Source: a virus
IMG/VR virus record: IMGVR_UViG_3300025122_000009
Span: 1-64,000 of that record
DNA: 64,000 bases
Reading direction: 5' to 3' (one strand)
The translations under genes and the position numbers were made by a program. The notes beneath the pieces are model-generated. The model searched no databases. It had not been told where the DNA came from and saw only the letters and a program-made list of their open reading frames with translations. Each line of letters starts with the position of its first letter. The first letter of the stretch is position 1. Below, one piece after another: positions 1 to 64,000 of this stretch.

Positions 1-8
1 TTGATGAC

Positions 9-3000
9 GTGTATTCTCAAAATGGGACTGCTTTGGAAAGGTCAACTGGTCATTATGTCCTGGGCCAAGGAGGAGCCCAGGACATTTTTAGAGATTTTAT
101 CGGCAAAATTTGGACAAAAACTCTGGGCGCTTCCGGTGATCCTCAAAAATTAACCTTTCTTAATCCTAAAATGGGTGCAGATAGTGGCGACGTTTCCACA
201 AATATGCCATGTGATATATATGTGGATGCCGCGATGCTCGTGGGTGATAGTGGGCTGCCCGAATATAGGCAAAAATTATTTATAGATCCCGACATTGAAT
301 GGCTATATGATAATATAGTCCCCGAACTTTTTCCTGACAACGATTTCAACCAACAGGTGAAAGACGTGGTGCTTCAAGCTTTGAGCGATCCCACAGAGAA
401 GCTTCTCGGGGTTGAGACAAGTATTGTTAATAAAGCTACGACGATTATTGACCAGATCCGCACTTGGTGGATGGCGGTTCTTAAATTTGAAGATGCTCCT
501 GACACTCTGCCCGAATCGGCTATATTTAATCCGCTAATTGTCTATGGGCCGTCTTATCAAGATTACAATTTTGAGATGTCTACTCCATTTAGCATCGAAA
601 ATGCTAAAAAGATGTTGGGCTTGAAACCCCTTATTGCCCACATAAACCCGGTATATAATTTTTACATTAACGAATACGAATGTCGCTTAAAACAAGATTC
701 GTTCAAAGAACAGATAATTCCGAACTTGTATGCTTTTATATCATCATATATACCTGAAGATTATGGGAACCAAGAACACAAAACGAGTAAAAAATTTGAA
801 GATTTGATTAGCTTGGGGGGCCTGCTGGAGGGGTATGATGGGTCTTCCTTGGTCTCTACGCCATACCAGTTCGGCCCGGGCCAGAATTTGGTCCCTGCGG
901 CATCGACAAATTATTTTAGAACTTGGACCACCACTCTAGAGAAGGCCGATCCCGATCAGTTATTAATTTTGGGCCCGCTGGCCAAGCGATATACTAACAT
1001 TCTTTTTCCTTTAGATAATACGAATATGCTTCAGTATTATAACAAATTAAGATTTATGTTTCCCATGTTTAATAGCTTAAAATTTTCAACAGGCATATTA
1101 ACACAGTTCGGAGATTTATTTCGGTCTTCTAAGCTGGCTCAACATTTTATGCGCTTTTATGTGAGCTATGGTGATATGGGGCTTTTTGATGCATCGCAGC
1201 ATTCTATGCAGGACATAAAAAAAGAAGAGAATTTTGTTTTACAAGAAACGGCCTTGTCTGATAATGGTTCACCTACCACTACTACAACAATTATTAATGA
1301 TACAAAAATGACAGTTATGGATCTGCGATCTTGGTTGGCCACGATGGAGTTGATAGATCTTGTACCCGATGACAATGATATGATTCGTCTTGCTATGCCG
1401 CCTAATCATGAACAGCATTTTAACGAAAACGCTATTTTCATGACTACCAATAAGAACGAGGAGATGATAAATGTTAAATCATCTAACGAACTAGAGAGAT
1501 CCATATTGGCGTCCATACTTTATGGTAAAATTAGAAAAATTGCGAAATCTCATATGCGCCATTACAGCGAGTTGTGTAAAGGAAGCGGCGCCTACTCTGA
1601 AACTTTAATGTATAAGGTAGAGAAGTGGGTCGGTGATGAAGGCCAGGGCAACAAAGTACAGACATTCTATTTTCTCAATTCGAGCAAGTTAGATGTTTTA
1701 AATTTTATCGATACACAAGTCAGCTATAATATACGCTACACCTACAAAATTGCTGCGATTCAATTGGTCGTCGGAACAGAGTATCGCTATGATATGGCGC
1801 CTCAATTTGCGTCTGCGAAATCCCAAACAGGGGGGTATATAGACTTATGGGAAAGTGCAGAGCAAAAAGCGGCGGCGGAGGCGTGGGAAAAGCAAACCGC
1901 TGGAACAACCGGTGCCGCAGGAAAGGTTGGTCCTTTTCACAATTACGCCGATCCTGCCGTGCAGGAGATCATGGTCAACTGTGAAACACCGGAACTCATA
2001 AGTCCGTCGAACCCTTACTTCGGGTTAAAAGATCCGTGCGGCTGCGCTAACATATTGATTAAGGAAAATATAAAACAAGGGACGGACTGGGGGCCCGCAC
2101 AATTCTGCGCTGCCAGCATAGATGCTTGTTGTCCGGACTTGCAACCTCTGGGTGATAGTGATTCAAATGTGCCCCCGGGTCACGGCGGCAACCCCAGCGG
2201 CCACGAGACCAGCCCGGGCACCAGCGGTGCGGCTGCAACTCCCGGCATTATGGACCTTATTGATATTGGGACCACTTTGTTAACAGCCATCCCGGTTGTT
2301 TATAAACCAGTATTTAATATTGTCGAAATTCCATATTTTACGTTAGATGGCAGGATTTTAGATAAACCTCCCATCTTCCCGGATGTTAATATTGTTCCTT
2401 ACAAGGGTATAAACAATAAATTGTTGGTTAATTTAAACAGTTCTGTTGGTGAATACAAAATGATGCCTATCGCCTTTAATGGTGAGGAGGAAAAAGAATT
2501 TGGATTGATAAGGGAGGCACAAAAGATCACCGATCCTACAGGTCCAATAACTTTTAAATCTGATGACACGATTGCACATGGGGGATTTTTTCAGGTCTAC
2601 CGAACGGACAAAAGGCCAGAAAAATATAGCGATTTTGATAAGCACCTTAAGCATGCTTTAAGCAGTACGAGCCTTGGGTTGCGTGCCGAATCGGTTGCTT
2701 TTGTGGATGACATCAAGCCAAATAAAAAATATTACTATACTTTTAGAGTTGTCGATACGCATGGGAATTCTTCTAATCCAACGGAAGTTTTTGAGGTGGA
2801 GATGATTGATGATAACGGAACGGTGTATTTTAGACAGAGGATTATAGAATTGAAACCTCTGGAAGAAAAGGCGCCCTACCTGCCATTAAAAAAATATGTC
2901 CACATTCAACCAAGTTTGGCTCAAAGAATCATTAATGAAGAAGGATTTGGTAATGCGACCTCGGCTTTCGAGTTTAGCACTTTGAATGGCAACAAAGGAC

Positions 3001-3257
3001 CAGTAAAGCTGGGCGTGCAAGAAGAATCACTGTGGGGCAAACGGTTTAAAATTAGATTTACTTCTAAATCAACTGGGAGGCAGGTTGATCTTAATGTCAA
3101 TTTCAAGCTTACCAACGAGAGCCAAATGGAAAAATTGGGCAATCAAATAAAAGATGCCCAAGCTGTCGAGGGTGTACAAGCTTCTGGCGGTGGTCTAGTG
3201 AACCCAATTGACGAAGTAGATAGTGGCGCCCCGGCCAAACCACTTGAGGGGTGGTAA
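9..3257 (+). CDS. Large putative virion/baseplate-associated protein, probably 5'-truncated by the window edge; FN3-like segments
   Basis: 1082-aa ORF open to the window start; FN3-like strands (FVDDIKPNKKYYYTFRVVDTHGNSSNPT; FIDTQVSYNIRYTYKIAA); upstream of structural genes. Confidence 0.5.
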   Translation: MYSQNGTALERSTGHYVLGQGGAQDIFRDFIGKIWTKTLGASGDPQKLTFLNPKMGADSGDVSTNMPCDIYVDAAMLVGDSGLPEYRQKLFIDPDIEWLYDNIVPELFPDNDFNQQVKDVVLQALSDPTEKLLGVETSIVNKATTIIDQIRTWWMAVLKFEDAPDTLPESAIFNPLIVYGPSYQDYNFEMSTPFSIENAKKMLGLKPLIAHINPVYNFYINEYECRLKQDSFKEQIIPNLYAFISSYIPEDYGNQEHKTSKKFEDLISLGGLLEGYDGSSLVSTPYQFGPGQNLVPAASTNYFRTWTTTLEKADPDQLLILGPLAKRYTNILFPLDNTNMLQYYNKLRFMFPMFNSLKFSTGILTQFGDLFRSSKLAQHFMRFYVSYGDMGLFDASQHSMQDIKKEENFVLQETALSDNGSPTTTTTIINDTKMTVMDLRSWLATMELIDLVPDDNDMIRLAMPPNHEQHFNENAIFMTTNKNEEMINVKSSNELERSILASILYGKIRKIAKSHMRHYSELCKGSGAYSETLMYKVEKWVGDEGQGNKVQTFYFLNSSKLDVLNFIDTQVSYNIRYTYKIAAIQLVVGTEYRYDMAPQFASAKSQTGGYIDLWESAEQKAAAEAWEKQTAGTTGAAGKVGPFHNYADPAVQEIMVNCETPELISPSNPYFGLKDPCGCANILIKENIKQGTDWGPAQFCAASIDACCPDLQPLGDSDSNVPPGHGGNPSGHETSPGTSGAAATPGIMDLIDIGTTLLTAIPVVYKPVFNIVEIPYFTLDGRILDKPPIFPDVNIVPYKGINNKLLVNLNSSVGEYKMMPIAFNGEEEKEFGLIREAQKITDPTGPITFKSDDTIAHGGFFQVYRTDKRPEKYSDFDKHLKHALSSTSLGLRAESVAFVDDIKPNKKYYYTFRVVDTHGNSSNPTEVFEVEMIDDNGTVYFRQRIIELKPLEEKAPYLPLKKYVHIQPSLAQRIINEEGFGNATSAFEFSTLNGNKGPVKLGVQEESLWGKRFKIRFTSKSTGRQVDLNVNFKLTNESQMEKLGNQIKDAQAVEGVQASGGGLVNPIDEVDSGAPAKPLEGW

Positions 3258-3271
3258 TATAAAATAAAGGC

Positions 3272-3296
3272 ACTATTTAAATAAAAATACTATTTA
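3272..3296 (+). promoter_or_regulatory. Tandem putative late-promoter motifs ACTATTTA (3272-3279, 3289-3296)
   Basis: Same motif recurs before many structural genes in this window. Confidence 0.6.
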
Positions 3297-3314
3297 ATAA
3301 AAAGAGGATAATTT

Positions 3315-4256
3315 ATGGCTTTTTTAGACAATTCTGGAGATATAATTTTAGATGCTGTTCTGACCGACACCGGTCGTCATCGACTGGCGATGGGAGATGG
3401 CAGTTTTAGGATAACAAAATTTGCTCTAGGCGATGATGAAATTAATTATGGCTTATATGACAAAAACAACGCATCAGGATCGGCTTATTATGATCTAAAC
3501 ATATTGCAGACTCCGGTCCTAGAAGCATTTACTAATAATACGTCCTTGATGAAGTCTAAATTAATTTCTGTTCCTCGAACAAATTTGCTCTATTTGCCCA
3601 TATTAAAAGTAAATACGCTTATGCCCGCTACTCAAATGTATTCTAATACGGAAAGCTATTTGGTGTTGGTGGACAATGATACAGAAGGTAAATATAGCAA
3701 CGAAGCCGGCGTTCTTACGGGGGAAAACCCCGGAGGCTCTGCCAAAAACTTTATTCGAGTTGACCAGGGGTTGGATACAACAGATCTTCCACCCACATTT
3801 CCATTGGATGCCGATTTGGTTGAAACCCAATATATTGTGGAAATAGACAACAGGTTTGCACAACTTTATACTCCGGAAGGGAACGGCACAGCGAAGGTCA
3901 GTTTTATTGATGATGATCAAATAGCAAGCTATTATCTTTCTTTTAATATTGAGACTCAATATGTAAAGACAACACCCAACGCACTGAAAACAGATGATGA
4001 CGGTGGCGCTGATAATGCTATTGATGGGCCGAGAGGAACAATCTTAGAGTTTAAATTGAAAGCATCGATTGATTTAAACTCTAGTACTTTCCTTTTTACA
4101 CAGCTTGGCGACGAGGTAAAGTACGATCTTGGAAAAGGGTGCCAGAATTTTTATTACATCGATTCAATTATTAGAATATCGGGCGCAACTACTGGTTATA
4201 GAATAGACATTCCAGTTAGGTTTCTTAAATGGAAAGAAGCAACGACAGGATGTTAA
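3315..4256 (+). CDS. Putative baseplate/tail structural protein
   Basis: N-terminus AVLTDTGRHRLAMGDGSFRITKFALGDDE resembles tail-collar/fibre-attachment N-termini; GAGGA RBS; late motif upstream. Confidence 0.55.
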   Translation: MAFLDNSGDIILDAVLTDTGRHRLAMGDGSFRITKFALGDDEINYGLYDKNNASGSAYYDLNILQTPVLEAFTNNTSLMKSKLISVPRTNLLYLPILKVNTLMPATQMYSNTESYLVLVDNDTEGKYSNEAGVLTGENPGGSAKNFIRVDQGLDTTDLPPTFPLDADLVETQYIVEIDNRFAQLYTPEGNGTAKVSFIDDDQIASYYLSFNIETQYVKTTPNALKTDDDGGADNAIDGPRGTILEFKLKASIDLNSSTFLFTQLGDEVKYDLGKGCQNFYYIDSIIRISGATTGYRIDIPVRFLKWKEATTGC

Positions 4257-4289
4257 CTTTTAGGAAAATAAGGAAAGCAGGGAGAAACT

Positions 4290-5396
4290 ATGGCTACCAC
4301 ATATAAATCTTTTTTAAATAATGATGTAACATCCACACGGACTTTACTTCACGAGGCAATTCCAATTACCGGAACAATTGTTTCCGGAACATATGTTGAG
4401 ACCGCTACAGCTACTTCAAATATTAAAAATTATGCCCATGCTATGTTTCAATCGGTTTATGATTATCCTTATTTAAGTTCTTCGGCTAACCATATTTTTG
4501 ATCTTACATGTGGGTATCATTCTACTTCGGCGCTTTCTAAATCTTCCGTTGGAGGTGTAGGAGGTGCTTCCTCCGATCAAAATAAGAAAATTAATCTTTA
4601 CAGCCAAATGGCACAGATGCTTGTAGGTCATGATATTAGTGGGAATATTAGGCAGTTTGACCAAGATGGGGATCTGATTGCTGGCGGTAGAAAGATGAAG
4701 GAAGTTTTCTTTATCAATTATGCGCGCCTTTTGAATAAAGACGAAATTAAAAAGGGCTCTTATTCAATAACATTTTTGACGGGAGGTACGATTCTAGCCC
4801 CTGCGAACCCATTAACCATTACAGATTATAATGCCCAAAACGAATTCCGTGTTAATTCGCCAGCGGGAGAGTATGGTATCCTTTACACCTCTTCAGCTAC
4901 TCCAACTAGTGATGCCGGAGTGGGTCATATTTATTATCAGGCCGGGATTGTTGTTGTGACTGCCTCCGTTTTTAGTGGGCTTACACCCAGCAATATTATT
5001 ACTCCTACAGGGTTTTGTCAATTTGGAGATGCCGATGGAGGATATGATAGGGAGAACATCGAAAGAGTACTAAGTGGATCTAGTATTACCGCTTCTTGTG
5101 ACGGGATAAGAAATAGGTGGCAGGCTAATGCGTACAATAACACTACAGAACTAAATTCGACCATCTATTTTGCGAGAGTTAATCACAACGACTTTAACTA
5201 TAGCACAAATCCGACTTATCTCTCTTCTAGCAAGATTGTTGTAAAAAATAATACTTTTGATATGCCCGTTTCGTATATAACCACAGTTGGTCTTTATTCA
5301 GCTGATAACGAATTGCTGGCGGTGGCCAAACTATCGGAGCCTCTTAAAAAGCAACCCGATAACGAAGTAACTCTAAGAGTTCGCCTAGACTATTAA
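4290..5396 (+). CDS. Putative baseplate/tail structural protein
   Basis: S/T/G-rich; C-terminal ITTVGLYSADNELLAVAKLSEPLKK...RLDY motif, paralogous to next gene. Confidence 0.55.
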   Translation: MATTYKSFLNNDVTSTRTLLHEAIPITGTIVSGTYVETATATSNIKNYAHAMFQSVYDYPYLSSSANHIFDLTCGYHSTSALSKSSVGGVGGASSDQNKKINLYSQMAQMLVGHDISGNIRQFDQDGDLIAGGRKMKEVFFINYARLLNKDEIKKGSYSITFLTGGTILAPANPLTITDYNAQNEFRVNSPAGEYGILYTSSATPTSDAGVGHIYYQAGIVVVTASVFSGLTPSNIITPTGFCQFGDADGGYDRENIERVLSGSSITASCDGIRNRWQANAYNNTTELNSTIYFARVNHNDFNYSTNPTYLSSSKIVVKNNTFDMPVSYITTVGLYSADNELLAVAKLSEPLKKQPDNEVTLRVRLDY

Positions 5397-5445
5397 AATT
5401 TTCCTTTTATGATATGGCACTATTTATTATGCGAGGAATTTTTAA

Positions 5446-6633
5446 ATGCCTTATTATAAATTCGGTCCAAATGACACATTCTATAATAGAATAGAGACAC
5501 ACCCTCAGAAAGATTTTTTTATTTGGAATGGGAAGGTTTATTATGATTATAATACCGAACGAATAGGTCCGCTTTCAGGACAGCCAGAGAATAATGTTTC
5601 TTTGGGAAACATTAGCTTATATGAGCTAAATGTAGACCGCCCCTCTAACGCTTTAATTTACCCTTTCATAACCAAGGGGGGAAGCCTCACTTCTTTTAAA
5701 ACAATATCATTAAAAAGTTTTAATGCGGATTTTCAATATGGAGATATAATCAGCGGGAGCTATCCTTTAAGCGCCACTATTACAAGAGATTGGTCCGTAG
5801 CTGGCGCCGCCACCTCCTCTGCTTGTTCTTATAACATTTGCAAGCCCCACCTAGTCGCTCTAGAAAATACATTAAATTATTACACCTATTTGAGCCCTCA
5901 TTATGAGTACTCTTCTTCTTACGGGAACAAAGCCACACAGGAAATGGGCATTATATTTATTCCTTCTATATTTTATGGCTCCCATATAGAAAAGGGTAGT
6001 ATTAGTTTAAAATTTTATGTAACTGGAACATTAATTGGCGAGCTTCAAGATAAAGATCGAAATGGCAATTTAGTCGAAGTTAGCGGTTCGAAGACGGGGA
6101 GCGTAGCTGGGGTTGTGCTGTATAATGAAGGGGCGATGCTCTTAACTGGCAGTTGGGACTTGGATACCAGCCATACGGAAATATATACCCCGGGCGGAAG
6201 TGCGGAAACCCCCACTTGGAAATACTTTGGATGGACGGGATCTTTGGGGGCAACCACGGCACCCTCTTCAAGTTTCGCCATGTCATTTCGAGGAACAAAC
6301 TATGTGCCAGTTCGTACAATGTTCGCGAACGCGCCGAAAGGGCGTCTAAACCACTCAAACAACCCCACTTATATAGAATACGGCCAGAGCGGTTCTACAA
6401 CAACCCCCAAGGCCACCAAGAAGGGGTTTATGGAAGATAAGAATATTGATATCAAAAATACTGTTTCCAGTTCTTTTCCTGATCCTACCGCACCTTTCCA
6501 GAAGCAAACTTGGATTTCTCGTATTGGAATTTATGATGAAGACAAAAACTTGATTGGAATTGCCAAAGTGGCCAACCCCGTTAAAAAGACTGAAGATCGG
6601 GAATTCACTTTTAAATTGAAGCTTGATATATGA
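5446..6633 (+). CDS. Putative baseplate/tail structural protein (C-terminal paralog of 4290..5396)
   Basis: C-terminus ISRIGIYDEDKNLIGIAKVANPVKK...KLDI; ACTATTTA at 5419-5426. Confidence 0.55.
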   Translation: MPYYKFGPNDTFYNRIETHPQKDFFIWNGKVYYDYNTERIGPLSGQPENNVSLGNISLYELNVDRPSNALIYPFITKGGSLTSFKTISLKSFNADFQYGDIISGSYPLSATITRDWSVAGAATSSACSYNICKPHLVALENTLNYYTYLSPHYEYSSSYGNKATQEMGIIFIPSIFYGSHIEKGSISLKFYVTGTLIGELQDKDRNGNLVEVSGSKTGSVAGVVLYNEGAMLLTGSWDLDTSHTEIYTPGGSAETPTWKYFGWTGSLGATTAPSSSFAMSFRGTNYVPVRTMFANAPKGRLNHSNNPTYIEYGQSGSTTTPKATKKGFMEDKNIDIKNTVSSSFPDPTAPFQKQTWISRIGIYDEDKNLIGIAKVANPVKKTEDREFTFKLKLDI

Positions 6634-6645
6634 TATACTTTTGGT

Positions 6646-7188
6646 ATGATCCTCGGACTTGATGTAAGCACAAGTATAACCGGTGCAACGCTTTTAGACG
6701 AAAATGGCAGCATTGTGCTGTGTGAGGCGTGGGATACAAGGAATAAGAATCGTTATGAGGATTTATTTGCCAAAGCTGATCAAATTCGTTTCAAATTATG
6801 GCAGATAGGGACTTATCATAAAATCGAAAAAATCTATATAGAACAGTCTCTTCAATCATTCCGGAGTGGGTTCTCCTCTGCACAGACACTTTCAACGCTT
6901 TCAAGGTTTAACGGGATTGTCTCGTGGCTTTGTTATAAGACACTAAAAACCAAACCAGAATATATTGCAGCTACATCAGCTAGAAAAACATGTGGCATAA
7001 AAATTGCAAGGGGCGAGAAAGCGAAAGAGGTGGTCCTAAAACATTTGCTTGACAACGAACCCTCCTTTAATGTAGAATATACTAAACATGGGAACCCAAA
7101 GCCGGGTTCTTATGACCAAGCTGATTCAATTGTAATTGCAAGAGCAGGGTATATTCTTTGTCAGAACAGCAAAAGCTCAACCTCTTAA
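6646..7188 (+). CDS. ruvC: RuvC-like Holliday junction resolvase
   Basis: ILGLDVS, IYIEQ and DQADSIVIA acidic catalytic motifs of the RuvC/RNase H fold. Confidence 0.8.
   Translation: MILGLDVSTSITGATLLDENGSIVLCEAWDTRNKNRYEDLFAKADQIRFKLWQIGTYHKIEKIYIEQSLQSFRSGFSSAQTLSTLSRFNGIVSWLCYKTLKTKPEYIAATSARKTCGIKIARGEKAKEVVLKHLLDNEPSFNVEYTKHGNPKPGSYDQADSIVIARAGYILCQNSKSSTS
7049..7078 (+). promoter_or_regulatory. Sigma70-like promoter inside ruvC, upstream of primase
   Basis: TTGACA-18 nt-TAGAAT. Confidence 0.5.
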
Positions 7189-8096
7189 GTGATGTCCTTG
7201 GCTGGCATTATCCTGCTGGCACAGAATATGTATTCCATTGTAAATTCTGTGATCATCACAAAAAGAAACTTTCCGTCAATATAGAAAAGAACAAATATAA
7301 ATGTTGGATCTGTGACACCAGCGGAAATGACATTCGTTATCTGGTTCGACGCTTTGGTGCTCGTAATCAATTGGATCAATGGGATGTGTTGACCAACCGT
7401 GTCAACTTATCTGGTTTCGATAACTTATTTGAGGAAGAAGAGGAAATTGTTGAAGAGACTATTAAACTTCCAGATGAATTCGTTTCTTTGGCTAATCGCA
7501 ACGTGCCTTATTCTGCTCTCATTCCAAAACAATACTTGAGGGGTCGAGGGATCACAAAGGAAGATATCTTAAAATGGAAGATTGGTTATTGTCCCAGCGG
7601 AGAATATGAGGGGAGAATTATTATTCCTTCTTTTAACATGGATGGTTATGTAAACTATTTTGTTGGCCGCTCTTATGGAGATAAGTTCCCAAAATATAAG
7701 AACCCTCCTGTTTCAAAGAATATCGTTTTCAATCATTTATATATTGATTGGTCCAAAGATATTATTTTGGTTGAGGGGATATTCGATGCGATTGTGGCTG
7801 GTGATAACGCCATTCCCATTCTCGGCTCGACTTTGAGGGAAGATGGAAAGTTGTTTCAAGAAGCCGTAAAAAACGATACTGTTGTATATCTGGCACTAGA
7901 CCCGGATATGGAACAGAAGACGCGAAAGCTTATTCGAAAGCTGCTTTCTTATAACATAAAAGTGTATAAAATTGACGTATCACCGTATGCGGATGTTGGC
8001 GAGATGACAAAAGAAGAGTTTCAAAAGAGGAAAGTTGCTGCGGCGTTTTTAAATGAAGAATACTACTTATTGTACGAAGTTATAAACTCTTTATAG
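7158..8096 (+). CDS. DNA primase (Zn finger + TOPRIM), TTG start
   Basis: CKFCDHH...CWIC zinc finger; RIIIP, PKYKNP, LVEGIFDA, ALDPD and DVGEM TOPRIM motifs. Confidence 0.88.
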   Translation: MSEQQKLNLLSDVLGWHYPAGTEYVFHCKFCDHHKKKLSVNIEKNKYKCWICDTSGNDIRYLVRRFGARNQLDQWDVLTNRVNLSGFDNLFEEEEEIVEETIKLPDEFVSLANRNVPYSALIPKQYLRGRGITKEDILKWKIGYCPSGEYEGRIIIPSFNMDGYVNYFVGRSYGDKFPKYKNPPVSKNIVFNHLYIDWSKDIILVEGIFDAIVAGDNAIPILGSTLREDGKLFQEAVKNDTVVYLALDPDMEQKTRKLIRKLLSYNIKVYKIDVSPYADVGEMTKEEFQKRKVAAAFLNEEYYLLYEVINSL

Positions 8097-8107
8097 GAGG
8101 GTGTAAA

Positions 8108-8218
8108 ATGAGTGGTTTTATTCACAGGTTACTAAACTTATTCAATTCCCAACATTGCTGTTGTTGCTGCGGTTGCTGCGAGTGCCATGATTGCCTCGGA
8201 AAGTGCAACGCCAATTAA
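8108..8218 (+). CDS. Unannotated 36-aa Cys-rich microprotein (metallothionein-like)
   Basis: MSGFIHRLLNLFNSQHCCCCCGCCECHDCLGKCNAN; AGGAGG at 8095-8100; ACTACTTA motif at 8062-8069; fills the gap between two genes. Confidence 0.65.
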   Translation: MSGFIHRLLNLFNSQHCCCCCGCCECHDCLGKCNAN

Positions 8219-8232
8219 AAAGGAAACAAAAA

Positions 8233-10020
8233 ATGTCATTGTCACAGAAACAAATTAGAAAGATTATTCGAGAAGAACTTAAGAATATAAAGAATATTCA
8301 AAAGGTTATCCCACACCCCGCATTTCGAAAGTCCAAATGCACAGTTTATCTAAAAGAATCCAATGGTAAAATGAAAACAGTTTCATTTAATTCTCTTCGC
8401 AAGCAACAGAGAAAGGGTGTCTTTAGCGAACAACAAGTTCACGATATTTTAAAATCTTCTTTTGATCATGACATGCGTATGTTCAATCGTTACAGCGCTG
8501 CTTACACAAATTTAAGCCAACATATGATTTCTGAAGGTCTTATCGCTGAGAATGGAAAAATTACCAAGAAAGGGCGTCTTTTAGAGAGGAAAGAAAGAGG
8601 CGTCGTCTTGGTTGAAAGTGACATGCGAAAGTATGCCGCTAGTCTTATTTTGGAGCAAGAGGAAGAGGAAGAAATAGATGTTCAATCCATCAAAACCACA
8701 GGCCAGAAAGTTTTCGGCGCTATTGGCAAAGGTTTGAAAAAAGTTGGCAGTTTCTTGATGACCCCTTTTAAAGCATGGAAATGGTTTAAAGACAAGGTGT
8801 GGGAGGTGGTTTCTGGACTTTTTGCCAAGATTGGTCAGATGATTAGTGCTTTTGCACAAAAATACAACTTAGAGTGGTTACAGAATACCGTGTCGGGAAT
8901 TGAGAAGGTTATAGCTGCTGTCAAGAAATTTTGTGACAAAAATAAATGGGTCAAAATAATGTGCAATATGGTGCTCTCTGTCGCGCTCGCTTTTGCTATA
9001 AAAGCTGCTATCGGAGCAATTATGGCCGCAATGGGTGTCACTGCCTCTGGGCTGCTGATATCAGCCGCTGCTGGCACGGCATGTGCGGCAGGAGCCGTCG
9101 CTGGCGCTCTTGGTGAGGGCCCAGCACCCAAAAGCTTGTTAAAAGAAGTGGGCGCTTCTGATTTGTGCAACTTGGCAGCAACGGCAGCCACATCCACCAC
9201 AAACAACACTTTAAATTTGGTCAAGGGTGTCATTAAGTATCTGGCATCTGAAGAGGGCAACCTTGGTGCCGCCGCACAACAGGCCCTGGAGTTTGTCGAT
9301 AAATATCACGAGACGTTGACAGCAGCGGGTAAAGATATAGGCGTTGGAAGCGGTGCCAAATCAAAAGAGGTTCTTGAAAATCTTGGCAAAGCCGCCCGGG
9401 CGTGTAAGACTGAAGGTGCCCAGATGGTGGCGAAGGCTGTTGGGTTTATAAAAGAATATGGACTTGGATTAAAGGCCACCGCCGGCGCCGCCGACGCCCA
9501 CTCCTCCGGAGCCGCAGACACGACGTCGGATGCTTTTTTAGAGTTGGGCAGAGTGGCGATGTCAGACACCCAAGACAATTATCAAAAACTGTTCAATTTG
9601 GCAAAAGACATCCAGGGAGAGGGTTGGGATCCAAAGACTTTCGTTAACAGCGTTGTCAAGATGGGGTCCAATCTTGGCTTTGATTCCGTTCCGAAGTGGG
9701 CTGAATCTGCAGCAGAAGCTATGAAGGCCAGTGGCGAAATTTCTGCTGGATCTTTTGAAGCCGGCGAAGCCGCCGCAGAAGGGGCGACCACGTTTAAAGA
9801 CTGGATGCAAGAGATCGGGGGCCTCAAGAATCTGCTTGGACCGGCCGGCTTTGAGGGTAGACAGGCTGAATTCATCGAGGCCGCCAAGGCATTCAAGGAT
9901 TCAAAAACGGGAGAGGTGGGCTTCATGGCTTGGAAGGCGGCTGGCCAGCCCGCTTTGAAAGGGGCAATATTACAGGAAAATTTTAATCGGATACAGAGAT
10001 TAGCAGGAGTGTTGGCATGA
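8233..10020 (+). CDS. Large leader-bearing protein with hydrophobic Ala/Gly-rich core; putative internal head/ejection protein
   Basis: Likely start ATG 8233 (AAGGA RBS): MSLSQKQIRKIIREELK; long hydrophobic hairpin; C-terminal RIQRLAGVLA. Confidence 0.55.
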   Translation: MSLSQKQIRKIIREELKNIKNIQKVIPHPAFRKSKCTVYLKESNGKMKTVSFNSLRKQQRKGVFSEQQVHDILKSSFDHDMRMFNRYSAAYTNLSQHMISEGLIAENGKITKKGRLLERKERGVVLVESDMRKYAASLILEQEEEEEIDVQSIKTTGQKVFGAIGKGLKKVGSFLMTPFKAWKWFKDKVWEVVSGLFAKIGQMISAFAQKYNLEWLQNTVSGIEKVIAAVKKFCDKNKWVKIMCNMVLSVALAFAIKAAIGAIMAAMGVTASGLLISAAAGTACAAGAVAGALGEGPAPKSLLKEVGASDLCNLAATAATSTTNNTLNLVKGVIKYLASEEGNLGAAAQQALEFVDKYHETLTAAGKDIGVGSGAKSKEVLENLGKAARACKTEGAQMVAKAVGFIKEYGLGLKATAGAADAHSSGAADTTSDAFLELGRVAMSDTQDNYQKLFNLAKDIQGEGWDPKTFVNSVVKMGSNLGFDSVPKWAESAAEAMKASGEISAGSFEAGEAAAEGATTFKDWMQEIGGLKNLLGPAGFEGRQAEFIEAAKAFKDSKTGEVGFMAWKAAGQPALKGAILQENFNRIQRLAGVLA

Positions 10021-10247
10021 AAATTACAAAGACAAGATTAAAGCAAATTATTCAAGAGGTTTTAGAAGAGGACTTTGGATCCCCAGGCCAGCCCGATTGG
10101 GAAGCCGAAGCGACAGCGATTGAACAATATCCTGAAACGCCCTCTTTGGAAGAGGGGGTGAGAGAACTTCTCGACCAGTGGCCTGACAAGCGGCACCCTT
10201 ATTATCAGGATTTGGAAAATCTTTATACTCAATTTACAACAGGATAA
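10017..10247 (+). CDS. Leader-bearing small acidic protein
   Basis: MKITKTRLKQIIQEVLEE N-terminus; ATGA overlap with previous gene. Confidence 0.7.
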   Translation: MKITKTRLKQIIQEVLEEDFGSPGQPDWEAEATAIEQYPETPSLEEGVRELLDQWPDKRHPYYQDLENLYTQFTTG

Positions 10248-10253
10248 ATTAGC

Positions 10254-10691
10254 ATGAAACTTACAAGATCACATCTCAGGCAACTTATTCGAGAAGTAAT
10301 ACAAAAAGAGGGAATTGGGGATTGGCTGGATCGCATGAGGGCTGGCGAAGAATCCTCCGGAGCAGCGTATCGTGAAAAACTGGCGGCGCACGAAAAAGAA
10401 AAAGAAGAAAGGAAGAAGGGGAAGAAGAAAAGCTTTTTCGGATCAGAGTTCGGAAGCGGCCTCGAAAAAGCTTTAAGAGAAGAGGAAGAAGAAATGTCAG
10501 AGGCAAAACGTGCACGGCCGGCTGAATTTAAGTCGGGAGATAAAGTGACCCACGAGGAATACGGGACAGGCACCGTAACTCACCCGGGAGCGTCTACTGA
10601 TGCTACAGGGGGTCGAGAGGTTTCTGTTAAGTGGGATGATCCGGATATCGGATCCCGAAGAGCAATTGAGGCGAACCTTAAAAAGAAATAA
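10254..10691 (+). CDS. Leader-bearing protein with C-terminal SH3/Tudor-like domain
   Basis: MKLTRSHLRQLIREVIQKE leader; FKSGDKVTHEEYGTGTV...VSVKWDD. Confidence 0.65.
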   Translation: MKLTRSHLRQLIREVIQKEGIGDWLDRMRAGEESSGAAYREKLAAHEKEKEERKKGKKKSFFGSEFGSGLEKALREEEEEMSEAKRARPAEFKSGDKVTHEEYGTGTVTHPGASTDATGGREVSVKWDDPDIGSRRAIEANLKKK

Positions 10692-10703
10692 AGGAGAAGT
10701 GTC

Positions 10704-10832
10704 ATGAGATTGAGGGATATGGATCTAGAGAGAACAATTGCCAGAATCGATGAAAATATTTCGGATTGGCATTCAATGGCAGAACTGGAAGAAGCTTATG
10801 AGCTTTGGACATGGCACCCAGGAATGGGATAA
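10704..10832 (+). CDS. Unannotated 42-aa protein
   Basis: AAGGAG RBS; MRLRDMDLERTIARIDENISDWHSMAELEEAYELWTWHPGMG; fills the intergenic gap. Confidence 0.55.
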   Translation: MRLRDMDLERTIARIDENISDWHSMAELEEAYELWTWHPGMG

Positions 10833-10866
10833 TTTAAACTAGGAGAACAAAAATAGGAATATTATT

Positions 10867-11103
10867 ATGAAGCTCGCAAAATCAAAACTTAAACAGGTTA
10901 TCAAAGAAGAGCTAGAAAATATCTTGAGTGAGAAAGAAGATGATAAGTGGATCCAGGATGCCGAAGAAGATATTGAGAAGCGTGGGACTGAAGGCGTCTG
11001 TACAGGAGACAAGTTCGGGAGCGACAGTTGCCCTCCTGACAGCAAAAGATATAATTTAGCAAAGACATTTCGCAAGATGGCGAAAAAGAGGAAGAAAAAA
11101 TGA
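10867..11103 (+). CDS. Leader-bearing small protein with basic C-terminus
   Basis: MKLAKSKLKQVIKEELENILSE leader; KWIQ motif, two Cys, LAKTFRKMAKKRKKK tail. Confidence 0.7.
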   Translation: MKLAKSKLKQVIKEELENILSEKEDDKWIQDAEEDIEKRGTEGVCTGDKFGSDSCPPDSKRYNLAKTFRKMAKKRKKK

Positions 11104-11540
11104 AGCTAACTAAGATGAGACTTAAGCAAATTATCAAAGAAGAGATTAAAAGGGTGTTGCATGAAAGTTGGGGTGATACAGGCTTACGTGGAATGGCCGG
11201 CACCGACCCCGATTTCAGCATGACGACGGGCATGAAACCCAAGGGCGAACGTTCTCAAGCCGTAACCGGGTTGGAGCCAGGACGCCAACGCAGTGGTGAA
11301 ACATACAAGAAGAAGGGCCGAGATCTTAAGAGCCGTGATAAAGACGCAACTTTCGCTCGGAACAGCATTAAGCTCGATCTAAAAGACCGTGGCGCGGACA
11401 TTGATGCTGTGCCTGGAGCCTTCATGCGCCTCCTCGGCCATCTGGAGACAAACGAAGTCGATGAAGCAGTGGCCTTGGCCATCGAAATGGGCGCTCAAGA
11501 CGACGGAGATCTGGCGAGTGAATTTGACATGTACACTTAA
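11100..11540 (+). CDS. Leader-bearing hypothetical protein
   Basis: MKLTKMRLKQIIKEEIKRVLHE leader. Confidence 0.7.
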   Translation: MKLTKMRLKQIIKEEIKRVLHESWGDTGLRGMAGTDPDFSMTTGMKPKGERSQAVTGLEPGRQRSGETYKKKGRDLKSRDKDATFARNSIKLDLKDRGADIDAVPGAFMRLLGHLETNEVDEAVALAIEMGAQDDGDLASEFDMYT

Positions 11541-11564
11541 GAATAATGGTCAAGGAATTCTAAT

Positions 11565-11912
11565 ATGAAGCTTACAAAATCAAGACTTAAACAAATTATT
11601 AAAGAAGAAATAGAACACGTTTTAAAAGAACTCGGCGCTGGCTATGGCGGAACAAACCCAGAGTTTACGGCAGCAGTGGCGCGAGAACCCGCCACAGCAG
11701 ACAAGTGCGCCGACTTGAGGGCGCAGCTTGACGATTCGCCAACGGCATCTGATGCGGAGTGGATGAAAACAAAAAGAGAACTTAAACGCTTAGGGTGTGA
11801 AGATCGGGGCCCCGAGTGGGGGGCGGGACGTCCGAAGAAAAGCTCTATCCCTTATTCCGAACGCGACTTCATCATGGGACATACGGGCGGCTATCGCGCT
11901 GCGGAGGAGTAA
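11565..11912 (+). CDS. Leader-bearing hypothetical protein
   Basis: MKLTKSRLKQIIKEEIEHVLKE leader; AAGGA RBS. Confidence 0.7.
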   Translation: MKLTKSRLKQIIKEEIEHVLKELGAGYGGTNPEFTAAVAREPATADKCADLRAQLDDSPTASDAEWMKTKRELKRLGCEDRGPEWGAGRPKKSSIPYSERDFIMGHTGGYRAAEE

Positions 11913-11917
11913 AACGT

Positions 11918-12127
11918 ATGAAACTCACCAAATCAAGACTTAAGCAAATTATCAAAGAAGAAATAAGGTCGATGATTTATGAATGACCTGAGAGAGATGC
12001 TTCCCGTGAGGAAGAAGATGTTATATTTATAGGGGAAAAAGAAGACCACCCGGGCCAATCATGTGACGAGGCCCATCCAGAGTATAAATCCCATGAAGAA
12101 TGGGAAACCAGCCAAAAAACTTCTTGA
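11918..12127 (+). CDS. Unannotated leader-bearing ORF with in-frame TGA at 11984-11986 (candidate selenoprotein/readthrough, or nonsense pseudogene)
   Basis: MKLTKSRLKQIIKEEIRSMIYE*PERDASREEEDVIFIGEKEDHPGQSCDEAHPEYKSHEEWETSQKTS*; GGAGGAG RBS; frame stays open 46 codons past the TGA. Confidence 0.55.
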
Positions 12128-12152
12128 CATTTGCCTTCATTTATTAGATAAT
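12124..12152 (+). promoter_or_regulatory. Sigma70-like promoter for the Mre11-Rad50 gene
   Basis: TTGACA-17 nt-GATAAT. Confidence 0.6.
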
Positions 12153-12184
12153 AGAACAGACGAATTAATACCCACGAGGTTTGA

Positions 12185-15100
12185 ATGAAGTTTGCCCATA
12201 TCGCAGATACCCATATTAAAAATCTAAAATACCATCATGAATATAAAATCGTATTTGAGAAATTATATGACCACTTGCGAAAAGAAAAAGTTGATTATAT
12301 AATTCACTGTGGAGATATTGCACATACAAAAACACAATTATCTCCAGAATTTGTGGAGATGTGTACAGATTTTTTTAGAAGCTTGGCAGACATAGCGCCC
12401 ACCTATGTTATTCTCGGCAATCATGACGGCAATCTAAAGAACTCAAGTAGACAAGACGCGATCACTCCGATTGTGGATGCCCTAGAACATCCCAACTTAC
12501 ATTTGTTGAAAGATTCTGGCGAAGTAATATTGAACGACGATTTTGCTTTAAATGTTCTTTCAGTCTTTGATATGGATAACTGGTGTGATCCTTCGGATTA
12601 TAACAAAGTCAACATTGCTCTTTACCACGGGTCAATTAGTGGCTGTAAAACAGATTTAGATTGGGTGATGGAACATGGAGAAAATGATATATCTGTATTC
12701 GAAGAATTTGATTATGCCTTCCTAGGCGATATTCACAAGACCAACCAAATACTTGATGAGGAAGAAAAAATTCGTTATGCCGGTTCTACTGTCCAGCAGA
12801 ACCATGGAGAAACAAATGATAAGGGATTTTTGATATGGGATATCAAAGATAAAAATACTTTCACCTGTAATCATATCGAACTTTTAAACCCCAAACCCTT
12901 CATCACCATCGAGCTTACTCCAAAGGGTAGAATTCCCAAAGGCACCCAGGTCCAAGAAGGGGCACGCTTAAGACTTGTGACAAATAATAATTTGCCTCTC
13001 CACACGATGCGAAAAGCAGTAGATGTAGCGAAGGTGAAATATAAACCAGAAACCATTACATTTTTAAATCGCTCGGCTGGGGATAGAGGAGACGTTAAAC
13101 ATCTTACTCACGGACTAGTCGAAGAAGATCTCAGAGACATAACTGTACAGGAAGAATTCATTAGTGAGTATGTTAAGGACTACGAAGCAGACGATGAAAC
13201 TTTAGAAAAAGTTTATGAATTGAATAGAAAATATAATGCCATGGCCGAAGCGGAAGAAGAGGTCTCAAGAAATATTAACTGGAAATTGAAAAAATTTGAG
13301 TGGGACAACTTATTTAACTATGGAGAGGGCAATAGTGTTGACTTTACTAATCTAAATGGAATTGTTGGAATATTTGGTAAAAACTATTCAGGAAAATCGA
13401 GCATTATTGACGGTATCCTTTATACTCTTTTCAATTCTACTTCTAAGAATGAAAGGAAAAATTTAAATATTATCAATCAAAACAAAGAAAACTGCAGCGG
13501 CAAATTAGAACTCACCATTGGTGATGACTTGTATACCATAGAAAGAACTACTGAGAAATATATTAAAAAGCTTAAGGGAGATGAAACTTTAGAAGCTAAA
13601 ACCAATATTGAATTTAATAGCTGCAATTCTGTCACCGGAGAGGTGGTTAGCCATAACGGGCTGACACGAAATGGCACAGATAAAAATATTCGCAAATATC
13701 TAGGCACCTTAGACGATTTTCTCATGACCTCGATGTCCTCTCAATTGGGTTCTCTTGCGTTCATTAACGAGGGATCGACACGGCGCAAAGAATTATTAGC
13801 CAAGTTCCTTGATCTGGAAATTTTTGAAAGAAAATATCGCATGGCCAAAGAGGATATTGTCGATTTGCGAGGCGCCCTTAAAAGTTTGGAGGGCAAAGAG
13901 TTCGATGAAGAAACAAAAAAAGCAGCGAAAGACTTGGTGTGGAATCAGGAACAGACAGAAGAGCACGAGGCAAAATGTGCACAATATAAAGAAACAATTG
14001 AAGAATTACAAAGCGAAGTAGGTGAGTTGGATGAAAAGATAAGCTCAATCCCAGCAGAGATTATAAACATTATTGATGTCAAAGAATCTATTTCTAAGCA
14101 TGAAGAGTTAATAGAAAGCCTGAAGGAAGTAAACAAAGAGGTTTCAAAAAAGATTGACTTAAATCAAATTTATTACGAGAAGATTGAAGCTTTTTTGGAG
14201 ACATTTGATATTCAAGAATATCGAGGCAAAAAGGATGTGATTATTGCCAAGAGGGCCGAACTTACACAGTTCATTGCCGATCTGGGGATAGAAAGTGATA
14301 AGAAAACTCGGTACATCAAAAAAGAAAGACTCCTTAATGAGGTGCCGTGTGGTTCTGAATTTTCCCATTGTAAATTCATCAAAGATGCCTATAAAGCTGT
14401 GGGGTTAATGACCGAGAGCACGCAGAAGATCGCTGATTTGAGCATCGCTATTAACCAAAAGGGCGAAGAAATTCGGGGGATGGACTGCGATCAGGTAGAT
14501 GATTATATTGACAAGTATACTCAGGTACTCGAAAAGAAAAACACAACAGCTACGGAGTTGGCCAACGATCAGATCAATTTTGAAAAGAACAAGGCTGAAT
14601 TGGCAAGGCAAGATATTTCTTTGGTTGAGTTACGCAAAAAAGAAGGAGAATACGAAGAAAACCGAGAAACTATTGAAAACTTGGAGACTTTAAACAAGGA
14701 GAAGAAAGATAAAAATAAGCGGCTTAGAAAACACCAACAAGAGCTTAAAGCGTGTAATGAAGAAATACTAGAATTTTATAAAGAGCACGGATCTCTAGAA
14801 CAGAAGTTAAACAACCTTCTAGAGCAGCAGAGAGAGTTGGCCGAGTTGCGTGAAGAATATGCTGCTTATGATTTGTTTATGCGCTGTATGCACAGTAACG
14901 GTATTTCTTATGATATTATTAAAAAGAAGCTCCCCATTGTTAATGAAGAGATTTCTAAGGTCTTGGCCAATGTCGTTGATTTTGAAGTCTTTTTTGATGA
15001 CGATGGTAAAAAGCTAGACATATACCTTAAGCACCCCAAGCATGATGCTCGCCCTATTGAAATGGGTTCCGGAGCAGAAAAAACAATTGCTGCTATGGCT

Positions 15101-15337
15101 ATGCGGTTAGCGTTGTTATCAGTTTCCAGTCTACCTAAATCTAATATTTTTATTCTCGATGAGCCAGCGACTGCTTTAGATGCTGAAAATATGGACGGCT
15201 TCGTTAGGATACTAGAAATGGTTAAGAATTATTATCAGACAGTTTTTCTTATTTCTCACGTGGATAGCTTGAAGGATATCGCAGATATAACAATTGATAT
15301 TGACAAAAAAGATGGTTATGCATTTGTTAATCATTAA
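12185..15337 (+). CDS. Fused SbcD/Mre11 nuclease - SbcC/Rad50 ATPase (gp47-gp46-like)
   Basis: HIADTH, HCGD, LGNHD, LGDIH phosphoesterase motifs; Walker A GKNYSGKS; coiled coil with central Cys pair; SGAEK signature; FILDE Walker B; ISH. Confidence 0.92.
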   Translation: MKFAHIADTHIKNLKYHHEYKIVFEKLYDHLRKEKVDYIIHCGDIAHTKTQLSPEFVEMCTDFFRSLADIAPTYVILGNHDGNLKNSSRQDAITPIVDALEHPNLHLLKDSGEVILNDDFALNVLSVFDMDNWCDPSDYNKVNIALYHGSISGCKTDLDWVMEHGENDISVFEEFDYAFLGDIHKTNQILDEEEKIRYAGSTVQQNHGETNDKGFLIWDIKDKNTFTCNHIELLNPKPFITIELTPKGRIPKGTQVQEGARLRLVTNNNLPLHTMRKAVDVAKVKYKPETITFLNRSAGDRGDVKHLTHGLVEEDLRDITVQEEFISEYVKDYEADDETLEKVYELNRKYNAMAEAEEEVSRNINWKLKKFEWDNLFNYGEGNSVDFTNLNGIVGIFGKNYSGKSSIIDGILYTLFNSTSKNERKNLNIINQNKENCSGKLELTIGDDLYTIERTTEKYIKKLKGDETLEAKTNIEFNSCNSVTGEVVSHNGLTRNGTDKNIRKYLGTLDDFLMTSMSSQLGSLAFINEGSTRRKELLAKFLDLEIFERKYRMAKEDIVDLRGALKSLEGKEFDEETKKAAKDLVWNQEQTEEHEAKCAQYKETIEELQSEVGELDEKISSIPAEIINIIDVKESISKHEELIESLKEVNKEVSKKIDLNQIYYEKIEAFLETFDIQEYRGKKDVIIAKRAELTQFIADLGIESDKKTRYIKKERLLNEVPCGSEFSHCKFIKDAYKAVGLMTESTQKIADLSIAINQKGEEIRGMDCDQVDDYIDKYTQVLEKKNTTATELANDQINFEKNKAELARQDISLVELRKKEGEYEENRETIENLETLNKEKKDKNKRLRKHQQELKACNEEILEFYKEHGSLEQKLNNLLEQQRELAELREEYAAYDLFMRCMHSNGISYDIIKKKLPIVNEEISKVLANVVDFEVFFDDDGKKLDIYLKHPKHDARPIEMGSGAEKTIAAMAMRLALLSVSSLPKSNIFILDEPATALDAENMDGFVRILEMVKNYYQTVFLISHVDSLKDIADITIDIDKKDGYAFVNH

Positions 15338-15364
15338 ACTATTTACTGCGTATAGGAGGACAAT

Positions 15365-15553
15365 ATGTTGAGACACGCAGTAGATAAATTTTTAACCAAA
15401 GTGATATCACGAAAACTTTTAGTATGGGGCACAGCAACGGGGCTTCTTTTCTTTTCTAATTTGAGTTCCTCGGATTGGGTCGCCGTTAGCTTAGTATATA
15501 TTGGTTCCCAAGGCGCCGCCGATCTGGCCAAAGCCTGGAAACATGGTGTGTAA
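15365..15553 (+). CDS. Small two-TM membrane protein, holin-like
   Basis: SRKLLVW followed by two hydrophobic segments; AGGAGG RBS; ACTATTTA at 15338-15345. Confidence 0.5.
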   Translation: MLRHAVDKFLTKVISRKLLVWGTATGLLFFSNLSSSDWVAVSLVYIGSQGAADLAKAWKHGV

Positions 15554-15966
15554 TGAGCTTTCTTGCCATTAAAGCATTTCTCAAAAAAACATGGGTGTGG
15601 TTTAAGAAAAATTGGTATGCACCTGTTGTTGTGCTTTATACTCTTGTTTTGTGGGTTGTATTTCGTAGAGGAGATAAGGCTTACGAAGTATTGCAGGCCC
15701 GAGACCAGAGTTACAAAGCTCAAATAAAAGCAATTAATGACGCGCATGATGCCGAAATTGCCGAAAGGAATAAAGTAATTAAAAAATACACGGAGATAAT
15801 CTCGGCTCTTGAAAAACAATATGCGGATAATAAATTAGTATTAGAAAGCAAAAAGAAAAAAGAGATAAAGAAAATCGTAGAAGAGTATAAAGATGATCCA
15901 GCAGGGCTGGCAAAAGTTATGAGCGAAAAATTTGGATTTGTATATGCTAAAAAGGAGGAAGCATGA
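15553..15966 (+). CDS. N-terminal TM + coiled-coil protein, i-spanin-like
   Basis: WYAPVVVLYTLVLWVVF anchor then charged helical region; follows holin-like gene. Confidence 0.45.
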   Translation: MSFLAIKAFLKKTWVWFKKNWYAPVVVLYTLVLWVVFRRGDKAYEVLQARDQSYKAQIKAINDAHDAEIAERNKVIKKYTEIISALEKQYADNKLVLESKKKKEIKKIVEEYKDDPAGLAKVMSEKFGFVYAKKEEA

Positions 15967-16448
15967 TAAAGAAGTTATTAATTTTGGCGGGTCTGGGAGC
16001 AGCTGTTTTTGCGTGTGCCACTAACGACTACCAAAACTATACTCCTGGAATTGTAATCTCGGCTGTTGAATATGATAACAAGCCTTACTCTCTAGGTTGT
16101 AAAGGAGAGTTCAAATGTGAGAAGGAAACACTTGAATGTGTGTATTACTTCCATGAGGAAGCCCAAAAGCGTATTGATGGGGCCAAGGCTTTAATAAAAA
16201 AGGATGCTGAAAATATTCCTGTAGCCATCGAATTCTATAATGCGTTATGTAATTTGTACCAAGTTAAAACACATCTGAAGGTACTCAAAGAAGAAGATAG
16301 GGAAGACTGGGACATATTAGAAAAGACGGGCCTAATTAGACAAACGGATTTGGTTGCGCTGATATTGGCGGTAAAGATTCGTGAATTGGAATTAGAGAGT
16401 AGAGGAGACTGTAATGAAGCAACTAGTTGTCCTAGCCGTAGTTTTTAA
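15963..16448 (+). CDS. Predicted lipoprotein
   Basis: MIKKLLILAGLGAAVFA-C lipobox-like signal; AGGAGG RBS. Confidence 0.55.
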   Translation: MIKKLLILAGLGAAVFACATNDYQNYTPGIVISAVEYDNKPYSLGCKGEFKCEKETLECVYYFHEEAQKRIDGAKALIKKDAENIPVAIEFYNALCNLYQVKTHLKVLKEEDREDWDILEKTGLIRQTDLVALILAVKIRELELESRGDCNEATSCPSRSF

Positions 16449-16872
16449 TATTATATTTCCGGCGCCCTTGTTTGCCCAGGCAATTCCTTCTGAGCCTCCA
16501 AAAATTGTTGATCTGAAAAAAGATGAGAAAGCACCCTTTACTGGAGTCTTGCTAAACTCCACTGCCGGCGCACAGATGTTGGCAAATCAAAAGTTTACTG
16601 AAGCAGGATGTAAGTTAAAAGTAGATTTTGAATTAAAGAAATTAAAAGCTCAACACGATTTGATGATGGAGAGCTTGAAAATTTCTATGAAAGCCTCAGA
16701 AAACAAGTATACTTCACTCCTAAAGATTAAAGATGAAGAAGTTGAAAGGTTAAGCTCGATTGCCCTAGAGCGGCCAAATGATTATGCACATTGGTGGGCC
16801 GCCGGCGGCTTTATTGCAGGGGCGCTGGTTTCAATTGGAATATTTTATGCAGCCTCACAAGCAAGTAAATAG
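16414..16872 (+). CDS. Exported coiled-coil protein with C-terminal TM (spanin-like partner?)
   Basis: Signal peptide, coiled coil, C-terminal WWAAGGFIAGALVSIGIFYAA. Confidence 0.5.
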   Translation: MKQLVVLAVVFNIIFPAPLFAQAIPSEPPKIVDLKKDEKAPFTGVLLNSTAGAQMLANQKFTEAGCKLKVDFELKKLKAQHDLMMESLKISMKASENKYTSLLKIKDEEVERLSSIALERPNDYAHWWAAGGFIAGALVSIGIFYAASQASK

Positions 16873-16882
16873 GTAATTTATC

Positions 16883-19627
16883 ATGTCTGCGATTGGAAAA
16901 TGGACACTTGGAAAATTAAGACGTTTTATTTGCATTGTCGTAAACTCTGATTGTCCTGCTGAAACTCCCGACGCCGGTACATTCGACACAATTCATGTCT
17001 CTCCAGGTCCAAGCGATTTTAATGGAGATGTCGTTGCCGGCTCGACTTGCGCTGATGAATTTTACCTTTCCAGTTCTCTAACGGCTAGTTGTGATACTTT
17101 AATATTAAATGACAAGAGAGTATTTTTTGGGGATGCATCGGGGATTAAGCCGGATCCTGATGGGGGAGCGATTTATCATGATACGGGTGTCTCCTACAGA
17201 CGCCTTGTTGTAAGTAGTTCTGCTGATACAAGTTTTTTGGGCGGCATTTATGGCCACCATATTGAGAGTGGGGCACTCGCTGGACCCGGCAGTTATATAG
17301 GCGTTAATGGCGATAGTCTGTTGGTATTGACTTCGGCTCAAGACACAACTCCCGATTTAAGCGGCGACAATATTGCTGGAACAAATTGTACTAATTACTT
17401 TTATCTTTCCAGTTCGTTAACAGCAGCTTGTGCCACTTACCTGTCGGGAGTTGTTGGAATTGGTGTACCGGGTGGTTTTGATTCGGATTTGTCACTAACA
17501 CCTCGACTTAAAATTTCAAATGCGGATGATAACACATCCGCTGGTACCGTAGTTGATATCGAGCAGCATAGTGATGAGATTGATGGCTCTGATCTCTTTT
17601 TCTACAAGACGAGAGGCACCAACGCTTCTCCCACTGACGTGGAAGGCAATGACCAGATAGGACTTATTCGTTTTTTCGGCCGCTTCGGTGGAACTCGTTC
17701 AGAGGTCGCTCGCTTTGAGGTGGGGGTTGATCAAGCCAGCGGGCAAGCCGCTACATTTGGTGATGCTCCCGGTTTTTTTCAAATCGCCACCACTCCGAGC
17801 GGTACTGGCGCACCGAGGCGGCGTTTTATTATAGCTGAAAACGGGAATGTTGGTATCGGGCCCAATTGGGGCACCGGCGGCCCATACAAGGATGAGATCC
17901 ACGCCCAGTTGCATGTTTCAGGAAGTGTCATTATGGGAACCGACTGCGACGATTTCGTTCACATTTCTGGCTCATTAACGGCTAGTTGTTGTGAACATAA
18001 GTTTCTTGGCCCTGTTATTATGGAGGAGGGCGCCGGCTCTGCATGCACGCCTCCGAAGTTTTATTTTACAAAGAGTAATCCCGGGGTTACACATGAGATT
18101 TCTCTTTCGGGTTCGTGGTTGTCTGCCTCGACGGGAATAACTCATGTAAGTGGAGGTATCACCCAATATGCTGCTTCCGCTGCTTACACAACGATTTCTA
18201 CTTCTGGTTCTCTTACAACGGGATCGGACGGAATAGTTATAATCAAGCCGGGAAAAATTGGTATTGGTACAGATAATCCCGCTACCGCACTTCAGGTCGC
18301 GGGTACAATACGTGCGCAAGAGATCTCTATTGTTGGCGGCGCTATTACGGGCAGCCGAGCTATTTTTACTGAGACTTTAAATGTGACTGGCGCGATCACA
18401 ACTGCTGCGGCTATTGTTGCCACTGGCTCTGTCCGAGCAGCCGGCGATCTCTACACAAATCAGATTAGAAGAAACTCAAGCAACTCCACAACTACTAAAA
18501 TCAATCTTGACGCTAGTGCGCAAAAGTTTTTTGTTGGCCACTCCAGCAATGAAATGATTAAAATCACTTCCGCCGGCCTCTTTGTTAAGGGTGCTATGTC
18601 GGGTTCAAGCACTCTTAAAACTGCTGGTGCTATCACGACTGCCGGAGCTTTAAACGTAACAGGCACCATCACGGCTGCTGGTATAGCTAGCGGCACAATT
18701 GCTGGACCCGGAAGCTACGTTGGACTTAATGCAAACAACCAACTTGTATTGACTGCTTCTGCCGCAGGCGGCAGTACAAGTCCTGGTGGAAGTGACACAC
18801 AAATACAATACAATAATGGTAGTTCTTTTGGAGGGGTCGCTTCTTTAACATATAATGACGGCACAGGTCATTTAAATGTTATTGACGATAAGAAACTTTA
18901 TTTTGGCACAGGCGATGATGCTTCTATTGAATATGATGAAAATGGAACCGACCGACTAATCATCAGCGGACCCGCATCCGGTATTGATATTACAGGCTCT
19001 ATTTTCGCTACCGGTATAGCAAGCGGTTCAATTGCTGGCCCGGGAAGCTACGTTGGACTTAATGCAAGCAACCAACTTGTATTGACTGCTTCTGCTGGCG
19101 GTGGCGGCACAGACACAAATGAATTTGTAATTACGTGTCAAGGGTTTACATACAGTCATACATCTAATACATATTTTCGTACCCTCCCTGGAAGTGCCGG
19201 CGGAATTGGCTACTGGACCACAGCAGAAGCTGGGCAAACCACTAACGCGGGTGACACACTTACCATTGATTATCAACTTGCTGGGCCATCTGGAGCTACT
19301 TTTATTGCTCCTGCCGCTTGCACGATAACTGAGCTTCGGGGCTATATTAAGTGTGGATCCGGAGCAGATATTTTAACTGCTAGATTATACAAAGCTACCG
19401 GCACGGACGATACGACTGGTACTAGTGATTCGATGACTGCTACACAAATCAATGCTGGCGCCGCAATATCGGCTGCTACAAATGGAAAGTGTTTCACACT
19501 AGCTGAAACAATTAGTAGTGATAATGCTTTAGCTGCTGGAGAATCACTTATATTAGCATTTACTGCCAATGGTTCATCAACACAAAAGAATTATTTTACA
19601 ATTACCATTCGTGGGGTATGGAGTTAA
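16883..19627 (+). CDS. Tail fibre / receptor-binding protein
   Basis: G/S/T-rich; GNVGIG and GKIGIGTDNPATALQVAG fibre motifs; PGGSDTQIQYN motif; internal repeats. Confidence 0.75.
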   Translation: MSAIGKWTLGKLRRFICIVVNSDCPAETPDAGTFDTIHVSPGPSDFNGDVVAGSTCADEFYLSSSLTASCDTLILNDKRVFFGDASGIKPDPDGGAIYHDTGVSYRRLVVSSSADTSFLGGIYGHHIESGALAGPGSYIGVNGDSLLVLTSAQDTTPDLSGDNIAGTNCTNYFYLSSSLTAACATYLSGVVGIGVPGGFDSDLSLTPRLKISNADDNTSAGTVVDIEQHSDEIDGSDLFFYKTRGTNASPTDVEGNDQIGLIRFFGRFGGTRSEVARFEVGVDQASGQAATFGDAPGFFQIATTPSGTGAPRRRFIIAENGNVGIGPNWGTGGPYKDEIHAQLHVSGSVIMGTDCDDFVHISGSLTASCCEHKFLGPVIMEEGAGSACTPPKFYFTKSNPGVTHEISLSGSWLSASTGITHVSGGITQYAASAAYTTISTSGSLTTGSDGIVIIKPGKIGIGTDNPATALQVAGTIRAQEISIVGGAITGSRAIFTETLNVTGAITTAAAIVATGSVRAAGDLYTNQIRRNSSNSTTTKINLDASAQKFFVGHSSNEMIKITSAGLFVKGAMSGSSTLKTAGAITTAGALNVTGTITAAGIASGTIAGPGSYVGLNANNQLVLTASAAGGSTSPGGSDTQIQYNNGSSFGGVASLTYNDGTGHLNVIDDKKLYFGTGDDASIEYDENGTDRLIISGPASGIDITGSIFATGIASGSIAGPGSYVGLNASNQLVLTASAGGGGTDTNEFVITCQGFTYSHTSNTYFRTLPGSAGGIGYWTTAEAGQTTNAGDTLTIDYQLAGPSGATFIAPAACTITELRGYIKCGSGADILTARLYKATGTDDTTGTSDSMTATQINAGAAISAATNGKCFTLAETISSDNALAAGESLILAFTANGSSTQKNYFTITIRGVWS
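18680..19095 (+). repeat. Near-identical 83-bp direct repeat in the fibre gene (18680-18762 and 19013-19095)
   Basis: Encodes GIASG(T/S)IAGPGSYVGLNA(N/S)NQLVLTASA twice; third diverged copy near 17266-17340. Confidence 0.85.
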
Positions 19628-19628
19628 A

Positions 19629-19874
19629 ATGAGTATTACGAAAGAACAACTTAAAGATGGCATTAAAGATAACAACACTTTTCCCGATGGCGACCTAGAG
19701 CTAGCCGACCTAAGAGCGGCTGTGGACGAGCTTCGTGAGGAGTATACTAATGAATTTGATGCACACATGGAAAAGGGCACAACAATTCCTGTAGAGTTAA
19801 TGAAAATTTATTTAAATTTGGAAAATTACGATCATATGCTTCTCACGATTCCTAAATTGCCGGGTACACATTGA
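19629..19874 (+). CDS. Hypothetical protein downstream of fibre (possible fibre chaperone)
   Basis: Likely start ATG 19629 (MSITKEQLKDGIKD) right after the fibre stop, GGAG upstream. Confidence 0.5.
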   Translation: MSITKEQLKDGIKDNNTFPDGDLELADLRAAVDELREEYTNEFDAHMEKGTTIPVELMKIYLNLENYDHMLLTIPKLPGTH

Positions 19875-19876
19875 AG

Positions 19877-20314
19877 ATGAATAAAAAAGATTTAAACTAC
19901 ATCGTCAAAGTAGAAAAAGCTATCGCAAAGAAGTATGGCGAAGAAGCTATTCAAAATCCAAGAGCAAATTGGAACGACGAAAAAGAGCAAGATTATCTTG
20001 AGCAAATTAAGATATTACACAAGAAAGAAATGAAGCAGAGGGACAAAGAAGAGAAAGTTCAAAAAGATGGGTTTTTAGTATCCAAAAAACTACTTAATAA
20101 AAGAGAGGATAGGACTTGCCCAGCATGCTTTAGCTATTCTTTCAAACCTGTAGATGATGTGTACATGAATAAATATGATTGTTGTCATCGTTGTTACAGG
20201 GGTTTTGTTAAGGGAAACGAAGAACTCTGGATGGATTTGAGCGAGCGAGTGGAATTTTTAGTTTCCTATTATGCACAAGGAGAAGACGATGGCAACCGCA
20301 TTAGAAATTGTTAG
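19877..20314 (+). CDS. Hypothetical protein with Zn-finger-like Cys cluster
   Basis: CPAC...CCHRC. Confidence 0.55.
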   Translation: MNKKDLNYIVKVEKAIAKKYGEEAIQNPRANWNDEKEQDYLEQIKILHKKEMKQRDKEEKVQKDGFLVSKKLLNKREDRTCPACFSYSFKPVDDVYMNKYDCCHRCYRGFVKGNEELWMDLSERVEFLVSYYAQGEDDGNRIRNC

Positions 20315-20906
20315 AGGTATTTCACAAGTAATGGCCAACTCATATGATGGGGCTATGGACGAAGAAGGCAACAAAATTGAAGTTGGCCTCAATCGCGAGG
20401 AGGGTAACCCCATCACAGACAGTCGGGTGATGGATGGCTTCGCATATACCATTTCTGGTAATCGGTTGAGACTTAGTTATCATGGAGGCTGTAGGTTAAA
20501 AGATGTCCATAACAATAATAAGTTTGAGGGCGAAATGGAGTCGATGATCAACAAGATCAAAAATTTCATCACCAGAGAGTATAAGAAAGTAACGGGTGAC
20601 GCCCTAACACTTACTAAAGACGGAGAAATAAACATACTCGTGCAGCCCATTTCAATGATTCGGACGGATATTGTAGCGAACCAACATTACAAAATTGGAA
20701 AGATGCCCGATGTAGTGGAGACAGAAGGGGGAGATAGAGAATTAGATCCCCACATTAAAGACTTTGCTGCACAGGTGAAGAAGTTTATGGCAATTGGGAA
20801 GAAAGAATACCCGGGCGTCAAGAAAGCAAAGAATATTAAGAAAGGGGCAAATGATAAAGACCCCGCAGTAAAGCGACTTAAAGATATGTATAAGACATAC
20901 AACTAG
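20289..20906 (+). CDS. Hypothetical (probably virion) protein
   Basis: AAGGAG RBS before MATALEIV; ACTACTTA at 20089-20096. Confidence 0.55.
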   Translation: MATALEIVRGISQVMANSYDGAMDEEGNKIEVGLNREEGNPITDSRVMDGFAYTISGNRLRLSYHGGCRLKDVHNNNKFEGEMESMINKIKNFITREYKKVTGDALTLTKDGEINILVQPISMIRTDIVANQHYKIGKMPDVVETEGGDRELDPHIKDFAAQVKKFMAIGKKEYPGVKKAKNIKKGANDKDPAVKRLKDMYKTYN

Positions 20907-20915
20907 GAGAATAAC

Positions 20916-21203
20916 ATGAAAGTCACAAAAACGTTTTTAAAAGATATTATCCGAGAGGTTTTAGAAGAACAAGAGGGACAACCTCAAGCCGCTGCGCCAA
21001 AGCAGCGAGCCGACGTAGCGAGGGTGTCGAAAAAGATGGGTGCAACTTCTGGACTGGCCGATATGATGCAAAATATTGACAACCGCTTGGAGTTACAAGA
21101 GTTGCTCCTCCAGCTTGTTCAGGGGGTGGGCGAAAAGCTTAAACCTCAAGACATTTATATGGCGCTTAATTTAGTGGCGAAACAAATTCAAAAAGGCCAA
21201 TAG
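20916..21203 (+). CDS. Leader-bearing hypothetical protein
   Basis: MKVTKTFLKDIIREVLEE leader; AGGAG RBS. Confidence 0.65.
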   Translation: MKVTKTFLKDIIREVLEEQEGQPQAAAPKQRADVARVSKKMGATSGLADMMQNIDNRLELQELLLQLVQGVGEKLKPQDIYMALNLVAKQIQKGQ

Positions 21204-21214
21204 GAAAACGTAAA

Positions 21215-21712
21215 ATGAACTTAACTAAAAATGAATTAAGAAGCCTCGTTCTGGAAGAACTAGAAGAAATGGAAGAATTGGATGAAGGCTTCCTGGACCG
21301 CATGCGAATGAAATTTGCCGGAGGCAAAGCCAAGGGCAAAGCTTACTTGCAAAATCTCAAAAGAATGGGTAAGCGAGCCAAAGGGAATATTGGAGGCGCC
21401 CCAGGCGCTTTACCTGCCGCCGGTGAAGAGGGCGGAGAAGGTCCAGTCAATGTCAAGAGAGCCGGCGCTTTTGCCGGGGCTAATAAGAAGCTTGAAATAT
21501 TCCAAAAAAGATTAGAAGATATGTATGAGGATTTATTTAAAGATTTGGAAAGCTTCGCAGATATCACCGATAACGAGGATGTTCATAAATATGGGAAAGA
21601 TCTAGGCAAACAGGTTAAAGCTGCGGGGACTGCAGCCGCAAATCTCCAGAGATTTATGAGCATGCTCGACAAGGACAAACCCGAGCCGCAACTTTCCCAA
21701 CGCGAGGAATAG
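21215..21712 (+). CDS. Leader-bearing hypothetical protein
   Basis: MNLTKNELRSLVLEELEE...LDE-GFLDRMR. Confidence 0.65.
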   Translation: MNLTKNELRSLVLEELEEMEELDEGFLDRMRMKFAGGKAKGKAYLQNLKRMGKRAKGNIGGAPGALPAAGEEGGEGPVNVKRAGAFAGANKKLEIFQKRLEDMYEDLFKDLESFADITDNEDVHKYGKDLGKQVKAAGTAAANLQRFMSMLDKDKPEPQLSQREE

Positions 21713-21720
21713 GATATGTC

Positions 21721-23304
21721 ATGTCTGACTTCCAACTATCTAAACAGCAAGTCATTAAAGAAATAATCAAATGTGGCAAAGACCCTGTACATTTCATAAA
21801 TAATTATACCAAAATTGCTCACCCCATCGATGGGCTCATTCCTTTTAAAACTTACGATTTTCAATCTGAACTCCTTCTGGATTTTAATGATTATCGCTTT
21901 AACGTTATTCTAAAAGCACGTCAGCTTGGGATTTCGACTATTGTAGCTGCGTATGTCGCGTGGATGATGATTTTCCATCGGGACAAAAACATTCTTGTCA
22001 TGGCAACAAAGTTTAGTACAGCTACCAATCTGGTAAAAAAAGTGAAGCACATGATCAAAAATCTACCAAAATGGATTAATATCGCTGAAGTGACAATAGA
22101 CAACCGTGCTTCTTTCGAATTATCAAACGGCTCACAAATTAAAGCTTCTTCCACCTCGGGAGATGCTGGCCGATCTGAAGCTCTTTCCCTTCTGGTCGTG
22201 GATGAGGCCGCCCATGTTGAGGGGTTAGATGATTTGTGGGCTGGGCTATATCCCGCACTTTCAACGGGTGGAAGGTGTATTGCGCTGTCAACTCCTAACG
22301 GTGTTGGGAACTGGTTCCATAAAACTTACGTTGATGCCGCAAACAAAGAAAATGATTTTTACACCACCGTCTTGCCATGGGATGTCCACCCAGATCGCGA
22401 CTTGTTGTGGTTTGAAAAAGAAACAAAAAACATGTCTCGCCGTGAAATTGCTCAAGAATTAGAATGTAATTTTAATACTTCTGGTGAGACGGTTATACAT
22501 CCTGATGATCTGGCGCGGATGGAGGAGCATGAATGTTGTGAACCTAAATATAAAACGGGGTTTGATCGTAATTTATGGATTTGGGAAACTTACAATCCGG
22601 AGCATACTTACTTGCTTGTAGCTGATGTAGCGCGAGGAGATGGGAAAGACAATTCAGCTTTTCATATTATAAATGTGGATACTATGGAGCAAGTGGCTGA
22701 ATATCAAGGAAAACCTAATTTAGATATGTTTTCTAATCTTTTGAGCGAAACGGGCAGAGAATACGGGGATTGTCTTTTGGTTGTAGAAAACAATAATATT
22801 GGATTTTCTGTGCTGGACAAACTGTCCGGGGATTATGATTATCCCAATTTATATTACTCTGTCAAATCTACGCACGAGTATGTTGATCAACTTATAGCAG
22901 AGACACGTTCAGGCACAGTAGCGGGATTCACCACCTCGATGAAAACACGTCCATTAATTGTGGCCAAACTAGAGGAATTCATACGGAATAAACTAATTAC
23001 CTTGCGTTCTTCACGTTTGGTGAATGAGTTCAGAACTTTTATCTGGCATAATGGGCGCCCCGAGGCCATGCGTGGCTATAATGATGATTTGACATTAAGT
23101 TTCGCCATCGCATGCTGGGTAAAAGATACTGCTCTTACCACTAATCAGAGAGCGATGGAGTACAATAAGGCATTTTTAAACGCAATGACGACCACGAAAA
23201 CGACCTTAAATACGACAATTCCGGGAATGAATGGCTATAAAGAAGTGACAAAAGATGATAAAATAGCTGAACATAACGAATTTAGTTGGCTTTATAAAGG
23301 ATAA
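21721..23304 (+). CDS. terL: Terminase large subunit (gp17-like)
   Basis: LKARQLGIST Walker A, LLVVDEAAH Walker B, STPNG coupling motif, ADVARGDGKD and NDDL nuclease motifs. Confidence 0.95.
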   Translation: MSDFQLSKQQVIKEIIKCGKDPVHFINNYTKIAHPIDGLIPFKTYDFQSELLLDFNDYRFNVILKARQLGISTIVAAYVAWMMIFHRDKNILVMATKFSTATNLVKKVKHMIKNLPKWINIAEVTIDNRASFELSNGSQIKASSTSGDAGRSEALSLLVVDEAAHVEGLDDLWAGLYPALSTGGRCIALSTPNGVGNWFHKTYVDAANKENDFYTTVLPWDVHPDRDLLWFEKETKNMSRREIAQELECNFNTSGETVIHPDDLARMEEHECCEPKYKTGFDRNLWIWETYNPEHTYLLVADVARGDGKDNSAFHIINVDTMEQVAEYQGKPNLDMFSNLLSETGREYGDCLLVVENNNIGFSVLDKLSGDYDYPNLYYSVKSTHEYVDQLIAETRSGTVAGFTTSMKTRPLIVAKLEEFIRNKLITLRSSRLVNEFRTFIWHNGRPEAMRGYNDDLTLSFAIACWVKDTALTTNQRAMEYNKAFLNAMTTTKTTLNTTIPGMNGYKEVTKDDKIAEHNEFSWLYKG

Positions 23305-23308
23305 ATAA

Positions 23309-25237
23309 ATGGTAGATCAAACCAAAAACCCTCGTGAACAAGGTTCTCAATTATTTAAGCGTTTAACGAGATTATTTTCTGGACCTATTGTAAACTTTAG
23401 AGCGCAGACCCCCCGACGCTTAAAACGCCGCCAGCTAGACAAATATAATTTTACATCGGCTAGCGGAAAGCAGTTTAAAAAACAATCCTATGAATTGATG
23501 GGAAGTGGGTTTACGCCCAACTCCTTAATGGGTCAAATCAGTCGTGCAGAGAGATATGCTGATTTCGATCAAATGGAATATACCCCCGAGCTAGCCTCCG
23601 CTTTAGATATTTATGCAGATGAGATGACTACTTCGTCGGATTTACAGCCGTTGCTTAACATTGAATGCCCTAACGACGAGATCAAGGCCGTCCTAGAGTC
23701 TTTGTATCACAACGTTTTAAACGTGGATTACAATTTGTTTGGCTGGTGTCGGACTATGTGCAAGTTTGGAGATTATTTTCTTTACTTAGATATTGACGAG
23801 ACACAGGGGATTACAAACGTTATTGGATTACCGACTCCTGAAGTTGAGCGCCTGGAAGGAGAGGATAAAACTAATCCCAATTATGTTCAGTATCAATGGA
23901 ACTCCGGAGGGCTCACTTTCGAAAACTGGCAGATAGGCCATTTTAGGATCCTGGGCAACGATAAGTACGCTCCTTATGGTACATCGGTTCTGGAGCCGGC
24001 GCGCCGGATTTGGCGCCAATTAACTCTTTTAGAAGATGCGATGATGGCCTATCGTATTGTTCGTTCTCCGGAACGTCGTGTATTTTATATTGATGTGGGC
24101 AACATCTCTCCTAATGATGTGGAGCAATATATGCAGCGAGTAATGACGCAAATGAAGCGTAATCAGGTTGTTGATCCGTCAACTGGAAGAGTGGACTTAC
24201 GATATAATCCCATGAGTGTAGAAGAAGATTATTTTATTCCGGTGCGTGGGGGAGTTAGCTCTAAGATAGAATCTCTCGCTGGAGGGACCTACACCGGCGA
24301 TATCGATGACGTTAAATATTTGAGAGATAAATTGTTTTCTGCGATTAAAATTCCTGCGGCTTATCTCACTTCTACCGAGGAAGCGGCAGAAGAAAAGACC
24401 ACACTAGCACAAAAAGACATTCGTTTTGCGCGAACAATTCAGCGTCTCCAGCGGTCTGTGGTGACCGAGTTAGAAAAAATTGGCATTATTCATTTGTATA
24501 CTGTTGGCTTCAGGCAAGAAGATTTAATTTCTTTCAAGCTTAAGTTAAACAACCCGTCCAGAATTGCCGAATTACAAGAGTTAGAGCACTGGAGAACGAA
24601 GTTCGAGATCGCAGGGTCGGCAACGGAGGGATTCTTTAGCAAGCGATGGGTGGCTCATAATGTCTTTAACGTTCCTGACGAAGAATTCGTGCGCATTCAG
24701 CGGGAAATGTATCACGATAGAAAGTTTGAAGCACTCCTGGAAAAAGCTGCCGAAGCTGTTACTGCGGGAGGAGAGCCCGGTACCGGGGAAGAGATGGGAG
24801 ACGAGCTTGGTGGCGACTTAGGGGGAGACGAGCTTGGTGGCGACTTAGGGGGAGACGAGCTTGGTGGAGAAGAAATGGGAGGCGAAGAGGCCGGTGAGGA
24901 TGAAGGAATGTTGCTCGCTGCACCACCCGCCAAACGAGATGATATTGGAAGAAAAATGTATACATCCCGTGGTGCAAAAGGGAAAGATTATAAACCCGTA
25001 GTAAGCCGCAACCCAGCCGGGGACAGAAAGAAAAACCATAAAAGCAAGTACGCCGCCGAGATGGGGGGAGGCAACTTAAGAAATATATATAAAGGTTTTG
25101 AGCTATCAAAAGGAATTTATGAAGCGAAAGAACCTAATTATAAAGAAGATGAAAAAAAGATGTTTGAAGTTAATCGGGAAGTGAAAAAATTAATAAAAGA
25201 ATTGGAGTCACGAGATAATGAAGCTAAAGCACAATAA
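23309..25237 (+). CDS. Portal protein (gp20-like)
   Basis: EDAMMAYRIVRSPERRVFYIDVGN, EDYFIPVR, DIDDVKY motifs typical of T4 gp20; follows terminase. Confidence 0.93.
   Translation: MVDQTKNPREQGSQLFKRLTRLFSGPIVNFRAQTPRRLKRRQLDKYNFTSASGKQFKKQSYELMGSGFTPNSLMGQISRAERYADFDQMEYTPELASALDIYADEMTTSSDLQPLLNIECPNDEIKAVLESLYHNVLNVDYNLFGWCRTMCKFGDYFLYLDIDETQGITNVIGLPTPEVERLEGEDKTNPNYVQYQWNSGGLTFENWQIGHFRILGNDKYAPYGTSVLEPARRIWRQLTLLEDAMMAYRIVRSPERRVFYIDVGNISPNDVEQYMQRVMTQMKRNQVVDPSTGRVDLRYNPMSVEEDYFIPVRGGVSSKIESLAGGTYTGDIDDVKYLRDKLFSAIKIPAAYLTSTEEAAEEKTTLAQKDIRFARTIQRLQRSVVTELEKIGIIHLYTVGFRQEDLISFKLKLNNPSRIAELQELEHWRTKFEIAGSATEGFFSKRWVAHNVFNVPDEEFVRIQREMYHDRKFEALLEKAAEAVTAGGEPGTGEEMGDELGGDLGGDELGGDLGGDELGGEEMGGEEAGEDEGMLLAAPPAKRDDIGRKMYTSRGAKGKDYKPVVSRNPAGDRKKNHKSKYAAEMGGGNLRNIYKGFELSKGIYEAKEPNYKEDEKKMFEVNREVKKLIKELESRDNEAKAQ
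24796..24867 (+). repeat. 27-bp in-frame tandem repeat (about 2.7 copies) in the portal acidic tail
   Basis: GGGAGACGAGCTTGGTGGCGACTTAGG repeated; encodes GDELGGDLG. Confidence 0.9.
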
Positions 25238-26039
25238 GAAGAGGAATACCGTTTTTTTATTTGAAACGTTAGTGCGGGAACTTACTAAATCTATTATAAG
25301 AAAAGACCCCCGTTACAAAGAACAACTAGTTTCTATTATTAAAGAAACTTTTAACAAAGAGAAGATTCTTGGGAAAGAATTGACGTTATATAAATCTCTA
25401 CTTCAAAGACAGAATCTAAAAATCCATTTAGCTGAAAAATTAATTTTTGAGGCACGCAGCCAATATAGGAAACTTGATAAAGATAAGATTTTTGTAGAGC
25501 AAAGTAAATTAATCAAAGAGATTAATCAAAGTTTATCTAAAAAAGTCTTTGCGAACTATATCCCCAATTATAAAAGTATCGCTACCGTTTATCAAATATT
25601 TAATGATGAATTGCTTCCTAGAAAAAGAGTTCTTTTAGAAGATACCGTGGTGGGGTGGCTCACCGGCGTCCCCCACACCGAGGGGAGCAATCTACCAAAA
25701 GTAGATAATTTAGTAATAAGAAAATTTGTTGACAATTTTAATAGTAGATATGGCGCTGCCATGCTAAGGGAGCAAAAAGAATTATTACAAAAATACATTT
25801 TCTCCTTTAGGGATAACGGTGTCGAATTCAAATTATTTTTGAATGAAGAGTTGGGACGCTTAAAGACAGTCATTAAAAATGGGCTCAAGATAGAAGAAAT
25901 CGAAAAGGATAGCGTGTTGCAGCGCAAAAGCAAAGAGGTTCTAACTCTCATGGAAACATTTAAAGAGGAACCGCTTTCTAGTGCGATGGTAGAAAAAATC
26001 GTCAAGATTCAACATTTAGCCAGCGAGATAAAAAGCTAA
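25218..26039 (+). CDS. Hypothetical head-module protein
   Basis: 273-aa helical ORF between portal and protease; GGAG RBS. Confidence 0.6.
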   Translation: MKLKHNKKRNTVFLFETLVRELTKSIIRKDPRYKEQLVSIIKETFNKEKILGKELTLYKSLLQRQNLKIHLAEKLIFEARSQYRKLDKDKIFVEQSKLIKEINQSLSKKVFANYIPNYKSIATVYQIFNDELLPRKRVLLEDTVVGWLTGVPHTEGSNLPKVDNLVIRKFVDNFNSRYGAAMLREQKELLQKYIFSFRDNGVEFKLFLNEELGRLKTVIKNGLKIEEIEKDSVLQRKSKEVLTLMETFKEEPLSSAMVEKIVKIQHLASEIKS

Positions 26040-26593
26040 TGCCGATTACCGTTAATATAGGGAAAGAAGCTGTCGAAGCTTCCGAAGCAGAACAGAGACC
26101 TGTTCAAAGTCGGATAGCTCTAAATGCTCGAAGAAGTTTGGATGGCAATTATATGATTTTTAACCACCCTGAGATTGATATTATTGTAATGCCAGAGAAA
26201 AATAAAGTTGTCTCCTTTTCTAAGGAAAAGGCGAGCAAGAATGTGTATGACGCCCAGGATAGGCTATTCCAGTATTTAATTAGGCGTGGTACGATTGAGT
26301 TTGATTCTGTACAAGGGGGAAATATTTATAACTCTTTGGAGGCTTCAATTTTAGAATCTAAAATTGAAGGGGTTAATTCCGTTCAGAGCGTGCTGTATAA
26401 TATTGGTAAATTTTTAATGGAGGAAAAACCTTACTACGCCTTTCTTAAAAGTTATTTTGAGGAAGAAGAAGATTGGCTTTTGGATCCGGATGCCAAGCAC
26501 TCTACCGAACTCGGGGAAGTGCCCCAGGAAGAAATTAAAGGTGATATCCGCCCTGGAATGTTGCCTTATGGCCTATATTACGAGTATTATTAA
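26039..26593 (+). CDS. Hypothetical head-module protein
   Basis: 184-aa ORF coupled by TAATG overlap. Confidence 0.6.
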   Translation: MPITVNIGKEAVEASEAEQRPVQSRIALNARRSLDGNYMIFNHPEIDIIVMPEKNKVVSFSKEKASKNVYDAQDRLFQYLIRRGTIEFDSVQGGNIYNSLEASILESKIEGVNSVQSVLYNIGKFLMEEKPYYAFLKSYFEEEEDWLLDPDAKHSTELGEVPQEEIKGDIRPGMLPYGLYYEYY

Positions 26594-26604
26594 CGGAGGA
26601 ATAA

Positions 26605-26901
26605 TTGGATCTTTTATATTTTGTTTTAACAGCTTATGGATTAACTCAGCTTTTAGTTTTCGCCTCTATATTCCGCCCCATCCGCCCCCAGCATCATTTT
26701 TTCCATTGTGCAATGTGCATGGGCTTTTGGGTCGGCGCGTTTTTGTTCGGCATTAATGAGTTTACAGAACTATTTACATTTGACTATAACGTCGCCAATT
26801 TTTTTATTTTGAGTTGGCTTAGTTCTGGAACTTCATATTTTGTTAATATGTTATTAAAGGATGAGGGTATAAGGTATGAACACAAAATCACCAAAGAATA
26901 A
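26605..26901 (+). CDS. Small membrane protein with CxxC (DUF1360-like), TTG start
   Basis: GGAGGA RBS; hydrophobic segments; FHCAMCMGFWVG motif. Confidence 0.55.
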   Translation: MDLLYFVLTAYGLTQLLVFASIFRPIRPQHHFFHCAMCMGFWVGAFLFGINEFTELFTFDYNVANFFILSWLSSGTSYFVNMLLKDEGIRYEHKITKE

Positions 26902-26947
26902 AAAATGGCAACTTCAACGAGTTCGACGGTGTTGTAGTGGCTCTTAG
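26876..26947 (+). CDS. Possible 23-aa peptide ending RRCCSGS, followed by a hairpin
   Basis: MNTKSPKNKKWQLQRVRRCCSGS*; stem GCGGG-TAGTG-CCCGC at 26953-26967. Confidence 0.35.
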   Translation: MNTKSPKNKKWQLQRVRRCCSGS

Positions 26948-26983
26948 CTCACGCGGGTAGTGCCCGCATGAAGGAAAAATAGT

Positions 26984-27583
26984 ATGCCTAAACAACTTCT
27001 CAGAGAATACTATGAATTGTGTGAGGGTGGAATTTGCCAAGATTTGTTAACAGAGGAAGAAAAGCGCTTTGTTAAAAATGGCGGCATGATTTTGTCTGGA
27101 AAACTTCAAGAAGCCGAGGCTCAAAATGGAAATGGCCGCGTTTATCCGATTGCCACACTTCAGAGAGAAATGAAAAATTACCAAAAAGTAATAGACGACC
27201 GCCGCGCCCTAGGCGAGTTAGATCATCCGGATGATTCAGTTATTAATTTAAAGAACGCTTCTCACTTGGTCACTGAAGCGTGGTGGGATGGAAATAGCGT
27301 GATGGGCAAAGTACGAATTTTGGACACTCCTTCTGGGGGTGTGTTAAAATCTCTAGTTAATTCAGGAGTTTCTCTCGGCATTTCCTCCCGAGGCTTAGGT
27401 TCTGTGACCGAAGCTAACGGGCGCACACTGGTGGAAGATGATTTTCAATTGATATGTTTTGATTTTGTTTCAGAACCTTCCACCACCGGCGCTTACATGG
27501 CTCTTCAAGAGGGGGCTGCTAAACAGATTTTTTCGAAGACAGATAGAATTAATAGGGCGCTCAACAGCGTACTGGAGAAATAG
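26984..27583 (+). CDS. Prohead protease (gp21-like)
   Basis: NGRVYP, ALGELDHP, GISSRGLGS, FDFVSEPST motifs. Confidence 0.93.
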   Translation: MPKQLLREYYELCEGGICQDLLTEEEKRFVKNGGMILSGKLQEAEAQNGNGRVYPIATLQREMKNYQKVIDDRRALGELDHPDDSVINLKNASHLVTEAWWDGNSVMGKVRILDTPSGGVLKSLVNSGVSLGISSRGLGSVTEANGRTLVEDDFQLICFDFVSEPSTTGAYMALQEGAAKQIFSKTDRINRALNSVLEK

Positions 27584-28015
27584 ATGAAGAAGTCGGACCT
27601 TAAAAGACTTATTAAACCCATTGTGCAAGAGTGCATACAAGAATCACTTTTGGAAGATGGGGTTTTGTCTCGGGTCATATCTGAAGTAATGATGGGGCTA
27701 GCTCCCCAGGCGCAATTAGTTAGCGAAGACAGGGAAAGGGCGCCCACTCACCAGGCCAAGCCGAGGGGTGAAAGCGAAGTACTGCAGCAACTTAAACAAC
27801 AAAGACACCAGATGTTAGATAGCATTGGTACCACGTCCTACAACGGGGTCAATCTGTTTGAAGGTACTGACCCTCTAAGCAGCGCTGGCACACCTGGAGA
27901 GGCGGCATCACCCACGTCACCCCTGTCGGGTATCGACGCACGAGATCCCGGTGTAGATATTTCGTCGTTGGCTGGCGTCTTTGGGAACACATGGAAGGCA
28001 ATTGGGAATGGCTAA
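27584..28015 (+). CDS. Hypothetical protein with leader-like N-terminus
   Basis: MKKSDLKRLIKPIVQECIQESLLE. Confidence 0.6.
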   Translation: MKKSDLKRLIKPIVQECIQESLLEDGVLSRVISEVMMGLAPQAQLVSEDRERAPTHQAKPRGESEVLQQLKQQRHQMLDSIGTTSYNGVNLFEGTDPLSSAGTPGEAASPTSPLSGIDARDPGVDISSLAGVFGNTWKAIGNG

Positions 28016-28238
28016 GAACGTGAATGTAAGTGTAGAGAGAAGAGAAGGGGAGACTGTAGAGAGGCTCCTTAGACGGTTTGTGAAGAGAGTGAAAAAAGAA
28101 GGTATTTTAGAAGAATATCGCGAGAGGCAGTATTATGAGAAGCCTTCTGACAAAAAGAGAAGAATTAAAAGTGGACAAAAACGCATCGCCCAGCGAAAAC
28201 AAGAAGAACAAAAAAAAGATTTAGAGAGGAAAAATTAA
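28008..28238 (+). CDS. rpsU: Phage-encoded ribosomal protein bS21
   Basis: ETVERLLRRFVKRVKKEGILEEYRERQYYEKPSDKKRR matches the bS21 signature; likely start ATG 28008. Confidence 0.88.
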   Translation: MAKNVNVSVERREGETVERLLRRFVKRVKKEGILEEYRERQYYEKPSDKKRRIKSGQKRIAQRKQEEQKKDLERKN

Positions 28239-28676
28239 ATGGCTTATTACCAACAAAAGAAGGGGCTAGGAAATGTGGGTTCATACCAAATATCAAGCAT
28301 CCCGTATGCCACGTCCTCGATTACGGTTCCCCACTTGTCCGAAGGCACTCCACTAAGAGTTGATTTTCCGATGGTGTCGAAATTTGTAACTGTTGTCAAC
28401 TCAGGATCGACTAGCGGCGATGGGCGCATGCGAGTGGGATTTTCGTCTTTAGGAGTGACGGGATCAGAAGTGTCTGTTGGGGGTATTTCGGGTCAGAATT
28501 ATTATTTTACTTTAGAGGAAGGAAATTCCTATACGGCCGATTGGCGCGTAGAGAGTCTATATTTGATGATGGATAACGTACACCACGGGGGGACAGCCAG
28601 TGTTATTGCCGGCCTTACAGGAATTTCAAGCGGCTCAATTTCCGCCAATTGGTCGGGCACCATAGGGGTTGGGTGA
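28239..28676 (+). CDS. Hypothetical virion protein
   Basis: G/S/T-rich beta-type ORF in the head module. Confidence 0.55.
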   Translation: MAYYQQKKGLGNVGSYQISSIPYATSSITVPHLSEGTPLRVDFPMVSKFVTVVNSGSTSGDGRMRVGFSSLGVTGSEVSVGGISGQNYYFTLEEGNSYTADWRVESLYLMMDNVHHGGTASVIAGLTGISSGSISANWSGTIGVG

Positions 28677-28759
28677 TACGACCGCTGTCCCTTATATTTA
28701 GCAAGCCTTTAGCCTTATAGCTTCTTAAGTTAAAAAACAGTCATTTAACTATTTTAAAC

Positions 28760-28767
28760 ACTATTTA
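28760..28767 (+). promoter_or_regulatory. Putative late promoter for scaffold-capsid operon
   Basis: ACTATTTA in AT-rich intergenic region. Confidence 0.6.
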
Positions 28768-28815
28768 TAAACGATGTAAATTAATTTAGTTTTGCCAAGT
28801 CGAAGGAGCACTAAA

Positions 28816-29838
28816 ATGTCAACAATGTTAGAGCAAGCGATTCTGGATGCGGAAGCCCTTAAAGAGGCTGCTGTCAAGAATGCTGAACAGATTGTGATCG
28901 AAAAATACCAAACGGAAATAAAAGAAGCAGTTGAGACCCTTCTAGAGCAACCTGAAGATGATCCTTTCGGGGACCCCCTCGATCCCCTAGGGGGGGAAGA
29001 AGCAGTCCCGGAAACAGATGAAGAGTTGGCACAGCAGATTCCCCTGGCCTCTACGGAAGGAGAAAAATTATGCCCGTGCCCTGGAGAGGAAGAAGAAATT
29101 GAAATCGATTTCGATCAATTGGCTGCGCAAATGAAAGCCGAAGACGAGGAAGGGGAAGAAGATACGGACGCCGCGCTAGAGATAGGCTCTCCGCTGATGG
29201 AAGGCGAAGAAGAAGTAGAACTTAACGAAGACGAACTTATAGACATTTTAGAAGAATTAACTTTGGACATGGAAGCTACTCAATCCGGATGGATGAACCG
29301 GCCTACCTATGAAATTGAGCATGAGGTAGACAAATTACAAGCCAAAACGCCTGTAGAACTGGATATCGAGGTGGATGAAGAAGAGGTGGCTAAGTCTACT
29401 ACATATTTGAGCGAGTCTTTAGAAGAGGCAAAAAAACAAATTAATAAATTAAAAAATAATATTATGGAACGTACAGAAGAAAACGTGAAATATAAACAAA
29501 TACTTTTGCAAATGCGAGATACTTTAAATGAAGTTAATCTTCAAAATGCAAAGTTGCTCTATACAAACCAAGCTTTGGGTGACGACTCCCTGAATGAGCG
29601 GCAACGTAAAACTATTGCCGAGGCCATCTCAAAAGCCGGTTCTGTAGCAGAGGCTAAGACAATTTTCGAAGCACTTCAGAGCACGGTGGGTAAAGCTTCC
29701 GTTTCAAGGCGAAGAGCGCCAAAATCACTAGGCGAGGCTGTTGAGAGAAGGTCTATAACACTTCCCCATAACAGGGGACAAAAAGCCAAGGCCGATCATT
29801 TTTCTGATCGGTTGAAGCTTTTAGCTGGTATTAAATAA
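28816..29838 (+). CDS. Prohead core/scaffolding protein
   Basis: Very acidic then coiled-coil; directly before MCP; AAGGAG RBS for ATG 28816; C-terminal RLKLLAGIK. Confidence 0.75.
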   Translation: MSTMLEQAILDAEALKEAAVKNAEQIVIEKYQTEIKEAVETLLEQPEDDPFGDPLDPLGGEEAVPETDEELAQQIPLASTEGEKLCPCPGEEEEIEIDFDQLAAQMKAEDEEGEEDTDAALEIGSPLMEGEEEVELNEDELIDILEELTLDMEATQSGWMNRPTYEIEHEVDKLQAKTPVELDIEVDEEEVAKSTTYLSESLEEAKKQINKLKNNIMERTEENVKYKQILLQMRDTLNEVNLQNAKLLYTNQALGDDSLNERQRKTIAEAISKAGSVAEAKTIFEALQSTVGKASVSRRRAPKSLGEAVERRSITLPHNRGQKAKADHFSDRLKLLAGIK

Positions 29839-29859
29839 CTTAATGGAGGATTAAACAAA

Positions 29860-31806
29860 ATGTCAGTATTAGATAGATTAACAGAAGGTGTTGTTAATCG
29901 CAATCTCCAGAAAGAAGGTGCCGCTTTGCTTAATAAGTGGGAAAAGACTGGACTTCTTGAAGGGATGGGCGATGAGAACGCCAAATCGGGTATGGCCCGA
30001 CTGCTTGAAAACCAAGCAAAAGAGCTTCTTCGTGAAGCTAGTTCCATGGCAGCGGGCGATGTTCAAGGATTCGCCGCAGTTGCTTTTCCAATCGTGCGCC
30101 GAGTTTTTGGCTCTTTGATTGCAAATGATCTCGTGTCGGTTCAACCAATGAGCTTGCCATCGGGCCTCATTTTCTTCCTTGATTTTACTTTTGCGAATCG
30201 CAAGCTTGATCAGGGTTTGAACACCTCGCTGTATGGCGGTGGCCGTGTGGCTTCCCAAATTACGGGCGGTGTTGTTCTTACCGACCAGAATGCTGAAAGG
30301 AGCTTTTATGCGCTCAATCAGGGCTATTCGTCTCCAACTGGGGCGGGGCGGCAGGATATGGTTCTCATCGCTTCTGGCGTTGTTGGAAGTAATTTCCGCG
30401 ACGATGCGCCTATCTCAGCGAGCGGTCCTGTGACAGCCGCCTCTTATGGTGGCGGCAATATTGCTACGAACTTGTCTAAGTTGTGTCAGTATGATCCTGA
30501 CTTGGAAGGTAAATCAGTTGTTGTTTACACGATGCCATCGAACTTAACTGCTGTTGGCAGCGACGGCGACGGCCAATCCGCTACTTTCGCTCAATTTAAT
30601 CGTAATGATATGATCACAATTGACTTTAACGATGGTGGCAATCCTTGGTGTACTGCCGATGGTCAAAACACTGGTGAGGGCGTCGTTTGTCGTCATGTCC
30701 GACGCTTGACAGATCTCGTGGGAGCGAGTGCAGCAGACGCCGGCTTGGCATTGAATGCGTTGCCTATCAATAGTGCTGCCAGCAACTTGGTTCTTGTTTT
30801 CGAGAGCACCTCTAGTGTCGGCAGCGAAATTATTACAGCAGACATGACGCAATCTATTAATCGTGGCGGCGCCCGTTCTGGCCCCCATAGGCGGACTAAT
30901 TTCGCGACCTGTAGTTTTGCCATTACTGACCAATTTAACAACGTTGGTGCAGGTGCTATTGGTGCTGTCGTGGGTGCGAACGCCTGGGGTTTGGAAGAAC
31001 CCAAGCCGTCAACCGGACTGTCCGGTTCCGGCGATGCCAAAAACGTAATTCCTGAGATTGATATCAAAGTGGATAGTGTTGCGGTGACGGCGATTACTAA
31101 AAAGCTCAAAGCTAAGTGGTCTCCAGAGCTTGGACAGGATCTGCAAGCATATCACAACCTTGATGCCGAAGTCGAACTTACGAGTATTCTTTCTGAGCAA
31201 ATTGCTTTGGAAATTGATCGTGAGATTTTGGAAGATCTTATCAAAGGTGCTACTGCTGAAACTTATTATTGGAGTCGGCGTCCCGGTTTATTCGTAAATC
31301 GCAACACCGGAGCGGACACTAGTAATGGGGCCAATCCTCCCGACTTTACGGGTACTGTGTCTGAGTGGTATGAGACACTTCTGGAAACAGTCAATGACGT
31401 TTCCGCTCAGATTCACCGTAAGACGCTTCGTGGTGGGGCAAACTTCTTGGTTTGCAGCCCCGAAGTGGCGAATCTCCTTGAGTTTACCACCGGTTTCCGC
31501 GCAAGCGTGACCGCTGATACCCCCAAGGGCACAGCCGGGGCAATTAAGGTGGGTCAAATTAGCAAGAAGTGGGACATTTATGTTGATCCGTACTTCGTGC
31601 GTAATGTGATTCTAGTTGGTCGTAAGGGCGGTAGCTTCCTCGAAAGTGGATATGTTTACTCACCCTACGTTCCACTCCAGGTCACTCCCACTATCTTTGG
31701 TACGGAAGATTTCGTACCGCGTAAAGGGGTTATGACTCGTTACGCTAAGAAGATGGTCCGACCCGATATGTATGGCTTGGTTATTATTCAAAATCTTCTT
31801 GGCTAA
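29860..31806 (+). CDS. Major capsid protein (gp23-like)
   Basis: LLENQ, VSVQPMSLPSGLIF, KKLKAKWSPELGQDLQAYH, EIDREI, YSPYVPL, GVMTRY motifs. Confidence 0.95.
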   Translation: MSVLDRLTEGVVNRNLQKEGAALLNKWEKTGLLEGMGDENAKSGMARLLENQAKELLREASSMAAGDVQGFAAVAFPIVRRVFGSLIANDLVSVQPMSLPSGLIFFLDFTFANRKLDQGLNTSLYGGGRVASQITGGVVLTDQNAERSFYALNQGYSSPTGAGRQDMVLIASGVVGSNFRDDAPISASGPVTAASYGGGNIATNLSKLCQYDPDLEGKSVVVYTMPSNLTAVGSDGDGQSATFAQFNRNDMITIDFNDGGNPWCTADGQNTGEGVVCRHVRRLTDLVGASAADAGLALNALPINSAASNLVLVFESTSSVGSEIITADMTQSINRGGARSGPHRRTNFATCSFAITDQFNNVGAGAIGAVVGANAWGLEEPKPSTGLSGSGDAKNVIPEIDIKVDSVAVTAITKKLKAKWSPELGQDLQAYHNLDAEVELTSILSEQIALEIDREILEDLIKGATAETYYWSRRPGLFVNRNTGADTSNGANPPDFTGTVSEWYETLLETVNDVSAQIHRKTLRGGANFLVCSPEVANLLEFTTGFRASVTADTPKGTAGAIKVGQISKKWDIYVDPYFVRNVILVGRKGGSFLESGYVYSPYVPLQVTPTIFGTEDFVPRKGVMTRYAKKMVRPDMYGLVIIQNLLG

Positions 31807-31836
31807 GATTAAGTAATAACTGAGAGTCGTATCTCG

Positions 31837-31869
31837 CCCCACTTTCGCTTGTCGAAAGTGGGGTTTTTT
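31837..31869 (+). terminator. Intrinsic terminator after the capsid gene
   Basis: CCCCACTTTCG-CTTGT-CGAAAGTGGGG then TTTTTT. Confidence 0.9.
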
Positions 31870-31918
31870 ATTTCTATTAATAAAAGCCAAATCTATTTAC
31901 TAGCGGAGGATTATATTT

Positions 31919-33208
31919 ATGGCAGTCCCAACTTTGACACCAGCTAGCGTAGTGAGTGCTGTTGTGTTGCCGGTCACAGGCACATATACCAACGTTAATT
32001 CACCCACCAACCCACTTCCTTTCGGGATTTATTGCCAAAGTGAATTGGAAAGTAGTACTCTGGCGTTTGTTTCGGGCGCCGTAGACCAAGTGGCATACGT
32101 GTATAAAAAGTTGGGTGGTGATGTATTAGATTTAGAGATAACAGAATATCAAGTTTATGCTGCTTACGAAGAATCTGTTTTAGAATACTCCTATATTATT
32201 AATTCGCATCAAGCTAAAAATGTTTTATCCGACGTTTTAGGCAATACTACGGCTTCTTTTAACGAGGACGGCCAGATCATGCCCGGGGATGAATTATCAG
32301 GCTCCCAGGTGGAACTAAAATATCCTAAGTTCACTTATACCTATTCACGTAGAATTGCTGATGGTATTTCTACAGAGGCCAATATCGGAGGGTCAGAAAA
32401 CATTTACTCGGCATCTTTTTTTATGACGGGCGGCATTCAGGATTATGATTTACAGACAATAATTTCAAGTAGTGCAAACAATACTGCACGACCTTACTAC
32501 AATTTGGTTAAAAATAATAAAATTACTGTAAGAAAAGTTTATTATAGAACTCCTCGCTCGATGTGGCGATTTTATGGGTATTATGGGGGGATGAATGTTG
32601 TTGGCAACATGTCCACTTACGGGCAATTTGCCGATGATTCTACTTTTCAGATAGTGCCCGTTTGGCAGAACAAGGCCCAGGCCATGGCCTACGAAGATGC
32701 TATTTATACTCGTGTTTCACATTGGTCCTATGAAATTAAAAATAATAATTTAAGGTTGTTTCCCATTCCTACGAGCAATTACTCCCCGGAGAAATTTTGG
32801 ATTGAATTTACAGTCCAAACAGATGCCTGGGTTGACGACGCAGATTCTAAAACGGGGACTGATGGCATAAACAACATGAATACGATGCCTTTTGAGAATA
32901 TTCCATATGTTAACATTAATAGTATCGGGAAACAGTGGATACGTAGATTTGCTTTGGCGTTATCAAAAGAGATGCTAGGACAAGTGAGGAGCAAATTTGC
33001 TACCATCCCTATCCCTAATGAGTCGGTGACTTTAAATGGGGATGCTTTGGTTACACAAGGAAAAGAAGAGCAAGAGAAATTACGAGAAGAATTAAAAACA
33101 TTATTAGATGAACTTACTTACAATAAATTAGCGGAACAAGATGCTGCTTTGGTAGATTCTTCAAATAAAGTAATGCAGCAAATTCCTTTTGGGGTCTTTG
33201 TGGGGTAA
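31919..33208 (+). CDS. Neck / head-tail adaptor (gp13-like)
   Basis: KLGGDVLDLEIT; WIRRFALALSKEMLGQVRSKF; VTLNGDALV; TCTATTTA upstream at 31892-31899. Confidence 0.8.
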   Translation: MAVPTLTPASVVSAVVLPVTGTYTNVNSPTNPLPFGIYCQSELESSTLAFVSGAVDQVAYVYKKLGGDVLDLEITEYQVYAAYEESVLEYSYIINSHQAKNVLSDVLGNTTASFNEDGQIMPGDELSGSQVELKYPKFTYTYSRRIADGISTEANIGGSENIYSASFFMTGGIQDYDLQTIISSSANNTARPYYNLVKNNKITVRKVYYRTPRSMWRFYGYYGGMNVVGNMSTYGQFADDSTFQIVPVWQNKAQAMAYEDAIYTRVSHWSYEIKNNNLRLFPIPTSNYSPEKFWIEFTVQTDAWVDDADSKTGTDGINNMNTMPFENIPYVNINSIGKQWIRRFALALSKEMLGQVRSKFATIPIPNESVTLNGDALVTQGKEEQEKLREELKTLLDELTYNKLAEQDAALVDSSNKVMQQIPFGVFVG

Positions 33209-33213
33209 TATGA

Positions 33214-33732
33214 ATGACACAAAACAAATGGAGCCAGCCCGACCAGCCGCCACCGCCCTTGTTTATGGGGCAAAAGGAACGCAATCTTGTTAAGCAAGTC
33301 AACGATGAACTCATTGAAAGAGTTATCGGGCAACAAGTTTTATATTATCCCATTAGTATAGATCACACGGACTTTCACGATATTTATGGGGAAGCGATAA
33401 GAAAAACATTTCTTCCTCCAATCCGAGTATACGCCCTTGTAGAGTGGAATGGGTATGAAACTGAGAATACTCACATGGGGGTTCACAGGCGCCCGTCTGT
33501 GGTGATCCATTTTCATCATCGAAGACTAACACAAGACCAAGATCTATATGTGCGAGAAGGAGATTTTGTTTTATATGGACAGTCATATTACGAAATCGTA
33601 TCAACGGATGAACCAAAAGAATTATTTGGGCAAAATGCTCACAAGGTGGAAATAAGCGCGCAATGTATTAAAGCCCGTCAAAGTTTGTTTGATGCTGGTG
33701 GAATAATAGGAAACCCCAACTCTTATCCTTAA
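33214..33732 (+). CDS. Neck / head-closure protein (gp14-like)
   Basis: GQQVLYYP, DIYGE, REGDFVLY motifs; position after gp13-like gene. Confidence 0.7.
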   Translation: MTQNKWSQPDQPPPPLFMGQKERNLVKQVNDELIERVIGQQVLYYPISIDHTDFHDIYGEAIRKTFLPPIRVYALVEWNGYETENTHMGVHRRPSVVIHFHHRRLTQDQDLYVREGDFVLYGQSYYEIVSTDEPKELFGQNAHKVEISAQCIKARQSLFDAGGIIGNPNSYP

Positions 33733-33747
33733 AGGAAAAAAGTAGAG

Positions 33748-34689
33748 ATGACAAAAACAGTAGAAAATCTCCCCTATCATGTCTCCACAATCGAGACGAT
33801 TGATGGTGCTTTCTGGGACCACATTCAAGATATGAATATTCATGTCATTGGGAACCAAGGGTGGAAAAAAATGCCGGTGATATGGGCTTCCGCCGAACGG
33901 GCTTATCAGATCAAGCATAACCAGGACCTTAGAGATCCGGATGGGAGTCTTATCCTTCCTATTTTGACCATCGAGCGAACGGCTGTTGAAAAGAGCCTGT
34001 CTAAAAAAGGGAGCTTCTTTGGCTATGTGCCGTACCTTTATCCTGACGGCAAGCGTGACGGAGTTACGGTCGCTCGACAAATGAACCAAGCTAAGACGGG
34101 CGATTTTGAAAACGCTTTATCCAAATATCATACTACTAAAAGTAATTCTCCTCGCCCTCCGACCAAGACGGTTTACAAATATGCGTCGGTACCGATGCCC
34201 GTCTATTTATATATCACTTATGCAGTCACAATACGGACTCAATACCAGCAGCAGATGAATCAGGCCATGGCTCCTTTCTGGACGGACACCGGAGGAATTA
34301 ATTATTTTACTATTTTTAAAGATGGTCATAATTTTGAAGCCTTCATAGCCGAAAGCTTTGGCCAAGAGAACAATTTTTCTAATATGGGAACTGATGAGCG
34401 AACCATTGAAACAAAATTCGATATTAATGTTTTGGGATATGTGATTGGAGCAGATGCAAACCAGGAGACCCCCAAGGTGGTAGTGAGAGAAAGCGTGGTG
34501 GACGTTAAATATACTAATGAAAGAGCTATATTTGGGCAAATCCCGCAAGGCATAAGCCAAGCTGAGTGGGGTGCCTATTGTGGGGTTCCAAATCACAGAT
34601 CTGAGAGAGTTAATAATCCGGGAACCGGCAAGAATCCTGGTGCCCCGGGCTTCCCCCTTCCTTGTGAGGATTTTTTGGACGAGGGTTAA
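33748..34689 (+). CDS. Tail terminator / sheath stabiliser (gp15-like)
   Basis: PVIWASAER, ILPILTIER, PMPVYLYITY...QMNQ motifs; position before sheath. Confidence 0.65.
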   Translation: MTKTVENLPYHVSTIETIDGAFWDHIQDMNIHVIGNQGWKKMPVIWASAERAYQIKHNQDLRDPDGSLILPILTIERTAVEKSLSKKGSFFGYVPYLYPDGKRDGVTVARQMNQAKTGDFENALSKYHTTKSNSPRPPTKTVYKYASVPMPVYLYITYAVTIRTQYQQQMNQAMAPFWTDTGGINYFTIFKDGHNFEAFIAESFGQENNFSNMGTDERTIETKFDINVLGYVIGADANQETPKVVVRESVVDVKYTNERAIFGQIPQGISQAEWGAYCGVPNHRSERVNNPGTGKNPGAPGFPLPCEDFLDEG

Positions 34690-34796
34690 TATAAAAAACA
34701 TATTTGTTTAGAGTTTTTGGTCAAGTAAGGAACTAATTATAAGGAGAAATTATTGTAAATAAAGCTATTAGTTGCAGTTAAAAGGAGAACAACAAG

Positions 34797-37760
34797 ATGT
34801 CAATTAAGCAATTTAAATTTGTATCCCCGGGTGTTTTTGTCAACGAGATTGACAATTCTTTTCTTCCGGAGATCCCAGACAAGGTTGGCCCTGTCGTCAT
34901 CGGCAGAACAGAGCGCGGCCCTGCGATGGAGCCTTATAAGGTTAATTCTTTTGCGGAATTTGTAAATGTTTTCGGCAATCCTATTCCCGGCGGCTCGGGC
35001 AAGGATGTATGGAGATACGGAAACTACACTTCTCCCACCTATGCAGCTTATGCTGCTCAAGCTTATTTGCGAAATAGCGCTCCTGTTACTGTTGTTCGCC
35101 TATTGGGCGATGCCAATCCCGGCGCCACCGCCGCATCCGGAAAAGCTGGGTGGAAAACCAATCACGCATATAATAGCTTCGTCGGCGGCGGCGCATTTGG
35201 TCTGTGGATAGCCCCCTCGTCTTCCCTCCAAGACAACATTACCGGCACTTTAGCCGCTGTTTGGTATATGGACAGAGGGTCGATCTACTTGAGTGGCACT
35301 AGAGCAGATGAGGGCGATGGCGCCGCAGGCGCCGCCCACGGACAGGGGGTGGCTGTAAAGAGCAGCAATTCCCCCTATGGGTTTAAAGCGATGGTTTATC
35401 AAGGCCCTGCCGGCGTGCACTCGGCCAACGCCGACCTGGCGACCGAGTTTAATTTTAACCCCAATAGCAGCAAGTTCATTCGTAAGGTTTTTAACACTAA
35501 TCCTACTTTGACAAATACTAATATTGGGCCATCGACTACAACAACCGCATCTTATTGGCTTGGCCCGACGTATGAGAACTGGCTTGGTAATCCCTACGCG
35601 GGTCACAACGTCACCTCCTCTGTCGGTTCTTATTGGGGAGTTATTTTACCCTTGAGAAACGCCGCTGAGAGCGTAGACGAATCGGATAACCAAGTGCAAA
35701 TGACCACAGCCCAAACTGATTGGGTTTTCTCGCAGGATTTGGGGCAAGGTCCGAGCGCGACTGGTTCATATACATATGGCCAGATGCAAAATTTATTTAA
35801 ATTTTATGCGTTGAATAGCGGGTTGTGGGAAGGACAGCGGTTTAAGATCGCGATTCAAGATATTAAAGCTTCGACTAATAGTGCCTATCCTTACGGATCG
35901 TTTTCGGTTGTTGTTCGGAACGCGAAAGACAGCGATTCTGCGATTGAATATATAGAAAGATTTTCTCAATGTAGTTTAGATCCCCAATCCCCCAATTATA
36001 TAGCTAGAAAAATTGGGGATGTTTATAAGGTATGGAACTACGAAGAAGGAAGATACAGGGAGTACGGAAACTACAAGAATCGTTCAAAATATATCCGAGT
36101 TGGAATGAACGAGCAAGTAGATGGCGCCTTTACAAACGAAATGTTTTTGCCTTGGGGATACCGGGGGCCAACCAAATATGGGCCCTGGTTCTTTTTGAGT
36201 GGTGGGGTGGATGCATTTACAACTGCGGGGGGTAGTACCGCAACGACGGTACCTGTCACGGGCGGCCAGACCGTTGCGGGCGAAGCTGAAGGTTGGACTG
36301 GTATCGATGGTCAGTTAATCTCGTATACCCCCCGCGTTGCCGCCGGGGCACAATCAATCATGTTTGTGACTCCTTCGATCTTGGCTCGAACTTCTAGCTT
36401 GACAGCACCGAATCCTTCTAAGGCATATTGGGGTGCCACGGCTCAAGTTCATGGCAAGCCAGCAGAATTTGATTATAATTGGTACGACTATGTGCGCGCC
36501 CTGAACGCGAATGTTGTGGGAGCACAACATTCGGAAACCCATGCGATGTTTAGTGCGCTGACAAGATCATTTATATTTAGTTTGGATGACTTATCTGCTT
36601 CGGTTAATTATGCCGGAGGTCCCGGACAATCAACCACTTCTCAAGTAAATGATATGGGATGGCAACAAGGTGCTCGTGCGAAAGGAGTGTCCTATCGCGG
36701 AACCGGATCGTATAGCGAACTTTTGAAGCGTGGATTCGACCAGTTTGTGATACCTCTTTACGGAGGTGCTAATGGGCTTGACATTCATGAAATGGATCCA
36801 TTTAGAAACAGTAAGATGGGTGCCACGAGTGTTAACGAGACCACAAGCTATGAATATAATAGTATTAAAAGGGCCATTGAATCGGTGACCGATCCCGAAG
36901 TGGTAGATTGCAATATTATCACGATGCCGGGTCTTACACTTCCAGGGTTAAACCAGAGGTTGCTACGCGCCGCTGAATCCCGAGCGGATTCTTTGGCTGT
37001 TATCGATCTTCCTGGTGGCTATCAGCCAAAAACTGAAGCAGTTGGTAGCGAGCAAGATAGAATGGGCAGTATAGATGGCGTAATCCAGGGACTCGAAGAC
37101 ATGCAAGAAAATACGAGTTACGGATGTGCGTATTACCCATGGGTTCAGATAAGAGACCCACAAAATAATGCTATGTTTTGGGCACCACCATCTATTGCTG
37201 CGTTGGGAGTTATGGCCAATACCGAAAAGAAAGCGGAATTGTGGTTTGCTCCTGCGGGCTTTAACCGAGGAGGATTAACAATTGGCGCAGCGGGCATTCC
37301 CATTACCAATGCACGCACAAAGCTTTCTTCAAAGGAGAGAGATAAGCTGTATGAGGCCAATATTAATCCTATTGCGTCTTTCCCAAGTGAAGGTCTTGTG
37401 GTCTTTGGCCAGAAAACTTTACAGGTTCAGACGTCAGCATTAGATAGAATTAATGTGCGTCGTCTCATGAACTTCATTAAGAAAGAAGTATCACGCATGG
37501 CGGCCACTGTGTTGTTTGACCAAAATGTGCCGGCTACTTGGAATCGCTTCTTAAGCAAAGTTAATCCATTCTTGAGATCTGTTAAAGCTCGTTTTGGGTT
37601 GCAAGATTTTAAAGTTGTTTTGGATAGCACTACTACAACTCCGGAGTTGATTGATAGAAATATTATGTATGCTAAGATTTTCTTGAAACCAACACGAGCT
37701 ATTGAGTTTATTGCTATTGACTTTAATATCTCAAATAGCGGAGCGGCGTTTGCCGATTAA
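34797..37760 (+). CDS. Tail sheath protein (gp18-like)
   Basis: FVSPGVFVNEID N-terminus; YYPW, WFAPAGFNRG, INPI, GQKTLQ, DRINVRRL; ACTAATTA at 34732-34739. Confidence 0.95.
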   Translation: MSIKQFKFVSPGVFVNEIDNSFLPEIPDKVGPVVIGRTERGPAMEPYKVNSFAEFVNVFGNPIPGGSGKDVWRYGNYTSPTYAAYAAQAYLRNSAPVTVVRLLGDANPGATAASGKAGWKTNHAYNSFVGGGAFGLWIAPSSSLQDNITGTLAAVWYMDRGSIYLSGTRADEGDGAAGAAHGQGVAVKSSNSPYGFKAMVYQGPAGVHSANADLATEFNFNPNSSKFIRKVFNTNPTLTNTNIGPSTTTTASYWLGPTYENWLGNPYAGHNVTSSVGSYWGVILPLRNAAESVDESDNQVQMTTAQTDWVFSQDLGQGPSATGSYTYGQMQNLFKFYALNSGLWEGQRFKIAIQDIKASTNSAYPYGSFSVVVRNAKDSDSAIEYIERFSQCSLDPQSPNYIARKIGDVYKVWNYEEGRYREYGNYKNRSKYIRVGMNEQVDGAFTNEMFLPWGYRGPTKYGPWFFLSGGVDAFTTAGGSTATTVPVTGGQTVAGEAEGWTGIDGQLISYTPRVAAGAQSIMFVTPSILARTSSLTAPNPSKAYWGATAQVHGKPAEFDYNWYDYVRALNANVVGAQHSETHAMFSALTRSFIFSLDDLSASVNYAGGPGQSTTSQVNDMGWQQGARAKGVSYRGTGSYSELLKRGFDQFVIPLYGGANGLDIHEMDPFRNSKMGATSVNETTSYEYNSIKRAIESVTDPEVVDCNIITMPGLTLPGLNQRLLRAAESRADSLAVIDLPGGYQPKTEAVGSEQDRMGSIDGVIQGLEDMQENTSYGCAYYPWVQIRDPQNNAMFWAPPSIAALGVMANTEKKAELWFAPAGFNRGGLTIGAAGIPITNARTKLSSKERDKLYEANINPIASFPSEGLVVFGQKTLQVQTSALDRINVRRLMNFIKKEVSRMAATVLFDQNVPATWNRFLSKVNPFLRSVKARFGLQDFKVVLDSTTTTPELIDRNIMYAKIFLKPTRAIEFIAIDFNISNSGAAFAD

Positions 37761-37771
37761 TTAAAAAAATG

Positions 37772-37809
37772 AATAGTGGAGTGGATATTTTAATCCACTC
37801 CACTATTTA
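37772..37809 (+). promoter_or_regulatory. Perfect 15-bp inverted repeat overlapping the late motif ACTATTTA between sheath and tube
   Basis: AATAGTGGAGTGGAT-6 nt-ATCCACTCCACTATT; ACTATTTA at 37802-37809. Confidence 0.7.
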
Positions 37810-37839
37810 TAATACACTTCAGTAAGGAGACATAATGAA

Positions 37840-38436
37840 ATGGCAGGTTTTTGGACAGACATAAATATTGAACCAAAAAGAGCGTATAGATGGTTGGCGT
37901 ACATCGGAGGAATGGACCCCTTTCTTTGTAAGAAATTTACAAAGCCGAAGGTAACAATTAGTGAAACTTCACACAAGTTTCTTAATCATACTTTTTGGTA
38001 TCCCGGTCGAGCGGAATGGGATACGGTCTCCTTTACACTTGCTGACCCCGTTAATCCCGATGCTGCTGCCATTATGTTTGGCAAACTGATGATGTCTGGG
38101 TACAAATATCCAGACAACTTTAGCAATAGCGTGTCCACCATTTCCAAAGCCAAGTCCACAGCAGGACTTGGTGAAGTGAGAGTGGTCCAGTTGGGTTCTC
38201 AGGCATCTAGTGCTGATAATGCCAACCCCATTGAACAATGGACGTTGGTTAATGCCTGGATCAAAGACATCGGGTTTGGCGAACTGGATTATGAATCTGA
38301 AGATATGGTTAACATTGAAGTGACTTTGCGGTATGATTATGCTGTGTTGGATCCATTTGATCCGGAAACCGCCGCCAAGGACCAAGATGGGGCTCCGGCT
38401 CCGACACCCCAACAGTTAGCTGATACTTTGGGTTAA
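37840..38436 (+). CDS. Tail tube protein (gp19-like)
   Basis: EPKRAYRW, YPGRAEWDTV, WTLVNAW, GELDYES, VTLRYDYA; follows sheath. Confidence 0.88.
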   Translation: MAGFWTDINIEPKRAYRWLAYIGGMDPFLCKKFTKPKVTISETSHKFLNHTFWYPGRAEWDTVSFTLADPVNPDAAAIMFGKLMMSGYKYPDNFSNSVSTISKAKSTAGLGEVRVVQLGSQASSADNANPIEQWTLVNAWIKDIGFGELDYESEDMVNIEVTLRYDYAVLDPFDPETAAKDQDGAPAPTPQQLADTLG

Positions 38437-38467
38437 CAGAATTTTAGGAGAAACAAATAGGTGATAT

Positions 38468-39346
38468 ATGGCGATTCGAAACAACGAAGAAAGAATGGGA
38501 GCCCGACAGCGAAATAGTGGCGACCCACCCCCCCTCCAAGTAGAAGACCAAAAAGTAGAAAACACAAAGGAGGCACCCCCGCCTCCCATCGCTTTTTCAA
38601 CCCCAACAGAATTTGTAGACCTACCTTCAAAGGGAATGTTCTATGCCGAGGGTCACCCACTCCATGGGAAGGATTCAATTGAAATTCGTTACATGACAGC
38701 GAGGGACGAGGATATTCTAACCTCTAAATCCCTTTTGAAAAAGGGAATAGCTATTGACAGGCTATTGCAAAATGTTATTGTTGATAAGAATGTTGAAGTT
38801 GAACAGTTATTGATTGGCGACAAAAATGCCTTAGTGATTGCTGCAAGGATTACGGGGTATGGTGCGGATTACAGCACGAAGCTTATGTGCCCTGCTTGCG
38901 GCACCCATACCCAGACATCTATTGATCTGGGAGAAGTACCCCATGCAGAGGTAGAGTTCCCAGAAGAGGTGGATCGCACAGCAAACGGGACATTTATAAT
39001 TATTCCTCCTCGTACCGAAGCACAGGTGGAAGTAAAATTGTTAACAGGGGTAGATGAGAAAAAGTTGGCTAAAACAATCGCGTTTAAAAAGAAGAAGAAC
39101 CTTCCCGAGTCTACTCTAACAGATCAACTTAGATTGAGCATCGTATCAGTAAACGGAACAAAAGAACCTAATATGATTAATCTTTTTATTGGTGCGTTGC
39201 CCGCTTCAGACGCTCGTTATATTCGCGATCTTTATTCAAAAATCATGCCGAATGTAGATATGAAACATGAATTCGAATGTCCTGCCTGTGGTTATGAACA
39301 GGAAGCGGAGGTGCCGTTCACAACGGACTTTTTTTGGCCTAAGTGA
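38468..39346 (+). CDS. Tail/baseplate assembly chaperone (gp26-like; lambda G analogue)
   Basis: VDLPSKG, IRYMTARDEDIL, two CPAC(G) knuckles, ends DFFWPK; between tube and tape measure. Confidence 0.7.
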   Translation: MAIRNNEERMGARQRNSGDPPPLQVEDQKVENTKEAPPPPIAFSTPTEFVDLPSKGMFYAEGHPLHGKDSIEIRYMTARDEDILTSKSLLKKGIAIDRLLQNVIVDKNVEVEQLLIGDKNALVIAARITGYGADYSTKLMCPACGTHTQTSIDLGEVPHAEVEFPEEVDRTANGTFIIIPPRTEAQVEVKLLTGVDEKKLAKTIAFKKKKNLPESTLTDQLRLSIVSVNGTKEPNMINLFIGALPASDARYIRDLYSKIMPNVDMKHEFECPACGYEQEAEVPFTTDFFWPK

Positions 39347-39557
39347 TAAGTACATCGAACATGTTTATGAACAATTTTTTGTCCTCAAATACCACGGAGG
39401 ATGGAGTTTCTTTGAGGCATACAATCTTCCGGTGAAGTTGCGTAGCTGGTTTTTACTTCGTTTGCAGAAGCAGTTGGAACAGGAAAAGCAGCAAATGGAT
39501 GAGGCATCCAGAAAAGCTAAGAGCAAAGGTGGCTCTCGTTCCCTCCCGCGCCGATGA
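39329..39557 (+). CDS. Frameshift-accessed extension of the chaperone (GT analogue)
   Basis: T7 run at 39329-39335 just before the stop; +1 frame continues FFGLSDKYIEHVYEQFFVLKYHGGWSFFEAYNLPVKLRSWFL with no convincing start of its own. Confidence 0.65.
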
Positions 39558-39633
39558 TAAATTAAACATTCCTTCCTTATTTTAATACAATAACTAATTA
39601 TAATGAACCACTATATCCGTTGGAGGAGAAATA

Positions 39634-39999
39634 ATGGACAGTAAGATGCCTGATGAAACCCCTATTGTTATTGACTTGAGCGCAGCTAATAAAGTTGAGG
39701 TTAGTGAACGCCTCAACTATTTACAGAAGTTGGCTATTTCATCCCCCGAATTTTTGGGCAGTTGGATAGGCAGTATTATGCATCGTATGTTCGGGGGCCC
39801 TGCGATTCCCGTTACCGTGCGCGGCACTCGTTCCCAGATTAAAACTTTCGCCAATACCCTCCAAAAAGAAAAGCGTTATATTGAGAATTATAATAAATAT
39901 GGTTTAAATGATCCCAATACTTATAAATCCAAGGCTAAACTCCAAAATGCTGTCTCTAAATTTGAGCGAGCAACGGGTATAAGGTGGCCCTTCAAATAG
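39634..39999 (+). CDS. Hypothetical protein
   Basis: GGAGGAG RBS; ACTAATTA at 39593-39600. Confidence 0.6.
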   Translation: MDSKMPDETPIVIDLSAANKVEVSERLNYLQKLAISSPEFLGSWIGSIMHRMFGGPAIPVTVRGTRSQIKTFANTLQKEKRYIENYNKYGLNDPNTYKSKAKLQNAVSKFERATGIRWPFK

Positions 40000-40013
40000 A
40001 GAGGAATCTATAG

Positions 40014-43000
40014 GTGACGAACGGACCACAAGACGAAGCTGCTGCTCAAAGAGCCGCCGATTTAGCCGCCCTTAATTTGGAACGCGCTAAGGCGCTATCT
40101 AAAATAAACGCAGAAAATCTTACCTTAGCGGAAGCCGCACAGAAAGCCAACGAAGGCACTATTAGAGCGCTCGAAAGACAGACTATGCACATGGAGCGTG
40201 AACTAGAACTGGCCATAGAGAAGGGCGACAAAGACCAAGACGAACTTGACGCCCTCCTAAAAAAAATCGATGCCAACAAAAGACTTGTGGGTCTGGCCCA
40301 GGATAATTTAGACCTTGCCAATAGGCGCGTTGAAGCACAAGGCAAACTACGCGATATAGGTGGGGACATTTTACGCTCTAGTATGGGTATTAATACTGCC
40401 TGGAAAGATAGTACAATGTTGGGCACCCTGGTATCCGCCGCCGAGTCTGGAGAAGACTTTGCTGATAACTTAAATCTAATTGCTGATGGCTTCGAAGATA
40501 TGATACAGCCTCTCAACGTTGCGGGGATGGCTATTACCAAATTATTTGACACAACCAAACAGATGGTGTTGAGCCTCGACGGCGCTTTCGCTTCTTTCAA
40601 CGCAGCAACTGGCCAAGCCGGAAAATATAATGAAACAATTGTTGCAACAGCCGATGCGGCAGCGAAGTTTGGCATAGATGCCGCCGGTGCTGGCGAAGCC
40701 GCACAAGCGCTTTTCGTAAACATGTCGAGCTATACAGATCTTGCCCCCGACGTAGCAGCCCAATTGGGCACAACGGCTGCCGGCTTGGAGAAAATGGGGT
40801 TTGGGGCAGCCAACGCCGGCAAAATAATGGATCACGCCATGAAGGGGTGGGGCATGAGCGTTGGTGAGGCCGAACAAATGACAATGGACTTAGCAGCATC
40901 GGCCCAAGCCCTGGGCATGGATATAACACAATATGGAGCCCAATTTCAGACCGCCATGAAAGAGCTGGGCAAATATGGGCCTGAAGCCGTAGACATATTT
41001 AAGGATTTGGCCGCTGTTTCGAAAACGGCGGGTGTTGAAATGGATACGCTAATGGGAATAGCTGATCAGTTTGACACCATCGATAAAGCGGCAGAGGCAT
41101 CCTCCAAACTTAATATGATTATGGGAGGAAATTTATTTAACAGCATGGAACTGTTGAATTTAAAAGAGCATGAAAGAATAAAGGTAGTCCAAAAGCGTAT
41201 TGCTCAATCGGGTCGTTCGTGGTCAGCGATGGATCAACATGAAAGACAGGCTCTGGCGGCCACTCTTCAAATTAGCGATATGGCGGAAGCCAATAGACTC
41301 TTCGGCATGAGCGCTTCGGCTTATGAAGAAAACGCCAAGAAATCGGCAGAAGCTACAATGCATCAAGAACAATTGGCAGAAGCTACTAAAGCCTCTACGT
41401 CCATGGGAGAGAAGTTTGCCCTTATTATGGAACGAATGGCTATTGGAGCGTCGTTTATTGTCGAGGGAATTAATTGGATTCTAGATGGGCTCTTAGAGTT
41501 GGGCGACGCGGCAGGATGGATACTATTTGGCGTATTGATTCTCGGGCTCTGGGCGCTCTCGGCTGTAATAAGAATTGTCGCAAAGAAAATGGGCCAATAT
41601 ATAGGGGAAGGGATGGGCGAAGCCATTCGGGGTGTAATGGACGCCACCGGTGAGGGAGCAGAGCAGCTAGGGGAGAGTATTCAAAAAATGGGACAATCTA
41701 TTCGAGCCGTCTGGCCTTCCATTTTGGCCATCGGCGCAGCTTTCTTGATGATGGGGCTCGCTCTCTTTTTGGTTGTATATGGTATTGTGCTCTTGGCCCG
41801 GGCCATAGGTGAATTATCGGGTGGTCAAATGTTCTTATTGGCAGGGATACTTATTGGAATTGGGGTGGGGCTATATTTTGCCATTCCCGCGTTACTTTCA
41901 TTTGCCGCAGCGTCTGCGGCATCCGCCGTCCCCATTCTTATGCTAGGAGCCGCTTTTGCCCTCTTCGGCCTCGCTGTATTATTGGCCGGTGTGGGATTAT
42001 GGATTGTAGCTAATGCTATTCTAATGTTGGTACCCCATGTCGCTTCCGTTTTCCTTCTGGTGGTTGCTTTGGGACTTTTAGCAGCCGTATTGTGGGGCCT
42101 TTCTCTAGTTGCCTTTCCTATTTTCTTGGGCATGATCCTCATCTCTAGTGCTTTGGTGATACTAGGGGTGGGTATTGCAGCTGTCGCCATACCCATGATG
42201 CTTTTCTCGTTGGCTGTTACCATGTTGGCGGCTGGTATAAAGGCCATGGCCGCCGGGATGTGGGCCTTTGCGGACGCTCTCTTCGCAATTGTTCCTCTGA
42301 TCCCACAGGTAATGTTACTCGCAGGCTCGATGATGCTTCTGGGAATGTCTGCCATGCTATTGACTGTGTTTGGACCTTTAGCTGGAATTGGACTCGGAAT
42401 TATGGCGCTTGGTGTAGGGTATCTGGCCGCTGCTTTGTTGCTGATTAAGACCAAAGATCTTATAGCATTGGGAGTAATAATGACAGGCTTTGCTGCAGCT
42501 GCCAAAAATATGGATAAGGTAAAGTCGGCTGCGGGTTATATTGATGATATGAACGACTCTCTACTAGATGGTCTCCCCGTTTATGAAGACGCGATTCCTC
42601 TCCTAGCCATGCTTGGAACTTCTTTCGTTACTTTTGGTGGGGATGTATTAATGGGGGTGGCGGCTCTAGAATTATTTGGTGGTGTGTTATCATTTCTTAC
42701 CCCAATAATGGAACTTTTCACGCAAACTTTTGACCATTTGGCTTTCGCAGTACTGCCACAATTTTTTAGCATGACTCCGATGTGGCTTGAGTTGGCTGCG
42801 GTATGGCTTACTTTCATGCCTATTGCTATGATGTTGGCCGCCGTTATACGAGAATTCGCGCTGTGGAGTATGATTGCTGCGTATGGCATGATGTCGCTGG
42901 GGGCCTCACTATTTTGGGCCGGGGCAGCTATCAATAGTATTCAGGCGGAGACCCTCAACGCGCTAGCGGAATTTTTCAAGGCCCTCGTTTTAGCTCTTCA

Positions 43001-43415
43001 AGGCGGTATTGCAGGGATGATGGACGACATTAGTTGGTCGTTGTGGCAAGTTAGCTGGGCGACCAATTTGCTTGATGAATCCGCGACGGCTAGTTTGGGG
43101 CACATGTTTCATGGATTGGCAGTCGCGTTCCCGGAAATTGCTAAACCAGAGGCCCCGGAGCAGTTGGAAAAAGTAGTTCAAGCGCTAAATTCGGTAGAAA
43201 CTTCATGGATGGATAAAATTGGCGACGTGCTTGATCCCTTCGGTATTTACGGAGGCATTTTTGATGCGATGACTGGTGGGGGTGGTAAAAAAGAAGCTGC
43301 TGCAGGAACCGCCGGCGCCGGTAACCAGACCATTATATTAAAGGTGGATGGCCGAGAATTGGGTAGGGCCGTAACTAAGTCACTAAACCAAGTGAACAAC
43401 TTGCAGCTAGGGTAA
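40014..43415 (+). CDS. Tape measure protein
   Basis: 1133 aa, Ala-rich helical, long hydrophobic middle, C-terminal LKVDGRELGRAV; position after tube and chaperone. Confidence 0.85.
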   Translation: MTNGPQDEAAAQRAADLAALNLERAKALSKINAENLTLAEAAQKANEGTIRALERQTMHMERELELAIEKGDKDQDELDALLKKIDANKRLVGLAQDNLDLANRRVEAQGKLRDIGGDILRSSMGINTAWKDSTMLGTLVSAAESGEDFADNLNLIADGFEDMIQPLNVAGMAITKLFDTTKQMVLSLDGAFASFNAATGQAGKYNETIVATADAAAKFGIDAAGAGEAAQALFVNMSSYTDLAPDVAAQLGTTAAGLEKMGFGAANAGKIMDHAMKGWGMSVGEAEQMTMDLAASAQALGMDITQYGAQFQTAMKELGKYGPEAVDIFKDLAAVSKTAGVEMDTLMGIADQFDTIDKAAEASSKLNMIMGGNLFNSMELLNLKEHERIKVVQKRIAQSGRSWSAMDQHERQALAATLQISDMAEANRLFGMSASAYEENAKKSAEATMHQEQLAEATKASTSMGEKFALIMERMAIGASFIVEGINWILDGLLELGDAAGWILFGVLILGLWALSAVIRIVAKKMGQYIGEGMGEAIRGVMDATGEGAEQLGESIQKMGQSIRAVWPSILAIGAAFLMMGLALFLVVYGIVLLARAIGELSGGQMFLLAGILIGIGVGLYFAIPALLSFAAASAASAVPILMLGAAFALFGLAVLLAGVGLWIVANAILMLVPHVASVFLLVVALGLLAAVLWGLSLVAFPIFLGMILISSALVILGVGIAAVAIPMMLFSLAVTMLAAGIKAMAAGMWAFADALFAIVPLIPQVMLLAGSMMLLGMSAMLLTVFGPLAGIGLGIMALGVGYLAAALLLIKTKDLIALGVIMTGFAAAAKNMDKVKSAAGYIDDMNDSLLDGLPVYEDAIPLLAMLGTSFVTFGGDVLMGVAALELFGGVLSFLTPIMELFTQTFDHLAFAVLPQFFSMTPMWLELAAVWLTFMPIAMMLAAVIREFALWSMIAAYGMMSLGASLFWAGAAINSIQAETLNALAEFFKALVLALQGGIAGMMDDISWSLWQVSWATNLLDESATASLGHMFHGLAVAFPEIAKPEAPEQLEKVVQALNSVETSWMDKIGDVLDPFGIYGGIFDAMTGGGGKKEAAAGTAGAGNQTIILKVDGRELGRAVTKSLNQVNNLQLG

Positions 43416-43435
43416 ATAAAGGAGGGTAGTGAAAA

Positions 43436-44293
43436 ATGGCGTTTGAGTGGTGGAACATGAAGTTGGGTCCGAAGCCGGAAAGTCGGAGCGTGGCATATGA
43501 TGATGAGAGTTCCGCTTACGCCAATTATCGCAACTTATATATTAATTTTTTAGGAGTGGGGACAGGCCGCGCCGTTCGTTTTAAAGCATTCTTAACGGAC
43601 TTTTCTGATGACTTCTCTTCAAATTGGAACGAAGAAGAAGTATATGGAAGGATGGACCCTATTCTTACTTTCCAATCAACAAAGCGTGCTTTGACTTTTG
43701 CTTTTGATGTCCCTTCCGCTAACTATGCTGAAGCGGTTGCTAATTTTCGACGCCTTTCGCTACTGATCGGCCTGTTATATCCCGGGTATTCCGGAGGGGG
43801 TGCTAACGCACTTTCCACCGCACCGCTGTTCAAAGTTTCCTTTACCAATTGGGTGAACACAGGTACTGGAGGAGCGGTCCAGGAGAGCGGACTCGTGGGA
43901 GGCATCAAAGGATTCAATTTTACGCCGGATTTAGAAGCGGGAGTGTGGGACGATCCGGGCTTTGTTACGCCCAAAATATTTAGTGTTAGTTGTGACATGA
44001 CTGTGTTACATACTGAAGCTTTGGGGTGGTCAGGCAGTAGCTGGAGAGGCCGAGGACCCGGGACGCAGTTCCCTTATGGTGCACCCTTTATGGAACAGCC
44101 GGAGGGAATGGAATTGCCGGATAAAGAGGTCACGCAACAGAACGATGCGGGGTCATCGGGAACGGATGAAATGGTGGAGGCGGCTGAAGAGATTATTTTG
44201 GAGGGTGGAATGTCAATGGACCCGAACCAAGCCGGCGCACCGATGACCTCGGCAGACGAAACCGCTGACTACACTGTTAACACTTTAGACTAG
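43436..44293 (+). CDS. Baseplate tube-initiator-like protein (gp48/gp54-like)
   Basis: FKAFLTDFSD, VYGRMDPI, LYPGY, APLFKV; follows tape measure. Confidence 0.6.
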   Translation: MAFEWWNMKLGPKPESRSVAYDDESSAYANYRNLYINFLGVGTGRAVRFKAFLTDFSDDFSSNWNEEEVYGRMDPILTFQSTKRALTFAFDVPSANYAEAVANFRRLSLLIGLLYPGYSGGGANALSTAPLFKVSFTNWVNTGTGGAVQESGLVGGIKGFNFTPDLEAGVWDDPGFVTPKIFSVSCDMTVLHTEALGWSGSSWRGRGPGTQFPYGAPFMEQPEGMELPDKEVTQQNDAGSSGTDEMVEAAEEIILEGGMSMDPNQAGAPMTSADETADYTVNTLD

Positions 44294-44309
44294 GAAGGTA
44301 TATAATAAA

Positions 44310-44648
44310 ATGGCATCAAGATATATAAATCGTAAAATTACGAGAAACGATAATAAACTTTACAAATCGGTGTTTGAGGATAGAAATGTTAAGTATATTA
44401 GACAGTTTCGTTCACCGGTTCTGGCTTATCCTACAGCAGATCAGATGCGTCTCGTTCAAAAGGTTGGCCATATTTGGACACTGGGTGACAGATATTATAA
44501 ATTAGCGCATAAACATTACGGAGAATCTCAGTATTGGTGGGTAATTGCTTGGTTTAATAAAAAGCCCACGGAAGCACACGTCGCGCTGGGTGATACCATT
44601 TATGTGCCGCTTCCTTTACACGCAATTTTAGGCATGCTACAGGTATAA
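44310..44648 (+). CDS. LysM/tail-X-like baseplate protein (gp53-like)
   Basis: GDRYYKLAHKHYGESQYWWVIAWFN...GDTIYVP. Confidence 0.75.
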   Translation: MASRYINRKITRNDNKLYKSVFEDRNVKYIRQFRSPVLAYPTADQMRLVQKVGHIWTLGDRYYKLAHKHYGESQYWWVIAWFNKKPTEAHVALGDTIYVPLPLHAILGMLQV

Positions 44649-44652
44649 AAGA

Positions 44653-47259
44653 ATGAGTACTGAGCCCACAGTCACTACCGATGCGGATCAAAATCCAGCC
44701 GGTCAACCAAGATTTGCAGAACAGTGTTACTTATTATGGAATTGGTCAACCTTCCATAAACAAAATTTGAGTCAGACCTATAGTAATTTTACTGTTTTAA
44801 TGGGTGAACCCTCGATGATTATTAACCGCCTTCTGTCTAAAAAAGGAATAGAGAGGCTCTTTGAACTGAAGCCTGTTGAAGTATCTGCTCTGGTCCCTAA
44901 AATTCGCATCTTCAAATCTCGTCCCGGAGGAGGGGCAGATCAAGAATTAATATTTCAGGACCATACCTCCCGCTCTTCGATTGAAAACATTATGAAAAGT
45001 GGTTATGGCCGTGGCGACGGTATTGGCATTAAAGGTTTTGATTATGAACTAGAGGGGGGTGCACCAAAGGGCGGCGCCGCGATGGTCCAAAAGGGATCTA
45101 CCAAGCTTAATTTTAAATTTTTATTTCAAAATTTGGAAATGTTAGTTCACCGAAGCGAAGGTCACCCCGCTTTAATTGATTTACTTACATTACCTCCCGC
45201 AAGCGATCAGCCGCCCCTCAATTGCCCCGAAGGGGGCGCTGTAAATATTTCTCATTTATGGGATACAAAAGAGTTTGTCATGAAGGTGGTGTATGGGTGG
45301 GCGGTCCCCAACGGGTCTTTGATTAGTAATGACCTCAAGGCCGCGATTCGCGGCGCTGCTACCACTTTGATGGTAAACACTACCGGGCACGATCTAGATT
45401 TTCAACTAGACGGAAGCGTTCAGTTGAGTGTGGATGCCACGGGATATGCCGATGCCGTCCTGCGTGATCCGCTTTCTGATGTTTTGTGGCTCGACAAGAA
45501 ACGATCTAAAAATCAGGATATGAAAAAAACGGAGATAGAGGACACTAAAAAAGAGTTGGATGAGGCCAAAAAATTAAAGGAAGAGGGTGAAAAAGAAGAG
45601 GCGACAGCAGAGAAGGAGCAGAGTGGTTGGCAAGACCTCGGTGACATGGTTGGTCTGGGCAGCGATGCAAACCAAGACGCCGAGAAAAAAATTGAGGATG
45701 CGGAAGCGGTCATAGATAAAAAAGAAGAGGAGGTGAAGGCCGCAGCGAAAGCTTATGATAAAGATGCGGCGGCCAATAAAGTGTTTGTATATCAGAGATT
45801 ATTGAATGCCCTTAACACGTCGGGGCGAATACTTTATTTCGATTTAACACCGGAACAAATTACCGCTTATGAGGCCGATGTGGCCGCCACTCTTAAGGCG
45901 CGTTCTGGAGCCGGCGCCAAAGCTCCAGCCCCGGCCTCTCCAGAAGCATCAGATACCAAAGGGCCCGAAGAGAAGGAGAAGGAGATAGCCGAAGCCAAAC
46001 CAGCAGAGCAGGAGGAGTTAGAAAAGAAGGATGTAGAGGGAAACGAGTCCACCCAGCCTGAAATAAAGCCTCAGACCGCTGACCCTGGAGAGACACCTGT
46101 TGGAGATAATAACACTGCCGTGGAAAAGGCTGTTGAAAAAACCGTCGAAGACCCCGAAGGGGCCAAAAAGGACTTGGAGAAGCATATAGAAACAAATTTA
46201 GTCCAAACAGGCGGCCAGTCTCCCATTAACAGAGTCTTTTATTTCTACTATGGCGACCTTTTGGACGTAGTATTTGGAGTGTTAAATGACAACCCCGCTG
46301 CTATAAATATAAGATCAATGTTAGGGCCGATTTCTTTTACTGATGCCAAAACTAACGTTAAAACGATTTGTAATTTGGCTGACATTCCTATTTCGTTAAA
46401 TAAGTTTTTAGAGTGGTTTAACCGTAACGTGGTGGGGGAAGGGGTGACGGAATATCTTTTAGAAAAGTTTGTGAAGGATACTATTAAAGGGCTATTGATG
46501 TCGGCACTAGGGGATGATTGCTGGGAAAGTCAAGGTGCCCCCACACCGTCGCCCACTGTGGCCATGATTCCCTTGATTGTGCCGGGGACAGGCGAGGGCG
46601 GCCAGGAAGCTAGAATCCCGAAAGGGGGGCGCCTCAACGTAGGGGACATATCGTCTGTGAACATTAAAGAATTGGTTCCTGGCACCGAAGACCGCAGCGC
46701 CACTGGCCTTCATACTTATATTTACATATACTCATATGCATGGTCGGCGGGAGATTTAAACGGGGATCCTGCAGCCGATTATGACAAAGGCATCTATCAT
46801 CTTAATATTGGAGGAGACCGAGGGCTTGTTAAAAGTATGAAGTTCAGTAAAATAAGCATGCCCCACATAGAGGCTTCCCGGGCGCTCAAACAAAGTTGTG
46901 ATTTGAGACACCTACAACAAGCGTATAAAATTGTAGTAGAGATGATTGGCAATTCGATATTTAAGCCCGGGCAAATGGTCTATATTAATCCCTCCACTAT
47001 GGGCAGCGGAGATCCTCAGTCGCGTCGTCTTATCACAGAGAAACTGGGCTTGGGTGGGTATTACACGATACAGAAAGTGTCTGGCGATATTACTGCGGCG
47101 GGATTTCGCACTACCATAGAGGGTGTGCGCGAGCACGGAAGCGAGAATAGTGATCCTAAAACCCAACCTCCTACTGATGGCGCCGCTGCAACGGAACCAC
47201 CTGTGGATGCCATACCTGACAATATGACTCTTCCGAAGGGCATAACCCCGGACCAATAA
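44653..47259 (+). CDS. Baseplate hub-like protein
   Basis: C-terminal VEMIGNSIFKPGQMVYI...GYYTIQKVS...GFRTTIEG typical of hub/gpD folds. Confidence 0.6.
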   Translation: MSTEPTVTTDADQNPAGQPRFAEQCYLLWNWSTFHKQNLSQTYSNFTVLMGEPSMIINRLLSKKGIERLFELKPVEVSALVPKIRIFKSRPGGGADQELIFQDHTSRSSIENIMKSGYGRGDGIGIKGFDYELEGGAPKGGAAMVQKGSTKLNFKFLFQNLEMLVHRSEGHPALIDLLTLPPASDQPPLNCPEGGAVNISHLWDTKEFVMKVVYGWAVPNGSLISNDLKAAIRGAATTLMVNTTGHDLDFQLDGSVQLSVDATGYADAVLRDPLSDVLWLDKKRSKNQDMKKTEIEDTKKELDEAKKLKEEGEKEEATAEKEQSGWQDLGDMVGLGSDANQDAEKKIEDAEAVIDKKEEEVKAAAKAYDKDAAANKVFVYQRLLNALNTSGRILYFDLTPEQITAYEADVAATLKARSGAGAKAPAPASPEASDTKGPEEKEKEIAEAKPAEQEELEKKDVEGNESTQPEIKPQTADPGETPVGDNNTAVEKAVEKTVEDPEGAKKDLEKHIETNLVQTGGQSPINRVFYFYYGDLLDVVFGVLNDNPAAINIRSMLGPISFTDAKTNVKTICNLADIPISLNKFLEWFNRNVVGEGVTEYLLEKFVKDTIKGLLMSALGDDCWESQGAPTPSPTVAMIPLIVPGTGEGGQEARIPKGGRLNVGDISSVNIKELVPGTEDRSATGLHTYIYIYSYAWSAGDLNGDPAADYDKGIYHLNIGGDRGLVKSMKFSKISMPHIEASRALKQSCDLRHLQQAYKIVVEMIGNSIFKPGQMVYINPSTMGSGDPQSRRLITEKLGLGGYYTIQKVSGDITAAGFRTTIEGVREHGSENSDPKTQPPTDGAAATEPPVDAIPDNMTLPKGITPDQ

Positions 47260-47274
47260 TGAGGGAAAAAATAT

Positions 47275-48687
47275 ATGAAAGATAGAAAACCTCTTAACAA
47301 TAAAATTTTCACCCCTCAAGGGAAAAATGGCCTTAATGCGATTGCGTCCTATAAATTCCGGAAGTTTTACAAGGATAAGTATCTTCAAATGCACAAGCCA
47401 TTTGAAAAAGCTTTAATAGATTTGTGGTACGATAAACCCTTGTTTGGAAAAGTTAGTGCGGAGGGAGACGCCATTTTTCTTTCGGAAACAAATTTGAAGC
47501 AGCTTAGGGTGGAGGGAGACAAAACTCTTTTTGCGGTTGATTTTGTAGCCGATGCGTTTAGCGATCTGCAAACACACTTTGTGGAAGCTGCTTTTCAGAG
47601 AAGAATAAAAACAGAAGACACCCCCTATGTTTCCCTAGATCCTCAGATAGCATGGGCTCCAATTGGCAATATGTACCACAATTATTTGACCTCTATTTAT
47701 AAGAGTTTCGTGTCCAATTATATAACGTCCCGAGGCGCCGAAAGAAAAATAGGAAATTTTGACGCCTTTGTACAATTGTTTATTATGTTCTTGCGTGATG
47801 TAGGAGTAGATTTTCCCTTTACTCGAACAGGTTTTATATTATCTAACCGATGTCCCAATACGGTGTCTGGGTTGATGATTGATCTAGCGGGAGCAGCCCA
47901 TGGCGCCGACTTAAAAAAGGTAAATAGTTTTATAAAAGATCGCAATTTTAGATTTTTTCGTGATTCCGCTAAAAATTTTGGTTTTATGGTAGATCGGAAC
48001 GCCCCTTGGCGTTTGGTAGCAGATCTATCATCGCCCAAGATGCAGGAGTACATAGCACGCTATGGCTTGTGGGATAGTAGCAGCGATATGATAGATAAAT
48101 ATTATTATAAGTCTCATCGCTTGGATATAGAGACGATGAAGGCGTATTTGGTTGAGTTTTACAACTCTTTTGCCCTCGAACTCCCCTATACGGATTGCCC
48201 CACTCAGATTGTATCTTGGGATACGCCCGGGACAACCGGGAACAAAGAAAGAATTTCTCGAAGGAGAATTTTTAGACAAAAGGTGACACGACAGCAAGTA
48301 GATGCGGCTTACGGGCCTACATTTTGGCTGAAAACATATTTATTAATACGCATGTATGAAAGTGGCGCCGCAGTTACTTGGAGCCGGGATCGTTTTAAAA
48401 ATAAAACAAAGCAAGTGTTTGAATATTACAAAGTGTTTGACTTTGAGACCGCAATAGGGTATATTAATGATTGGGCGAAGAAAGAGATGAAACTCAATCT
48501 TGCTAAAATGCTAGCTACGGATAAGTCTTTAGGAGTATCGGCATCCGACATACAAAAAGCACAGGATCAATATCCACAGACAGGACCAAGCGTAAATGAC
48601 ATTATTTCAGGTTATCAAGAGCCAAAAGAGAAGCCAAAAGAAACCAACATCGGCAAATCTACTGTATTTGACCCCCCACTTGACTAA
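47275..48687 (+). CDS. Hypothetical protein
   Basis: 470-aa ORF with RBS; no motif recognised. Confidence 0.6.
   Translation: MKDRKPLNNKIFTPQGKNGLNAIASYKFRKFYKDKYLQMHKPFEKALIDLWYDKPLFGKVSAEGDAIFLSETNLKQLRVEGDKTLFAVDFVADAFSDLQTHFVEAAFQRRIKTEDTPYVSLDPQIAWAPIGNMYHNYLTSIYKSFVSNYITSRGAERKIGNFDAFVQLFIMFLRDVGVDFPFTRTGFILSNRCPNTVSGLMIDLAGAAHGADLKKVNSFIKDRNFRFFRDSAKNFGFMVDRNAPWRLVADLSSPKMQEYIARYGLWDSSSDMIDKYYYKSHRLDIETMKAYLVEFYNSFALELPYTDCPTQIVSWDTPGTTGNKERISRRRIFRQKVTRQQVDAAYGPTFWLKTYLLIRMYESGAAVTWSRDRFKNKTKQVFEYYKVFDFETAIGYINDWAKKEMKLNLAKMLATDKSLGVSASDIQKAQDQYPQTGPSVNDIISGYQEPKEKPKETNIGKSTVFDPPLD
48437..48465 (+). promoter_or_regulatory. Sigma70-like promoter upstream of the PolA-like gene
   Basis: TTGACT-17 nt-TATATT. 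Confidence 0.5.
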
Positions 48688-49804
48688 TACGGTACCTACT
48701 AGCGGTCGGACTTGGCGACATCACCCTTGTTTGGAGGAGGGCTCTTATGAATACGCTAACCTTTATTGCGAGGGCAAGACTTTAGATGAAGTGTGCCCTG
48801 CAGCGCTGCGTGACAAGTGGGAAATTCAAACTAAACGCTTGAAGGCTTTTTATCGCGCTTTTAGGGAGGCTAAGGTTGATCTGACAGAACATTGTTTTTA
48901 TGAGCAACTCCCTCCTGGTTTGTTAAAAGAATATTTGGAGTTGAAAAACCAGATTACTACTCACGTCTTTGATACTTATCCAAAACCTGCGAATTATGAT
49001 TTTTTGTTTGAGTTAACAAAAGTAGTAGAAGAAATAAAAGAAAGAAAAATAAATGTTGATCCTTCTATTTTAAAGAAGCGCTTTGCAGAATATAAAGTGC
49101 GCCAATTTTATAAAAAAATCTCCCACACCTATCCTTCCATTTCTTATAATATTTTTGGAACAAAAACAGGACGCCTTACTACCACCAAGGGTAGTTTTCC
49201 CATCTTAACGATAGATAAAAGTTATCGTTCTATAATCAGACCACAAAATGATTTTTTTGTCGAATTGGATTTCAACGCAGCGGAATTGAGGACGCTGCTT
49301 GCATTGGGAGAACACGAACAGCCGGTGGAGGATTTACACGACTGGAATGCGGAACATGTTTATCGGGGATTGTTATCCCGAGAGGAATCAAAGAAGAGAA
49401 TTTTTTCTTGGCTCTATAATCCTTCATCGAAAGATTATTTGTCGGCCCGGGCCTATGACAGAAAGAAAGTGCTTGAAAAATACTGGGATGGTAAAGTTGT
49501 AAGAACTCCTCTTGGGAGAGAGATCGATGCTGACCAGCACCACGCTCTCAACTATATTATTCAAAGTACCACGAGTGATTTATTTTTGGATAGAATGATA
49601 GCGGTACATAAATTTTTGGCAGACAGAAAATCCTTTATTTCTTTTTCAATACATGATAGCCTAGTAATTGATTTTGCTGAAAGCGAGCGCAACTTGATTT
49701 CCGACATTGCTCAAATTTTTTCGCAGACAATTTTTTCAGATTTTTTGACTAATGTTCGAGAAGGTCAAAATTATGGAGATATGGACGTAAGATGCAAACT
49801 GTAA
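48596..49804 (+). CDS. Short family A DNA polymerase-like protein
   Basis: TKTGRL, motif A ELDFNAAELR, motif B REESKKRIFSWLY, NYIIQST, motif C IHDSLVID; no exonuclease domain seen. Confidence 0.75.
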   Translation: MTLFQVIKSQKRSQKKPTSANLLYLTPHLTNTVPTSGRTWRHHPCLEEGSYEYANLYCEGKTLDEVCPAALRDKWEIQTKRLKAFYRAFREAKVDLTEHCFYEQLPPGLLKEYLELKNQITTHVFDTYPKPANYDFLFELTKVVEEIKERKINVDPSILKKRFAEYKVRQFYKKISHTYPSISYNIFGTKTGRLTTTKGSFPILTIDKSYRSIIRPQNDFFVELDFNAAELRTLLALGEHEQPVEDLHDWNAEHVYRGLLSREESKKRIFSWLYNPSSKDYLSARAYDRKKVLEKYWDGKVVRTPLGREIDADQHHALNYIIQSTTSDLFLDRMIAVHKFLADRKSFISFSIHDSLVIDFAESERNLISDIAQIFSQTIFSDFLTNVREGQNYGDMDVRCKL

Positions 49805-50658
49805 TTGGATTGGGCCAAGCCGGTTTTAATATCGCGACGGGTTTCGCGAAATACCCTCAGTATAATGTTTATACGCTGGATTCCGAGGCGCAGCACACTC
49901 CTAACCACTTTCTTCTTCCCAAGTGTGCGAACCATGAGGAGTACGAGTCGCGTACTCCAGATTTGTCAGGATACTTTAAAGAAATCCCAGAGGGGGAAGA
50001 GGTATTATTTATTATTGGGGGCGGAGGAACTGTAAGTGGTGCTTCTCTTGCGATTTTGCAGCAACTTCAAAAGTGCAAAATTCACCTCCTTTATATTAAG
50101 CCCGATATCTCTCTAGTGAGTGAACAAAGGATGAAGCAGGAACGTGTGGTCTTCAATATTCTCCAAGAATATGCGCGATCTAGTGTTTTTGAACGCATTA
50201 TTTTAATTGACAATATGGAACTAGATAGAATAGCGGGAGGGGCTCCGGTAATAGGATATTATAAGGAATTGAATAAAATTTTAATTTCTGCTCTTCACAT
50301 GATAAACGTCTTTACCCACTCTGAAGCTGTTATGAACACAATCGCCAAACCGCTTGAAATGACGCGCATTACAACGGTTGGCGTTCTAGATGTGGAAAAA
50401 AACGAAGAGAAGTTGTTTTTTCCCTTGACAGCGACTAGGGAAAAGAGTTATTATTATGCAGTGAACAACGAAACGTTAAAAACGGATCGCGAGCTATTTA
50501 AAACTATTACTGGACAACTGAAAGAAAAAATTATTGAGGATAAACTGAAAATCTCATACGGAATTTATTCAACTCAGTATAAAAAGAATTATGGTTTTTT
50601 AATCGCTCGAAGTTCTATGGTGCAAGGCATTATCTTAGAAAAAACCGAGGAGGAATAA
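49792..50658 (+). CDS. Tubulin/FtsZ-family GTPase (PhuZ-like)
   Basis: VIGLGQAGFNIA, GGGGTVSG (variant of GGGTGSG), ILIDN motifs. Confidence 0.75.
   Translation: MQTVIGLGQAGFNIATGFAKYPQYNVYTLDSEAQHTPNHFLLPKCANHEEYESRTPDLSGYFKEIPEGEEVLFIIGGGGTVSGASLAILQQLQKCKIHLLYIKPDISLVSEQRMKQERVVFNILQEYARSSVFERIILIDNMELDRIAGGAPVIGYYKELNKILISALHMINVFTHSEAVMNTIAKPLEMTRITTVGVLDVEKNEEKLFFPLTATREKSYYYAVNNETLKTDRELFKTITGQLKEKIIEDKLKISYGIYSTQYKKNYGFLIARSSMVQGIILEKTEEE
50425..50454 (+). promoter_or_regulatory. Sigma70-like promoter inside the tubulin gene
   Basis: TTGACA-18 nt-TATTAT. Confidence 0.45.
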
Positions 50659-50659
50659 T

Positions 50660-50923
50660 ATGTCTATTCGTATACGTGCGTATGTGGGAACATTTGAGAA
50701 AAAAAATGGCCAAGAGCGAGCTATGAAATTTGCTCGGCTGGAGGATTTACCAGAGGGGTTTGTGGAACAAAAAACTAAAGGGACTAACAAAACTCGCAAA
50801 CTCGTGGAGGGCAATGAATTGGTGTGGGATCTTGATGAGAAGAGTTTCCGCGTTTTTAATTGGAATACCGCGAAGGGGGATGTTTCACAAATCGAAAATT
50901 TTTCTCTTGACAGCCTAGACTAG
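50660..50923 (+). CDS. Small SH3-like hypothetical protein
   Basis: GTFEKKNGQERAM...LVWDLDEKSFRVFN; GAGGAGG RBS. Confidence 0.6.
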   Translation: MSIRIRAYVGTFEKKNGQERAMKFARLEDLPEGFVEQKTKGTNKTRKLVEGNELVWDLDEKSFRVFNWNTAKGDVSQIENFSLDSLD

Positions 50924-50935
50924 GTATGTTAATAT
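50907..50935 (+). promoter_or_regulatory. Sigma70-like promoter for ssb
   Basis: TTGACA-17 nt-TAATAT with TG extension. Confidence 0.6.
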
Positions 50936-50992
50936 TAGTGTCAGATGTTCAGAAAATTTGCTGGGCATACTCTAACTATAAGGAAAAAAATA

Positions 50993-51733
50993 ATGGGTAT
51001 TGATCTTAAGAAAATTAAAGCAAGAAAAATGGCGTTGGACAACAGAGGAGGTAACAGTAACTTTTGGCGTCCTCAAGATGGCGACCAAACCATTCGTATT
51101 GTACCAACTCCAGATGGAGATCCCTTCAAGGATTTCTTTTTTCATTATAACGTAGGCAAAAATTCGGGTTTTGTGTGCCCCAAAAAGAATTTTGGTGATG
51201 ACTGTCCTGTATGCGGATTTGCTACAAAGCTTTATAATGAAGGGACTGACGACAGCATCAAGATGGCAAAGTCTCTCTTTGCTCGTCAACGCTTCTTCTC
51301 TCCCGTAGTTGTGCGTGGTGAAGAGGCGGATGGGGTGCGCATTTGGGGTTATGGGAAGATGGCGTATGAGTCACTTCTTAACTTGGTGTTGAATCCTGAG
51401 TATGGCGATATCACCGATGCTGAAGAAGGCACCGATCTTATTCTTACGTATGGGAAGCCTCCCGGTGCTACCTTCCCACAGACAAAGCTCCAACCTCGGA
51501 GACAATCATCTCCGCTTTGTCAGGACGGTCCAGAAAAGTGTGCTGAAATGATGGAAAGCATTCCAGAATTTGAGGGGCTTTTTGAGCGCAAAACTACAGA
51601 ACAAGTGGGCGCGATGTTAGACGAGTTTTTGGCTGACGAAGATAGTGCTGAAGACAGTTCTGTAGAAACTTCTAAGTATAACGCCAAGGAAACATCATCA
51701 GTTGATGATGCTTTCAGCGAATTGCTTAGTTAG
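50993..51733 (+). CDS. Single-stranded DNA-binding protein (gp32-like)
   Basis: FWRP, IRIVP, CPKKNFGDDCPVC Zn site, DITD..EGTD, acidic C-terminus DDAFSELLS; likely start ATG 50993. Confidence 0.82.
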   Translation: MGIDLKKIKARKMALDNRGGNSNFWRPQDGDQTIRIVPTPDGDPFKDFFFHYNVGKNSGFVCPKKNFGDDCPVCGFATKLYNEGTDDSIKMAKSLFARQRFFSPVVVRGEEADGVRIWGYGKMAYESLLNLVLNPEYGDITDAEEGTDLILTYGKPPGATFPQTKLQPRRQSSPLCQDGPEKCAEMMESIPEFEGLFERKTTEQVGAMLDEFLADEDSAEDSSVETSKYNAKETSSVDDAFSELLS

Positions 51734-51801
51734 TAAATGCCCGCAGGGAGGCATGGGGTTACAGATGTCTCAACTTACATTAATCAATACGAGGAAGAAG
51801 A

Positions 51802-52911
51802 ATGGCAAAAGCAAAAAAAGCTGGCAAGCTTTCGATTGCGGACATGCGTAGTTTAATTAACCGAAAAGCCGGCATGCCGGTGGCTCACAATTTAAGCGAA
51901 GAAAATCCCACCCAAGTTGCCGATTGGATTCCAACAGGTTCGCGGTGGCTCGATTCTATTGTTTGTCGAGGTAAGCTGGCAGGAATTCCGGTGGGGAAAG
52001 TCTCCGAGATCGCTGGCCTCGAATCTACTGGGAAATCATACATGGCAGCTCAAGTCGCAGCAAATGCCCAGAAAATGGGTATCGATGTGATTTATTTTGA
52101 TTCCGAATCAGCGATTGATCCGAGCTTCTTGGAGCGCGCCGGTTGTGATTTGGATACTCTTCTTTATGTTCAGGCGCAATCTGTTGAATTTGTGCTAGAG
52201 ACTATTGAGGATCTGCTGGGCTCCAATGAAAACAGAATGCTGTTTATTTGGGATTCGTTGGCCTTAACCCCAGCTATTTCTGATATCGAGGGAGATTTTA
52301 ATCCTCTTTCATCAATGGCGGTCAAGGCTAGGATTTTGGCCAAGGGAATGTCTAAGTTGACCGTTCCTATTGCCAATACTCAATCAACTTTTTTGGTTCT
52401 CAACCAATTGAAAACCAACATCACCCGCAGCCCTTCTGAGGCAATGACCACACCTTATATGACTCCTGGTGGTAAGGCGATGATTTATTCTTATTCGCTG
52501 CGCGTGTGGCTGACAGGGCGTAAAGCCAAAGCGTCATATATCATCGATGATAAGGGATATCGCATCGGTTCCGAAGTGAAGGTTCGGTTGGAAAAGAGCC
52601 GATTTGGTACACAGGGAAGACAATGTAATTTTAAAATTTTGTGGGGTGAGGAAATTGGTGTTCAAGACGAGGAGAGTTGGTTTGAGGCCGTTAAAGGTTC
52701 TAAGCATTTGGCCTCATCGGGAGCGTGGTATACTCTTGCACATGCGGACGGCACCGAAGAAAAATTTCAACCTTCTAAGTGGCCTGAAAAAATTCAAGAT
52801 GAGAAGTTTAGGACCAGAATTTTAGAAATCATGGATGAAGAAGTGATTTTAAAATTTGACAAGCGGGAGGTAGACGCCGACCAGTTCTACAATTCTGAAG
52901 AAGCGGTCTAG
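51802..52911 (+). CDS. recA: RecA/UvsX recombinase
   Basis: WIPTGS, GLESTGKS Walker A, FDSE, IWDS, NQLK, TPGGKA motifs. Confidence 0.92.
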   Translation: MAKAKKAGKLSIADMRSLINRKAGMPVAHNLSEENPTQVADWIPTGSRWLDSIVCRGKLAGIPVGKVSEIAGLESTGKSYMAAQVAANAQKMGIDVIYFDSESAIDPSFLERAGCDLDTLLYVQAQSVEFVLETIEDLLGSNENRMLFIWDSLALTPAISDIEGDFNPLSSMAVKARILAKGMSKLTVPIANTQSTFLVLNQLKTNITRSPSEAMTTPYMTPGGKAMIYSYSLRVWLTGRKAKASYIIDDKGYRIGSEVKVRLEKSRFGTQGRQCNFKILWGEEIGVQDEESWFEAVKGSKHLASSGAWYTLAHADGTEEKFQPSKWPEKIQDEKFRTRILEIMDEEVILKFDKREVDADQFYNSEEAV

Positions 52912-52930
52912 TTACTTATAAGGAGATAGA

Positions 52931-53680
52931 ATGAGTCCACAATTTAGAAAGTATTATGCTATAACGGTCATGATTATTCTGGCACTATTGATCGTAGAAG
53001 CATTATGTTGCCAATGTGCGAACGCGAAAGAAAAGCTCACTTACGACATTAATGTTTTAAGTGCGAATGTGGCAAAGGCTGTTATGGTTTATAAGCCGGA
53101 TAAGCATGAGAACAAAGAAGTCCTAAAACTGTTTGGTACTTTGGAGACTAAAGAAAACTGGGCTAAGTTTTATTCTGTCCAACACAAGGTGGCATCTATC
53201 GTGCTGGAGGATGATTTTCCTATTTTATCCGAGATGCATCTTAACAAAAACAACAACAAAAAGCGCTATACCTTACATTTTGGACCTGAAGGGATTGCCG
53301 GCTCAAAGAAGGTAAAGGGTAAAAAAGAAAGAGCTATTATCCAACCCACCACTGTACCTACTCACGACTTATTAAGCTGGATAAATTATCTTAGGAATCA
53401 TGATTTGGAAGTTGGTAAACCTTTTAGGTTTAAAATATTTAGTGGCAATCATTTTTATATGGTGGAATGCTTCCCCGGCAAAGTAGAAGATGTATGGACT
53501 AAAATGGGAATCATCCCAGCACATAAAATAGATGCGTCTATCCAGGGCCTTGGAAGGAAGAAGAAGTTTAAGAAAGAGGTAAAGGCGTGGATTAGCGCAG
53601 ATAGAAAAAAATTACCATTAAAAATGATTTTTGGCTTGACTTTTGGTGAGATTAGGGTTATTCTATCTAACGTAGACTGA
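52931..53680 (+). CDS. Exported DUF3108-like protein
   Basis: N-terminal signal/TM; DLLSWINYLR and WISADRKKLPLKM...GEIRVIL resemble DUF3108. Confidence 0.55.
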   Translation: MSPQFRKYYAITVMIILALLIVEALCCQCANAKEKLTYDINVLSANVAKAVMVYKPDKHENKEVLKLFGTLETKENWAKFYSVQHKVASIVLEDDFPILSEMHLNKNNNKKRYTLHFGPEGIAGSKKVKGKKERAIIQPTTVPTHDLLSWINYLRNHDLEVGKPFRFKIFSGNHFYMVECFPGKVEDVWTKMGIIPAHKIDASIQGLGRKKKFKKEVKAWISADRKKLPLKMIFGLTFGEIRVILSNVD

Positions 53681-53705
53681 AATTTTTATTAAGGAGAGAG
53701 AGAAA

Positions 53706-55304
53706 ATGAAAAAAGCAATTATTACAATTTTGGGTCTGGCGATCCTCTTGGCTTTGGTAGCCACGATGCTCGATATCGCTAGCGCCGATGCATGCGAGCC
53801 TCAAAGCACTCAAGTGGCTCATTATGACCATGATGACTATGGGTATGATAATCATCACTATGACGATGATTACGGGGATAACAGCTATTACGATGATGGC
53901 TATAGTTCTGGTGATTATGCGTACACCAATACCAACTATGCTCGAAACCAGTATGTGCCGGTAATCGTTTACGATCATGTTTATGACTATCGACTTGGGC
54001 GATGGACGTGGGTTAACAGCCACACCAACATGATGAGTTGCCACCGCGCCGGAAAGATCGTATTGTCGGCTTATAACCGGGGCTTAAACGTCCACTATGA
54101 AGGGTATCGCGGATGCCCCACCCGTGTTACTTATAACACGTATCATCGGGCCACTCAGACATACTTGACCTATCCCGCATTTCATGTTTATTGGGGAACC
54201 ACCTTCAATTGGATGCATACTGCTTTTCACCACCATGGATCGCTGTATGCCCATCACTACAACCCGCACCAGATCTACCAGCAACCTTATACGATGAGAC
54301 ACCACCATCACTCACAGTATGCGCACTACACTAACAATCAGCACCATACGTGGAAAACGAAACAGTGGCACACAGGACACTGGAAGAAGAATAGTTATAA
54401 CAAGAAAGTGGTGGTTAACAAGATTGTCAATAACAATAACGTGACTGTTAACGTGAGCAAGCATTACCGATCTAGTGATTGGAAGAAAAATAAGAAGTCT
54501 TCTAAGAAAAACTGGAAGAAGAAGGGTGGCAAGAAGGGCCAACATTCTGATTTGAGAAAGAACGGTAAAATGGGATCTCAACATTATCGACAACAGGAGA
54601 ATCGCAAAAAGCGTGAGAACCAGTCGGCTTCTTCCCCTCGCGTCAATAATAATAAGAAGCGCTCTAACAACAAGGGTGTTAATAAGAACAAGAAGCGCCA
54701 GAACAATAATGGACAGGCCCATCGCGGCAACCATAGCGCCCACAACAACAAGCGCCATCACCGTCAAGGAAAAAACGTGCCGAAGCGAAGTGATTTCCGA
54801 AATGGTGCGAACAAGCGTAAAAGCATGCCTAAGCGTGGTAATGTTCAAAGGCGTGGGAACCAACGACCACAAAAGGCAAACGCCCAGCGTCCCTTTCAGC
54901 GGTCCCCGAAGCGTTCTGCCCGAGCCCCCCAGCGCAACCATCAAAAGCGGCAGGTTCAGCAGCAGCGCCCTCGTCAGAACAAGCGCGTGACACGTCCTTC
55001 TCAAAGGCAGACACAGCGCCCCCGCGTTTCTCAAAGGCAGACACAGCGCCCCCGCGTTTCTCAAAGGCAGACACAGCGCCCCCGCGTGACCCAACGGCGC
55101 ACCGCTCCGCAAAACCGGCAGGTTCAGCAGCAGCGCCGTACCCCTCGTCGCTCCAACGTGCATCAGGGTCGCACCGCTCCTCAAAAGCGACAAGTTGCCC
55201 CGTCTAAGAGAGGAAACTCTAAGCGACACGCCAGTGCGAGTCGTCCCCACAACTCCCGACGTAGTGCGCCCGCACGCCCTCAGAATCGTCGGTCTACTCG
55301 TTAA
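53706..55304 (+). CDS. Exported low-complexity protein (D/Y-rich, H-rich, then R/Q/N/K-rich tail)
   Basis: Signal peptide; AAGGAG RBS; strongly blocky composition. Confidence 0.65.
   Translation: MKKAIITILGLAILLALVATMLDIASADACEPQSTQVAHYDHDDYGYDNHHYDDDYGDNSYYDDGYSSGDYAYTNTNYARNQYVPVIVYDHVYDYRLGRWTWVNSHTNMMSCHRAGKIVLSAYNRGLNVHYEGYRGCPTRVTYNTYHRATQTYLTYPAFHVYWGTTFNWMHTAFHHHGSLYAHHYNPHQIYQQPYTMRHHHHSQYAHYTNNQHHTWKTKQWHTGHWKKNSYNKKVVVNKIVNNNNVTVNVSKHYRSSDWKKNKKSSKKNWKKKGGKKGQHSDLRKNGKMGSQHYRQQENRKKRENQSASSPRVNNNKKRSNNKGVNKNKKRQNNNGQAHRGNHSAHNNKRHHRQGKNVPKRSDFRNGANKRKSMPKRGNVQRRGNQRPQKANAQRPFQRSPKRSARAPQRNHQKRQVQQQRPRQNKRVTRPSQRQTQRPRVSQRQTQRPRVSQRQTQRPRVTQRRTAPQNRQVQQQRRTPRRSNVHQGRTAPQKRQVAPSKRGNSKRHASASRPHNSRRSAPARPQNRRSTR
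54998..55087 (+). repeat. Perfect 30-bp tandem repeat x3
   Basis: TTCTCAAAGGCAGACACAGCGCCCCCGCGT; encodes SQRQTQRPRV. Confidence 0.95.
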
Positions 55305-55320
55305 CTAATAAAATTTACTG

Positions 55321-55349
55321 TTGACTTTCCAACCCTCCTCGGTTATACT
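55321..55349 (+). promoter_or_regulatory. Sigma70-like promoter for the exonuclease-helicase-RNR operon
   Basis: TTGACT-17 nt-TATACT. Confidence 0.65.
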
Positions 55350-55363
55350 GGGGAGGGTTTTTT
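55331..55363 (+). terminator. Intrinsic terminator overlapping that promoter
   Basis: AACCCTCCTCGG-TTATA-CTGGGGAGGGTT then TTTT. Confidence 0.7.
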
Positions 55364-55376
55364 ACGTAGAGGAATT

Positions 55377-56336
55377 ATGAAAAGAGTAGTATTGATTGAT
55401 GCCCTAAACATGCTTTACAGGGCGTATATTGTGGACCCAAGCCTTTCTACCAACGGTTATCCAATCGGAGGAATTAAAGGCTTTCTTAAGATTTTACAGA
55501 AAATGGTGAGGGAAATGAAGCCAGACCGCGTTATTATCGCGTGGGATGGCATCGGTGGCTCAAAACGACGGAAATTGGTTCAAAAGGATTATAAAGCGGG
55601 AAGGAAGCCGATCCGGCTGAATCGGGACATTAGGAATATGTCCGAGAATGAAGAAATAGAGAATAAAATTTGGCAACAAACTCGTCTGACACAATATTTA
55701 AATGAGTTGCCTGTTATCCAAACCATGGTACCTCACATCGAGGCTGATGACATCATCGCGTATGCGGTTCAGATGAATTGTTTTAAGGGTTGGCAAAAGA
55801 TTATTATCTCTAGCGATAAGGACTTTATTCAGCTTTGTGATGACGAAACAGTGTTGTATAGGCCGATACAGAAGGTCTTTCTCAACAGCAAAAGGGTGGT
55901 GGAAGAGTACGGCATCCATCCGGCTAATTTCGCCCTCGCACGCGCCATTTCTGGTGATAAGAGTGATAATCTCAAGGGTGTTGGAGGCGTTGGGATGAAG
56001 ACAGTAGCCAAGAGATTCCCTTTTTTAAGCGAAGAAAAGACCCATTATATAAGCAGTCTTATCGACCATTGTGGGGAGATGAAAGAAGAAAAGGCAAAGG
56101 TTTATCAGACTATTCAGGAGAACGTGGACGTTATCGAACAGAATTATAAACTAATGCAGCTGTATTCCCCCAATATCCCAATTAACGGGAAACAAACTGT
56201 GCGGCATGCTATTGAAGATTTTGTGCCTGAATTTAATAAGACAGGCACGGTTAAGATGATGACTGAGGATGGCTTTGGAGCTTTTGACTGGTCATCCCTG
56301 TTCCAAAACATGAAACGTATCACGACGGAGAAATAA
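55377..56336 (+). CDS. 5'-3' exonuclease / flap endonuclease (T4 RNase H-like)
   Basis: LIDALN, AWDG, YKAGR, EADDIIA, SSDKDFIQL, GDKSDNLKGVGGVGMKT. Confidence 0.92.
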   Translation: MKRVVLIDALNMLYRAYIVDPSLSTNGYPIGGIKGFLKILQKMVREMKPDRVIIAWDGIGGSKRRKLVQKDYKAGRKPIRLNRDIRNMSENEEIENKIWQQTRLTQYLNELPVIQTMVPHIEADDIIAYAVQMNCFKGWQKIIISSDKDFIQLCDDETVLYRPIQKVFLNSKRVVEEYGIHPANFALARAISGDKSDNLKGVGGVGMKTVAKRFPFLSEEKTHYISSLIDHCGEMKEEKAKVYQTIQENVDVIEQNYKLMQLYSPNIPINGKQTVRHAIEDFVPEFNKTGTVKMMTEDGFGAFDWSSLFQNMKRITTEK

Positions 56337-57697
56337 TGGAAAAAGTTGATTTTTCTAAATATGGGAAAGCTTTCCAAGAGGACCTGGCACAATTAATCCT
56401 GGAGGATAGATCCTTTTCAGATCAAATGCAAGAGGTTTTGAAGCTCGAATTCTTTGAATTTAGATATCTTCAAGTATTTATTGAAAAGATATTTGATTAT
56501 CGCAACAAGTATGGCGTTCATCCCACCAGCAAGATAATGATTACTCTCCTCCGCGCTTCTTTAGATGAGGAGAATGACGCGGTTAAGAAACAGGTTAGGG
56601 ATTATTTTGCGCGTATCCATAAAGCAGGATTCGGCGTCGATGGCGATGAATATATTAAGGAGACTTCGCTTGATTTTTGTCGAAAACAAAAGCTCAAGGA
56701 GGCAATGCTTGAATCGGTTAAGCTTTTAAAAAGTTCGTCTTTTGACGAGATTAGCGAAGTTATTAATCAGGCTCTAAAGCTGGGGAGTGATAATAAGTTT
56801 GGATACGATTATAAAGTAGACTTTGAAAAGCGATTTGAAATTAAAGCTCGCAATGCCGTCAGTACTGGGTGGAAAGAAGTTGATGACTTATGTAAGGGGG
56901 GCTTGGGAGAGGGAGAACTGGGAGTGGTTATTGCTCCTACCGGAGCGGGAAAATCAATGGCTTTGGTACACTTGGGGGCCGAGGCTGTAAAAGAAGGTAA
57001 AACTGTCATACACTATACTTTGGAATTGGGATCTACTATAATTGCATCGAGGTATGATAGTTGTATTACAGGCGTTCACTTGAAAGACCTCTTTTCTTTT
57101 AAAGAACAAATATTTGAAACTGTCCAAGAGTTGGAAGGAAATTTAATTATTAAGGAATACCCAACAAAATCAGCTTCGCCCACCACAATCAAGACTCATT
57201 TGGAGAAGCTTCGCCACCGGGGCATACCCATTGATATGATTATTGTTGATTATGGAGATTTATTGCGACCAAATGTGATAAGAAAAGAGAAAAGGCACGA
57301 ACTGGAAACTATTTACGAAGATTTGAGAGCCCTCGCTCAAGAATTTAAGTGTCCTTGTTATACGGCTAGTCAAACTAACAGGAGCGGCTTGAACGCGGAA
57401 GTAATTACAATGGAATCTATTTCAGAAGCTTTTAATAAATGCTTTGTAGCAGATTTTATCTTCTCCTTATCGCGCACCATCCAAGATAAAAACACCAACA
57501 GTGGGCGCCTTTTTATAGCTAAAAATAGAAATGGCCCGGACGGATTAATTTATCCTATATTTATGGACACGAGCAATGTGAAGATAAAGGTGCTTCCTTC
57601 GACTGGAGAAACGATGGATAGCGTTGTATCTAAAACGTCCAAAGAGCAGGGAGAACTTCTCAAAGAAAAATATAAGCAATTTAAAAAAGGTAAATAA
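56336..57697 (+). CDS. Replicative helicase (DnaB/gp41-like)
   Basis: APTGAGKS Walker A, YTLE, IIVDYGDL, ASQTNR, AKNRNG. Confidence 0.92.
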   Translation: MEKVDFSKYGKAFQEDLAQLILEDRSFSDQMQEVLKLEFFEFRYLQVFIEKIFDYRNKYGVHPTSKIMITLLRASLDEENDAVKKQVRDYFARIHKAGFGVDGDEYIKETSLDFCRKQKLKEAMLESVKLLKSSSFDEISEVINQALKLGSDNKFGYDYKVDFEKRFEIKARNAVSTGWKEVDDLCKGGLGEGELGVVIAPTGAGKSMALVHLGAEAVKEGKTVIHYTLELGSTIIASRYDSCITGVHLKDLFSFKEQIFETVQELEGNLIIKEYPTKSASPTTIKTHLEKLRHRGIPIDMIIVDYGDLLRPNVIRKEKRHELETIYEDLRALAQEFKCPCYTASQTNRSGLNAEVITMESISEAFNKCFVADFIFSLSRTIQDKNTNSGRLFIAKNRNGPDGLIYPIFMDTSNVKIKVLPSTGETMDSVVSKTSKEQGELLKEKYKQFKKGK

Positions 57698-57700
57698 AGG

Positions 57701-60118
57701 ATGTATAACGAAGAGGAAGTTGGGAGTGCCACTCTAGAATATTTTAGGGGGGACGAATTAGCAAAAAATGTTTTTATGACCAAATATTGTCTTAAAGACA
57801 AGAAAGGCGCCTTGTTGGAGAAAACGCCTGATGACATGCACCGCCGGCTGGCTAAAGAATTTGCTCGGATAGAAAAAAAGTTCGGAGGCAAAAGGGCTCT
57901 CTCTGAAAAAGAAGTTTATAGTTTTCTTAAAGACTTTAAATATATTGTACCTCAAGGTTCTCCGATGATGGGCATCGGAAATGATCATGTAAACGTTTCT
58001 TTGTCTAATTGTGTTGTGGTGGACTCTCCTGCCGATACTATTTCATCGATTATGGATGCGGGAAAAGACTTGGCTAACCTTTTTAAGAGGAGATGTGGCG
58101 TAGGGTTAGACATCTCCGAATTGCGTCCGGAAAACGCTATTGTTAATAATGCGGCTGGCACCACCACAGGAGCATGGAGCTTTGCTGATTTTTACTCATA
58201 TGTGTGTCGGATGGTGGGACAAAATGGGAGACGCGGCGCACTCATGATTTCTATGGATGTGCGGCATCCCGACATAGAACAATTCGTTGAAATGAAACAC
58301 GATTTAGCTAAAGTTACCGGTGCAAATGTCTCTGTAAAGATAAATAATTCTTTTGCAAAAGCTGTCGAAAATAAAGAGTCATTTACTTTACAGTTTCCTG
58401 TGGGATCCTCCAACCCCACTCACACAAAAGAAATTCAAGCGGAGGAGCTTTGGAATAAAATTGTAGAATCAGCAACCAAAACAGCAGAGCCCGGGCTCTT
58501 AATGTGGGATAACATAATTAATAATCTCCCAGCTCATTGTTATAAAGAGGATGGGTTTGAAACGCTCACCACCAACCCCTGTGGGGAAATACCCCTTTCA
58601 GCTTATGATTCATGTCGGTTGATCTCTATTAACTTAAAGCATCTGGTAAAAAGTTCTTTCACCTCTCACGCCTATTTTGACTTTGAAGAATTTGAGAGAG
58701 TAGTTTCAGTAGCGATGCGACTTTCTGATGATTTGATTGAGCTTGAGATAGAAAAACTAGAAAATATTATTGCTGTTTGTGACACGGCTGATGAGAAAGT
58801 GTTATGGGAAAAATTGTTGAAAGCGTGTAGGGAGGGCCGACGCACCGGACTCGGGACTCATGGTTTGGCAGATGCAATTGCTCGTCTTCAAACCTCATAT
58901 GATTCTGAACCGGCTTACAAAGTGATACACGGTATTTACGAAACTTTGCGTGATGCTGCGTACTCCGAAAGCGTACAATTGGCGCAAGAACGCGGAGCTT
59001 TTCCGATATTTAAATGGGAGAAAGAAGCGACTAACGAATTTATAGGGAGGCTTCCCGAGCAGCTGCGAGAGGCCATTAAAAAATTTGGTCGAAGAAATAT
59101 TTCCATCTTAACTAACGCGCCTACCGGGAGTGTTTCCATCATGTCACAAACTAGCTCGGGCCTGGAGCCAGTTTTTCGCAACTCTTATACACGACGAAGA
59201 AAATTAAGCCACAACGAACAGCATTTGGTACCCGATTTTGTGGACGATCTGGGAGACAAGTGGATAGAATATGAGGTTTTTCACCACAACGTGCAAGAAT
59301 GGCTGGAGGCGAATAGGGGAAAAGAAGTGCCTGATTTTTTTACCACCTCCGATCAGATCGATTGGAAGAGGCGCGTGGAGATTCAAGCCGTTATCCAACA
59401 AAGTATCGACCATTCTATCAGTTCTACCATTAATCTCCCCAAGGGGACCGACCCTTCGGTCGTGGGAGAATTATATTTGTTGGGATGGAGTTTGGGTCTT
59501 AAAGGTATAACGGTTTATGTAGACGGGTCACGCTCGGGAGTGCTGCTTACCAAAAAAGAAGAGGGTAATTTCCCTCAGAACGGGGCCCCCAAGCGCCCCA
59601 ATGAACTACCTTGCGCCATTCATCACACTACCATTCAGGGAGAAAAGTGGGTCGTGCTGGTGGGCCTCCTACAGGGTAAGCCTTATGAGGTAATGGGGGG
59701 TCTATCTAATTTGGTGGAAATCCCAAAAAAGTACAGTGACGGAGCTTTAATTAAAAATAGTTTTAAAACTAAAGACAGTCGCTATGATTTAAAATTTGGC
59801 GATAACGGAGACGAAGTGGTAATTCGTGATATTGTAAAAGTATTTGATAATGCAAACAATTCTGCTTTTACGCGAATGATTTCTTTGGCCCTTCGTCATG
59901 GAGCAAAGCCGAGCTTTTTGGTTGAACAGCTTTATAAAGATCGGGATAGTGACATGTTCTCGTTTTCTAAATGTATTGCCCGTATCTTAAAGAACTATAT
60001 TCAGGATGGGGAGAGGGCGAACGGGGACAAGACATGTGTAGAGTGTGGTGAAGAAGGAATGATATACCAAGATGGTTGTGTTACATGCCAAAAATGTGGT
60101 TTTGCAAAATGTGGTTAA
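57701..60118 (+). CDS. nrdJ: Class II (B12-dependent) ribonucleotide reductase
   Basis: LSNC, GRRGA, TNPCGEIPL, RRTGLG, APTGSVS, C-terminal CVEC/CQKC; no beta subunit gene follows. Confidence 0.88.
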   Translation: MYNEEEVGSATLEYFRGDELAKNVFMTKYCLKDKKGALLEKTPDDMHRRLAKEFARIEKKFGGKRALSEKEVYSFLKDFKYIVPQGSPMMGIGNDHVNVSLSNCVVVDSPADTISSIMDAGKDLANLFKRRCGVGLDISELRPENAIVNNAAGTTTGAWSFADFYSYVCRMVGQNGRRGALMISMDVRHPDIEQFVEMKHDLAKVTGANVSVKINNSFAKAVENKESFTLQFPVGSSNPTHTKEIQAEELWNKIVESATKTAEPGLLMWDNIINNLPAHCYKEDGFETLTTNPCGEIPLSAYDSCRLISINLKHLVKSSFTSHAYFDFEEFERVVSVAMRLSDDLIELEIEKLENIIAVCDTADEKVLWEKLLKACREGRRTGLGTHGLADAIARLQTSYDSEPAYKVIHGIYETLRDAAYSESVQLAQERGAFPIFKWEKEATNEFIGRLPEQLREAIKKFGRRNISILTNAPTGSVSIMSQTSSGLEPVFRNSYTRRRKLSHNEQHLVPDFVDDLGDKWIEYEVFHHNVQEWLEANRGKEVPDFFTTSDQIDWKRRVEIQAVIQQSIDHSISSTINLPKGTDPSVVGELYLLGWSLGLKGITVYVDGSRSGVLLTKKEEGNFPQNGAPKRPNELPCAIHHTTIQGEKWVVLVGLLQGKPYEVMGGLSNLVEIPKKYSDGALIKNSFKTKDSRYDLKFGDNGDEVVIRDIVKVFDNANNSAFTRMISLALRHGAKPSFLVEQLYKDRDSDMFSFSKCIARILKNYIQDGERANGDKTCVECGEEGMIYQDGCVTCQKCGFAKCG

Positions 60119-60125
60119 ATTTTAC

Positions 60126-60154
60126 TTGACAACTATGTTTAGGTATGATAGCAT
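60126..60154 (+). promoter_or_regulatory. Sigma70-like promoter
   Basis: TTGACA-17 nt-TAGCAT with TG extension. Confidence 0.6.
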
Positions 60155-60178
60155 GTGGGTTGTTAAGGAAAAAGGGTT

Positions 60179-60415
60179 ATGGATTTAACACATTTAGTCT
60201 CGGGGCCAAATCGAAAATCTGTATGTAATGCTAGTGTCACCCACTATTGGGTGACAATAGGAGAAGCACAGGCTAGTGCTGGCAACAATATTACAGTTCA
60301 ACTTGAATGTAAGCATTGTAAAAAGAGAATATATGAATTTTTAACCAGAGAAGAATATTTTTTATGTGAAAATCAACTTAAAAGGAGTCAAAATGAAACC
60401 AGTTCCCGTAATTGA
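60179..60415 (+). CDS. Small hypothetical protein, possible Zn binding
   Basis: C...H...CKHC; AAGGA RBS. Confidence 0.55.
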   Translation: MDLTHLVSGPNRKSVCNASVTHYWVTIGEAQASAGNNITVQLECKHCKKRIYEFLTREEYFLCENQLKRSQNETSSRN

Positions 60416-60683
60416 GGTTGTCATGGAGCAAAAACAAACGGACATTCAAAAAAAAGAAGAGCACATTACCAACTATATTAAATCGCTAGCTACTGTCGAA
60501 GAAGAGATGGAACCCTTTAAAGAACATAAGCGAGATTTGAAAAAGAGCTATGTAGAAAATGGGTGGCTCTCCAAAGAGGAAATCAGCATGGCGGTGAAGG
60601 CATATCGCCTCATGAAAGACGATGTTGATGTAGAACAATTGATGGATTTTTATGACCGTGTTTCTAAAACTGTGAGCAAATGA
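60393..60683 (+). CDS. Small dsDNA-binding protein (GapR/DUF2312 or T4 DsbA-like)
   Basis: YIKSLATVEEEMEPFKEHKRDLKKSYVENG helical pattern; AAGGAG RBS for ATG 60393. Confidence 0.5.
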   Translation: MKPVPVIEVVMEQKQTDIQKKEEHITNYIKSLATVEEEMEPFKEHKRDLKKSYVENGWLSKEEISMAVKAYRLMKDDVDVEQLMDFYDRVSKTVSK

Positions 60684-60690
60684 GGTTGAA

Positions 60691-61008
60691 ATGAACTTTT
60701 ATCCCTGTAGCAGATATCTGCTGGTAAAGACTATCCGCGAAGAGAGTGTTGAAGAAGAGCAGCGTGTATTGTTGCCGGAAGGCTACACTCCCTCGAAGAA
60801 GGAATTCGGGGCTTATATGGTTGTATCAGCAGCCCCCGAAGTAGCACTTAGTGTATTTCCTGGCGAGGTGGTTGTGGTAGAAGAAAGCATGGTGAGAGAA
60901 ATTAATTTTCAGGGGGAGACCCACCTTATTGTATTAGAAAATTATGTATGTGGAGTTCTTTCGCCGGATGGGAAGGAAGAGTTCTGGGAAGACTGTGAAA
61001 CGGTATAG
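60691..61008 (+). CDS. groES: GroES-like co-chaperonin
   Basis: PCSRYLLVK, VLLP, PGEVVVV, EINFQGETHLIVLENYVCG pattern. Confidence 0.7.
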   Translation: MNFYPCSRYLLVKTIREESVEEEQRVLLPEGYTPSKKEFGAYMVVSAAPEVALSVFPGEVVVVEESMVREINFQGETHLIVLENYVCGVLSPDGKEEFWEDCETV

Positions 61009-61034
61009 CTGATTATAATTAAAAAAGGAGTAGG

Positions 61035-62567
61035 ATGCTAAAAGTAAGAGATCGTGAAAAATATAAAAACATTTTAACCAATGAGGCATTATCTTTTGTG
61101 GAAGATCTGTCTCATCTGTTTGATGCCCGAATACATTCTGTATTAGAGTCTAGGGAATATACTCAGTTTTATTTTGATGCGGGTGAGAAACCTAATTTTT
61201 TATCTGAAACCCGAGAGATCCGCGAGAGCGATTGGATGGTGGGGGAAATCCCTGCCGAGATTATGGACAGGCGTGTTGAAATCACCGGTCCAGTTAACCG
61301 CAAAATGGTTATTAACGCCCTCAACTCAGGCGCCCGAGTTTTTATGGCCGATTTCGAAGATTCCAATTCCCCTACGTGGGAGAATTGTGTGGAAGGGCAG
61401 AACAATTTGTATGATGCTATTCGCGGGACTATTGACTATAGGGATCCCAAGACTGGCAAACACTACGCCCTTAATGACAACCCTGCGGTTTTGTTCGTGC
61501 GCCCGAGAGGACTTCATCTGGAAGAAAAAAATATATTGTGGAATGACAAGCCTATGCGTGCCAGTTTGTTTGATTTTGGCATGTATGTTTTCCATAATGC
61601 GCGCCACTTGGTAGAAAACGGTTCACGTCCTTATTTTTATCTACCGAAATTGGAGCACTATGCGGAAGCTAAAATTTGGGCTGATATTTTCCGTCATACC
61701 GAGAATTATTTTGGTATTCCAGAGGGGACGATTAAAGCCACAGTTCTCATAGAAACCCTCCCTGCTGCTTTTCAAATGGATGAAATTTTGTTTGCTCTTA
61801 AAGATCATTCTGCTGGACTGAATTGTGGACGATGGGACTATATTTTTAGCTTTATAAAGACTTGCAAGAACGACCCTCAGAGCGTGATGCCTGATAGAGA
61901 TCAAGTAACAATGACCCAGCATTTTATGAGAAGCTATACCCAACTTCTTATTTCTACCTGCCACCGCCGTGGTGCACATGCGATGGGAGGTATGGCGGCT
62001 CAAATTCCAATTAAAAATGATCCTGAAGCGAATGCGTCTGCCTTGGCGAAGGTCCGAGAGGATAAAATGCGGGAGGTGTGCGATGGACATGACGGGACGT
62101 GGGTGGCTCACCCGGGCCTGATCCCCATCGCTATGGAAGTTTTTGATACTCACATGAAAGAGTCTAATCAAATTCATAAACATTTGGATAATCTTAATGG
62201 ACCAATTGAAGCGCAGGATCTTTTGTGTGTCCCCAAAGGAACATGCACAGAGGCGGCTTTAAGAAAAAATATTAAAATTGGATTTGAGTATTTGAAGGCG
62301 TGGGTGAACGGTAACGGATGCGTGCCCCTTAATAATTTGATGGAGGATGCGGCTACTGCTGAAATTTCCCGCGCTCAAATTTGGCAATGGAGGAGGCATA
62401 ATGTTCAACTAGATAATGGACATAAAGTAACCTCTTCTTATTTGCGCCAGGTTTTAAAGGAGGAGTTGTCTGACGAAGAGGGTCAAGCTCGCAACTTGTT
62501 TGAGTCGCTTTGCCTTTCAGAAAAGTTGAGCGATTTTTTAACCCTAGAGGCGTATAAGGAGCTTTAA
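61035..62567 (+). CDS. aceB: Malate synthase A
   Basis: [59 protein letters not shown]. Confidence 0.97.
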
Positions 62568-62569
62568 AA

Positions 62570-63790
62570 ATGATTAAACGACCATATACTGAAGAAGATG
62601 TATCACTTTTGCGGGGCTCTTTAAGAGAGGAGCATACTTTGGCTAAAAGGGCAGCTAAGACTTTGAGGCGCCTGTTGAAAGAGGAAGACTATGTTCATGC
62701 TATGGGGGCATTAACAGGGGGTCAAGCAATGCAGATGGTTAAAGCGGGCACCAAAGCAATTTATTGTTCGGGATGGCAAGTGGCCGCTGACGCCAACGAT
62801 TCTCATGAAATGTACCCTGATCAGAGTTTGTACGCGGTACACAGTGTTCCCATGTTAGTCCAGAAGATTAACAATACGCTTCGCCGTGCCGACCAAGTTG
62901 AGTGGAGTGAAAACGACCGCATCCCCACACGGGATTGGTTTGCCCCTATTGTGGCTGATGCCGAAGCTGGCTTCGGAGGATCTTTGAACGCTTTTGAATT
63001 AATGAAGGCTATGATCCGCGCCGGCGCAGCCGGCGTTCATTTTGAAGATCAGCTGTCTTCCGCGAAGAAGTGTGGCCATCTGGGTGGAAAGGTGCTGGTG
63101 CCAGCTTCCGAGTTTATTAAGAAGCTTGTTGCTGCGCGGCTAGCTGCTGACGTGATGGGCACTCCTACGGTTATCATCGCTCGCACGGATGCTGATAGTG
63201 CTCGTTTGTTGACGTCTGATATCGATGAAGTTGATAAGCCTTTTATTGAGAGCAGAAATCGAACTTCAGAAGGATTTCATAGGATCACGGGCGGAATTGA
63301 TATGGCTATTGCGAGGGGTCTTCAATATGCTCCGTATGCTGACTTGTTGTGGTGCGAAACCAGCACTCCAGACTTGGAAGAGGCTAAAAAATTCGCTGAT
63401 GCGATCCACAAAAAATTTCCTGGTAAAATGCTAGCATACAATTGCTCTCCATCCTTTAATTGGCGCAAAAATTTAGACGATAAAACTATCGCCAAATTTC
63501 AGCGTGAGTTAGGAAAAATGGGATATAAATTTCAATTCATTACTTTGGCCGGTTTCCACAATCTCAACCATCACATGTTCCAGCTTGCGCTAGATTATAA
63601 CAAGCGCGATATGTTGGCTTATGCTGATTTGCAGGATGCGGAATTTGCCGCGCAGGAAATGGGCTATACGGCTCACAAGCACCAGAGGGAGGTGGGAACG
63701 GGATATTTTGACGCTGTTTCGCAGGTTATTTCATCCGGGGACCCCTCCACTCTAGCGTTGAAGAACTCTACCGAAGAGGATCAGTTTTAG
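62570..63790 (+). CDS. aceA: Isocitrate lyase
   Basis: [34 protein letters not shown] active-site motif, [17 protein letters not shown]. Confidence 0.97.
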
Positions 63791-63806
63791 GAGTCTTTGA
63801 TGATCT

Positions 63807-64000
63807 TTGAAGCCTTTGACGCGGATTGCCGCCCTCTTGTTTGTATTGGGGAAAATATTTTGTTTTTTTACTATATTTTCTGTCTTTATAAACAGGGGGG
63901 CGGCAGAGGTTTGCCTCTTTATTTATATTGCATGTATAATTGGAGCCATTGTTTTATCTCTTGTAGATATGAGCCGAATTAAAAGAGAAGAACAAACTCC
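63807..64000 (+). CDS. Probable small two-TM membrane protein, 3'-truncated by the window
   Basis: Frame open from TTG 63807 to the end: MKPLTRIAALLFVLGKIFCFFTIFSVFINRGAAEVCLFIYIACIIGAIVLSLVDMSRIKREEQT. Confidence 0.4.
   Translation, partial: MKPLTRIAALLFVLGKIFCFFTIFSVFINRGAAEVCLFIYIACIIGAIVLSLVDMSRIKREEQT

What the first reader, a model, noticed from the sequence alone, without database searches (positions are those of the whole stretch)
11918..12127. Hidden array member with in-frame UGA and SECIS-like hairpin: candidate phage selenoprotein
Seen: this ORF is missing from the ORF track. It has a GGAGGAG RBS and a full leader (MKLTKSRLKQIIKEEIRSMIYE), then TGA at 11984-11986, then 46 more sense codons of acidic protein-like sequence (including HPGQSCDEAHP) running up to the next promoter. 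A hairpin CTTCC-CGTGA-GGAAG (12000-12014) puts a GU-containing loop 18 nt after the UGA. Known: bacterial SECIS elements are small G-containing apical loops shortly 3' of the UGA. Inference: the UGA is read as Sec by host SelB. Because it sits right after the predicted IYE cleavage site, maturation would expose an N-terminal selenocysteine on a virion-packaged peptide. The stem is only 5 bp, so a nonsense mutation or sequencing error remains possible.
Basis: partly seen in the sequence, partly recalled or inferred. Interest (0 to 1): 0.8.

Follow-up and report, generated by a model that had tools for sequence, protein, structure and literature searches.

The report
Phage UGA-plus-hairpin recoding cassette
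A small gene of an uncultured marine T4-like phage runs through an internal UGA "stop" that relatives keep together with a co-varying RNA hairpin of the bacterial selenocysteine-insertion type, so it is probably read as selenocysteine, which has not been described for a phage.

Summary
ATG 11918, 22 leader codons, TGA 11984-86, 46 open codons and the 5-bp hairpin at 12000-12014 are all there. The TGA also stands in contigs of three other sequencing runs, so it is not an assembly error.

It is not a dead gene. I found seven sites of the same kind (this one plus six on other marine phage or metagenome contigs). Each has Glu(-x)-TGA-CCN-GAR/CAC and, in six of seven, a hairpin at +13..+32 with an NGUNN loop. 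Six keep a long open frame after the TGA. Five share one hairpin register: 23 of 25 cells pair, and no shuffle of 500 reached that. The geometry matches E. coli fdhF (G23 U24).

The ~20-codon cassette sits between the capsid-targeting leader and at least three unrelated cargos. Close homologs lack it.

Evidence on the residue is mixed. One full-length homolog has Cys at the UGA column, the closest homolog shows Trp (its caller's genetic code is unknown), and a possibly related junction has Arg.

Best reading: SelB-type selenocysteine insertion (about 0.5). Main rival: hairpin-assisted leaky readthrough. The host and its Sec machinery are unknown.

This scan's earlier notes report similar cassettes in other marine phages.

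The parts
11903..11909 (+). Shine-Dalgarno GGAGGAG, 8 nt before the ATG
   Evidence: read directly
11918..11983 (+). 22-codon leader of the MKLTKSRLKQIIKEE family, ending I-Y-E. Putative capsid-targeting propeptide with a protease site after Glu.
   Evidence: The fetched loci hold 266 distinct leader ORFs. A gp21-type protease is in the genome. Cleavage itself is inferred.
11984..11986 (+). in-frame TGA followed by CCT (UGA-C context); the recoded codon
12000..12014 (+). 5-bp hairpin CUUCC/GGAAG with loop CGUGA. It spans positions +17..+31 counted from the U of UGA, with G23 and U24 in the loop.
   Evidence: covariation; fdhF comparison; base rate
11987..12124 (+). 46 sense codons after the TGA: an acidic linker, then the cargo module
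   Evidence: P0001 and P0124 are homologous to the very C-terminus
12047..12103 (+). His-x4-Cys-x3-His-x5/6-His-x2-Trp module, probably metal binding. It is shared with many leader proteins.
   Evidence: alignments
12125..12127 (+). terminal TGA, lying inside the -35 box of the next promoter
   Evidence: L047 has the same arrangement
12124..12152 (+). sigma-70-like promoter TTGACA-17-GATAAT ahead of the fused SbcD-SbcC gene
8191..12127 (+). tandem array of leader-plus-cargo genes; this ORF is its last member
27053..27505 (+). T4 gp21-type prohead protease (Pfam Peptidase_S77, 99.2 bits)

Best explanation
The ORF 11918-12127 is an intact member of the phage's leader-plus-cargo array. Its UGA belongs to a portable recoding cassette of about 20 codons. 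The cassette holds an (L/I)-x-E motif, then UGA, then CCN-GAR, then a 4-8-bp hairpin whose NGUNN loop lies about 20-26 nt from the U of UGA.

Most likely the host's SelB-tRNA(Sec) binds this hairpin and inserts selenocysteine at the UGA. That would give a 69-residue precursor: leader, Sec, acidic linker and a His/Cys module. Ribosomes that terminate instead would release only the 22-residue leader.

The gp21-type prohead protease would then cut after I-Y-E. The packaged peptide would begin with Sec-Pro-Glu.

Shown: the UGA is real; UGA, frame and hairpin are conserved; the hairpin covaries; the geometry is fdhF-like; the cassette is optional and occurs with different cargos.

Inferred: SelB dependence, the identity of the inserted residue, the cleavage, and packaging into the virion.
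For: 1. The TGA is real. It stands in contigs of three other runs.

2. TGA is otherwise an ordinary stop here. It ends 21 of 93 + strand ORFs, which together cover 94.8% of the contig. So there is no genome-wide reassignment.

3. There are seven sites of one kind: window 11984, L047 1119 (identical in L048), L124 3064, L069 3958, L091 1602, L130 6016 and L049 600. All are TGA-CC. All are preceded by Glu within 0-1 codon. Six have 46-94 open codons after the TGA; L049 has 12.

4. Of 266 distinct leader ORFs, only 3 are shorter than 40 aa, and all 3 are such sites. Of 9 distinct leader ORFs that end in TGAC, 7 are these sites, all TGACC.

5. G000 and L047 are close relatives: their SbcCD proteins are 816/922 identical. 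Both keep TGA-CCT, although the downstream linker differs in length (46 versus 94 codons).

6. Hairpin covariation. Five sites share one register (+17..+21 paired with +27..+31, loop CGUG[A/C]). 23 of 25 cells pair, 92% against 67.9% in shuffles, reached by 0 of 500 shuffles. The covariation score is 0.80 against 0.235, again 0 of 500. Three of 5 pairs change on both sides. Slid controls give 36-52%.

7. L069 and L124 have unrelated 7-8-bp stems centred 2 nt upstream, with loops GGUCU and AGUAU. All seven loop regions (L047's stem is imperfect) carry GU at positions 2-3, although the codons beneath differ (Arg, Gly-Ser, Lys-Tyr).

8. Base rate. A stem of at least 5 bp with an NGUNN pentaloop starting at +20..22 occurs at 0.136% of positions (2348 of 1,725,720). 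Five of 7 sites have it. With at least 4 bp the rate is 0.347% and 6 of 7 sites have it. These criteria were chosen after seeing the data.

9. E. coli fdhF read from K-12 has UGA-C, an upper stem at 15-31 and the loop GGUC at 22-25. The window's G23 and U24 are at the same positions.

10. A covariance model built from the five class-A sites finds L069, which was not in the training set, at E = 0.052. Nothing else matched in 513 kb.

11. Cys homolog. P0137 aligns over its full length with the L047 protein (BLASTP E 7e-11), placing Cys opposite the UGA: LYE-T-X-P against LYE-S-C-P. L023 and L024 carry CGPC at the junction.

12. The downstream module is genuine coding sequence. P0001 and P0124 are homologous to the last residues of the window's ORF.
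Against: 1. The closest homolog, P0001, has Trp at the column. If that is a real TGG, it fits readthrough better than Sec.

2. Seven of the 121 proteins read for the L124 cargo family (120 family members plus P0001) have Y-E-R-P at a similarly placed insertion. None of them has Cys there.

3. The sense residues seen at the column (W, R, C) are all single-base neighbours of TGA. W and R are the transition products. This looks like an unconstrained residue and not like a selected Cys.

4. P0138, the closest sense homolog of L047, has E-T-P with no residue at the column. P0132 has Val and P0123 has Ala.

5. Homologs without the cassette exist (P0124, and most of the L124 cargo family). The residue therefore cannot be catalytic for the cargo.

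6. The window's hairpin has only 5 bp and is no more stable than shuffled sequence. L047's copy has a C.A mismatch and L130's has 4 bp. L049 stops 12 codons after the TGA.

7. No Rfam family matched. bSECISearch and deep-Sep could not be run.

8. No tRNA is found on the 87.8-kb contig. No selD or tRNA-Sec is found in G000 or in four related records. The host is unknown.

9. There are only seven sites. Several are related to each other, so they represent about three independent hairpin types.
Confidence: 0.5

Rival explanations
1. SelB-independent programmed readthrough. The UGA-C context and the downstream hairpin would make termination by RF2 inefficient. A near-cognate tRNA, mainly tRNA-Trp, would then read UGA in a fixed minority of ribosomes. 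The cassette would act as a dosage device: much free leader (or N-terminal domain) and a little full-length cargo, as with the Qbeta A1 protein.
For: All seven sites are UGA followed by C. By recalled knowledge this is the weakest bacterial termination context. P0001 has Trp at the column, and a possibly related junction has Arg; both are near-cognate neighbours of UGA. The cassette is optional and occurs with unrelated cargos, as expected of a regulatory module and not of an active-site residue.
Against: I recall no bacterial precedent for hairpin-stimulated UGA readthrough without SelB. A generic roadblock hairpin gives no reason for GU at loop positions 2-3 in three unrelated hairpin sequences, nor for the fdhF-like position. 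A full-length homolog has Cys at the column.
Confidence: 0.3
2. The UGA is a true stop. The gene product would be the 22-residue leader peptide, or leader plus domain in L069, L091 and L130. The hairpin would have another role, such as mRNA stability or processing. The downstream frame would be a relic, or expressed in some other way.
For: L049 keeps TGA and a perfect 6-bp hairpin but has only 12 codons before a TAA. TGA is a normal stop elsewhere in the genome.
Against: In six of seven sites, 46-94 codons stay open in the TGA's own frame, starting at the very next codon, with no start codon. By my own arithmetic, at about 5.8% stops per random codon, 94 open codons have p of about 0.004 and 46 have p of about 0.06. 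The downstream parts carry conserved protein modules with all invariant residues and the same C-terminus as intact homologs. No terminator-like T run follows the hairpin.
Confidence: 0.1
3. Recent nonsense mutation (TGG to TGA) or sequencing error. The gene would be a pseudogene specific to this contig.
For: TGA is one transition away from TGG, and P0001 has Trp.
Against: The TGA stands in contigs of three other runs. A relative with 89% identical SbcCD keeps it although its linker differs. Five further contigs carry the same TGA-CCN junction, and four of them (all but L130, 4 bp) a hairpin of at least 5 bp. The downstream frame shows no decay.
Confidence: 0.03

Closest known systems
Bacterial selenoprotein genes with an in-ORF SECIS read by SelB (prototype E. 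coli fdhF)
   Same: In-frame UGA followed by C. A small stem-loop lies just downstream inside the coding frame. The stem ends at +31 and G23 U24 sit in the apical loop (fdhF read). The general definition comes from passages of PMC12013277.
   Different: The gene belongs to a phage. The protein is a short acidic capsid-cargo peptide and not an oxidoreductase. The UGA sits at a leader/cargo junction inside an optional, movable cassette. The stems are shorter (4-8 bp) with no bulged U. Cys homologs are rare, and Trp and Arg are also seen.
Poxvirus selenoproteins (molluscum contagiosum and fowlpox glutathione peroxidases)
   Same: Virus-encoded genes that rely on the host's Sec machinery. In fowlpox the SECIS lies within the coding region (passages of PMC8310308).
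   Different: They are eukaryotic viruses with captured cellular GPx genes and a eukaryotic SECIS/SBP2 system. That 2021 review names no phage.
Qbeta A1 read-through protein (leaky UGA read as Trp; recalled, no call)
   Same: A phage uses a UGA to make a short main product and a minor C-terminally extended virion protein.
   Different: I recall no conserved GU-loop hairpin at a fixed distance in Qbeta. Here the extension is the cargo of a capsid-targeting leader.
T4 internal proteins with a capsid targeting sequence
   Same: A conserved N-terminal propeptide of 10-20 residues sits on highly diverse cargo. It is cleaved after Glu by the gp21-type prohead protease (passages of PMC3012670 and PMC5694885). 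The protease gene is present here.
   Different: The leader sequence is different. The genes form long tandem arrays. No recoding is known in T4 internal-protein genes.

Membership tests
Bacterial-type selenoprotein gene (UGA + SECIS + SelB) | In-frame UGA with the reading frame continuing | tested here: met
   22 codons, TGA, 46 codons. The TGA is real in reads.
Bacterial-type selenoprotein gene (UGA + SECIS + SelB) | UGA conserved at the same column in homologs | tested here: met
   Seven sites on seven distinct contigs. The ortholog in a phage with 89% identical SbcCD keeps it.
Bacterial-type selenoprotein gene (UGA + SECIS + SelB) | Stem-loop immediately 3' of the UGA with G (GU) in a small apical loop at the fdhF-like distance, supported by covariation | tested here: met
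   Caveats: z = +0.64 for the window's copy alone, L047 has a mismatch, there is no Rfam hit, and bSECISearch was not available.
Bacterial-type selenoprotein gene (UGA + SECIS + SelB) | Cysteine at the UGA column in homologs | tested here: inconclusive
   Cys in P0137. CGPC at the junction in L023 and L024, but the alignment is ambiguous. Against this: Trp in P0001, Arg in the YERP junctions, Val, Ala or nothing in others.
Bacterial-type selenoprotein gene (UGA + SECIS + SelB) | Host (or phage) has selA, selB, selC, selD | not testable with these tools
   The host is unknown. No tRNA is on the contig. No selD or tRNA-Sec is in G000 or four relatives; the weak hits are tRNA-Leu, Ile and others. 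selA and selB were not searched.
Bacterial-type selenoprotein gene (UGA + SECIS + SelB) | Selenium incorporated at the UGA | not testable with these tools
   Needs 75Se labelling or mass spectrometry.
T4-type capsid-targeted internal protein | Short conserved N-terminal propeptide shared by unrelated cargos | tested here: met
   Seven leader ORFs in the window array. 266 distinct ones in the fetched loci.
T4-type capsid-targeted internal protein | gp21-type prohead protease and a cleavage motif ending in Glu | tested here: met
   PF03420 at 27053-27505, 99.2 bits. I-Y-E lies directly before the UGA. Cleavage itself was not tested.
T4-type capsid-targeted internal protein | Protein present in the virion | not testable with these tools
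   Needs virion proteomics.
Programmed UGA readthrough (Qbeta A1 type) | Weak termination context and a near-cognate residue in sense homologs | tested here: inconclusive
   UGA-C in 7 of 7 sites. Trp in P0001 and Arg in YERP, but also Cys in P0137.

The most novel reading that the evidence does not exclude
Marine T4-like phages own a mobile selenocysteine-insertion cassette: a protease site, UGA, Pro-Glu and a minimal SelB hairpin in about 60 nt. They paste it between a capsid-targeting leader and many different cargos. After prohead maturation, the packaged and probably injected peptides would begin with a free N-terminal selenocysteine. That would make a virus-built, host-SelB-dependent class of selenopeptides.
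Probability: 0.3. Interest if true: 0.9.

Novelty: new variant of a known kind. Interest (0 to 1): 0.75.

Why it matters
Site-specific UGA recoding by a SECIS hairpin is known in cells and, among viruses, only in two poxviruses (passages of the 2021 review PMC8310308). My full-text searches listed no paper whose title or abstract describes a phage-encoded selenoprotein; I read none of the listed papers for this.

If the cassette is read as Sec, several things follow. Phages draw on the host's selenium machinery. Selenoproteomes of marine metagenomes are undercounted, because gene callers drop these ORFs. A 60-nt natural module would exist that can put Sec at a chosen junction of any protein.

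If it is read through as Trp, it would be a new hairpin-dependent bacterial readthrough signal that sets the dose of packaged proteins.

Either way the ORF is a real gene that standard annotation misses, and the question can be settled with a simple reporter assay.

Tried and rejected
Genome-wide TGA reassignment (code 4 or 25) is rejected. TGA ends 21 of 93 ORFs, and long genes are intact under table 11.

A phage suppressor tRNA or tRNA-Sec was not found. ARAGORN finds no tRNA in the window or the whole contig. The weak tRNA-Sec model hits in three complete relatives are tRNA-Leu(UAA) and other ordinary tRNAs.

Other candidate UGA genes in the 87.8-kb contig: none credible.

Searches that found nothing useful:
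- blastn and tblastn against GenBank phages
- GTDB genome contigs
- Rfam (5 weak matches, none a SECIS)
- Pfam on seven readthrough proteins
- PHROGs on three other array cargos, 8191-10020, 10254-10691 and 11565-11912
- two leader-plus-TG(N)CC patterns in IMG/VR (0 hits)
- the covariance model on five large relatives (0 hits)
- word-index protein searches with the downstream part, which returned only P0001

Pattern scans of IMG/VR gave L130 as the only new cassette. The other 8 and 3 stretches were chance matches.

I asked whether the protein collection holds code-4 (TGA=W) translations of four TGA-bearing genes. None was found. This is weak, because under code 4 two of them would also read through their terminal TGA.

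A weak tblastn similarity just upstream of SbcCD in L007 and L010 turned out to be a membrane protein, not a homolog.

Full report
**What is there**

The window is the first 64 kb of an 87.8-kb IMG/VR virus record. It is estimated 48% complete and comes from marine metagenomes. All genes lie on the + strand. A greedy set of 93 ORFs covers 94.8% of the contig. The record carries a T4 gp21-type prohead protease.

A tandem array lies between a primase (7158-8096) and a fused SbcD-SbcC gene (12185-15337). Its genes all begin with the same leader of about 20 residues and then diverge. The finding is the last array member.

- GGAGGAG at 11903-09
- ATG at 11918, then 22 leader codons ending I-Y-E
- TGA at 11984-86
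- 46 sense codons
- TGA at 12125-27, lying inside the -35 box of a TTGACA-17-GATAAT promoter
- hairpin CTTCC / CGTGA / GGAAG at 12000-12014

**Is the TGA real, and is TGA a stop in this phage?**

Contigs of four public runs were laid on 11500-12500. X1 may be the source. X2, X3 and X4 come from other samples and studies, although they share the year and habitat. All four cover 11984-86. No difference there appears among the rows shown (42 rows were not shown).

TGA ends 21 of the 93 ORFs, often in ATGA overlaps. No tRNA is found on the contig. There is therefore no general reassignment and no sequencing error.

**The same junction recurs**

Scans with the readthrough protein, with P0001 and with DNA patterns brought in 145 loci. 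In them I found six further sites of the same build:
- L047 (identical in L048): L-Y-E-T, TGA, CCT CAC, then 94 open codons
- L124: L-Y-E, TGA, CCA GAA, then 73 open codons
- L069: L-E-E-Q, TGA, CCG GAA, then 48 open codons
- L091: L-E-E-G, TGA, CCG GAG, then 48 open codons
- L130: L-E-E-Q, TGA, CCA GAG, then 50 open codons
- L049: L-E-E-Q, TGA, CCA GAG, then 12 codons and a TAA

Among 266 distinct leader ORFs only three are shorter than 40 residues, and all three are such sites. Ordinary TGA stops of leader genes are mostly followed by A (59 of 80). TGA-C is rare (8 of 80). After L130 was added (L049 too is among these rows), 7 of 9 distinct TGAC-ended leader ORFs are these sites, and all seven read TGACC.

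L047 is the positional ortholog. It sits before an SbcCD gene that is 816/922 identical to the window's. Its post-TGA part is twice as long, however, and is alike only in the C-terminal motif.

**The downstream frames code for protein**

The window's downstream part ends in a module with the pattern His-x4-Cys-x3-His-x5/6-His-x2-Trp. Its four His/Cys residues are invariant in seven aligned sequences. The module closes many intact leader proteins.

P0001 (66 aa) and P0124 (49 aa) match the window's ORF to its last residues.

L124's downstream part is a different, very common cargo. 1006 proteins match it at E<=1, and the window's own gene 10867-11103 is one of them. L091 and L130 carry a third cargo.

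The cassette is therefore not tied to one protein. It is also optional. P0124 joins leader and module directly, without the roughly 22 codons that hold I-Y-E, the UGA and the hairpin. Most relatives of the L124 cargo likewise lack its roughly 20-codon linker.

**The hairpin**

On its own the window's 5-bp stem is unremarkable (z = +0.64). Comparison changes this.

Five sites (window, L047, L091, L130, L049) align without gaps and share one register: positions 17-21 pair with 27-31, counting from the U of UGA, and the loop is CGUG[A/C]. Results:
- 23 of 25 cells pair, 92% against 67.9% in shuffles; 0 of 500 shuffles reached this
- covariation score 0.80 against 0.235; 0 of 500 shuffles reached this
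- pair 18-30 shows five different standard pairs
- slid controls pair in 36-52% of cells

The misses are a C.A in L047 and an A.G in L130.

L069 and L124 have unrelated stems of 7-8 bp centred two positions upstream, with loops GGUCU and AGUAU.

All seven loop regions carry G-U at positions 2-3, although the codons beneath differ. A stem of at least 5 bp with an NGUNN pentaloop starting at +20..22 occurs at 0.136% of all positions of the fetched DNA. Five of 7 sites have it, and 6 of 7 do at 4 bp or more. I chose this definition after seeing the sites, and the sites amount to about three independent hairpin types. An earlier, looser definition gave a base rate of 2.4%, with 4 of the 5 sites then known passing.

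I also ran the scan in reverse. Starting from any TGA with such a hairpin and open frames on both sides, it returned ten places. Six were these sites and four were off-frame noise.

A covariance model of the five class-A sites found L069 at E = 0.052 and nothing else in 513 kb. It found nothing in five large relatives.

**Comparison with a known SECIS**

I read E. coli K-12 fdhF from the RefSeq record. It has UGA followed by C, an upper stem at 15-31 and the loop G22 G23 U24 C25. The window has UGA followed by C, a stem at 17-31 and the loop C22 G23 U24 G25 A26. That G23 and U24 are SelB's contacts is recalled knowledge, not from a call. The general rule, a stem-loop immediately downstream of the Sec UGA, comes from passages of PMC12013277.

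**Which residue?**

HMMER against 1.84 billion representatives gave 20 proteins at E<=0.001.

P0137 (115 aa) aligns end to end with the L047 readthrough protein (E 7e-11). It puts Cys opposite the UGA: L-Y-E-S-C-P against L-Y-E-T-X-P. L023 and L024 have C-G-P-C at the junction, but BLASTP places it in a gap.

Against Sec:
- P0001, the closest relative, has Trp between identical flanks.
- Seven of the 121 proteins read for the L124 cargo family (120 family members plus P0001) have Y-E-R-P in an insertion at a similar place.
- P0138 has nothing at the column. P0132 has Val and P0123 has Ala.

Trp, Arg and Cys are all one base away from TGA. This suggests that the column is homologous but that the residue is not strongly constrained.

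P0001 comes from a 947-nt ENA contig. Whether its caller used code 4 is unknown. The 11 residues over the hairpin are identical to the window's, which would be odd if the hairpin were no longer needed there. This is inference.

**Mechanism**

A conserved UGA, a conserved frame and a co-varying hairpin at a fixed distance show that the stop is recoded or deliberately leaky.

SelB-type Sec insertion is the only bacterial mechanism I know that uses such a hairpin. It alone predicts the loop G-U and the fdhF-like position. I give it about 0.5.

Hairpin-assisted readthrough by tRNA-Trp explains the Trp and Arg variants and the optional nature of the cassette. I give it about 0.3.

A true stop with an unrelated hairpin gets about 0.1. 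A contig-specific pseudogene is unlikely, at about 0.03.

In all seven sites an (L/I)-x-E motif ends 0-1 residue before the UGA. T4-type prohead proteases cut after Glu, and T4 internal proteins carry propeptides of 10-20 residues (passages of PMC5694885 and PMC3012670). This is inferred.

**What could not be done**

The host is unknown. Neither G000 nor four related records encode selD or tRNA-Sec, and selA and selB were not searched. So any Sec insertion would rest on the host. bSECISearch was not available.

**Novelty**

Full-text searches for selenoprotein + bacteriophage + SECIS (30 papers, 15 listed) and for selenocysteine + phage-encoded + UGA (5 papers) listed none whose title or abstract describes a phage selenoprotein; I did not read the listed papers for this. 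Passages of a 2021 review of viral recoding name only two poxviruses.

This scan's own earlier notes report the same kind of cassette in other marine phage windows. They are unchecked AI notes. I used them only as a lead to look for Cys homologs.

Noticed in passing
window 12185-15337: A single 1050-aa ORF fuses an SbcD/Mre11-like nuclease to an SbcC/Rad50-like ATPase (PHROGs 100 and 77). The fusion is kept over its full length in 15 related IMG/VR loci at 30-54% identity.
   Followed up: partly
window 12047-12103; also L023, L032, L046, L049, L126, L128, P0123-P0140: A short module, His-x4-Cys-x3-His-x5/6-His-x2-Trp, closes many otherwise unrelated leader proteins. In L032 it lies inside a protein with an HExxH motif. 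It has no Pfam family. It looks like a small metal-binding knuckle.
   Followed up: partly
window 10867-11103 and L124 3067-3285: A highly conserved basic cargo module has two Cys and a Lys/Arg-rich tail. It has about 1000 relatives of 52-167 aa and is attached to many different N-terminal parts.
   Followed up: partly
P0047, P0064, P0070, P0079, P0082, P0114, P0119: An optional insertion of about 18 residues containing Y-E-R-P sits at the same place as L124's Y-E-UGA-P-E linker. It could be a sense-codon (CGA or AGA) derivative of the cassette. The DNA was not seen.
   Followed up: no
L049 591-640: Here the cassette keeps TGA and a perfect 6-bp hairpin, but the frame ends 12 codons later at a TAA. 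Its homologs L091 and L130 continue for 48-50 codons.
   Followed up: partly
window 12124-12129 and L047 near 1404: The gene's terminal TGA lies inside the TTGACA -35 box of the next promoter in both the window and its relative L047.
   Followed up: no
window 11568-11635 and 11908-11975: Summed contig depth over the two leader stretches reaches hundreds to thousands in four marine runs, against 4-25 over the cargo parts. Many contigs also branch off at the leader ends. The leader is therefore shared by very many genes or phages in these samples.
   Followed up: no
L023/L024 about 4830-4845: A leader protein carrying the same C-terminal His/Cys module has a thioredoxin-like C-G-P-C directly after the leader's final Glu.
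   Followed up: partly
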